From an uncultured Lentisphaerales bacterium (GTDB lineage Bacteria > Verrucomicrobiota > Kiritimatiellia > RFP12 > JAZUKQ01): DNA of 30,746 nucleotides. The position numbers were made by a program, and so were the translations under genes. The notes beneath the pieces are model-generated. The model was given only the letters and a program-made list of their open reading frames with translations. It had not been told where the DNA came from and made no database searches. The stretch is from contig CAZMGQ010000003.1 in the NCBI GenBank assembly GCA_964565855.1, forward strand, positions 1 through 30,746, given 5' to 3'. The first letter of the stretch is position 1; every line of letters begins with the position of its first letter. This document shows, one piece after another, positions 1 to 30,746 of the stretch.

Positions 1-322
1 AAAAGCGGGTGGAGCCGATCCTGGCAAAACCACCGATGAAGCCCTTGTCGTCGCCGAAGACACGGTCGCCATGCAGTCCAATAAACTCGTCGCACATTTC
101 GCCGGCATAGTCCATGACTGTCGGCCGTCCGGGATGACGGGCGACCTGCACGGTATCCCAGGGTGTGAGCTGGCTGTAAATCTTGGCCGTTTCTCTTTTC
201 AGCTTGCGACGCAGGGTGGCGATGCGGCTGGAGGCCACACTGTCGCCTTTTTTGCGTTTCTGATCCAGGGCGACGATTTCATCGCGGATGATCTGGAGAG
301 GCTTTTCAAATTCAAGTTCCAT
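1..322 (-). CDS. accA: Acetyl-CoA carboxylase carboxyltransferase alpha subunit (partial, 3' end runs off the window)
   Basis: Not in the ORF track. Manual translation from ATG at 322 gives MELEFEKPLQIIRDEIVALD...LTPWDTVQVARHPGRPTVMDY...FIGLHGDRVFGDDKGFIGGFARIG, with the AccA LEFEKP, ARHPxRP and LHGDR.FGDD motifs. AGGGAG SD upstream; lies directly after accD. Confidence 0.95.
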   Translation of the reverse strand, partial: MELEFEKPLQIIRDEIVALDQKRKKGDSVASSRIATLRRKLKRETAKIYSQLTPWDTVQVARHPGRPTVMDYAGEMCDEFIGLHGDRVFGDDKGFIGGFARIGSTRF

Positions 323-334
323 GGTGGCGTCTCC

Positions 335-1162
335 CTATTTGACGCGATAAGCCAGAAAGCGCGCGATGAAATCCTTCATCTCGCGACGGTGAACGATCTT
401 GTCGATAAAACCGTGTTCGAGCAGATATTCGGCTGTCTGGAAATCCTTGGGCAGCTTCTGCTTGATGGTCTGTTCGATCACACGGCGTCCGGCAAAGCCG
501 ATCAGGGCGCCCGGTTCGGCAATGTTGATATCGCCCATCATGGCGTAGCTGGCCGAGACACCGCCGGTAGTCGGGTCGGTCAGGACCGATATGAAAGGCA
601 GACCGGCCTTGTCGAGGCGGGCGATGGCGGCACAGGTTTTGGCCATCTGCATCAGCGAAACGATACCCTCGTGCATGCGCGCGCCGCCGGAAGCCGAGAC
701 TATGATCAGCGGACGTTTGTAGCGGAGGGCATGTTCGGCGGCCAGCAGGATTTTTTCGCCGGTAGCACTGGCAAGCGACCCGCCCAGAAAGCGGAAGTCC
801 ATGATCGCCAGCACCACGCGTATTTTTTCAATGTCGCCACTGCCGGTGATGACCGATTCGTTGATGCCGAGGCGGGCGGCAATTTCGGAGGCCTTTTCCC
901 TGTAAGGTTCTTTGGCATCAGAAAATTCCAGTGGATCATTGGGCATCATCTGCTCGTTGAACTCGCGGAAGGTGCCATTGTCGACCAGCAGATCGACACG
1001 ATCACGGCAAGTCAAACGCTCGTGATAACCGCATTTGGGACAGACCTTCAGGGCAGCCTGCCACTCTTCCTTGAATACATGAGCCTTGCAGGAAGGACAT
1101 ACCTGCCAGATCTCTGCCAGTTCTTCTTTTGTCTTTTTATCGCGTCTTGTGAACCATCCCAT
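335..1162 (-). CDS. accD: Acetyl-CoA carboxylase carboxyltransferase beta subunit
   Basis: N-terminal C4 zinc ribbon (CPSC...CPKC), MDFRFLGGSL, SGGARMHEG, DPTTGGVSAS and AEPGALIGFAGRRVIEQT motifs; GGAGG SD. Confidence 0.97.
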   Translation of the reverse strand: MGWFTRRDKKTKEELAEIWQVCPSCKAHVFKEEWQAALKVCPKCGYHERLTCRDRVDLLVDNGTFREFNEQMMPNDPLEFSDAKEPYREKASEIAARLGINESVITGSGDIEKIRVVLAIMDFRFLGGSLASATGEKILLAAEHALRYKRPLIIVSASGGARMHEGIVSLMQMAKTCAAIARLDKAGLPFISVLTDPTTGGVSASYAMMGDINIAEPGALIGFAGRRVIEQTIKQKLPKDFQTAEYLLEHGFIDKIVHRREMKDFIARFLAYRVK

Positions 1163-1308
1163 GAGGATTTACCTCCGTTGGTTCGAGCTGGAATCGCTCG
1201 AACGGAATCGCCAGTATCGCAAAAAAACATAGCTAAAGGCAAGCGTACAACTTTTTCTCAAAAAAGGTGGTTGCATTGACAGCAGAGGCTCTGGTATTGT
1301 CTAGCACG

Positions 1309-1338
1309 TCCGTCGCCTATAGGGAGTTTTACGACGGA
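1309..1338 (+). promoter_or_regulatory. Stem-loop in the metY 5' leader
   Basis: TCCGTCG (1309-1315) pairs with CGACGGA (1332-1338), just upstream of the GAGGAG SD. Function not established. Confidence 0.35.
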
Positions 1339-1361
1339 GCCTTATAAAGAGGAGAAATGCC

Positions 1362-2660
1362 ATGAGTACACAAGGACTGAACACAGTATCTCTACATGCG
1401 GGACAGGAGGCTGATCCCACGACCGGATCGCGCGCCGTGCCGATCTACCAGACTGCCTGCTATGTCTTCAAAAGCACTGAACATGCCGCCAATCTCTTTG
1501 CGTTGAAAGAATTTGGTAACATTTACACGCGCCTGATGAACCCCACGACCGATGTTTTCGAGAAACGGGTGGCGGCGATCGAAGGCGGCACCGGTGCGCT
1601 GGCAGTCGCCTCGGGTCAGTCGGCCATCACTTATGCCCTGCTGGGTATCACCAGACCCGGCGACGAGATCATAGCCGGCAATAACCTCTACGGCGGAACC
1701 TATCAGTTGTTGCATCATACCTTCCAGCGGCAGTTTGCGCGAACGGTACACTTTGTCAACTCGCAGGATCTGGATGGCTTCCGCCGGGCGATTACGCCCA
1801 AGACGAGAGCAATCTACGTCGAAACCATCGGCAACCCCAAACTCGACGTGCCGGATTTCGAGGCACTGGCCAAGATCGCGCATGATGCCGGCATTCCGCT
1901 GGTGGTTGACAACACGGTCGGGGTAGGACTGGTACGACCGTTCGACTATGGTGCCGACATCATCGCCAGCTCAGCTACCAAGTACATCGGCGGTCACGGC
2001 ACGTCGCTGGGTGGCATTATCGTCGATTCGGGCCGCTTCCAGTGGAACAACGGCAAATTCCCCGAATTTACCGAACCGGATCCCAGCTACCACGGGATTG
2101 TCTATTGGGACGCCCTCAGCGATGTGCCGGGAGCCGGCAACATTGCCTTTATTGTCAAGCTGCGTGTGACGCTGCTGCGTGATATCGGTGCGGCCCTGAG
2201 CCCCTTCAACGCACATCAGTTTCTGCTCGGACTCGAAACACTGCCCTTGCGACAGAACCGTCATTCGGAGAATGCACTTGCGCTGGCCCGCTGGCTGAAA
2301 GAGCATCCGCTGGTGGCCTGGGTCAACTACCCCGGCCTGGAAGACAATCCCAACCATTCGGTGGCGGCCAAATACCTCAAGAAGGGCTTTGGCGGGCTGG
2401 TGGGCTTCGGCATCAAGGGTGGACTCGAAGCGGGACGCAAGTTCATCGACTCGGTGGAGCTGCTCTCGCACGTAGCCAACCTCGGTGATGCCCGCAGCCT
2501 GGTGATTCATCCGGCTTCGACCACCCACCAGCAGCTCACCGCCGCTGAACAGGAGGCGACGGGTGTCACTTCAGATTACATCCGCCTCTCGGTGGGCATC
2601 GAAGACATTGAAGACCTCCAGGCCGATATCGACCAGGCGTTGCGCAAAGCAGTCGGCTGA
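1362..2660 (+). CDS. metY: O-acetylhomoserine aminocarboxypropyltransferase / cysteine synthase (PLP-dependent, Cys/Met metabolism family)
   Basis: [31 protein letters not shown] (PLP lysine), [24 protein letters not shown] and IRLSVGIE motifs; strong SD. Confidence 0.95.
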
Positions 2661-2673
2661 TTTGTGCCTTGAA

Positions 2674-2712
2674 CAACTTCAGGGGGCAGACAAGACCTGC
2701 CCCTTGCAGTTG
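2674..2712. terminator. GC-rich hairpin after metY (possible terminator or stabilising stem)
   Basis: GGGGCAG/CTGCCCC inner stem and CAACT/AGTTG outer stem; no clear U-tract. Confidence 0.4.
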
Positions 2713-2804
2713 GCAAATGTGCTGAGGGAAGCAACTCTCCTGCGTATCGAGGCTGACCTCTTACAGATTGACTGAAGCAATGCGGATCATGCTAAACTGG
2801 GCAC

Positions 2805-3554
2805 ATGTCCAACACACGTTATCCCAGCATAGCTCCCATAGGTCCCGAGTTTACGCCTTTTGATGGTCTCCTGCTCGTAAACAAACCTGCCGGCCCGACC
2901 TCGCACGATATTGTCAATTCGGTCCGACGGCACTTCCAGATCAAAAAAGTGGGACATGGCGGAACGCTGGATCCGGATGCTACCGGCTTGCTGGTGCTGC
3001 TCCTGGGACGGGCGACCAAGCTTTCTGAACGTATTATGGGGGCTGACAAGGCATACGAGGGAACTCTGCGCCTGGGCTCTGCCACCTCGACTCAGGATGC
3101 TTCCGGCGAAGTCATCGCAACGGGTGATCCCTCTGGCGTAACGGAGGCGGATCTGGTGGCGGCTCTGAAAAAAATGCAGGGCGACCAGTATCAGACTCCG
3201 CCAATGGTCTCGGCTGTGAAGCAGGATGGGGTGCCGCTCTACAAACTGGCCCGTAAGGGCAAGACGGTTGAGCGTCCACCGCGGCTGGTCCATATCTATG
3301 AGTTTCGTCTGGTGGAGTTTGGCATTCCCGACAGCCAAATTTTTGTGCGTTGCTCAAAGGGAACCTATGTAAGGACCCTGTGTCATGATGTCGGGGCAGC
3401 GTTGGGCTGTCATGGTCATCTGGCAAAGCTGCACCGGACCCGTTCCGGCAGCCTGGACGTTGCTGCGGCACTGTCTTTTGAAGAGATAAAAAAAATGACG
3501 CGTGAAGAACTGGCTCCACACGTCATTCCGATGTTACAGGCGCTCGATCTCTAA
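2805..3554 (+). CDS. truB: tRNA pseudouridine(55) synthase
   Basis: KPAGPTSHD, KVGHGGTLDPDATG (catalytic Asp), QTPPMVSAVKQDGVPLYKLARKG and CSKGTYVRTL motifs. Confidence 0.97.
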   Translation: MSNTRYPSIAPIGPEFTPFDGLLLVNKPAGPTSHDIVNSVRRHFQIKKVGHGGTLDPDATGLLVLLLGRATKLSERIMGADKAYEGTLRLGSATSTQDASGEVIATGDPSGVTEADLVAALKKMQGDQYQTPPMVSAVKQDGVPLYKLARKGKTVERPPRLVHIYEFRLVEFGIPDSQIFVRCSKGTYVRTLCHDVGAALGCHGHLAKLHRTRSGSLDVAAALSFEEIKKMTREELAPHVIPMLQALDL

Positions 3555-3569
3555 GCCGCCACTCTCTCC

Positions 3570-4220
3570 CTATTGCTTGGGAATGAAGATCTTCTGGCCG
3601 ACGTAGATTTCAGCCGGGTTTTTGATGTTATTTTCGCGCACGATAACATTCAGCGGAACCTTGTAAGCCTGAGCTATGGCCGAGAGCGTCTGATTGGCCT
3701 CGACCACGTGTTCGTAGCCGACTGCCGCACGTCCGGTGGGCTGCCTTGCGGGTCTTGCGGGTGCGGGCGGCATGGCAGCCTCGACGGCTTTACTGACGCG
3801 TGAGGGCAGGTCATCAACCGATTTGCGGATCCGGTCCTGTTCAGCCCGCAGGCTGTCGAGTTCGCGACGCAGGGCGTCATTTTCGGCTACAGCGGCGTTC
3901 AGCTCCTGTCGGGCCTGGTTGAGCCGGGCTTCGCCCTGCGAACTTTGCTGTATCTGAGTCTGCTCCAGGGCATCGATCTGAGCCTGGAGCCGACGTGTAG
4001 TCTCCAGCAACTGTTCAAGCTGGGTCTGGGCACGGGCGGTCGCAGTCTGAGGATTGACGGTTGCCGGCGCCTGATTGCGGTAGGGCGACCCCACTGCTGA
4101 ACGGTAAGTACCACCGCCGGACGGGTCGTAGGTCTGGCAGGCGATGCCGGCCAGCATCACTCCGGCAACGGCGAGAACCGGCAGGCTCAGACGACAGTAA
4201 GAGTAGTTGCTCTGGTGCAT
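3570..4220 (-). CDS. LysM-domain lipoprotein with central coiled coil
   Basis: Start moved to MHQSNY (4220), just after the TPR gene stop. Hydrophobic signal ending LAGIAC (lipobox), Q/E/L-rich heptad region, C-terminal LysM (HVVEANQTLSAIAQAYKV...NNIKNPAEIYVGQKIFIP). Confidence 0.88.
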   Translation of the reverse strand: MHQSNYSYCRLSLPVLAVAGVMLAGIACQTYDPSGGGTYRSAVGSPYRNQAPATVNPQTATARAQTQLEQLLETTRRLQAQIDALEQTQIQQSSQGEARLNQARQELNAAVAENDALRRELDSLRAEQDRIRKSVDDLPSRVSKAVEAAMPPAPARPARQPTGRAAVGYEHVVEANQTLSAIAQAYKVPLNVIVRENNIKNPAEIYVGQKIFIPKQ

Positions 4221-4224
4221 CTTG

Positions 4225-5676
4225 TTACTTCTCTTCGGCGGCCTTCTGGGCGGCATAGATGTCTTCGATTTTCTTGGAAATATCCTTGAAGGTGACATCG
4301 TGACGATAGATTTCCTTGAAGTAGTTTGCAGCATCCTCAATCCGGCCCTCGTCCTGGTAGATCTCGGCGATCTCGTACATGACCTCCATCTTTTCGGCGT
4401 TCATGCTGGGCAGGACTTCGAGAGCCTGTTCAAGCTGCATGGCGGCCATATCGAGCAGACCTTTGACACGGAAGCAGCGGGCAAGGTTGTAGAGAGCCTG
4501 GACGCGGTCTTTGGGACTCCGGACTGCCAACTGGAGCTGCTGGATGGCGTCGTCGTACTGTTCATACTTGACGTACTGCATACCCAGCTCGTAGCGCAGG
4601 CGCAAGTCGTTGGGGTAGCGTTGGACACGGTCCGCCAGCTCGTCGAAGATATACTGGTCACGCTCGAGTGTTTTCGCCTCGGCTTCGGCCGTGTTGCCGG
4701 CCTCTGCCAGAGAGGCGATGGTGGCATCAAACCGGGCAACCTGAGCGGCGTTCATGCGACGGTCGATTTCGGGGTCGGCCGGATTGACCTTGCGGGCGTC
4801 CTGATAAGTCTGGATGGCGTCGTCGTAGCGTTTCTGGTTAAGGTAGAGCGAACCGAGACTGAGGTAGTAGTTGAGGTTGGCGGGCTCGGCCTCGATCTTG
4901 GATTTGGCATCTGCGATCAGTGCCTCGGCATCTTCCTCCGACTTGACAGCCTTCGAGGCACGTTCGAGCTGAACGGCCTGATCCTTGTCAGCCAGCACCG
5001 ACTGGTAATCCTTGCCTTCGCGGTGGGCCTCTTCCCAGCCCGAGTCGAGCGTCATGAAAGCTTCGGCATCTTTGAGCAGCTTGGCGATTTCGGCATTGTT
5101 GGGCTTGAGGACAAAAACTTTTTCGAGACATTCGCGGGCGGCCCGGTAATTCTTGATCTCGTGATAGAGGCGGCCCAGAGCTTCAACCGCATCAATATTG
5201 GCCGGGCTCTGTTCGCGGATAATTTCGAGCGTCATTACTGCGGCCTCGGTCTGGCCGGCCGCCAGGGCGGCCCGGGCATAGGTCTTGCCGAAGCCGACAT
5301 GCAGCGGGTCGATCAGCAGCAGCTCCTCAGCGGCCATCAGGGCTTCGGCGTTCTTGCCTCGCTTGAGCAAAAGCGAAGCTTTCAAACTCTTGGGAATGCC
5401 AATCAGCGAAGCGATCTGATGATACAGGGCACCCCTGCGGGCCCGTTTGAATTTGGCAACGGATGCCAGGCGCAGATTGCGGCGGGCCGCCAGATAGTTG
5501 GGAGCGTTTTCGACCACCTTCATGAACATTTCGATGGCAAAGTCGAGGTTGTCCCGTTCAAGCGCTGCTACAGCTTTGCTGTGTAAATTTCTGATGCCCT
5601 GGGGGACCTGTACTGCGGCGGTGCTGCCGTTAGTGACAGCGGCTTCTTGTGTTTGCGGGGAAAGTTCTTCAGCCAT
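4225..5676 (-). CDS. Tetratricopeptide-repeat protein
   Basis: Several 34-aa-like helical repeats (e.g. AVEALGRLYHEIKNYRAARECLEKVFVLKPNN; YYLSLGSLYLNQKRYDDAIQTYQDARKVNPAD). Confidence 0.88.
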   Translation of the reverse strand: MAEELSPQTQEAAVTNGSTAAVQVPQGIRNLHSKAVAALERDNLDFAIEMFMKVVENAPNYLAARRNLRLASVAKFKRARRGALYHQIASLIGIPKSLKASLLLKRGKNAEALMAAEELLLIDPLHVGFGKTYARAALAAGQTEAAVMTLEIIREQSPANIDAVEALGRLYHEIKNYRAARECLEKVFVLKPNNAEIAKLLKDAEAFMTLDSGWEEAHREGKDYQSVLADKDQAVQLERASKAVKSEEDAEALIADAKSKIEAEPANLNYYLSLGSLYLNQKRYDDAIQTYQDARKVNPADPEIDRRMNAAQVARFDATIASLAEAGNTAEAEAKTLERDQYIFDELADRVQRYPNDLRLRYELGMQYVKYEQYDDAIQQLQLAVRSPKDRVQALYNLARCFRVKGLLDMAAMQLEQALEVLPSMNAEKMEVMYEIAEIYQDEGRIEDAANYFKEIYRHDVTFKDISKKIEDIYAAQKAAEEK

Positions 5677-5805
5677 TTAGTAGATCCTGTTTGATAAGCT
5701 ATCTGTTGCCGATGCCCTGGAATACTGGCAACACCTGCTGATAAACAATGAAGAATAGCCGATAACGGCGTTTCAGTCAAGGTTTGGCGCAGGAATTTCT
5801 GGTTG

Positions 5806-6951
5806 TCAATCATGATTGTCGAGGGTCTGCAGCCAATCGGCCGCTGTTGCACGTAGCAATTCGTACTCACGGAGGAGAACTTCCTCGAGCGGCATTTCCG
5901 GTGCGTGGGTGGGGATGGCAGCGACAATGCCATGTGGCAGGTATTCCGCCGGTGCGGCGCGGACACGTCCCGCAAAAACCACGACCGGAACCCGATGTCG
6001 CCGGGCCGCTTCGGCCACGCCGGCCACAACTTTGCCCTGCAACGACTGGCTGTCGAACGAACCTTCGCCCGTAATACACCAGTCGGCTCCCTGCAACGAC
6101 TCCTCAAAACCGGTGGCTTCGAGAATGGTGGCGATGCCGGGCTTGAGAGCGGCATTGAGAAACGCCACGGCTCCGGCCCCCAGGCCGCCCGCAGCGCCTC
6201 CACCCGGCAATGAGCAGAGGTCATGAGCGAACTGTTTTTCGACTACGTCGGCCAAACGTTGCAGCCCACGTTCGAGCTGTGCCACCATGGAAGGCGTAGC
6301 ACCTTTTTGCGGTCCGAAGACAGCCGCGGCACCGTTGGGGCCACAGAGCGGATTGGTAACATCGCAGAGGACGGTCACCGGGGGCAGGGCGGGGCAGGTG
6401 GCGGGCGGCGGTACGATCTGCTCCAACTGCTCCAGTGAGCCGCCTCCGGGCGGCAGTTCACGCCCGGCTGCATCCAGAAAACGCCAGCCGAGTGCCCGGG
6501 CGGCTCCTGTGCCGCCATCCACCGTGGCGCTGCCGCCGATGGCGAGCACGATTTCGGCAGCTCCTGCGGCGGCTGCGGCGACCAGCAGCTCGCCCGTACC
6601 GCTGGTACAGGTGAGCAGAGGATTACGCTCGCTCTCCGTTAATAGGGGCAGTCCGCTGGCCGTTGCCATTTCGATCACAGCCGTACGGTCATCGGGAAAC
6701 CAGGCAAAACCGGCCTTGACCTGTTGCGGGGGCAGGGGAGAAGTAACTTCCACCTCGATCCAGCGTCCGCCGGGCTTTGCCGCCAGCAGCGTTTCGCAGG
6801 TACCCTCGCCGCCATCGGCCATCGGCTTCAGTGTCAACCGGGTGGCAGGATTGGCCTGGTGCAGTCCATCGGCAACAGCCCGGCAGGCCTCGGCTGCCGT
6901 CAGGCCGCCTTTGAAGGAATCGAGTGCGACTACGATGCGGGGATTTTTCAT
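5806..6951 (-). CDS. glxK: Glycerate kinase (GlxK/GarK family)
   Basis: Start moved to MKNPRIVVALDSFKGG; PMADGGEGT, IGGSATVDGG, VFGPQKGA, GGGAAGGLG and ITGEGSFDSQSLQGKV motifs. Confidence 0.92.
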   Translation of the reverse strand: MKNPRIVVALDSFKGGLTAAEACRAVADGLHQANPATRLTLKPMADGGEGTCETLLAAKPGGRWIEVEVTSPLPPQQVKAGFAWFPDDRTAVIEMATASGLPLLTESERNPLLTCTSGTGELLVAAAAAGAAEIVLAIGGSATVDGGTGAARALGWRFLDAAGRELPPGGGSLEQLEQIVPPPATCPALPPVTVLCDVTNPLCGPNGAAAVFGPQKGATPSMVAQLERGLQRLADVVEKQFAHDLCSLPGGGAAGGLGAGAVAFLNAALKPGIATILEATGFEESLQGADWCITGEGSFDSQSLQGKVVAGVAEAARRHRVPVVVFAGRVRAAPAEYLPHGIVAAIPTHAPEMPLEEVLLREYELLRATAADWLQTLDNHD

Positions 6952-7029
6952 GCTGTAATTGTACAAAAAGGCACCGCCGTTTTGCAACGTGCGGTGCCGG
7001 ATTGATTTTACCCTGTCAGGGGCGCTTTA

Positions 7030-7596
7030 TCAGGAACGATTGCCATTACGGGCTTCGTTGACACGCAGCTTGCGACCCATGACTTCGGTGTTGTGCAGCG
7101 CCTTGATGGCGACCAGGGCCTCTTTGCGGTGCGGCATTTCAATAAAGCCGTAGCCTTTGGATTTGCCGCTGTTGCGGTGGCCGATAATGCGGGCCGATTT
7201 GACGATGCCGAAGCGCTCGAATTCACGACGGAACTGAGCTTCAGTCATGTCGTAGCTGAGATTGCCGACATAAATCTCGACCGCCTTGCCACCACCTTTG
7301 GCGGCACCGGACTTTTTGTCGTCGCTGTCATCGGTCGCTTCACCGTTGCGACGTTTGAGAAACGTTGCCAGAACGACGATGGCGATGACAACCAGCACAC
7401 CCAGAGCGATCGGCTGGGAGAGGGGGCAGGAGGCGCCGGCCTCCTGATCGGCAACGTCCTGTGTCTGCTCTGTGGTAGTTTCGACCGGGACATCTGCACC
7501 GGCCGCTTCGGTTGTCTGTTCGACTGCTTCAGTGATAGTTGTTTCTGCTGTGGCCTCAAGGGTCTCGGCCGGGGTTTCTAATACGGTATCAGGCAT
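7030..7596 (-). CDS. RRM (RNP-1) RNA-binding protein with an N-terminal acidic region and a single transmembrane helix
   Basis: Start at MPDTVL (AAGGAG SD). Hydrophobic segment PIALGVLVVIAIVVLATFL followed by KRR; C-terminal RRM with RNP2 IYVGNL and RNP1 KGYGFIEM. Confidence 0.88.
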   Translation of the reverse strand: MPDTVLETPAETLEATAETTITEAVEQTTEAAGADVPVETTTEQTQDVADQEAGASCPLSQPIALGVLVVIAIVVLATFLKRRNGEATDDSDDKKSGAAKGGGKAVEIYVGNLSYDMTEAQFRREFERFGIVKSARIIGHRNSGKSKGYGFIEMPHRKEALVAIKALHNTEVMGRKLRVNEARNGNRS

Positions 7597-7741
7597 TGGG
7601 TTGGATTCTCCTTGCGGAATTGCTGTGCGGTCCGCGTCCGCAGCGTGGGCTGAGCCAGCCATTCAAACCGGAATCAGGTTCCGCGGTGAAACATATCAGA
7701 TTGCGGAACAGGGGTTGGTCGGGCTCGCCGGGACACGCAGG

Positions 7742-10447
7742 TTATTTGGCATCCAGGAAGCCTTCGAGCCTCCGGATACGCGTGGGGTGACGCAGCTTGC
7801 GCAGAGCCTTGGCTTCAATCTGCCGGATGCGTTCGCGCGTCACACTGAACTGTTTGCCGACCTCCTCCAGGGTGCGTGAATAGCCGTCGGTAAGACCAAA
7901 ACGATGGTCGAGCACCTGACGCTCACGTTCTGTGAGGGTATCGAGCACCTCGTGCAACCGCTCCCGCAACATGCTGTAGGCGGCCATTTCCGAGGGGTTT
8001 TCGGCGGATTTATCTTCGAGGAAGTCGCCGAAGTGGGCATCGTCGCCATCCCCGACCGGACTCTGCAGCGAAATCGGCTGCTGAGCCATTTTGAAGACGG
8101 CCTTGACCCGTTCGACGGGGATTTCCATCTCTTCGGCCGCTTCTTCGGGGGTGGGTTCGCGCCCCAGCTCCTGCACGAGCTTTTTCTGCACACGCATGAG
8201 CTTGTTGATAGTTTCGATCATATGCACCGGAATACGGATCGTACGGGCCTGGTCGGCGATCGCTCGCGTCGCAGCCTGTCTGATCCACCAAGTGGCATAG
8301 GTCGAAAACTTGTAACCGCGCCGATATTCAAACTTCTCCACCGCCTTCATCAGGCCGGTATTGCCTTCCTGAATCAGGTCGAGAAAAGAGAGGCCGCGAT
8401 TCATGTATTTTTTGACGATGCTGATGACCAGGCGCAAGTTGGCCTCAACCATTTCGGTCCGGGCCTGCTGCCCCTCGCGCATCGCGGTACGCAGCTCTTC
8501 AAACTCCGACATGAACTGTTCACGCGGCATCATGAAGCAGCTTTCAATTTCGGCGGCAACTTTGCGGGCCTCGGCGATCTGCATGTCGCGCCGCTTGCTG
8601 CGACGCTGCTTGCTGAGACGCTCGATTTCGCCCGTCTTGTAACGGTATTGTTTGAAAATCTGTTCATCGGCCTGCGCAGCCATCGATTCGATAACCTTTT
8701 GCTTAAAGTTCAACTCCTCGCACAGGATACGCAGGTCATCGCGCAATGCATCGAGATTGCGCTGGTGTCGCGCGGCATCGGCCGCCTTGCGCCCGGCAGC
8801 AGCCGAAGCGCGGAACTCTCGTTCGATCTTGCCCTGGTGCTTGACAAGCTCACTCTTGAGACGCGGCAGCAGCTCCATGTATGCTTCGCGACTGTCGATA
8901 TACTTGTCGGCCACGATACGGTCAAAGCGTTCTTCCCCGGTTTCGATGCGGGCAATCAGATCAAGGTGCATCCGGGTCGCAAATCCAAAACGGTTGAAAA
9001 GAGCCCGGATGCTCTTTTCCGAGTCCTCAATACGTTTGCAGATCTCCACCTCCTGCTCACGCGTCAGCAGGGCCACCTGGCCCATCTGATGCAGATACAT
9101 GCGGATGGGATCGTCAAAATAGTCTGGCTTGGCCGCCTTGGAGGCGTCCGCAGTTTCCGTTTCACTGCGATATTTGTCAACGTCCGCAGCATCAATGATG
9201 TCGATGTCCATGCTGCGCAGGTTGTTCAGATACTTCTCGATATCGGTATCTTTGATAATGCTTTCCGGCAAAGCCTCATGAACATCCTCGAAGGTCAGGT
9301 ACCCCTGTGCCTCGGCGAGGGTGATCAGTTCGCGGATTTTTTCATTTCTTTCTTCACGCCGCTCTCGCTCGGCCGCAATTTCCGGATCCAGATGTGCATT
9401 TTCGGGCAGTTCAAACTGATAGGTGTCCTCTACACCGTAACCATGGTCATCGTCAGGGTCAGGGGAGGCCACGCGCAGGGTGGAGACAGTCTCGTCATCC
9501 TCGTCTTCCTCATCGTCGAAATCACTGTCCAGAACATCGTCAACATCTTCCAGCCCGCTTTCAGCAGCCGCCAGGTCGTCCTCACTCGGCTCTTCTTCAG
9601 CGTCGGGATCAATGTCGATATCCTCGATATCGTCAACCTCAATGTCATCAACACCGTCAGCATTGTGGTCCAGATACTCATCGACCTCAACCGATTCGAC
9701 ATCCGTCGCAGCTTTCTTGCCCTTGGGTGTCGCAGGTGCAGTTGACTTGTCACTGGTTTTCTTGCGAGTGGTACTGGCGGCAGGTTTGGCTTTGGGCTTT
9801 GTAGCTGGCTTAGTTGCTTTGGTTTCAGTCTTCGGCGCAGCCTTGGCTTCGGCAGCAGGCTTTTTGGCAGTAGTCTTATTACTTTCCGCGACTGTTTTAC
9901 CAGTTGATTTAGCTGTAGCAGGTTTGCTGGCCGTCTTGGCATCTTTTGCTTTGGCTGCAGTTTTGTCCGGTTTGGTGGCGGCCTTCGCAGACGACTTGGT
10001 TTCAGCCTTGGCTTTCGGCGCCGCCTTGGTTTTGGCAGCGGGCTTTTTGGCAATAGTCTTCTTGCTCGCAGCGGCTGTTTTACCGGTTAATTTAGCTGTA
10101 GCTGGCTTGCTGGCCGTCTTGGCAGTTTCAGCTTTTTTGGGTGCAGCTTTGGCTGGTTTGGTAGCGGCCTTCGTAGTCGACTTGGTTGCAGCCTTGGTTT
10201 TCGGCGCCGCAGCCTTGGCTTTAGCAGTGGATTTTACCGCAGTAGCCCTCTTTTTGCTTGCCGCAGTTGTTTCAGCTGCTGCCGGTTTGCTTGCCGTTTT
10301 GGTGGTTTTTGTTTTGGCAGTAGTTTTCTTCTTGCCGGTGGCAGCAGCTTTGGTGGCACTGCTGCTTTTGGTTCCAGTCTTCTTTGCAGTGCGGCTGGTT
10401 GCCTCACTGGTCTCTGTGTTTTTGTCAGTTTTTTTGGCTTTAGCCAT
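7742..10447 (-). CDS. rpoD: Primary RNA polymerase sigma-70 factor with long K/A/T-rich and acidic N-terminal extension
   Basis: Region 1.1 ([21 protein letters not shown]), 1.2 ([11 protein letters not shown]), 2 ([13 protein letters not shown]...[15 protein letters not shown]...RTIRIPVHM) and 4.2 ([31 protein letters not shown]). Confidence 0.97.
9832..10210 (-). repeat. In-frame imperfect tandem duplication (about 183-186 bp unit) in the rpoD basic tail
   Basis: AAPK-coding anchor TCGGCGC(C/A)GC starts at + strand 9832, 10015 and 10201 (offsets 183 and 186). Peptide units both contain KAATKP...[15 protein letters not shown]....K.T.AKKPAA. Confidence 0.85.
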
Positions 10448-10511
10448 GTCGATAACTCCGTCAGCGAAAAATGAGTCAAAATTGGTTCGGTTCAGGTGAC
10501 AGGTCCCTGCT

Positions 10512-11477
10512 TCAGTCGATTACCTTGTCGGGCAGGTCACGTCCTCTGACGAGTAACCAGCCCACATTTTTAGTACCCTTGGCTGCTCCGTCTTCGGTTT
10601 GTACGTTGCGAAACATTTTTTCGATATGTCCATCGGTGAAAATTACTAAACTCCAGGGGATTTCCTTTTTTTTGCTGTCACGCAGTTTGATTGGTCCATC
10701 GTGGTAGCCCCCGATCCCCGGCACCTTGTTTTCCTCGATATCGTCCACCACTTCGGTGCGGTGTTTATCCTCCACATTCAGCACACAGTTTTTCCCGATC
10801 ACATTGCTGTCAGTCCAGGGCACACCCGAATGTTCGGCAAACAGCACGAGGCGGCTGGCGTTGGGGATAACGTTCTTGGTAACGTTGCCGTCAGTAACTT
10901 GCGTCGTTTCTTTGGTTCCAATCCAGGAGATTTTGCGACGATGCCAGTTTTTACGAGTTTCTTGATAGAAAAATTCGTTCATCGCATAGGTCAGATAAAC
11001 ACGATCTTTTCGTTCCGTGGCACCGACTTTTTTACGAAACACTTTATCATGTACTGCAACCGGACAAGCGTAAGCCGATACCTCTCCCTGCATGTAGGCG
11101 AATAACGTTCCGTTCGTTATTCCGCGCAGCGCATCTCTGCCGAAATGGCCTGCGTCCCTCATGTTGGGCTTTTCAGGATTAACTGACGGACGTCTCGGGA
11201 AGGCCGTGCCTTTATCAGGCAGCCATGAAATCCACCCCCTGAACTCATGCCAGCCGTTATGGTTCTGCAACTCAAAAGAACCGGCTCGCGGCATGCTGCC
11301 GGCATGGTCCACTGCATGGGTATGGGCTGCACTTTGCAGGTTTTTAAGGTTCATCCGGCAAGTTGCCTCGCGCGATGAGCGCAATGCTCCCAGAAGCCTG
11401 GGTGCCACCAGGCCGAGCAACACGAGAATGATGGTGATGACAACCAGCATCTCTATGAGTGTGAAGGCTTTACGCAT
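10512..11477 (-). CDS. Prepilin-type N-terminal cleavage/methylation domain protein (DUF1559-like, PVC type)
   Basis: [18 protein letters not shown]-terminus, ...TCRMNLKNL segment, YAMN motif and C-terminal H-Xn-DG (YHDG...VIFTDGHIE). Confidence 0.85.
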
Positions 11478-11665
11478 GATTTACCTCTCCTCCGGGAACC
11501 CCTCGGGCCAGCCTGTAGATACAATCCACCCATTATGGCCCTGTCAAACAGAACAGCGCACATTATCACATTTCACGGCCGCATTGCAAGCATTTAAAAC
11601 ATCAATTTCAAAACTTTCTTCTTCACTTTTTTCTCTGCTCTTTTTTCCCTTCCTGCAAATACGGT

Positions 11666-11693
11666 TTTACAATCCGGCTACAGATGCTAAGGT
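11666..11693 (+). promoter_or_regulatory. Candidate sigma70 promoter of the ECF sigma gene (near-leaderless)
   Basis: TTTACA-16 bp-TAAGGT with TGn extension, ending 10 nt before ATG 11704; no SD visible. Confidence 0.4.
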
Positions 11694-11703
11694 TGTCGGC
11701 CAA

Positions 11704-12261
11704 ATGAGCAAGGTTGATTCGGCCAAAGATTTGGTGCGCCGTCTTAAGCACGATCCGGATGAAGCTTCCGTGGGTCTCCTGCTGAAAACTTACGGTCCGC
11801 GTCTGTTCGGTGCTGCCATGGGTCTTTGCGGCAATACGACAGATGCCGAAGATCTGGTGATTATGACATTGCAAAAAGCCGTGCATAATATTGCCGGGTT
11901 CCACGAGCAATCGTCGCTCTTCACCTGGTTGTACGGTATCCTCTACAATCAGCACCTCATGCTGCGGCGCAAATATGCCCGGTCGCGCATGATCTATGTT
12001 GACCAACTGCCTGAAACCGCCGACGAGAGCGTCGCGCATCCGCTCGAGGATATCGCCGCCTCCGAACGTGCAAAGGAGTTGCTGGCGGCAATCGACCAGT
12101 TGCCGGAAACCATGCAGGATGTGGTGCGGTTGCGCTATTTCGGTGAGATGAAAATCGCCGATATAGCAAAAAATCTCAAAATACCCGTCGGGACGGTCAA
12201 GTCACGCCTTTTCAACGCCTTGTCGCAGTTGAAAAGCTTCTTGTCGACCACTTCAAATTAA
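11704..12261 (+). CDS. ECF (extracytoplasmic function) RNA polymerase sigma factor
   Basis: Start moved to MSKVDS. Region 2 DAEDLV...SLFTWLYGI; region 4 IDQLPETMQDVVRLRYFGEMKIADIAKNLKIPVGTVKSRLFNA. Confidence 0.93.
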   Translation: MSKVDSAKDLVRRLKHDPDEASVGLLLKTYGPRLFGAAMGLCGNTTDAEDLVIMTLQKAVHNIAGFHEQSSLFTWLYGILYNQHLMLRRKYARSRMIYVDQLPETADESVAHPLEDIAASERAKELLAAIDQLPETMQDVVRLRYFGEMKIADIAKNLKIPVGTVKSRLFNALSQLKSFLSTTSN

Positions 12262-12315
12262 ATTTTTGAAAAAAATGAACCTTTTGCACTGACCCTGCAA
12301 CTAACTGTTGAAAGG

Positions 12316-14586
12316 ATGATTATGATTTGCAGAGACTGCCGCATTGCATGTTTTGACCTTCTGGATGGGACGATCAGCCCCGGACTGGAAGAAAAGGTGA
12401 CTGCTCACCTTGAAGCATGTGCCGGTTGCAGACTGTTTCTGGAGGAAGAAAAAGAGCGTCTGGGGAATTGGCCGGAACTTGTTGCGGAACTCCCGTCGGC
12501 CCCCTCCTTCTTTACGTCCGAAGCAAACATCAAGCGCATACTGCATGGAGAAGCAGCGTCCGACAGTGAGAAGCCACTGCCGCAGCAACGTCTTGCCAAC
12601 CTGTGGTCGCACTTGGGCAAAATGCGCAAAATTGCAGCAATCCTGGTTATCGCAACCATGCTTTCACTGTTCTCCTGGGCTTCGATCAAATTGGCAAGAG
12701 CGGTTTTCGGCCGCTCCAAAGACCCGGGCGAACGAGTTGTTCAGGTGGAAAGCAGCCCGATGGTGACGGAGTCAGAGCCCGTCACGCCCGCAACATCGGT
12801 GGCTGATTTCACGCCTGTAGAAACCGGTGCGGGTTACACTGGAGACTTGTCTCCTCTGGACCCGGAACCGGGCAGTTATGGAGCAATCGCTTCGCATAGT
12901 CAATCAAGTCTGGAAGGAGACTTCGGGATGAAAATGAACCGGATGGTTACAGCAGGGGCAGTCGCCGCCATGATAGCCGCGACATCAACAAATGCCGCAA
13001 TATTCACGGGTGTTTCCGGCTATGACTGGAGTCAGCCATTAAACTGGAGCACGGGTCTGGTGCCGGATGCAAATGAAGACGCGATCATCGGCACAACGGC
13101 GCCTGCCGGTGCTTTGGACCCGGCGGTCCAACTGAATGCGGGAGCCACTGGCACGGCCAGGAGCCTGACGATCGGTCAGGAGGCCGGGGCGGGCGGGAGT
13201 CTGACCGTCAACAACACGAGACTCGAATTACTGGCGGGCGATTCCTTTGTAGGCAAGTCCGGCGAGGGTAGCCTGACTGTGACAAACAACGGACAACTCA
13301 ACGGTGGCAAGATCACCGTCGGGAGTGTGAAAAACTCCAAGGGTGAACTCGTGATTGCCAATGGTGCCAGCTTCAATCCCGGCAATACCGTTGTAATTGC
13401 CGCGGCAGGGAGTGGCAGCCTGCTCGTTTCGGGTGGGTCGCTCAACTCGGCTGACTGGGGGCTGACCGGGGCTTCAACCGTCGGCGGCCAGGCGGATATT
13501 CTATTTGACGACGAGGCGGAGGCAACGCTCAAAAACATCCTGCTGGCAGGCTGGGGCGTTAACTCCAGCGCTGAGCTGACGGTCGATGGAAACTCGACAG
13601 TCGATGTGCTCGAAACACTGACTCTTGGCAACAGTGTCGGATCGGTGGGAACAGTGGTTTTCAAGTCGGGCACCTGGATTCAAAAAGGTATCAGCTATGT
13701 TGGCAACAAAAAAGATGCCAGTGGCTCGGTGCACTTGCAGGGCAGCGGATTTCTGCCACGAAATCAGGTATGGCTGGCGTCCGAGGCCGGTAGTTCGGGG
13801 TTGATTGAGGTTGCCGACACCTCTCTGATGTGGACAAATAACATTGCCACTGTTTATGTCGGACATTCGGGTGAGGGTCAGTTTAATGTCGTTGACAGCA
13901 GCCTGACGATCCGCCCGGCGCTGTTGTACGTCGGCAATGCCGCCACGGCCTCGGGTTTGTTCAATATGTCCGGTTCGGATGTCACCAACCAAACCACGAT
14001 TGTCGGCAGCACTGCCGGCAGCTCCGGCAGAATAACCCAAACCGGCGGCAGCCTGACGGTCAATGACTACTTCCGTGTGGCGGCCAACGGGACAGGCAGG
14101 TATCTCAGCAGCGACGGTGTTTTCAATGGCAGATGGGTGCAGATTGCCGCTTATGGCAGCGGTACTACGTCAGTGGGAGCCGTGGAGCTGTCCGGTACCG
14201 GGAGAGTCTTCAATGTTTCCGGCAGCCTGGCCGTTGGCACGCAGGGAAGCGGCGGCCTGACAAACCGGGTCGCCCAGTTGGCGGGCGGTATCGATCTGGC
14301 AGCCTCGACAACGCTGACGGTCGGCAATACGGGCAATATCCACATCCAGTTTGAGGAGGATCCGGTCGAGACAGGCATGTACTGGGGCCTGCGCTGGACT
14401 GGCGACCATGTTGCCGAACTGATCGCTTTGAGCGAGACGGTTCCCGCCAAACTGAGCTGGGATGTCGAGGGTGTCAATCCGTATTACCGGCCGGATGTCG
14501 GCATCCACTACGATGGCGACTTTACTTATGTGGGCATTCCCATTGCCAAGTTTGCCACCAACCCCACGCTGATCATTATCAACTAA
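12316..14586 (+). CDS. Zinc-finger (ZAS, zf-HC2-like) membrane anti-sigma factor fused to a secreted autotransporter-passenger-like repeat protein
   Basis: HLEACAGC (HxxxCxxC) plus N-terminal Cys; TM KIAAILVIATMLSLFSWASI; P/S/T/E linker; second signal-like segment MKMNRMVTAGAVAAMIAATSTNA; VG..G.G.L.V beta-strand repeats; ends PTLIIIN. Follows the ECF sigma gene. Confidence 0.85.
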   Translation: MIMICRDCRIACFDLLDGTISPGLEEKVTAHLEACAGCRLFLEEEKERLGNWPELVAELPSAPSFFTSEANIKRILHGEAASDSEKPLPQQRLANLWSHLGKMRKIAAILVIATMLSLFSWASIKLARAVFGRSKDPGERVVQVESSPMVTESEPVTPATSVADFTPVETGAGYTGDLSPLDPEPGSYGAIASHSQSSLEGDFGMKMNRMVTAGAVAAMIAATSTNAAIFTGVSGYDWSQPLNWSTGLVPDANEDAIIGTTAPAGALDPAVQLNAGATGTARSLTIGQEAGAGGSLTVNNTRLELLAGDSFVGKSGEGSLTVTNNGQLNGGKITVGSVKNSKGELVIANGASFNPGNTVVIAAAGSGSLLVSGGSLNSADWGLTGASTVGGQADILFDDEAEATLKNILLAGWGVNSSAELTVDGNSTVDVLETLTLGNSVGSVGTVVFKSGTWIQKGISYVGNKKDASGSVHLQGSGFLPRNQVWLASEAGSSGLIEVADTSLMWTNNIATVYVGHSGEGQFNVVDSSLTIRPALLYVGNAATASGLFNMSGSDVTNQTTIVGSTAGSSGRITQTGGSLTVNDYFRVAANGTGRYLSSDGVFNGRWVQIAAYGSGTTSVGAVELSGTGRVFNVSGSLAVGTQGSGGLTNRVAQLAGGIDLAASTTLTVGNTGNIHIQFEEDPVETGMYWGLRWTGDHVAELIALSETVPAKLSWDVEGVNPYYRPDVGIHYDGDFTYVGIPIAKFATNPTLIIIN
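12914..12930 (+). promoter_or_regulatory. Internal in-frame ribosome-binding site and start codon
   Basis: AAGGAG (12914-12919), 8 nt spacer, ATG at 12928 (codon 205 of the 756-aa ORF), followed directly by a signal-peptide-like sequence. Confidence 0.6.
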
Positions 14587-14589
14587 AGA

Positions 14590-17500
14590 GTGTCCCTGAT
14601 GCGCTTGATATCCGGCCCGGTCACAGGGGTCTTGTTGATGCTGGCCTGTTTGTCTGCCGGACAGGCCGGGCAGTTTACAGTCATGCAGGCTGAAGAACGC
14701 CGGCAGTTGGTCGTGGCGGCCGAGGCGCCGGACGGCAACGCAGCTGCTAAAGTCGCGTGGGAGATTCCGGGGGGTGGGGTGGGGTCATTCAAGATGACTC
14801 CCGCCATTCCTCTCCTGCCGGGGCAGAAGTCGCAGGTTGTCTCACGGCTGTTTCTGCCTCCGGGGTGCGGCCTGAAGTCGTTCAACCTGCGGGTGGAAGA
14901 CATCTCCGGCGAGACTTTTCAGTACTACCGTCTGCTGCCAGCGGGGGCCGAAGGCTGGATCAGCCTCACCAACACAATCGACACGGCCCGGCCACCTGCA
15001 AAGGCCAACTGGGGAGGCAATAACGATGCCGTTATGGACTCCCCGCTCTCGGTCTCAGGCATCGGTTTCGAGTTTGATCCGCTTGTTAGGAGTGGTCACT
15101 TCTTCTTTGATTTTGAGCAGCCGGTTCTGCTGTCGGCCGCGCCTCCAGGCGTTGCAGTTTCGCTGACGGATGACAAAATAAAGCCGCTACTGGTGGCTGC
15201 AGCGGACAGAAAACAGTCCATGACCGTCGGAACAGTGGCGGGAGATAGCCTCAGCCTGATCGTCAGAAAAAACAGGGACGGTACCAGAAGCTTCGACCTG
15301 ATATTGACTGCTGAATCGCAGGTGGAGGAGTTCGGCGGTGCCCTGTTCATGGTCAGGATCTATCTGCCTGCCCCGGGGGTTCTGAGTAATCTCCGACTGA
15401 ACCTCAAAAATGCCGCGGGTGAACATTACGCCTTCGAACAGACTCTTTCCGGTCAGGCTGGCGGCTGGCAGACAGTCGCATTTCCTACCGACGGTGCGCT
15501 CCGCAGTCCCTTGCGCAAAAGTGGTCCGGCCTCAAATAACGGTTCGCTCTTCCCGCTGCGGCTGCATTCGCTGGCGGGGGACTTCCGCACTCAGGAGACC
15601 ACGGAGGACTGGATTGCCTTCAACAAGCTTGAGTGGGCCTATCTGCCTGCGCGCTTGAAGGTCGATTTTGTCGCCGGCAATGAGATCAACATAGTCGATA
15701 CCGGCAGGCAACAAACCCTCGGCTGGCGCATCACAAATCCCCGCAGCGGAGCCCTGGCTGCGAGGTTGCAGTATGTCGCAAAAGACATCTACGACAGTAT
15801 AGTCGCCTCCAATACCGTCCCTTTGAACCTGGATGCCAGGTCCGAAACTTTTGTCGGGCTGCCGATACCTGACAAGCAGGGTATCTACTACGTCGAGACG
15901 TCATGTCTGGAAGAGGACGCCGTCGGTCCTGCTGCCATCGGTAAATACCGTTTTGCCCATGTCGTGCCAGCCGGTCCCCGTACCCGTAAAAAGGATGATT
16001 TTATTTTTGGAGTCTGTTCGCATTCACAGTGGAAAACTCCCGCAGAACAAAAACTGCATGCGCTGGCCGCTTCTATCTGCGGCGTCAATGTCCTGCGTGA
16101 AGATTTTTTATGGGAGCGCATGGAGCCGCGTCAGGGCGAGTGGAATTTTGCTTACTTCGACAGTGTTTTGGATACGTTCAAGGAGCGCGGCATCGAAGTA
16201 GCACCTCTTTACTGTTACCGTCCCGATTGGGCCGTCGCCAAGGACTGGAAACCACTCAATCCCGGGTCCGAACGCGGCAAGCGACCGGACTATCAGCATT
16301 GGGCGAACTTCGTGCGAATGGTCGCCACCCGCTACCATGAGCAAATCAATTTTGTCGAGATCTGGAACGAGCCGGACCTGATGGGGTATGCCAACTTCCC
16401 GGTTGAAGAATATATAGAGATGATGCGAATCGCCCATAGCGAAACAAAGAAAATCGCACCGGAGGTCACGGTGCTCACCGGTGGCTTTACCATGATGCCG
16501 CCTTTTTACAACATGGTCGATCCACGTCACATGGAGAAAGTTCTGGTTAACGGAAAAAGCTTTTACGACATCCATGCATTTCACGTGCATGGGTCGTATC
16601 TGCACTACAAAAACCAGATCGAACAGATGCTGGCATTGCGTCAGCGCCTCGGTACCGAAGCTCCCTGGTGGGCCAATGAAACTGCCATCACGGCGACCGG
16701 ATTCGGCGAATATGTGCAAGCTGTAACGCTGATACAAAAACTGATTTTCACCTGGGCCCGTGGCGCAATCGGCTACAACTGGTTTTCGCTCTACAATGCC
16801 GGCGGCAACCCCGATTATGGCGAACACAACTTCGGGCTGCTGACACGCGAACTGCATCCCAAGGCCGCTTTCTGCACCTACAACACGACCGCCCGTCTGC
16901 TGGCCGGTGGGCGCTTCCTGGGGGATTTCGATCTGGGACGTGATCTGGACGCCTTCCTTTTCAAGGCTGAAGACGGCAGTTATGTAATCGCCTGCTGGGG
17001 CAACACCAGTTTGCAGTATCCGGCCGTCATCCGCAATATCAGGAATGCTGTCGGCATGATCGATATTTTCGGCAACGAAACCATGCTCGAACCTTCTGCC
17101 GGTGTAATATTCTTTGAAGTCGGTGCCGAACCAAGATTCATCAGAATCAGCGGACAGGACAGCGTGCCAATCGTAGGAATTCCGCCGATACAATTCCCGC
17201 GTCAGGTCGAACTGACACTCAGCAGGGTCGAAACGATCAGCCTGCCGGTCCATAACCCGTTTGATGCGCCTGTTGCAGTTACAACTTCGGTCCAGTTGCC
17301 GGAGGGCATGACGACGGTGACGCCTGTAATTGAGCGGCAGCTCGCCGCTGGTGCAACCGCCGTGATTCAGTTTGTCTGTAAAGTCGATCCGGTTTTCCGC
17401 TCTTACGGCAACCGGAAGCAGTCGCTCAAAGTTCAGGCAAGCTTTGCCGATATCTGGTCGAAGACTGTCGATGTCGGGATATTGTCAGCAACTGCCATTC

Positions 17501-18114
17501 CGAGGTCCGAATTCGCGGATGAGCCGCAACTGATCCTCGACAACATTTCTCAGCACAGAAGTTTGATCCCCAATGCGCCTGATCTGGAAAATCTCCAATG
17601 GTCTGGTGCCGGGGACCTCAGCGCAAAAGTCTGGCTGGCCTACAAAGCCGATTCGCTGTCGCTGAAGGTTGAAGTGCTCGATGATCAGCATGTGCAGAAG
17701 CATGTGGGTGGAGACCTGTTCAATTCCGACTCGATCCAGATCGCAATCCAGCCGCCCGAGGCGCCGGATTTCTGGGAAATCGGCGTCGCCTGCGGCAGAG
17801 AAGGCGAGAGTCTGAGTCATATCTGGATGACCCCGAAAGGACTCGACAAGAGTGAGCTCGCAAAGAGTTTGGCCTTTGAAACACGCCGTGATGAAGGTCG
17901 CAAAGTCACAACTTACATCATGATTGCTCCCCTGAAGGAGTTAGGTCTGACGGATGCCCTCAAGGGGCGGCAGATCGGGTTCAATATCCTGGTCAACGAC
18001 AACGATGGCGGTGTGCGCGAAGGTTACCTGGAGTTTTCCCCCGGACTTGGCGCAACCAAAGATGCGTCATTATTTCTGCGCATGCAGTTCGAAGGCACGC
18101 CGATTGCTCCGTAA
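14590..18114 (+). CDS. Secreted multidomain glycoside hydrolase, clan GH-A (GH39/GH5-like) with C-terminal CBM9-like domain
   Basis: Signal peptide (...LLMLACLSAGQA); VLREDFLWERMEP..GEWNF; EIWNEPD (acid/base); WANE (nucleophile); FGLL; C-terminal DLSAKVWLAY...VLDD...DSIQIAI...GFNILVNDNDG. Start may be GTG 14590 or ATG 14599. Confidence 0.75.
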   Translation: MSLMRLISGPVTGVLLMLACLSAGQAGQFTVMQAEERRQLVVAAEAPDGNAAAKVAWEIPGGGVGSFKMTPAIPLLPGQKSQVVSRLFLPPGCGLKSFNLRVEDISGETFQYYRLLPAGAEGWISLTNTIDTARPPAKANWGGNNDAVMDSPLSVSGIGFEFDPLVRSGHFFFDFEQPVLLSAAPPGVAVSLTDDKIKPLLVAAADRKQSMTVGTVAGDSLSLIVRKNRDGTRSFDLILTAESQVEEFGGALFMVRIYLPAPGVLSNLRLNLKNAAGEHYAFEQTLSGQAGGWQTVAFPTDGALRSPLRKSGPASNNGSLFPLRLHSLAGDFRTQETTEDWIAFNKLEWAYLPARLKVDFVAGNEINIVDTGRQQTLGWRITNPRSGALAARLQYVAKDIYDSIVASNTVPLNLDARSETFVGLPIPDKQGIYYVETSCLEEDAVGPAAIGKYRFAHVVPAGPRTRKKDDFIFGVCSHSQWKTPAEQKLHALAASICGVNVLREDFLWERMEPRQGEWNFAYFDSVLDTFKERGIEVAPLYCYRPDWAVAKDWKPLNPGSERGKRPDYQHWANFVRMVATRYHEQINFVEIWNEPDLMGYANFPVEEYIEMMRIAHSETKKIAPEVTVLTGGFTMMPPFYNMVDPRHMEKVLVNGKSFYDIHAFHVHGSYLHYKNQIEQMLALRQRLGTEAPWWANETAITATGFGEYVQAVTLIQKLIFTWARGAIGYNWFSLYNAGGNPDYGEHNFGLLTRELHPKAAFCTYNTTARLLAGGRFLGDFDLGRDLDAFLFKAEDGSYVIACWGNTSLQYPAVIRNIRNAVGMIDIFGNETMLEPSAGVIFFEVGAEPRFIRISGQDSVPIVGIPPIQFPRQVELTLSRVETISLPVHNPFDAPVAVTTSVQLPEGMTTVTPVIERQLAAGATAVIQFVCKVDPVFRSYGNRKQSLKVQASFADIWSKTVDVGILSATAIPRSEFADEPQLILDNISQHRSLIPNAPDLENLQWSGAGDLSAKVWLAYKADSLSLKVEVLDDQHVQKHVGGDLFNSDSIQIAIQPPEAPDFWEIGVACGREGESLSHIWMTPKGLDKSELAKSLAFETRRDEGRKVTTYIMIAPLKELGLTDALKGRQIGFNILVNDNDGGVREGYLEFSPGLGATKDASLFLRMQFEGTPIAP

Positions 18115-18150
18115 ATTGAAACCTATGGTTGCGGGACAGATCTTTCGTCC

Positions 18151-18230
18151 GCCTCCCTTACTCCCTCAACAAAGGAATAGCGAATGGAAAATGGGAAATC
18201 CAACTCACCACTCGCCATTCACCACTCACC
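18151..18230 (+). repeat. Pyrimidine-rich direct repeat and heptamer tandem repeats left of hicBA
   Basis: GCCTCCCTTACTCC at 18151-18164; CAACTCA-CCACTCG-CCATTCA-CCACTCA at 18201-18228. Confidence 0.55.
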
Positions 18231-18249
18231 TTTTCTTTCACTCTCCATC

Positions 18250-18278
18250 TTGCCAGTTGACACCAGAAATGAGATACT
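18250..18278 (+). promoter_or_regulatory. Candidate sigma70 promoter of hicBA (leaderless)
   Basis: TTGCCA-17 bp-GATACT with TGn extension; the predicted +1 falls at or next to the ATG at 18286. Confidence 0.45.
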
Positions 18279-18285
18279 GCAAGGC

Positions 18286-18477
18286 ATGAAAACGACCTTT
18301 ACTTACTGGAAAGAAACAGATGGTCGCTATCTCGGATACCTTAACGACTATCCGGATCACTGGACTCAGGGTGAGACCCTCGAAGACCTGAAGGTTCACC
18401 TTCTCGACCTTCTTGAACTCTTTGGAGCCGAGGAAATCCCCGGAATCCGCAAAGTGGAAGTGCTGGAGTACGCATGA
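18286..18477 (+). CDS. hicB: HicB-family antitoxin (short, no C-terminal DNA-binding domain)
   Basis: MKTTFTYWKETDGRYLGYLNDYPDHWTQGETLEDLKVHL matches the HicB partial RNase H fold pattern (..P...TQGETLEE); its stop overlaps the hicA start (ATGA). Confidence 0.85.
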   Translation: MKTTFTYWKETDGRYLGYLNDYPDHWTQGETLEDLKVHLLDLLELFGAEEIPGIRKVEVLEYA

Positions 18478-18662
18478 AGCGGCTCGATCTCGTCCGACAG
18501 CTCGAAGTGATGGGATGCGTTCTACTGCGGCATGGTGGCCGGCACGATATTTACCACAACCCTGATACAGGGCACTCTGAGCCCGTACCACGGCACCGTG
18601 AAATAAACGAAATTCTTGCCAGACGTATTCTTTCAAGATTGAGCAACTCCGACAAAAAATAA
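18474..18662 (+). CDS. hicA: HicA-family mRNA interferase toxin
   Basis: 62 aa; L...GC.L.R.GG.HDIY.NP......VPRH.EI...LA..I pattern with the conserved His. Confidence 0.9.
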   Translation: MKRLDLVRQLEVMGCVLLRHGGRHDIYHNPDTGHSEPVPRHREINEILARRILSRLSNSDKK

Positions 18663-18663
18663 G

Positions 18664-18737
18664 CTACTCAGCCAACTACTACTCGCCTCTCCCCCGACTC
18701 CCTTACTTACCCCCTTACTTTCTGCCTCCCTTCCTCC
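18664..18737 (+). repeat. G-poor low-complexity repeat tract right of hicBA
   Basis: CTCCCTTACT (18698-18707) and GCCTCCCTTCCTCC (18724-18737) match the left-flank repeat; repeated CTACT/CTTAC units. Confidence 0.5.
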
Positions 18738-18845
18738 AAAACCTATTGGTATAAAATAGGCGGTTGTGCTACATTGAAAAGCACTTTTTTCTACCGCAAT
18801 TGAGGGCGGTAGCCTGTCCTATAGCAGTCAGCCCCCAGGGTCAGC

Positions 18846-19886
18846 ATGTCAGCCAAAAAATCTACCTCCGCCTATGCGGCCGCCGGTGTCGATATCGATG
18901 AAATGATGTCCGGTCTGGAAGCAATCAAGAAAGATGTCAAATCGACCCGAACCGACGGTGTGTTGAGCGAAATCGGCCAGTTCGGCGGGCTTTTCCAGTC
19001 TCCCGGCCGTGGCTCGATACTCGTAGCCTCAACGGATGGGGTTGGCACCAAGCTCAAGGTGGCAAATCTGGCCGACAAGCACGACACAATCGGCCAGTGC
19101 CTTGTCAACCACTGTGTCAACGATATCCTGACCCAGGGGGCCAGGCCGCTCTTTTTCCTGGACTATCTGGGCACGGCCAAGCTGACCTCGAAGGTCTTCA
19201 GTGCCGTCGTGCGTGGTCTCTGCAAAGCCTGTCGCGAAAATGGCTGTGCCCTGCTGGGTGGCGAAACGGCCGAAATGCCGGGGCTCTATCCTCCGGGTGA
19301 GTATGATCTGGTCGGCACGATCGTCGGGGCTGTCGAAAAGCGCAAACTGGTGACAGGCGAGACGCTGCGGGCAGGGGATGCCCTGATCGGTCTGCCTTCG
19401 AGCGGGCTCCAGACCAACGGCTATTCCCTGGCTCGTAAGATCCTGCTTGAGGAACAGGGACTGAAGGTGACCGATCTCTTCCCCGGTACGCGGCGTACAG
19501 TCGGCAGCATCCTGCTGGCGGTGCATCGCAGTTTTCTTCCGGCAGTGGAGGCGGTCGAAGCAGCCGGTGTCCGGATTCGCGGTATGTCGCACATTACCGG
19601 TGGCGGACTGATCGACAATCTGCCGCGCATGTTGCCTGATGGGCTGGATGCTGTGATCGATCTCACTTCCTGGAAGGTGCCGCACGTCTTCCAGTTTATG
19701 CAGGAGAAGGGTGGGGTGGATCCCGAGGAAATGTTCCGCGTCTTCAACATGGGCATCGGATATGTGATCGCCGTGCGTGACAAAGATGCCGCCAGAGCTG
19801 TCGATGCCCTGGCCGAAGCCAAACAGAAGCCTGTCTGTCTGGGCATTATCGACGAAGGTAATGGCAAGGTGCGTTTTCTTGCCTGA
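18846..19886 (+). CDS. purM: Phosphoribosylformylglycinamidine cyclo-ligase (AIR synthetase)
   Basis: YAAAGVDID, STDGVGTK, GARPLFFLDY, LLGGETAEMPGLY, SSGLQTNGYSL, HITGGG and RVFNMGIG motifs. Confidence 0.97.
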   Translation: MSAKKSTSAYAAAGVDIDEMMSGLEAIKKDVKSTRTDGVLSEIGQFGGLFQSPGRGSILVASTDGVGTKLKVANLADKHDTIGQCLVNHCVNDILTQGARPLFFLDYLGTAKLTSKVFSAVVRGLCKACRENGCALLGGETAEMPGLYPPGEYDLVGTIVGAVEKRKLVTGETLRAGDALIGLPSSGLQTNGYSLARKILLEEQGLKVTDLFPGTRRTVGSILLAVHRSFLPAVEAVEAAGVRIRGMSHITGGGLIDNLPRMLPDGLDAVIDLTSWKVPHVFQFMQEKGGVDPEEMFRVFNMGIGYVIAVRDKDAARAVDALAEAKQKPVCLGIIDEGNGKVRFLA

Positions 19887-19958
19887 AAGCAGTCCGTTCG
19901 CCGCGTCGGATGTCACACTGGATGTCGGCGGCAATTTCAATTTTCCGTCAGGTCAGTC

Positions 19959-20498
19959 ATGATCGTCAAAACCTACCTCTCAGCAAACGACGTTACCCGC
20001 GACAGCTTCCTGCTGGCCCGCCGGATTCTGGATTCCGGTTTCCGGCCCGATGCCATCATCGCTCTCTGGCGCGGTGGCAGTCCGGTCGGGATTGCAGTGC
20101 AGGAGTTTCTGCGGGTCAAAGGCATCGACTGCTACCATACCATCGTCAAATGCAGTGCCTATACCGGCATCGAACAGATGCAGGAGCCGGTGATCGAGAA
20201 CATGGATTATGTCCATGCCGTACTGAACCGCGAAAGCCGGGTGCTGGTGGTCGATGATATCTTCGACACGGGGCGGACGGCGCGCTGCATCCGTGACGAA
20301 CTCAACAAATCCACTCCGCACGTGCGTTTTGCGATGCCTTTCTTCAAACCCAGTCGCAATACCACGGACTTGTTGCCGGATTATTACATCCACGAAACCG
20401 AAAACTGGCTGGTTTTTCCCCACGAACTGATGGATCTGACTCCCGAGGAAATCCACACCAAAGATCCCTATGTTCACGATCTGCTCTTTAATCAATAG
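19959..20498 (+). CDS. Type I phosphoribosyltransferase (probable purine salvage, hypoxanthine/xanthine PRT-like)
   Basis: PRPP-binding loop VLVVDDIFDTGRT; ALWRGG; C-terminal WLVFPHE; adjacent to purM. Confidence 0.85.
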   Translation: MIVKTYLSANDVTRDSFLLARRILDSGFRPDAIIALWRGGSPVGIAVQEFLRVKGIDCYHTIVKCSAYTGIEQMQEPVIENMDYVHAVLNRESRVLVVDDIFDTGRTARCIRDELNKSTPHVRFAMPFFKPSRNTTDLLPDYYIHETENWLVFPHELMDLTPEEIHTKDPYVHDLLFNQ

Positions 20499-20503
20499 CC
20501 ACG

Positions 20504-21790
20504 ATGTCCAGATTTGTCATTGAAGGCGGAGTGCCGCTGCACGGTCGCCACTATGCCCCCGGCAACAAAAACGCCGCCCTGCCGATGCTGGCGGCGACGC
20601 TGCTGGCGGATGGTCCGGTCAAGCTCACGCGCCTGCCCCTGATCCGCGATGTACGTGCCATGCTGGTGCTGCTCGAACATCTCGGTGCCGGGGTGGAACT
20701 GGACGAGGCGGATCACTCAGTAGTGGTCGATCCCGCCAACGTAACTCCCCGTGCGCTCGAACGTGACCTCTGTCGTCAGATCCGGACCTCGATTCTCTTT
20801 GCCGGTCCACTGGGGGCGCGTTTCGGCGAGGCGATTATTCCATCCCCCGGTGGCGACAATATCGGCCGTCGCCGGCTGGATACGCATTTCGACGGTTTGC
20901 GCGGGCTGGGTTTTGAAGTCAGCGAGCGTAATCCCTATGTCATCCGGCGCACTTCAGCCTGGCGCGGTGCCGACCTGATTCTGGATGAAGCCAGTGTAAC
21001 CGCCACCGAAAATATCCTGATGGCAGCCGTACTGACCCCCGGCACAACCACCATTTACAACGCCGCCTGCGAGCCTCACGTGCAGGACCTCTGTCACATG
21101 CTCAACAGCATGGGGGCCCGGATCAGCGGCATCGGCACCAATCTCCTGACTGTTGAGGGCGCCGAGCAACTGAGCGGGACTGAGTATTCCGTGGGGCCCG
21201 ACGCAATCGAGGCAGCCTCTTTTCTGGCCGCTGCGGCGGCGACCGGCGGCTCGCTGACCCTCGAAGGGATCAATGCTGCCGAATTCCGCGTGCTCGCCCG
21301 CCCTTTTGCCCGTCTGGGAGTGTACTGGGAAATGCAGCCCGACGGCACACTCTTTCTGCCCGAGTCTCAGGAGCTTCGGGTGGTCAACGATTTTGCCAAC
21401 GCCATCCCCAAGATCGAGGACGGGATCTGGCCCAACACACCCTCGGATATCATGAGTGTCCTGATCGTGCTGGCAACCCGCGCTAACGGCATCGTGCTTT
21501 TCTTTGAAAAGATGTTCGAGAGCCGCCTTTATTTTGTCGATCACCTGATCGGGATGGGTGCCCGGATCGTCCAGTGCGACCCGCACCGGATTATCGTGCA
21601 CGGTCCCAGCCGTCTGCGTGGCTCGATGGTTTCCAGCCCCGACATCCGGGCCGGCATGGCTCTGTTGGTGGCGGCTCTCTGTGCCGAAGGCCGGACCGAA
21701 ATTCACAACGCCGAGAGTATCGACCGGGGTTACGAATCCATCGAAACCGCCCTGGCTGCCATGGGGGCGCAGATCGAGCGAAAGCCCTGA
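20504..21790 (+). CDS. murA: UDP-N-acetylglucosamine 1-carboxyvinyltransferase (Cys-to-Asp active-site variant)
   Basis: GNKNAALP, PGGDNIGRR, SVTATENI, NAACEPHV, MFESR, SPDIRAG and IDRGYE motifs. Confidence 0.96.
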   Translation: MSRFVIEGGVPLHGRHYAPGNKNAALPMLAATLLADGPVKLTRLPLIRDVRAMLVLLEHLGAGVELDEADHSVVVDPANVTPRALERDLCRQIRTSILFAGPLGARFGEAIIPSPGGDNIGRRRLDTHFDGLRGLGFEVSERNPYVIRRTSAWRGADLILDEASVTATENILMAAVLTPGTTTIYNAACEPHVQDLCHMLNSMGARISGIGTNLLTVEGAEQLSGTEYSVGPDAIEAASFLAAAAATGGSLTLEGINAAEFRVLARPFARLGVYWEMQPDGTLFLPESQELRVVNDFANAIPKIEDGIWPNTPSDIMSVLIVLATRANGIVLFFEKMFESRLYFVDHLIGMGARIVQCDPHRIIVHGPSRLRGSMVSSPDIRAGMALLVAALCAEGRTEIHNAESIDRGYESIETALAAMGAQIERKP

Positions 21791-21796
21791 AGTGCC

Positions 21797-23758
21797 ATGG
21801 TCGAGTTCAGTGATGTCAGTGTCCATTTCGGCACCCAGGATGTACTCAACAATGCCAGCTTCCGCATCAACCGCGGCGAACGTTGCGGCCTGGTGGGGCC
21901 CAATGGTGCCGGCAAGAGTACCGTCTTCCGTCTGATTACGGGCGAGATTTCGCCAGCCTCGGGCAGCGTCACCCTTGAGGCGCGTCCGCGTATCGGCTAT
22001 CTGCATCAGCAGGTGCAGCCGGCTGAGCCGGGGGAGACCCTGCTGGGACATGCCATGCGGGCTTCGTCACGGCTCGAAGAGCTGGAGGAGGAGATTCGGC
22101 GTCTGGAGACCGAGCTGGCCCAGCCGGACGATGAAGACAGTCGCGAACGCAGTCTGCGTCTCCTCGGTGCGGCCCAGACCGAGTTCGAAAATCTGGGCGG
22201 CTATGAGCTGGAGACCCGTGCCCGTGCCGCACTTTCAGGCCTCGGCTTCCGCGAGCATGATTTCAAGCGGCCCCTGACCGAGTTCAGCGGCGGCTGGCAG
22301 ATGCGGGCCGAGCTGGTCAGGACGCTCGTCATGCAGCCGGATCTGCTGTTGATGGACGAGCCCTCCAACTACCTCGACCTGCCGGCGGTCGAGTGGATGC
22401 AGCGTTATCTGCGCGAGTATCAGGGAACACTGATGCTGATTTCGCACGACCGTTACCTGCTGCGCAGCGTGACCAACATCACGCTCGAGATCGATGGTTG
22501 CGCCACGACCCGCTATGGCGGCAATCTTGATTTCTATCTGCTGGAACGGCGTCAGCGTTACGAAACTCTGCTTGCCGCCCGCAGCGACCAGGATCGGATC
22601 CGCGAGCAACTACAGCGTTTCATCGATACCTTCCGCTATACCGCCTCCAAGGCCGCCCAGGTTCAGAGCCGCGTCAAACAGCTCGAAAAAATGGAGGAGA
22701 GCGTGGTGCCGCGCCAGGCCTCCGACCGGGGCTACCTGCACCTTCCCGAGCCGTCGCACTGTGGAGCCTGTGTCATGCGGCTGCAGAATGTCGGCTTCGC
22801 CTACGATGGAGAGAACTTTGTCTTCCGCAACGTCTCGTTCGAGGTCGGCCGTGGCGACCGGGTGGCGCTGGTGGGTTACAACGGCATGGGCAAAACCACC
22901 CTGATGCGTCTCCTGGCCGGCATGCGCCAGCCCACCGAGGGCACGCTCGTGCTGGGGCACAAGGTTGAGCCGGGCTATGTTTCGCAGGAGCTGACCGAGG
23001 TTATACCGCCGGAACAGACGCTTCTGCGAACCTTGCTGCGGACCGACGAAACTCTCTCCGAAAATGCCGCCCGCACGCTGCTGGGCAGCTTCGGCTTCAG
23101 TGGTGACGACGCTTTCAAGACCAGCGAAGTTCTGAGTGGCGGCGAGAAAATCCGCCTCGCCTTTGCCCGACTCTATGCCTCCAAGCCCAACGTGCTGGTG
23201 CTCGATGAGCCGACGACTCACCTCGACCTCAACGGACGGCGAGCCCTCGAAGAGGCGTTGCAGCAATACCAGGGGACGGTTCTGATTGTCAGTCACGACG
23301 TGGAGTTTGTGCGGGCCGTCGCTTCGAAAATCATCGCGATCGATACGGATGGTGTGCATACCTTCGTCGGGTCTTACGACGACTACCGAGAGTATCAGTC
23401 ACGTCGTACAACAGCGGGCGAGATAGCTGAGGGCGCCCATCTGCAGCAGAGTGACAATGCTTCGGGCGAAGCTGCCAAAAGCAGTCGTGAGAGACGGCAG
23501 GAACGTGCGGCTGAAAGGGCGCGACTGGCACCACGTACGAACGAACTGCGCCGGATTGTCGACACCAACGAGGCACGTATCGTGAGACTCGAAGCGGAGC
23601 AGGGCGAATTGACGGCTGAACTGGCTGACCCCACGGACGAGACCGATTTCGCCACGCTCAACCGTCGCCTGACGGAGCTACAGACCGAACTGGCCGAGGC
23701 CTCCAGTGCCTGGGAAACCGCCGCCATGGAGCTGGAAGAACTGACAGCGGAACAGTAG
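21797..23758 (+). CDS. ABC-F family ATP-binding protein (tandem ABC domains, C-terminal coiled coil)
   Basis: Two Walker A motifs (GPNGAGKS, GYNGMGKT), FSGGW and LSGGE signatures, DEPSNYLD and DEPTTHLD, SHDR; no TM segments. Confidence 0.95.
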   Translation: MVEFSDVSVHFGTQDVLNNASFRINRGERCGLVGPNGAGKSTVFRLITGEISPASGSVTLEARPRIGYLHQQVQPAEPGETLLGHAMRASSRLEELEEEIRRLETELAQPDDEDSRERSLRLLGAAQTEFENLGGYELETRARAALSGLGFREHDFKRPLTEFSGGWQMRAELVRTLVMQPDLLLMDEPSNYLDLPAVEWMQRYLREYQGTLMLISHDRYLLRSVTNITLEIDGCATTRYGGNLDFYLLERRQRYETLLAARSDQDRIREQLQRFIDTFRYTASKAAQVQSRVKQLEKMEESVVPRQASDRGYLHLPEPSHCGACVMRLQNVGFAYDGENFVFRNVSFEVGRGDRVALVGYNGMGKTTLMRLLAGMRQPTEGTLVLGHKVEPGYVSQELTEVIPPEQTLLRTLLRTDETLSENAARTLLGSFGFSGDDAFKTSEVLSGGEKIRLAFARLYASKPNVLVLDEPTTHLDLNGRRALEEALQQYQGTVLIVSHDVEFVRAVASKIIAIDTDGVHTFVGSYDDYREYQSRRTTAGEIAEGAHLQQSDNASGEAAKSSRERRQERAAERARLAPRTNELRRIVDTNEARIVRLEAEQGELTAELADPTDETDFATLNRRLTELQTELAEASSAWETAAMELEELTAEQ

Positions 23759-23776
23759 GAACGTATCACGGTCTAT

Positions 23777-23952
23777 TCCCGCCGGGGACGGCGGTCTCCA
23801 GGGCTTTGGTTTGAATTGGAGCCCGCGGTCTCCGCGGGTATATCCCGCCGGGGACGGCGGTCTCCAGCGTGCGTCATTGTCCCGCCGGGGACGGCGGTCT
23901 CCACTGCGTTAAAATCCTTCCAAAATTTTCCCGCTGGGGACGGTGGTCAGCA
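23777..23952. repeat. REP-like palindromic repeat cluster (BIME-like)
   Basis: Three exact 24-bp copies TCCCGCCGGGGACGGCGGTCTCCA (23777, 23843, 23880), one degenerate copy (23929) and one inverted variant TGGAGCCCGCGGTCTCCGCGGGTA (23817). Each exact copy and the inverted variant reads GGAG followed by a GC hairpin. Confidence 0.85.
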
Positions 23953-23992
23953 CCATCAGGCCGACTGCATTTGACAAGATCGGTCCCTTCAT
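23909..23992 (-). CDS. Putative small ORF (27 aa) or truncated gene start
   Basis: MKGPILSNAVGLMVLTTVPSGKILEGF; GGAGG SD 6 nt upstream of the ATG; near-consensus promoter at 24069-24097. Below the ORF-track size cutoff. Confidence 0.4.
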   Translation of the reverse strand: MKGPILSNAVGLMVLTTVPSGKILEGF

Positions 23993-24068
23993 GATCTGCC
24001 TCCGTGTCGTCAAGTATGTGTACTTAAATCAGTCCGTCTACAGCACCTCAATCCGCTCGTCGGTTGAA

Positions 24069-24097
24069 ATTATACCAAGTATTGGTGTTCAACTCAA
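24069..24097 (-). promoter_or_regulatory. Strong candidate sigma70 promoter
   Basis: Minus strand TTGAGT-17 bp-TATAAT with TGn extension. Confidence 0.6.
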
Positions 24098-24198
24098 TAT
24101 GTCGCAAATTAAATTTCGAGATGCCGGGGGTGCATAATGTTTGCGGCAAAATCAAAGTGACAACTCTCGCAGAATAGAGGAGGGCTCGGAGAGTTTTT

Positions 24199-24632
24199 CT
24201 ATTCTTGCAGCATCATGGAGCGGAACTTTTCGATCTCAGCGGGGCTGAAACCGAGGTCCAGCACATAGCCTTCCACCTTCTCTTGCATGTCTGCACCCGG
24301 CAAAGACTCGAAGGCTGCAATCAGACGATCGAAGTACTTCTCGTGACTGAAGTTGACATCGGGATTCCAGAAACCGCTGATCTCCCAGTCGAGATAGAGT
24401 TCTTCGATTTCGACACCCAGCAGGGCATTCAGGATGAAGGCTACTGAACCGGTACGGTCCTGCCCGGCAATACAGTGGAAGACGAGCGGGTAGTTTGCTT
24501 CATCCAGCAGCACCTTGAAGAAATCAGGGGCAGGGCGGGCAACGTGGCAGGAATAGTCAAGGCAACGATCATGAGCAAAAGGCATAAAGTCCGTAGCGGG
24601 GAACGGCAGTCGATGAGTTTCATGGCAGACAT
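24199..24632 (-). pseudogene. Tyrosine-protein phosphatase (IphP/PtpB-like) pseudogene with internal deletion and frameshift
   Basis: Signal peptide MSAMKLIDCRSPLRTLCLLLMIVALTIPA in one frame is joined out of frame to FFKVLLDEANYPLVFHCIAGQDRTG...; the N-terminal half of the phosphatase domain is absent. Confidence 0.7.
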
Positions 24633-24787
24633 GATAGCATGTGTGTATCTGCGGGCAAGATGGTGCTTGCTCTCTCGACGTATCGGTTCGCCCGCCTACG
24701 CCAAGATGCTACGTCGCGAAACACGAGGACGCTCAGCCTCCAGGAAGTGCGATGTGCAGGAGACAGCCGTTCGTCGGTCGGCAGTTG

Positions 24788-24814
24788 CAGACGGCTCGGC
24801 GATCCGTCCCTGCC
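24788..24814 (-). repeat. Solitary degenerate REP-like palindrome of a second type
   Basis: Minus strand GGCAG-GGACGG-ATCGCCGAG-CCGTCTG: GTAG-like foot (GCAG) plus GACGG/CCGTC stem. Confidence 0.4.
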
Positions 24815-24834
24815 ATTTGAGGGGGTGACACTAT

Positions 24835-25653
24835 TTACACGTAAGCCTTCAGGCGACGGACGGCCTGTGCGATATCCCTGGCTCGCTGATCTCCCGCCTC
24901 ACGCTCAATCACAACTGCGCCATCGAAACCGGTATCGCGCAGCAGGTTGAGAAAGGCGAATGAGTTGACCTCACCATCGCCCCAGGGCACTTCCGCTCCC
25001 CATTCGCCGGGAGTCTCAGTCCGCACAGCATCCTTGATGTGGATCTGCCGCACCCAGGGTGCCAGGTCCTTATAAATCTCCAGCGGATTGTCCATGTTGT
25101 AGAGGATCATGTTGGCCGGATCAAAGTTCAGGAAAACGTGCGGATGATTGAGAGTTTCCAGAAACTTGCGCAAATCGGCGGCAGACTCCTGACCGGTCTC
25201 CAACAGGAGATCGAGTCCGTATTCAGCAGTTCGGTCGGCCAGATACCGGATCCTGTCATAAAACTTTTTGGTGGCTGCCACATCATTGTGATCCAGAAAG
25301 CCGGCATGGAGAGAAATATACTTTGACCCCAGTTCAGCGGTCAGTTTGGCGGCACGGGCAAAAGCCTCGCCGCTGGCAGGCCAGTGTTCGTCGGGCATGA
25401 TGCCGCCTGTCACCTGAATGCTCTTGAGGCTGGAGTAATCTTCGTATGCAAAGCCCATCATTCCAGAACAGATGGTCCAGCCCTGGCGACGGACAGCCTC
25501 CAGGTAGGCCTCGCCATCCGGTTCTAGTGCCGGGCCCAGCGCCAGGTGGACATGGTCCACGCCGATAGCCGCCAGCACGGAGCCCACCTCATCAATTTCT
25601 CTCTGAAAAGACCAACTGCAGACACCGATTGGCCAATTACCGCATTTTGCCAT
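24835..25653 (-). CDS. Sugar phosphate isomerase/epimerase (xylose-isomerase-like TIM barrel)
   Basis: LLLETGQE, LNFDPANMILY, QIHIKDA, GDGEVN and VVIERE metal-binding motif series. Confidence 0.88.
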   Translation of the reverse strand: MAKCGNWPIGVCSWSFQREIDEVGSVLAAIGVDHVHLALGPALEPDGEAYLEAVRRQGWTICSGMMGFAYEDYSSLKSIQVTGGIMPDEHWPASGEAFARAAKLTAELGSKYISLHAGFLDHNDVAATKKFYDRIRYLADRTAEYGLDLLLETGQESAADLRKFLETLNHPHVFLNFDPANMILYNMDNPLEIYKDLAPWVRQIHIKDAVRTETPGEWGAEVPWGDGEVNSFAFLNLLRDTGFDGAVVIEREAGDQRARDIAQAVRRLKAYV

Positions 25654-25681
25654 TTTGATTTTCCTTTCCTCAATTTACCAG

Positions 25682-26962
25682 TCAGTTCAACTTTTCGGCG
25701 ACGCTCCAGAGTCCGGCCGAAGGTGTGGAGATGTAGAAGACCTCTTCGCCGTCGGGCATAGTGTTGAAGCCGTTGCGCATTTTGGCCGGATCGTAACGCT
25801 GCAGAGTCTCGGCCAGATCGGCATAGCCGAAGCCCACGCTGCGGATTTCTTCGGCTGTCAGGTGACCAGGCGCATAGGTGATCTTGAAGCGTCCTTCGGA
25901 GGAGCCGTGGATCAGGTGGGCCGTGCCATGGGTCAGATCCTGCAGCACCGGTTCGCGCCGGTAGTGTTCCATGATCGCCGGTGTGCCGCTGTAGCCGAAC
26001 TGGCGGATCAGGGCATCGACATCGGGCTGTTCGCCGAAACGCCGCAGACCGGGGGCAATTATCAGCAGCTCGCCACCATCGGCCATGGCCATGCGCGTAC
26101 GATAGACGGCCTTGTTGGCAACCCAGGTGCTGTGAAACTCGTCGTCCTGCATGACGGCAACCACCTTTTTGAGTGGCTGCTCAACTATGGTGATGTTCTG
26201 ACGGCGCGAGGCTTCGGCGCCCCGGAGGTAGGTCTCAAGGTTGTCGCCGGCATAGAAACCGGTATGTCGCAGCTCTCCCTGCTCGTCGTAGGCCATAACG
26301 ACCTGCAGGTAGACATCGGGCAGGTGGCCGAGCAGCTCATCTTCGGCCTTGTTGTAACAGGCGCGCAGGGGTGTGATCAGACGTCCCAGATTGTTTTCGA
26401 TACCGTAGGTGGCCGCCATCATGTGTGAGGCACAGATCGTGTCTTTGCCACCGAGACCTATGAAGTAGTTCTTGTTGTGGTTGGCAAAGCCCAGCACCTC
26501 GTGCGGCACGATATGGCCGACGTTGATGATCAGGTCCCACTCCTCCTCCATCAGCATGCGGTTGAGAGCCACGGGGATGGGCCAGTCGGCAATGCCGCCC
26601 GAGATTTCTCTGACAAAGCTGGCGGGTACTTCGCCGAGCTTCACCACGCCGTCGCGCCAGTCGTGAGCGTGGATCCGTTCCTCCGGCACATCGCCGTACA
26701 TCCAGCGGTTCTGCTCCGGCGTGTGGGGTACATGCTGACCGAGGGTGGGGATCAGTTGCACATCGGCCGTTTTGGCAAACTCATGGTAGAGCGCGTTGGT
26801 GATCCAGCCGGATCCGCTGTGGGCGCGGGTGATATCAGGCGGCAGCAACAGGACGCGTCTGGGGTCGGCACAAATCCGCTGGCGGGCTTCGGCGGCCAAT
26901 TGCCGGGTCAGTTCGAGCATGCGTTTGCGATTCAAAAAACCTTCTTCAATAATCCAGGGCAT
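25682..26962 (-). CDS. Lactate-racemase (LarA)-domain protein, probable sugar-acid epimerase
   Basis: Start moved to MPWIIEEG (GAGG SD). LLPPDITR, TLGQH, HIVPHEVLGFANHNK and STWVANKAVYR motifs of LarA/DUF2088-like proteins. Confidence 0.8.
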   Translation of the reverse strand: MPWIIEEGFLNRKRMLELTRQLAAEARQRICADPRRVLLLPPDITRAHSGSGWITNALYHEFAKTADVQLIPTLGQHVPHTPEQNRWMYGDVPEERIHAHDWRDGVVKLGEVPASFVREISGGIADWPIPVALNRMLMEEEWDLIINVGHIVPHEVLGFANHNKNYFIGLGGKDTICASHMMAATYGIENNLGRLITPLRACYNKAEDELLGHLPDVYLQVVMAYDEQGELRHTGFYAGDNLETYLRGAEASRRQNITIVEQPLKKVVAVMQDDEFHSTWVANKAVYRTRMAMADGGELLIIAPGLRRFGEQPDVDALIRQFGYSGTPAIMEHYRREPVLQDLTHGTAHLIHGSSEGRFKITYAPGHLTAEEIRSVGFGYADLAETLQRYDPAKMRNGFNTMPDGEEVFYISTPSAGLWSVAEKLN

Positions 26963-27048
26963 GTTTCTACCTCTCGTAGGCGTGGGATGACATGATACGG
27001 GTGTTAATTGTGGCAGGTTCTGCCGGTCGGGGCAACTCAAAATGCCGG

Positions 27049-28200
27049 TCAGCCGCTGGCGGAAGTGATAATACAGTCCTCCTCTGAGTATGGACCGGCT
27101 GTTTTCGTAGCCAGGATGCCAACCTTGCCGGGACGCTGCCTGATACGCAGTCCCGTCAGCCGTATGTTGCGTGCATGCCCCTGCAGCAGAACTTCGGCCT
27201 CACCGTCGGTGGCACAGTTTTCTTCCAGCAGGCAGTTTTCGAAAACATGGTCGCTGGAGGCGTGGGTTGGCGGCACGTCCATGAAGGCGATACCACAGCC
27301 GCCATTGCGGCGGATGGTGAGGCGTCGGTTGATATGACGGTCGTCGCGGGCCCAGATGAAGATTCCGGGACCGCGGTTGTTCTCAAAAATCGAATCCTCC
27401 AGAATACTGTCACGGACTCTCAGACAGTAAAAGAGACCGGATTCATGGCAACCACGGGCTGCGCAACCGGCAATCCGGTAGCGATTTGAGCCGCTGCCGG
27501 GATGAAAACCATTGCCCAGGCAATCCTCGGCGACACAGTCGAGCAGTGTCATGTCGTCGCAGGTTTGAAACGAAAAGCCATCGCCATTGAAATCGCGCGC
27601 CACGATCCGGCGGGCGGTGATGCGATCGGCACGGAGCGCATAAAAAGCACTGCCGCGACAGCCGTTAATATGGCCATTTTGGGCCGAACTGCCATCAAGG
27701 ACCAGATCTTCGATGCCGGCGTCGGAGACATCCACCGCTTCGACAAGCGGGTGCAGGGTACTTACGCTGGCTGATTCATTGTAGTCCATGTTGTGGGTAC
27801 GGGAAAAAAACCAGGTGTCTCCCTCCCGCCGGGTCAGGGTTCCGGTGGTGTCAGAAAAACCGCCGGATTTGGGAGAGGAAATCAGGATGCCGTCGCCGAC
27901 TTTGAAGAGGTCGGGCTGATCGGTGATGATGTCGTTGTGACCAAAGCCGAGAATGCTGGCGACCTTTGCCCGGCGCATGGCAGTTTTGCGCAAAATGGTC
28001 TTCGGGCTGGTTCCCTGAACAGTCACGTTGTCGCGCAACTGCAGGGCATTATCCATCTGGAAAACTCCGGCTGAGACCCTGACAGTGCCACCTCCGAGTG
28101 TCGCGACATGATCGACGGCACTCTGCAAGTGTAATCGGGTAAAACCGCGTATATCACAATTGTCGTTTCCGACGGATATGATGGGTTGGCTGATTGTCAT
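27049..28200 (-). CDS. Right-handed parallel beta-helix (pectin-lyase-like) protein, no signal peptide
   Basis: Start moved to MTISQP. LQSAVD...GGGTVRVSAGVF, then repeats such as DFNGDGFSFQ, DCLGNGFHPGSG, NNRGPGIFI and RNGGCGIAF. Confidence 0.8.
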   Translation of the reverse strand: MTISQPIISVGNDNCDIRGFTRLHLQSAVDHVATLGGGTVRVSAGVFQMDNALQLRDNVTVQGTSPKTILRKTAMRRAKVASILGFGHNDIITDQPDLFKVGDGILISSPKSGGFSDTTGTLTRREGDTWFFSRTHNMDYNESASVSTLHPLVEAVDVSDAGIEDLVLDGSSAQNGHINGCRGSAFYALRADRITARRIVARDFNGDGFSFQTCDDMTLLDCVAEDCLGNGFHPGSGSNRYRIAGCAARGCHESGLFYCLRVRDSILEDSIFENNRGPGIFIWARDDRHINRRLTIRRNGGCGIAFMDVPPTHASSDHVFENCLLEENCATDGEAEVLLQGHARNIRLTGLRIRQRPGKVGILATKTAGPYSEEDCIITSASG

Positions 28201-28453
28201 TGTGTTTTCTCGTGGCAGACAGGGGTGGAAAGCTGGTCCAGCACATGGCAAAACCTGAGAGTACTACAATCAGACGACATCTGAGAAGACACAACCCAAA
28301 AACCCAAAACTGCGAGAGATTTTGCACACCTATGCGCAAGTCCTTGCAATTGCGGTTCGTGAGGACACTCACCCTCCATGAAATGTTCACCCGATGGTTG
28401 ATATTCAAAAATGGAGGGCTCATGGGGATATTTGCTCGAAAAATGACTTTTTA

Positions 28454-28482
28454 TTGACACCGTGCCGAGCTTCAATTACCTT
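28454..28482 (+). promoter_or_regulatory. Candidate sigma70 promoter for the glycine-rich secreted protein
   Basis: TTGACA-17 bp-TACCTT. Confidence 0.5.
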
Positions 28483-28623
28483 GGTGTTTACCAGTTTCCG
28501 GTCTGGATTGCAGTCGTTCTTGCTTATGCGGGTGCAGATCACACCTTGACACAGCGGCGAGGACCGTAAACAGAGTATGACGGTCGCACATATCAGTGTG
28601 CCAAATCACTAAGGGGGTTACCC

Positions 28624-30711
28624 ATGAATCAGACGTTTCTGTTTAAGTTTTCCAGAGCTGTTGTTTTGGCGACAGCCGTTCTGCTTGGCTTTTCTGCCCG
28701 GGCGGACGACTCTATTGTACCAATGGACACTTCGACGGCTTGGGTGAGTGCCCAGAGTGGCGACTGGGATGACTCTATGACCTGGAGTCCGGAGGGAGTT
28801 CCGGCCGCAGGCGACAGTGTCTCTATTCTCAAGGATCACAAGGTAACGGTTCTTACCCAGACCGAACGGGTCGCTGACCTGGAGGTCAAGGCCAAGGGCA
28901 CGCTCTCTTTTGACGGTTGGGACTCGCTGCTGCAGGCGGATACTGTGGCGATTTATGGCACGGTAACCCACGAGCCTAACACAGCGGACGAGCCTGACGA
29001 ATATGGCGAGTGGATTCCGAATGCCCGTGTCAATATCGACTGTGCATCGTTGATGGTTGCCGCCGGTGGCATAATCAATGTCAACCAGATGGGCTATGGT
29101 CCAGAGTCCGGCCCCGGCGGAAGCGACAATACTGGTGTTGGAGCTGGTTACGGAGACAATTCCTACTACGCAACCGCCACAAGAGGGCTTGCATACGGTT
29201 CATACCTCGAACCGGTTGATCCCGGCAGCGGTGGTACAGCGGGATCTGGTGGTGGAGCCGTACGGATAAACGCAACGGGTGCCGTAGTGGTGGAGGGAAT
29301 AATCACCTCCAATGGGGCCGGATCGCGCCATAATAGCTCCAGCAGTTCCGGCGGATCGGTTTATATAACTTGTGAAACCATTGCCGGCTCCGGCACGATC
29401 AGGGCCAACGGTGGTACCTATACGGGCAATCATCGCAATAATGCTGCAGGCGGTCGTATTGCCGTGATTTACGATGCAGAGGAGCAGAGCGAAATTGCAC
29501 TGCCAGACCTGATTTTGTCCGTGGCAGCGAATCCCAGGGGAATCGGGACGCTTTATACAACCGACAACCAGTTTATCACACGTGCAGGTGGCGAAATCAG
29601 GCACACCGGCCAGTGGATGACGCCGGGACTCACCGAATGGAGTCCGGACAGCATCACGGCACAGAATGTTTGGTTCAAGTTTGTCAACCCGGGGATGGTT
29701 CTCAACATACCCGATGATATCACCGTCACGGGCTCGAACTTTTATCAGCACAAGCTGGAGTTTGTCGATGCTATCATCGAATGTGGCGGGGATATAAACG
29801 TCAGCAAAGCATCTCTCGGTGTCTTACGCTCCGATACACCTGTCAGACCCTTTAACAAAGTGGCAGTTGCCGGCGACATCATCCTGCAAAACTCGGCGAC
29901 CATGAATTTCGAAGCAGGAGTAACCAATGCTGTCGCACCCGACAGCACTTTGTTTGTCGAGACGCAGAACCTGACACTGGGCGAAGGCTGCATCGTCTAT
30001 CCGGTGGCTGAACCGGTCACCGGAGGCACGGTCAAGTTCCGCGTGACTAATCTGATACTGGCCGACACGGCCTCGATCAACGCCTCGAATCGTGGTTTTG
30101 GCGGAGGCGTGGACGGTCAGGATGGTTATGGTCCGGGTGGCGGCATGGCCAAGACTGGAAATATATCTACAGGCGGCGGTCACCATGGTGGCCGGGCAGG
30201 GACCGGCGGCGACCGGACTTATGGACTGGCACACTATCCTTATCAGCCCGGTAGTGGTGGAGCCAGCCACGATATCGATGTAACCGGCTCCATGGGAGGC
30301 GGTGCTATCATTATCGAGGCCCGCCAGCTAGTGGATATCGGTGGTGGAAAATTGCTCGCTGATGGTGAGAGGGGCTATCACGGCTCTACCTATGCCGGTG
30401 GATCCGGTGGGTCAGTGCTCGTCTCCTGCCGCTCTTTCCACGGCTCCGAGGGTGCTGTTGTCAGCGCCGATGGAGGTAATGGCAGTGGTGGTGGCGGCGG
30501 TGGTGGCGGACGCATCGCCATCTGGGAAAAAGTGCAGCAGCCCTTTATCAGGTTTTCGCTCAGTGATGGCGAAGAGTTGGCGGAGCTGGAAAACTATGCC
30601 GGCAGCGTGAGTGTTGCGCCCGGCACCAGCACAAGTGGAGGAACTGCACATCCGGGCACCATCATGTTCCTCGCGAGCAAACCGACCCAGACGCTGATTA
30701 TTATCCAGTAA
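28624..30711 (+). CDS. Secreted glycine-rich repeat protein (G8-like N-terminus, two Gly-rich modules, C-terminal TLIIIQ)
   Basis: Signal peptide ending FSARA; SGDWDD..TWSPEGVPAAGDSVSI; duplicated PGSGG...GGG(A)(V/I).I...SGGS(V).....GG..GGRIA module. Confidence 0.8.
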   Translation: MNQTFLFKFSRAVVLATAVLLGFSARADDSIVPMDTSTAWVSAQSGDWDDSMTWSPEGVPAAGDSVSILKDHKVTVLTQTERVADLEVKAKGTLSFDGWDSLLQADTVAIYGTVTHEPNTADEPDEYGEWIPNARVNIDCASLMVAAGGIINVNQMGYGPESGPGGSDNTGVGAGYGDNSYYATATRGLAYGSYLEPVDPGSGGTAGSGGGAVRINATGAVVVEGIITSNGAGSRHNSSSSSGGSVYITCETIAGSGTIRANGGTYTGNHRNNAAGGRIAVIYDAEEQSEIALPDLILSVAANPRGIGTLYTTDNQFITRAGGEIRHTGQWMTPGLTEWSPDSITAQNVWFKFVNPGMVLNIPDDITVTGSNFYQHKLEFVDAIIECGGDINVSKASLGVLRSDTPVRPFNKVAVAGDIILQNSATMNFEAGVTNAVAPDSTLFVETQNLTLGEGCIVYPVAEPVTGGTVKFRVTNLILADTASINASNRGFGGGVDGQDGYGPGGGMAKTGNISTGGGHHGGRAGTGGDRTYGLAHYPYQPGSGGASHDIDVTGSMGGGAIIIEARQLVDIGGGKLLADGERGYHGSTYAGGSGGSVLVSCRSFHGSEGAVVSADGGNGSGGGGGGGGRIAIWEKVQQPFIRFSLSDGEELAELENYAGSVSVAPGTSTSGGTAHPGTIMFLASKPTQTLIIIQ

Positions 30712-30744
30712 GAGAAAAAGGGGGGGCAAGTGTTACCTTGCCCC
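30712..30744. terminator. Rho-independent terminator-like hairpin (U-tract on the minus strand; possibly bidirectional)
   Basis: GGGGCAAG-TGTTAC-CTTGCCCC, preceded on the + strand by GAAAAAG. Confidence 0.6.
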
Positions 30745-30746
30745 AG

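Follow-up and report, generated by a model that had tools for sequence, protein, structure and literature searches.

The closest described counterparts of the gene analyzed here are the class I ZAS (zf-HC2) anti-sigma factors of the RseA and RsiW type, single-pass membrane proteins that are subject to regulated intramembrane proteolysis. In the RsgI/SigI systems of Clostridium thermocellum, the anti-sigma factor has a sensor domain that matches in kind domains found in the secreted proteins it controls. In-frame internal initiation is exemplified by CheA-L/S and ClpB. The Kiritimatiellia are important in anaerobic glycan turnover. In the published reports, in-frame internal initiation that yields two isoforms is represented by alternative starts in retapamulin Ribo-seq (bioRxiv 10.1101/520783) and by the Fha "gene-in-gene" of Vibrio cholerae (PMC13389060), site-1 cleavage of RsiV and RsiP is proven to be the work of signal peptidase (PMC4183432, PMC8844934), and chimeric architectures comprise the sigma/anti-sigma hybrid IutY (PMC5411451) and ECF sigma factors with C-terminal extensions (PMC7826278).

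Here we analyzed a window of 30,746 nt, the whole stretch of DNA under study, in which the + strand carries one uninterrupted open reading frame of 756 aa counted from the first ATG (Table 1). The second ATG at 12322, which is the start chosen by gene callers and by the orthologues, gives 754 aa with the N-terminus MICRDC and is likely the true start. On sequence comparison, the ORF is probably a "gene-in-gene", an ECF anti-sigma gene with two products: from a single frame it would supply one protein both as a tethered sensor and in a free, secreted form. The ZAS motif is formed by H31-x3-C35-x2-C38 (756-aa numbering), the Cys and His residues of which are invariant among orthologues, and the AlphaFold model revealed a helical head over residues 6-57. 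Pfam detected no FecR domain in the window protein, which sets it outside the FecR-type anti-sigma factors; among its relatives, P0050 has a FecR domain by Pfam, and L011 and L023 have a similar long segment after TM1.

An earlier note on this DNA had described the ZAS head, the transmembrane helix, the linker, the AAGGAG-8 nt-ATG at 12928 and the signal-peptide-like stretch, and each element is found as stated. It had also claimed that no stop divides the two halves of the ORF, with products of 756 aa from the first ATG and 552 aa from Met205. The single open frame is indeed kept by orthologues from independent assemblies, and the lengths agree, with the 754-aa form being the likelier long product. 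Stops occur inside the linker in both other frames (ORFs end at 12766 and 12806), and none lies between the anti-sigma and cargo halves in the main frame.

Table 1. Features of the fused gene and its neighbors in the window. KD19, mean Kyte-Doolittle hydropathy over 19 residues.
Feature	Position	Strand	Basis or remark
ECF sigma factor gene, 185 aa from ATG 11704	11704..12261	+	Pfam Sigma70_r2, r4_2; TIGR02937, 88 bits
ECF-type promoter candidate GAACCTTTT-N13-GCAACTAAC	12277..12305	+	Between sigma stop and anti-sigma start
Whole fused ORF, anti-sigma::cargo	12316..14586	+	Full-length orthologues P0002, P0003, P0004; likely start 12322
zf-HC2/ZAS anti-sigma domain core (residues 5-39, HLEACAGC)	12328..12432	+	Pfam PF13490, 24.3 bits (cut-off 22.2)
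TM1, single membrane-spanning helix (residues 104-126)	12625..12693	+	KD19 2.18; summed dGapp negative; AlphaFold helix 94-131
Acidic disordered P/S/T/E linker (residues 127-204), also leader of the putative nested gene	12694..12927	+	pLDDT <50; net charge -7
Small local RNA hairpin, partly over SD and AUG	12908..12929	+	This window only; not kept in L004 or L001
Internal Shine-Dalgarno (SD) AAGGAG, 8 nt 5' of ATG	12914..12919	+	-9.4 kcal/mol against anti-SD
Putative internal start codon, Met205	12928..12930	+	M-K invariant in orthologues; linker ~15% identical
Signal-peptide-like segment MKMNR / MVTAGAVAAMIAATS / TNA (residues 205-227)	12928..12996	+	n/h/c anatomy; alignment to N-termini of stand-alone paralogues
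Cargo: right-handed β-helix (T5SS/PEP-CTERM-associated repeats) and "WGLRW" C-terminal domain	12997..14550	+	TIGR04393 x3; pLDDT mostly >90 (residues 227-745)
C-terminal tail ...KFATNPTLIIIN, candidate sorting tag	14551..14583	+	AlphaFold low confidence, residues 745-756
Downstream operon gene, secreted glycoside-hydrolase-like protein with CBM9, 1171-1174 aa	14590..18114	+	Weak Pfam GH42, GH39, GH10, and CBM9_1

Further analysis of the internal start revealed that its SD ranks in the top 1.5% among window positions and is the strongest within its own linker. It equals in strength the strongest true gene starts of the window (-9.0 to -10.9 kcal/mol), and the own start of the anti-sigma factor has a weaker SD (-5.7). 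An SD followed by ATG was dropped as evidence on its own, since the pattern AAGGA-N5-10-ATG occurs in the window at chance frequency (5 matches compared to 5.6 expected); the evidence that the internal start is more than a chance coincidence is comparative.

The full-length orthologues share 81% (P0002) and 47-49% (P0003 and P0004) identity with the window protein, and come from independent assemblies with the same open frame. Among the orthologues compared, synonymous sites are saturated and the linker is only ~15% identical, yet the internal SD, start codon and signal elements persist. The linker evolves with a dN/dS of 0.59, compared to 0.10-0.17 for the cargo. In all three orthologue lineages AAGGA is found 7-9 nt ahead of the ATG, in differing codon phase (gaa-gga versus aag-gaa). 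Scans of genomes and metagenomes with a single, narrow peptide pattern returned 8 and 19 loci, numbers that for this reason are not a measure of prevalence; a word-indexed search with the anti-sigma head returned mainly short or truncated proteins.

The internal SD, Met and signal peptide are conserved in the orthologues and, beyond them, recur in no fewer than 13 independent fused genes whose cargos are unrelated. A strong SD sits 5-9 nt before the internal start at 13 of the 13 independent loci, in varying codon phase, and the start codon is ATG in 12 of them and GTG in one. The SD energies at these 13 starts range from -5.7 to -11.1 kcal/mol, whereas the means over the respective genes lie between -2.2 and -4.1 (Fisher p 1.3e-9), with an average at the starts of -8.3 versus -3.9 for a background of linkers only (Mann-Whitney p 1.7e-7). 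Thirteen independent loci thus present a conserved SD and start codon within a longer ORF, the hallmark of in-frame internal initiation. Moreover, the mRNA from -20 to +20 around the internal start is unusually unstructured at 12 of the 13 loci (Fisher p 4.8e-11). The exception is the window copy, where the 40 nt containing the hairpin and a second small stem fold with -11 kcal/mol (z -2.5). A-rich Lys, Asn and Glu codons could account for part of the low-structure signal. From these comparisons, the internal start looks functional.

In eight stand-alone paralogues (P0007, P0009, P0010, P0012, P0069, P0074, P0097 and P0099), the true N-terminal signal peptide falls where the fused protein has its internal Met, and a motif "F..G.W....NW..G.P" after the signal peptide is common to stand-alone paralogues and fused proteins. 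The unit of leader, SD, ATG, signal peptide and F5/8-C cargo is found on zf-HC2 heads, on non-zf heads, on complete ECF sigma-TM proteins, or by itself. One cargo with its leader of ~35 nt, SD and ATG is joined to four head types and also stands alone, which fits the alternative raised in the earlier note of a modular cassette. In agreement with such a boundary, the nucleotide homology between L041 and L042 starts ~35 nt 5' of the ATG. In the relatives P0179, P0180 and P0182, a complete ECF sigma factor, a TM helix and an extracytoplasmic domain form a single chain that includes the nested cassette. The second sigma pair of L039 was set aside as it has a conventional short anti-sigma factor.

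The fate of the internal start also differs among clades. Deletion or decay has removed it from L005/L014, L006/L018 and L008/L016/L020/L021, where the gene directly downstream is a separate, free paralogue (E 1e-127 to 1e-143), whereas the next gene is unrelated to the cargo in 10 of the 10 nested loci. In L023, one of the orthologous operons, the start is nested and a gene for free cargo is absent. A separate downstream free paralogue thus occurs only in the clade without an internal start, and this complementation, known from one clade, may be a single evolutionary event. In class B relatives the homologous domain sits behind TM1 alone, with neither an internal start nor a signal-peptidase-like site; as these fusions work without it, the internal start is dispensable for the anti-sigma function as such.

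These data bear on the possibility that the gene has a single product, a single-pass anti-sigma factor of the usual kind whose periplasmic sensor is a large β-helix, and that the internal SD, ATG and signal are inert leftovers from an old fusion to a secreted-protein gene downstream. The persistence of the elements against saturated synonymous sites and ~15% linker identity, an SD kept in shifting codon phases with only GTG replacing ATG, the strong SD at every independent locus with open mRNA at all but one, a leader that falls inside the cassette boundary, and a loss of the start that coincides with a separate free copy all speak against mere relics. We regard this explanation as unlikely, although a conserved class of homologous fusions (859-872 aa) lacks the internal signal altogether, the internal signal of L005 is visibly decaying, the SD-ATG pattern alone is not rare, and the hairpin in the window covers the SD.

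From Met205 the ORF reads MKMNR-MVTAGAVAAMIAATSTNA-AIF and continues for 552 aa to the stop. The first residues combine a positive n-region, a hydrophobic h-region and small residues at -3/-1 (T-N-A, followed by A), the features of a Sec signal peptide. Residues 205-227 are predicted to be signal-peptide-like from this n/h/c anatomy and because they are homologous to the N-terminal ends of the stand-alone paralogues, and the Sec signal peptide of the internal product is probably cut after TNA227. In the AlphaFold model, these residues are of low confidence, as is the linker, and lie outside the folded domain, which begins at 227. All 17 fused proteins share the same order of an acidic linker, a Met with a K/R n-region, 13-40 uncharged residues and small residues, followed by D/E. 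Compared to TM1, the second hydrophobic stretch is marginal (KD19 1.47; simple summed dGapp +3.7), and its weak hydrophobicity suits the h-region of a signal peptide rather than a stop-transfer helix.

The same segment invites a second explanation, in which only the full-length protein matters and the AxA site is where signal peptidase makes the site-1 cut, freeing the cargo and setting off proteolysis of the anti-sigma factor within the membrane. An AxA-like site followed by D/E in 17 of 17 fused proteins and the precedent of RsiV and RsiP would agree with it, but the K/R n-region should be periplasmic after an N-in TM1, whereas substrates of signal peptidase I need it in the cytoplasm, and the site lies ~100 residues past TM1 instead of directly behind it. 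Such a cut leaves the conservation of the SD, the start codon (including GTG) and the open mRNA unexplained, and the site is absent from class B relatives; we therefore find this reading quite improbable. The idea of the earlier note that an internal signal-peptidase site acts as the switch is not supported either, with the n-region out of reach of the cytoplasm and a sister clade that works without the internal signal. Signal-peptidase cleavage could still run alongside internal initiation.

A third explanation takes the second hydrophobic stretch as a second membrane helix, which would leave the β-helix domain in the cytoplasm. The protein does have two hydrophobic segments, and a helical hairpin is the naive prediction for short-linker relatives. 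Nevertheless, the weak hydrophobicity and positive dGapp of the second segment, a cargo of the extracytoplasmic kind (T5SS/PEP-CTERM repeats), the secreted stand-alone paralogues, some of which have PEP-CTERM ends, and the export of the homologous domain by class B relatives with TM1 alone make this topology very unlikely. In relatives with linkers of 14-24 aa, TM1 may pair with the second segment as a hairpin that leaves the C-terminus inside the cell.

It is scarcely credible that separate anti-sigma and secreted-protein genes only look fused because this assembly misses a stop or contains a frameshift, since the uninterrupted frame recurs in four other independent orthologue assemblies and in dozens of related fused genes, and the linker indels among orthologues are all multiples of 3, even though a 1-nt deletion in a G-run of L045 makes the head ORF stop at an ATGA that overlaps the internal ATG. 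On this evidence, sequencing error or frameshift as the origin of the fusion is ruled out, and the fused ORF is not an assembly error. The case of L045 indicates that split forms, or errors mimicking them, do occur.

An ECF sigma gene precedes the fused gene in all orthologous and related loci, 54-60 nt upstream in the window, and the orthologous operons share the order of sigma gene, fused gene and 1173-aa gene. The bipartite ECF-type motif between the first two genes is unique in the window (1 match compared to 0.02 expected) and recurs at the equivalent position in 27 loci, 10 of which have a second copy before the sigma gene; we infer that it acts as the cognate promoter, and the predicted mRNA leader would be just ~10-12 nt. 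No promoter for a separate internal transcript was found within the linker: 12316-12930 has no sigma-70-like site, and the single ECF motif of the window does not lie there. The downstream gene has counterparts that follow the fused gene in L001-L003 and is not paralogous to the cargo.

The cargo is predicted with pLDDT mostly >90 across residues 227-745. When the fold of the AlphaFold model was compared with PDB structures, only weak β-helix matches came up, namely the passengers of TibA and Ag43 (best E 2.8e-3), which allow no functional assignment. The "WGLRW" C-terminal domain (~14143-14550) is conserved and found at the C-termini of many proteins, and neither Pfam nor NCBIfam has a model matching this domain or the tail. 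A G/P-T-hhhh-R/Q tail occurs at the extreme C-terminus of 46 of 149 relatives versus 0.5% of internal positions; another ORF of the window (28624..30711) also has such a tail. Pfam and NCBIfam detected no autotransporter β-barrel translocator in the window protein, in which TIGR04393 is the only, passenger-type, repeat, and the protein ends in ...NPTLIIIN, without the PEP motif, TM helix and basic cluster of a PEP-CTERM. A PEP-CTERM end is, however, present in P0097 and P0099, two distant relatives that stand alone.

Altogether, we propose the following course for the dual-product gene. The promoter candidate would drive an mRNA with a very short leader, on which initiation at 12322, probably at a low rate, would yield the full-length membrane protein. 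Its cytoplasmic ZAS domain would hold the ECF sigma factor encoded upstream, followed by TM1, the acidic periplasmic linker and the β-helix tethered outside the cytoplasm. Ribosomes that start independently at the strong internal SD and ATG (12914-12930) would yield the 552-aa precursor, the Sec signal peptide of which would be cut, probably after TNA227, leaving a free exported β-helix protein with a C-terminal sorting-type tail. Both the production of two proteins from one ORF and their relative amounts are deduced here from sequence features. With two initiation sites in one frame, the system would possess a tethered and a free copy of one secreted protein, the former as the sensor arm of the anti-sigma factor and the latter as the effector, both co-expressed with the glycoside hydrolase. 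Once the tethered copy meets the ligand, the partner or the sorting route of the free cargo, regulated proteolysis of the anti-sigma factor would release the sigma factor. We consider this trigger the most likely one; it would resemble RsgI/SigI, where the sensors bear the same CBM types as the enzymes they control.

The recurrence of the cassette may point to a wider design of cargo-tethered regulators in Kiritimatiellia and relatives, which we put forward tentatively and as a possibility short of even odds. A movable cassette, made up of a short leader, SD, start codon, signal peptide, secreted protein and C-terminal sorting tail, would be placed in frame behind a membrane-anchored regulator head, an anti-sigma or even a sigma factor, so that one mRNA supplies free and tethered copies; the tethered copy would report ligand, self-association or tail-dependent sorting and set the activity of the sigma factor that drives the same operon. 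Two genes for a tethered protein and its free paralogue would then be the subfunctionalized equivalent. The recurring design has many cargo types and adjoins glycoside hydrolases, sulfatase-maturing enzymes and lipases, which suggests that it is a main control logic for polysaccharide-degradation loci in Kiritimatiellia.

If true, the model represents a new wiring of ECF sigma/anti-sigma control, in which the same codons encode the regulator's sensor domain and the secreted effector, and only the choice of start codon separates the two. It would also be a clear case, supported by comparative genomics, of internal initiation that relocates a bacterial protein, which is exported instead of being tethered to the membrane. 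As gene callers annotate the long ORF only, the free secreted proteins would be absent from predicted secretomes. The conserved promoter motif offers a handle on the regulon, and the C-terminal tail one on the sorting route.

The earlier note had not recognized the architecture as a described class, and our search of the searchable literature likewise found no description of a nested-cargo anti-sigma factor, so that the design appears undescribed. In the literature searched, no paper linked Kiritimatiell* with anti-sigma, "extracytoplasmic function" occurred only in an unrelated context, and no regulatory mechanism for Kiritimatiellia turned up.

Compared to known systems, the window protein resembles the RseA and RsiW type in its N-terminal HxxxCxxC, the adjoining ECF sigma gene, one TM helix and an extracytoplasmic C-terminal part. 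It differs in that the extracytoplasmic part appears to amount to an entire gene for a secreted protein, equipped with an SD, a start codon and a signal peptide, and in the ECF-type promoter candidate between sigma and anti-sigma genes. With RsiV and RsiP it shares a signal-peptidase-type site in the extracytoplasmic part. In those proteins, however, the site directly follows the single TM and is unmasked by ligand, whereas here it lies in a second signal-like segment preceded by an SD and start codon; Pfam found no RsiV-type domain in the window protein. The relatives P0179, P0180 and P0182 resemble the sigma hybrids as sigma-TM-extracytoplasmic chains but also bear the nested SD-ATG-signal-cargo cassette, whereas the window protein is a separate anti-sigma factor without a sigma fusion. 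The repeat family and the right-handed β-helix are common to autotransporter passengers and PEP-CTERM β-helix proteins (TibA, Ag43; TIGR04393), from which the window protein differs by the lack of a β-barrel translocator or PEP-CTERM and by its "WGLRW" domain and short G/P-T-hhhh-R/Q tail.

The RsgI/SigI systems are similar in the kinship of sensor and effector domains and in the link to glycoside hydrolases. They differ in the N-terminal domain and in having sensor and effector as separate genes, whereas in the present gene both appear to come from the same codons. Genes with in-frame internal initiation likewise have a second in-frame SD and start codon and a shorter C-terminal product. Compared to them, the short product predicted here acquires a signal peptide and ends up in another compartment, the long form regulates transcription, and the cassette is mobile and occurs with many cargos.

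An uninterrupted open reading frame that joins an anti-sigma head to a secreted-type protein, as the earlier note had claimed, was borne out on the + strand, and the two other frames are closed inside the linker. Gene callers and the orthologues start at the second ATG, 12322 (754 aa, MICRDC...); residues are numbered in the 756-aa form throughout. The head shows the features tested for a class I ZAS anti-sigma. The AlphaFold model (mean pLDDT 75.9) consists of a helical head, a long TM helix, a disordered region (residues 132-214), a low-confidence short helix (215-222), a confident β-helix that begins at residue 227, the predicted cleavage site, and a low-confidence end (745-756). The second hydrophobic stretch is marginal (KD19 1.47, summed dGapp +3.7) and resembles a signal-peptide h-region more than a stop-transfer helix. 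Three T5SS/PEP-CTERM-associated repeats (NCBIfam TIGR04393) lie in the C-terminal part, and Foldseek with this model gave weak matches, the best being the passengers of TibA and Ag43. The protein also has a YWGLRW-motif domain with no model in Pfam or NCBIfam; the motif occurs in 60 of 149 matches, and the domain ends many otherwise different β-helix proteins.

Features of the fused gene and its surroundings in the window, and the organization of related loci (L-handles) in other assemblies
Feature	Position	Description
ECF sigma factor gene	11704-12261	upstream neighbour of the fused gene
Bipartite motif (putative promoter)	12277-12305	between sigma stop and anti-sigma start
Fused gene	12316..14586 (+)	756 aa, no stop between the halves
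zf-HC2 domain	residues 5-39	Pfam 24.3 bits, cut-off 22.2; H31-x3-C35-x2-C38
TM1	residues 104-126	strongly hydrophobic helix; 19-residue Kyte-Doolittle mean (KD19) 2.18
P/S/T/E linker	residues 127-204	acidic
RNA hairpin	12908-12929	partly covers internal SD and AUG
Internal SD AAGGAG	12914-12919	then 8 nt, then ATG 12928
Signal-peptide-like segment	after internal ATG	MKMNR-MVTAGAVAAMIAATSTNA-AIF
YWGLRW-motif domain	about 14143-14550 (residues about 610-745)	~130 aa, C-terminal
C-terminal tail	14551-14583	G/P-T-(4-5 hydrophobic)-R/Q/N/K
Downstream gene	14590/14599-18114	signal-peptide-bearing protein; weak GH42, GH39, GH10 matches and CBM9 domain
L023	5001-8099	fused gene 1032 aa; internal start present (GGGAAGGAGcaggag-ATG, MTTKSTLSAVLAAGVVAATGTQA/EELFYSATG); free-cargo gene none
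L005/L014	L005 6001-10602	fused gene 872 aa; internal start a decayed remnant without Met or n-region; free-cargo gene 634 aa
L006/L018, L008/L016/L020/L021	L006 6001-10417; L008 881-5446	fused gene 859-860 aa; internal start deleted; free-cargo gene 584-633 aa where intact

The bare pattern AAGGA-N5-10-ATG proves nothing by itself, since it occurs in the window at chance frequency (5 matches versus 5.6 expected). The internal SD is predicted to pair to the anti-SD with -9.4 kcal/mol, a value that ranks among the best 1.5% of positions in the window and is on par with the strongest genuine window starts (pseudopilin-like gene, -9.5; secreted 695-aa protein, -10.9; PLP enzyme, -9.0); for the start of the anti-sigma itself the value is -5.7. 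Database search revealed the full-length fused orthologues P0002 (81% identity, 753 aa) and P0003 (47%, 755 aa), and an exhaustive profile search a further one, P0004 (773 aa). M205-K206 is invariant in the orthologue alignment, though inside a variable region, and the DNA ahead of the internal ATG reads ggAAGGAGacttcggg-ATG in the window, agAAGGAAtccttccc-ATG at the P0002 locus and aAAGGAAccagaa-ATG at the P0003 loci. AAGGA is retained in a shifted codon phase (gaa-gga, E-G, versus aag-gaa, K-E), which suggests that it is the RNA, not the protein, that is under selection. The window hairpin is significant against shuffles (z -2.5) and absent from the orthologues, including the 81% one; it might make initiation at the internal site depend on translation of the head.

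In MAGs of Kiritimatiellia and Lentisphaeraceae, a profile search and two locus scans revealed many more zf-HC2 heads that are joined to unrelated C-terminal domains, with cargos that include BspA-type LRR with FecR, F5/8-type-C with PATR, and short peptides of 64-90 aa. The earlier note had called for such a survey, and the internal SD, Met and signal peptide indeed recur. In 17/17 fused proteins a net acidic linker precedes an n/h/c pattern: Met (once Val, encoded by GTG) with a K/R n-region, 13-40 uncharged residues with small residues at the end, then D or E, for instance ...NGEET-MNIKKRSAVALAMALSATSIAMA-EE. Across 13 independent loci the internal SD energies range from -5.7 to -11.1, compared with means between -2.2 and -4.1 for the genes (Fisher p 1.3e-9), and average -8.3 versus -3.9 for acidic linkers alone (Mann-Whitney p 1.7e-7); the test is not circular, because the positions were picked from protein features and not from the SD. 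The residue pairs that encode the SD differ among these loci (EG, KE, EE, GE, GG). At 12 of the 13 internal starts the mRNA has unusually little structure between -20 and +20 (Fisher p 4.8e-11), the window being the exception, and A-rich codons may account for part of this signal.

The nested part is, by its alignment, a complete member of a secreted protein family. The alignments of the stand-alone relatives P0007, P0009, P0010, P0012, P0069, P0074, P0097 and P0099 begin between their residues 1 and 13, at the internal Met; these proteins have true N-terminal signal peptides followed by 'F..G.W....NW..G.P', as in the nested part, and PEP-CTERM ends some distant stand-alone relatives. The alternative of a modular cassette, in which heads are joined to varied secreted genes that keep their own ribosome-binding site, is in line with the data. 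Cargo of the P0100 family is found on two kinds of zf-HC2 heads, on non-zf heads (P0181, P0183), on complete ECF sigma factors with a TM helix (P0179, P0180, P0182) and headless (P0184, P0185), with the conserved junction NQGE(V/T/S)E-MNIKQK...AASALSAASLAAA/EERIWTG. The sigma-headed locus L041 and L042, which has another head, share nucleotide homology from ~35 nt before the ATG onward, and this A/C-rich leader includes the SD. What moves is therefore the leader together with the SD, ATG, signal peptide and cargo, a unit that must stay in frame with any head that it joins. In P0180 (L041 5001-8831), P0179 and P0182, the complete ECF sigma, TM helix, linker and nested SD-ATG-signal-cargo cassette form one chain, a one-component variant of the design with a membrane-tethered sigma. 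Partial sigma-fusion genes lie at L042 1-729 and L044 1-549, and further sigma fusions, one with Laminin_G_3, adjoin these genes.

In one set of orthologous operons (L023, L005/L014, L006/L018 and L008/L016/L020/L021), the sigma gene is followed by the fused gene, the free gene where there is one, and the gene for a Tat-signal protein. Each separate free-cargo gene has its own signal peptide, and those of L005 and L006 match the tethered domain with E 1e-127 to 1e-143. One clade comprises the tethered copies, which share a deletion of ~120 aa, and another the free copies; the nested copy, which is full length, is placed between the two. A gene unrelated to the cargo follows the fused gene at all 10 of the nested-start loci. 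This comparison shows that the tethered domain should be exportable by TM1 alone, so that the long form would not need a second signal, and that these systems appear to keep a tethered and a free copy, the nested start being a single-gene route to the latter. As the two-gene form is one clade, it may represent a single evolutionary event.

The motif GAAC[CT]TTT-N13-14-GCAACT[TAG]AC (GAACYTTT-N13-14-GCAACTNAC) is unique in the window (1 match, 0.02 expected) and resembles an ECF promoter in form. The motif stands at the equivalent place in 27 loci (e.g. L001 9954-9982; L005 5331-5359 and 5957-5985), 10 of which have a second copy 5' of the sigma gene; the window has the anti-sigma copy only. 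In a second head subfamily, GAACG-N17-CGTCTAA takes the corresponding place. Transcription from the window motif would start just ~10-12 nt ahead of the fused gene, and so short a leader fits a head that is initiated weakly and an internal site that is initiated more strongly. We propose that the gene quite probably has two products: the head start would give a low-abundance membrane anti-sigma bearing a tethered cargo domain, and the internal start free exported cargo, both from a shared sigma-dependent mRNA that also encodes the glycoside hydrolase. We favour signalling in which the tethered copy would meet the ligand, partner or sorting route of the free cargo, leading to regulated proteolysis.

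The earlier note had suggested that export or cleavage of the cargo releases or restrains the sigma factor, with a second signal-peptidase site inside the full-length form. A signal-peptidase switch has precedent in RsiV and RsiP, but an N-in TM1 would put the n-region on the membrane face opposite to the one required, and there are relatives that do without the site. A switch of this sort is less probable as the principal mechanism, though conceivable as an addition to the dual-product gene. In relatives with linkers of 14-24 aa, a hairpin of the two hydrophobic segments is conceivable, which would leave the C-terminus of the long form inside the cell. An assembly artefact was rejected on the orthologues in four other assemblies and the in-frame linker indels. 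The contigs from these assemblies carry the same operon of sigma, fused gene and a 1173-aa gene. Linker identity is ~15% between distant orthologues, yet every indel is a multiple of three and dN/dS is 0.59 (0.10-0.17 in the β-helix, 0.3 in the head); read-through of the linker is therefore maintained.

Some relatives have an interrupted frame. In L045 (329-1134), a 1-nt deletion in a G-run shifts the frame of the linker, and the stop of the head ORF then overlaps the internal start as ATGA; this is either a split gene with translational coupling or an error of sequencing. L037 (760-1550) and L038 have an in-frame TGA inside the head. L045 and L037 show one difference over ~190 nt, from just past the G-run to the internal ATG, and differ in head and cargo.

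The extreme C-terminal tail of the fused protein also ends an unrelated secreted G8-domain protein (window ORF 28624..30711, ...KPTQTLIIIQ). It is present in 46 of 149 relatives, where 0.5% of internal positions match, and sits where distant relatives have PEP-CTERM, making it a candidate for an undescribed sorting tag. Mini versions of 194-237 aa (L033 2513-7086; L039 1988-3576) comprise a head, TM, 14-58 aa linker, nested start and a tailed peptide of 64-90 aa; in these two loci, which have enough flanking DNA, they lie ahead of FGE-sulfatase-type (L033) and GDSL-lipase (L033, L039) genes. A 321-aa prepilin-type N-methylation-motif protein with a very strong SD is encoded at window 10512-11477 (- strand), divergent from the sigma gene, and such pseudopilin-like genes may be related to the export route of tailed proteins. 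The primary sigma factor (RpoD-like, regions 1.1-4; window 7742-10447, - strand; 901 aa) has an unusually long N-terminal extension of ~360 aa.

In-frame internal initiation is already known in general (bioRxiv 10.1101/520783; PMC13389060). The literature searched yielded no report of an anti-sigma or sigma that hosts a complete secreted-protein gene, and no paper linking Kiritimatiell* to anti-sigma factors. The fused protein differs from autotransporters in lacking a barrel and from PEP-CTERM proteins in lacking the PEP-TM-basic end, and falls outside the FecR-type and RsiV-type anti-sigmas. It is not a member of the RsgI family either, but the signalling proposed here would work in the manner of RsgI/SigI.

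Follow-up and report, generated by a model that had tools for sequence, protein, structure and literature searches.

The window analysed here, 30,746 nucleotides of DNA from an uncultured Lentisphaerales bacterium, encodes two otherwise dissimilar proteins that finish in the same short run of residues, which raised the question of whether this ending is a signal that sorts or attaches secreted proteins. Translation of both ends bore out the shared TLIII(N/Q)-stop motif of the original prediction. ORF1 (positions 12316 to 14586) ends in ...NPTLIIIN, with positions 14563 to 14586 reading P-T-L-I-I-I-N-stop, and ORF2 (28624 to 30711) ends in ...TQTLIIIQ, with positions 30691 to 30711 reading T-L-I-I-I-Q-stop; these and all other features described below lie on the forward strand. 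The claim that the other proteins of the window lack this ending also held, as a six-frame scan of ORFs of at least 80 amino acids detected no further ORF ending in four or five [LIVMF] residues and one polar residue. About 2e-4 pairs with an identical pentapeptide at positions -6 to -2 would be expected among 21 window ORFs. The DNA 15-mer ACGCTGATYATTATC was present at both tail sites and nowhere else in the window (0.07 occurrences expected); the 15-mer follows from the common peptide and codon usage, and a DNA-level repeat was rejected as the source of the likeness.

The domain content of the 756-amino-acid ORF1 was examined by Pfam and NCBIfam searches, homolog alignment and an AF2 model. 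From the N terminus, the protein consists of a zf-HC2 anti-sigma domain, a transmembrane helix (residues 106 to 125), an acidic linker, an internal signal-peptide-like segment, a beta-helix passenger, a C-terminal domain and the tail. The passenger bears T5SS/PEP-CTERM-associated repeats, as had been proposed from the sequence (TIGR04393, E = 2.9e-10). Within ORF1, the sequence contains a Shine-Dalgarno element, GGAAGGAGA (12912 to 12920), an ATG at 12928 and a Sec-type signal peptide, MKMNRMVTAGAVAAMIAATSTNA, the whole spanning 12912 to 12996. A 47%-identical homolog, L079, has a matching internal start (AAGGAA, 7 nucleotides, ATG and a hydrophobic segment), and a stand-alone secreted passenger may be made from this start. 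The C-terminal domain of about 125 amino acids (14173 to 14544; ...YWGLRWTGDH...LSWDV...VGIHYDG.FTYVG) stands directly ahead of the tail and had no Pfam or NCBIfam match. A phmmer search of 1.84e9 representative sequences returned 218 matches, mostly through this domain and near the C terminus of the matched protein. The tail, a PEP-CTERM or dockerin-like repeats come after the domain in these proteins.

ORF2, of 695 amino acids, comprises a signal peptide, a Gly-rich right-handed beta-helix with a weak G8 match and the tail, as judged from Pfam, homologs (222 were obtained) and an AF2 model. A Foldseek search of this model against the PDB returned only generic beta-helix matches, with E values above 0.01. 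The W..W..VP..D..I cap noted earlier on both mature N termini was seen and was present also in the ORF2-family consensus. Neither an autotransporter barrel nor PEP-CTERM was found in ORF1 or ORF2 by Pfam, NCBIfam or AF2 analysis, again as anticipated.

The AF2 models were used to locate the two tails relative to the fold. The ORF1 model had a pLDDT of 96, and its linker and tail (AKFATNPTLIIIN-stop, 14545 to 14586) formed a coil past the last packed strand, with a pLDDT of about 73 in the tail. Similarly, the ORF2 model had a pLDDT of 88, and its linker and tail (ASKPTQTLIIIQ-stop, 30676 to 30711) formed a coil after a packed strand at residues 679 to 684, with a tail pLDDT of about 51. Packed structure stopped 11 to 13 residues ahead of the stop codon in both models, and in these predictions the tail lies outside the fold of both proteins.

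Homologs of ORF2 indicated that the window motif belongs to a wider pattern. The tail terminated 103 of 120 ORF2 homologs, and its consensus was a variable, often Pro-rich linker leading to G-T, a hydrophobic quartet and a final R (less often H, K, Q or N). Among the 103 tails, G was present at position -7 in 87 and T or S at -6 in 78; positions -5 to -2 were hydrophobic, and R occupied -1 in 71, with H, K, Q, N or Y in the others. P was found at -10 in 55 tails and at -9 in 41, and a P-P-P or P-x-P often stood two or three residues ahead of G-T. The register to the C terminus was fixed, while the linker varied from 11 to 20 residues. Both window tails depart from this consensus, with P or Q at -7 and N or Q at -1, and the ORF1 tail had a PSSM score of only 6.4. 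In ORF1 homologs, this tail was kept as PTLIIIN, PTLIVVK or PTLIMVQ. The motif named in the original prediction is present, but only as a lineage variant of a broader G-T-hydrophobic x4-R C terminus.

The distribution of the tail was then determined in tail-bearing loci, retrieved by a profile search with the C-terminal sub-alignment of the ORF2 family, which amounted to 945 kb from 34 MAG assemblies plus the window. Of 571 ORF C termini, 71 reached a PSSM score of at least 8, as did 57 of 276,598 internal positions, the tail thus being about 600-fold commoner at C termini, a frequency biased by the retrieval of all loci via one family. The suggested enrichment among signal-peptide proteins was apparent in the same loci: with signal peptides called by a crude heuristic, the tail was carried by 47 of 163 signal-peptide-like ORFs and by 7 of 350 others (odds ratio, 20; p = 5e-19). 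Exclusion of the seed family left 6/113 and 2/343, respectively (odds ratio, 9.6; p = 0.004). One MAG had as many as seven tail-bearing proteins in the portion sampled. Eight carriers lay beyond the ORF2 family, among them two PATR proteins as well as SBBP and Laminin_G_3 proteins. The tail terminated PATR, SBBP beta-propeller and LamG proteins in Lentisphaerae and Kiritimatiellae MAGs, and it also terminated at least 67 of 149 proteins related to the ORF1-type C-terminal domain. At least five passenger types carry the tail, a portable module that follows Gly-rich beta-helices, SBBP propellers, PATR beta-helices, LamG domains and the YWGLRW...TYVG domain, passengers that are unrelated to one another. 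Seven isolated tails (at E of 10 or less) and the full proteins had no Pfam or NCBIfam match, and full-text searches of the literature on sorting signals of Kiritimatiellae, Lentisphaerae and PVC bacteria, PEP-CTERM, exosortase and beta-helix proteins did not find the motif described. From these comparisons, the tail is apparently a widespread, undescribed tag of secreted proteins in Lentisphaerae and Kiritimatiellae.

The relationship of the tail to PEP-CTERM was examined in families in which both occur. Among 120 homologs of a tail-bearing PATR protein (L026), 19 ended in the tail and 65 in canonical PEP-CTERM, and one of the latter was 60% identical to L026. PEP-CTERM also follows the ORF1-type C-terminal domain in two proteins (P0349 and P0369), and MAFFT alignment of proteins with this domain paired TYVGVDIP-PPPGT-IVIM-R with TYVGLVIP-EPAS-VVLGIMGAVLLAG-RR. 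By alignment, the relatives in two passenger families bear either the tail or canonical PEP-CTERM in an equivalent position, the PEP-CTERM-bearing relatives coming from other lineages. With a PSSM of the PEP-CTERM head, tails of the ORF2 family, which is independent of the PSSM, scored 2.2 SD above internal controls, yet the scores were negative in absolute terms; the commonest register was that of a head plus one terminal residue (68/103). The Glu of PEP was rare in the tails, being usually Pro or absent, and the window tails have a single Pro (NPT and KPTQT). The terminal uncharged run was bimodal, at 6 to 7 residues in the tails versus 13 to 18 in canonical PEP-CTERM relatives, with few intermediates. 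A regular-expression search detected no canonical PEP-CTERM among the 571 ORFs of the tail-bearing loci, and the flanks of three PEP-CTERM-bearing homologs contained no other tagged genes.

Both signals occupy the C termini of signal-peptide proteins, several per genome, on unrelated and mostly unannotated passengers, and both are typical of the PATR and T5SS/PEP-CTERM-repeat proteins of PVC bacteria. Furthermore, the tails often open, as PEP-CTERM does, with P-x-P-[GSA]-[TS] ahead of a hydrophobic stretch, and each signal finishes in a basic residue. PEP-CTERM (TIGR02595; PF07589), the signal of the exosortase (EpsH, XrtA) sorting system, is characterized by a near-invariant Pro-Glu-Pro at its start and by strict co-occurrence with an EpsH-family exosortase in the genome. 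It differs in having about 15 to 20 hydrophobic residues and an Arg cluster at the end, whereas the tail has 4 to 5, no transmembrane helix and a single terminal basic residue (N or Q in the window), with G-T as its best-conserved pair. The HMMs for PEP-CTERM matched neither seven tail segments at E of 10 or less nor the full proteins. The tail may be read as a PEP-CTERM head (P-x-P-[GSA]-[TS] and the first hydrophobic turn) fused to one basic residue, minus the membrane-spanning core of about 15 residues.

The described short prokaryotic C-terminal sorting signals (LPXTG, PEP-CTERM, GlyGly-CTERM, PGF-CTERM, MYXO-CTERM and others) are all tripartite and include a membrane-spanning helix (PMC1569441; bioRxiv 10.1101/2023.06.07.544157). 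Seven attributes have been listed for them, namely C-terminal location, several copies per genome, three or more signature residues, a transmembrane segment, a basic cluster, a signal peptide and unrelated carriers (Haft 2023, bioRxiv 10.1101/2023.06.07.544157). The tail has five of these, the location, multiplicity, G/T/P signature, signal peptide and unrelated carriers, but not a membrane-spanning segment or a basic cluster of 2 to 5 residues. The expectation that the motif is too short for a transmembrane helix agreed with its 4 to 5 hydrophobic residues and terminal uncharged run of 6 to 7.

The T9SS CTD (Por_Secre_tail; TIGR04183; PF18962) is likewise a C-terminal signal on Sec-exported adhesin-like, beta-helix, propeller and LamG proteins, with many cargos per genome, and in its last strand, too, hydrophobic residues precede a final K or Q. 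It is, however, a folded Ig-like domain of about 70 to 100 amino acids from Bacteroidota, whereas the tail is a unit of about 8 to 20 residues from PVC bacteria that is unfolded in AF2 models; the T9SS CTD HMM did not match the tails at E of 10 or less. The beta-signal of BAM-dependent outer membrane proteins (OMPs) resembles the tail in being a short hydrophobic motif that is obligatorily last, but it has alternating hydrophobic residues and a terminal aromatic residue and belongs to a beta-barrel protein. In the tail, the hydrophobic residues are consecutive, the final residue is Arg and the carriers are soluble beta-helices; the absence of the terminal aromatic residue of an OMP signal, already remarked upon for the window proteins, extended to the family, with R, H, K, Q or N as the last residue in 94 of 103 tails. 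The 12-stranded C-terminal beta-barrel translocator that characterizes classical autotransporters (T5aSS) was not seen: Pfam found no Autotransporter domain in the window proteins, and no barrel was present in the AF2 models, whose last folded part is a beta-helix or a small domain.

The most likely role of the tail is to sort proteins, or anchor them at the surface, after Sec export, as a functional equivalent of PEP-CTERM. The sequences and models show the motif, its strictly terminal position, its modularity, its association with signal peptides, its place outside the predicted fold and its exchange with PEP-CTERM; the function, and any processing, we infer. We consider it probable that TLIII(N/Q)-stop represents, in this window, an extreme-C-terminal tag that is widespread on secreted proteins of the PVC classes Lentisphaeria and Kiritimatiellia and has such a role. 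Sec export and signal-peptide cleavage would come first and would leave a flexible free C-terminal strand. A dedicated factor, whose gene would lie in another part of the genome, would read this strand from the carboxy terminus and would direct the tagged protein to the cell surface or fix it there. This reader may be an enzyme that resembles exosortase and sits on the outer face of the inner membrane, or it may be a receptor of another kind. The membrane helix of PEP-CTERM is thought to anchor in the inner membrane and so present the motif to exosortase (Haft et al. 2006, PMC1569441), and an exosortase route for the tail is uncertain because 4 to 5 hydrophobic residues cannot anchor in this membrane.

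The flanks of the tail-bearing genes were searched for such a factor. All-against-all clustering of the 571 flank ORFs identified no recurrent neighbor gene. Pfam assigned the nine most hydrophobic flank proteins to transporters, DsbD, an M50 peptidase, a TPR protein and a MASE1 kinase; none of the nine was an exosortase, a rhomboid or a CPBP protein, a result that covers MAG-contig flanks and says little of whole genomes. The sorting or attachment tag of the original prediction was partly supported: the comparative data favor a tag, but the dedicated machine is pure conjecture, with no partner gene in the flanks.

An unlikely alternative is that the tail is an intermolecular sticky strand, an aggregation-prone hexapeptide held between gatekeepers (Pro upstream and Arg at the end), and not a sorting signal. 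Beta-augmentation or donor-strand exchange would then link subunits head to tail or dock the protein onto a surface or outer-membrane partner after general export. This reading is consistent with the run of four beta-branched or hydrophobic residues between P/G-T and R, with a tail left unpacked in monomer models, with a conserved W..W..VP cap at the N terminus that might take up a strand and with a neighborhood in which no dedicated machine was found. However, strictly last-residue placement and exchange with PEP-CTERM and dockerin-like modules suit targeting or anchoring better, and the propeller and LamG carriers have no beta-helix cap.

It is less probable still that a PDZ-type protease or quality-control factor of the periplasm recognizes the tail, which would be a degron or an activating ligand in the way that OMP C termini are for DegS; for ORF1, turnover of the anti-sigma factor would be coupled to envelope status. 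The fixed register from a free carboxy terminus and the existence of one carrier, encoded in a conserved ECF operon, that is fused to an anti-sigma factor would accord with this. Against it, proteolysis would await dozens of large adhesin-like proteins in each genome, and the exchange with PEP-CTERM would be unexplained. The last residue of known PDZ ligands is hydrophobic or aromatic but that of the tail is Arg, and ORF1 may yield a passenger free of the anti-sigma domain through its internal start.

A functionless tail, either a decayed PEP-CTERM remnant passed on by descent or a chance likeness of two window proteins, is strongly disfavored and very improbable. The tail does resemble a truncated PEP-CTERM, and both window tails are atypical of the consensus. 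A remnant, however, would not hold the G, the T, the four hydrophobic positions and the final R in fixed register across 30 to 40% identity and unrelated families, the run lengths form two discrete classes, and the chance expectation in the window is the very low value given above. Read-through or frameshifting into a downstream hydrophobic segment that restores a full PEP-CTERM-like anchor was refuted, since the in-frame hydrophobic signal peptide of the next gene, one codon past the ORF1 stop (TAA), is an arrangement not conserved in L079, where the next gene overlaps by 1 nucleotide in another frame, while beyond the ORF2 stop lie a GC-rich hairpin and the contig end, and the tail terminates more than 170 independently called proteins.

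We tentatively suggest, with somewhat less than even confidence, a minimal new class of sorting signal of about 8 conserved residues, with no membrane anchor and read from the free carboxy terminus, that has displaced PEP-CTERM in Lentisphaeria and Kiritimatiellia and serves tens of surface proteins per genome. Such a tag would keep the head and the terminal basic residue, without the helix, and would nevertheless replace PEP-CTERM on related proteins; either exosortase-type recognition would need far less than assumed or another receptor would exist. The host group comprises poorly studied, ecologically important polysaccharide degraders of guts, sediments and groundwater. A C-terminus-anchored model of the tail would annotate many hypothetical giant MAG proteins as surface or secreted, and its profile would serve phylogenetic profiling to locate the machine.

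The genes around ORF1 suggest one further role for a tagged protein. The operon begins with an ECF sigma factor (11695 to 12261; Pfam Sigma70_r2 and r4, TIGR02937), and ORF1 is followed by a secreted glycoside-hydrolase-like protein with CBM9 (14590 to 18114; Pfam), which ends in ...FEGTPIAP and has no tail. As one window cargo is fused in frame to the ECF anti-sigma factor, the anti-sigma-fused cargo may act as a tagged decoy that reports the state of the pathway and controls the glycoside-hydrolase operon. The order of sigma factor, anti-sigma::passenger and glycoside hydrolase was kept in L079 to L081, with the glycoside hydrolase gene conserved downstream of the ORF1 homolog.

Translation confirmed that ORF1 and ORF2 share the TLIII(N/Q)-stop ending noted in the original prediction. 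ORF1 (12316-14586, plus strand, 756 aa), a fusion of an anti-sigma domain to a beta-helix passenger, ended in ...GIPIAKFATNPTLIIIN-stop, with PTLIIIN-stop being the product of 14563-14586. ORF2 (28624-30711, plus strand, 695 aa), a beta-helix protein, ended in ...FLASKPTQTLIIIQ-stop. A six-frame scan of the window for ORFs of at least 80 aa ending in four to five [LIVMF] residues and one polar residue detected none besides these two, and comparison of C-termini showed that the tail was, as predicted, absent from the GH/CBM9 protein and from every other window ORF. Only ∼2e-4 pairs with an identical pentapeptide at positions -6 to -2 were expected among the window's 21 ORFs. The 15-mer ACGCTGATYATTATC was present in the window only at the ORF1 and ORF2 sites (0.07 expected); no DNA-level element was seen behind it, and it was read instead as the same peptide in the same preferred codons. 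The predicted features of ORF1 were also borne out by a zf-HC2 N-terminus and T5SS/PEP-CTERM-type repeats (TIGR04393; E, 2.9e-10), and neither an autotransporter barrel nor PEP-CTERM was found in ORF1 or ORF2 with Pfam and NCBIfam. Directly 3' of the ORF2 stop, at the contig end, lies a GC-rich hairpin (GGGGGGCAAGTGTTACCTTGCCCC; 30715-30746), probably the stem of an intrinsic terminator, and its presence confirms the tail as the true end of ORF2. Just upstream of ORF2 on the minus strand, a second right-handed beta-helix protein (Beta_helix/NosD; 400 aa; 27049-28251) has no tail (C-terminus ...CIITSASG), and hence not every local beta-helix protein is tagged.

The motif proved to be real, but its definition as TLIII(N/Q) was too narrow, as a wider form (G, T, four hydrophobic residues, and R) was found in homologs. 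ORF2 had 222 detectable homologs, all metagenomic, and those with a source name came from Lentisphaerae or Kiritimatiellae MAGs. Among the best 120 of the 222, the tail formed the C-terminal end in 103, with G at -7 in 87 of these, T/S at -6 in 78, hydrophobic residues at -5 to -2, and a last residue that was R in 71, H in 9, K in 8, Q in 4, Y in 3 and N in 2. Most of the 17 tail-less sequences look like truncated or frameshifted predictions. Upstream of the tail, these homologs had Pro at -10 and -9 and an extra strand, G-T-V-V-W/F, at -18 to -14. Judged by sequence, the window tails are an uncommon version of the motif, since P/Q replaces G and N/Q replaces R. For ORF1, a word search yielded only two homologs, both of which kept the tail (PTLIIIN and PTLIVVK). 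Four fetched loci (L001, L002, L021 and L041) encoded tandem giant ORF2-family paralogs of 1,600 to 2,300 aa with a tail on each (for example, L002 166-6768 and 6920-13624). As the giant paralogs of MAG CAITUY01 all ended in Q (..GTIFTFQ, ..GTVFLMQ), a lineage-specific preference for the last residue is suggested, akin to the N/Q endings of the window.

The most informative result of the analysis was an exchange of the tail with PEP-CTERM. Homologs of a tail-bearing PATR protein from the fetched loci (L026) included 19 with the tail ending and 65 with a canonical PEP-CTERM ending (PEP, a helix of ∼15 to 20 residues, and then RRR), one of the latter being 60% identical to L026; named PEP-CTERM bearers were Verrucomicrobiae, Chthoniobacterales, Planctomycetes and Akkermansiaceae. 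A full phmmer search of 1.84 billion representatives with the ORF1 passenger produced 218 matches (E ≤ 1e-3), most of them through the C-terminal domain (14173-14544, plus strand; ∼125 aa; YWGLRWxGDH...L(T/S)WD...VGI(Y/H)...TYVG), which no Pfam or NCBIfam model matched. This domain was near-invariably at the protein's C-terminal end; what came after it was the tail in at least 67/149 proteins, canonical PEP-CTERM in a few (e.g., P0349 and P0369) and dockerin-like repeats (NILDLIFVRNKLNTQCP) in others. MAFFT aligned ...TYVGVDIP-PPPGT-IVIM-R with ...TYVGLVIP-EPAS-VVLGIMGAVLLAG-RR, and on this alignment the tail corresponds to a PEP-CTERM head joined to a basic last residue and lacks the membrane core. 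The independent ORF2 family was then scored with a PSSM derived from 82 PEP-CTERM heads. Tails scored 2.2 SD over internal controls, 44% lay beyond the controls' 99th percentile, and the best register was head plus one last residue in 68/103; with absolute scores below zero, the tail resembles a PEP-CTERM head but does not match it. The terminal uncharged run was bimodal (6 to 7 versus 13 to 18 residues, with few intermediates), and canonical PEP-CTERM occurred in 0/571 ORFs of the tail-bearing loci. The tail is related to PEP-CTERM in form and position but lacks defining features of that family. We consider it reasonably probable that the tail serves, after Sec export, as a sorting or surface-anchoring tag, a functional counterpart of PEP-CTERM and probably its derivative or ancestor.

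The position of the tail relative to the fold was examined in AlphaFold2 models. ORF2 (101 homologs) was modeled as a long beta-helix (pLDDT 88) in which the last packed strand, residues 679-684 (GTIMFL), was followed by 11 coil residues (pLDDT ∼51); a structure search with this model found no significant neighbor besides generic beta-helices. The ORF1 passenger (58 sequences) formed a beta-helix with a small C-terminal domain (pLDDT 96), its last strand being FTYVGIPI and its final 13 residues a coil with the model's lowest confidence. Across the ORF1-type family, the TYVG strand lay 11 to 20 residues from the C-terminus, and the register of the motif to the C-terminus was constant. A structural cap is disfavored by the coil in the models, the variable linker and the constant C-terminal register. 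In the models the tail is outside the fold, and it behaves like a tethered peptide whose free end is the part that is read. An intermolecular sticky strand serving assembly is an unlikely reading of such a peptide, and recognition by a PDZ-type protease, as its ligand or as a degron, is less likely still.

Carriers of the tail were surveyed in 78 loci (915 kb; 34 MAG assemblies named as Lentisphaerae, Kiritimatiellae, 'Verrucomicrobiota' or PVC group) chosen because they encode proteins related to the ORF2 C-terminus. A PSSM covering the final eight residues scored ≥8 at 71/571 ORF C-termini versus 57/276,598 internal positions, a ∼600-fold difference. A functionless remnant or chance similarity is a very improbable reading of the tail. 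In the fetched loci, 67/77 ORF2-family members had the tail, as did eight proteins outside this family: one SBBP beta-propeller, two PATR beta-helix proteins, one Laminin_G_3 protein, three proteins with no Pfam match and ORF1. Up to 7 tail ORFs were present per MAG in the sampled part. The expected enrichment among ORFs with signal-peptide-like N-termini was observed, with tails in 47/163 signal-peptide-like ORFs versus 7/350 others (OR 20; p, 5e-19; all ORFs) and, outside the seed family, in 6/113 versus 2/343 (OR 9.6; p, 0.004). The frequencies of this survey are no more than indicative, since the hydrophobicity rule used to call signal peptides was crude and the choice of loci favored one family. 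ORF1 was one of the two non-seed 'exceptions', and an internal signal peptide precedes its passenger.

Compared with the sorting-signal criteria of Haft (PMC1569441; bioRxiv 10.1101/2023.06.07.544157), the tail has the location, multiplicity, signature residues, signal peptides and unrelated carriers but lacks the transmembrane segment and basic cluster. The original interpretation was supported in part, by the tag-like position, carriers and signal peptides; as to the dedicated machine, the flanks of tail genes in the fetched loci contained no recurrent neighboring gene and no exosortase. The model for PEP-CTERM is that its helix presents the motif to exosortase on the outer side of the inner membrane (PMC1569441), a role that the tail cannot fill. 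A sorting tag of this form could be read by an exosortase-like enzyme whose active site contacts the four hydrophobic residues peripherally, or by a different receptor binding the free C-terminal strand. No Pfam or NCBIfam model matched the tail and no description was found in the literature searched; it appears to be undescribed so far.

ORF1 is the second gene of a three-gene operon (11695-18114; ECF sigma factor, anti-sigma::beta-helix passenger and GH-CBM9) that was also found in a 47%-identical relative (L079 9536-15789). The third gene encodes a secreted, GH42/GH39-like protein of ∼1173 aa with CBM9, and the unit looks like a glycan-sensing regulatory unit. The ORF1 TAA is followed by one codon and then, in the same frame, by the GH-gene start and signal peptide (14584-14670); read-through into a helix beyond the tail is refuted by a lack of conservation, as the corresponding L079 genes are in different frames and have a 1-nt overlap. 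Within ORF1 (12912-12996, plus strand), downstream of the acidic linker that follows the anti-sigma domain and TM helix, a strong in-frame Shine-Dalgarno sequence (GGAAGGAGA, AAGGAG; 12912-12920) lies 8 nt before ATG 12928, the first codon of a canonical Sec-type signal peptide (MKMNRMVTAGAVAAMIAATSTNA followed by A). In L079 (∼10590-10680; 47% identical), AAGGAA, a 7-nt spacing, ATG and the hydrophobic segment were kept, and hence a stand-alone, secreted 552-aa form of the tagged passenger may be produced as well. If there were no internal start, the second hydrophobic segment would be a topology problem for the fusion. We speculate that the anti-sigma fusion might let the cell monitor the tag pathway.

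Two further minus-strand genes lie in the window. The primary sigma factor RpoD (7742-10447; 901 aa) has an N-terminal extension of ∼365 residues without a Pfam match, region 1.1 beginning at residue 366. The other gene (10512-11477) encodes a 321-aa protein carrying the prepilin-type methylation motif (N_methyl) at its N-terminus; it is a member of the pseudopilin-like class, of which Lentisphaerae and Kiritimatiellae have a greatly expanded set.
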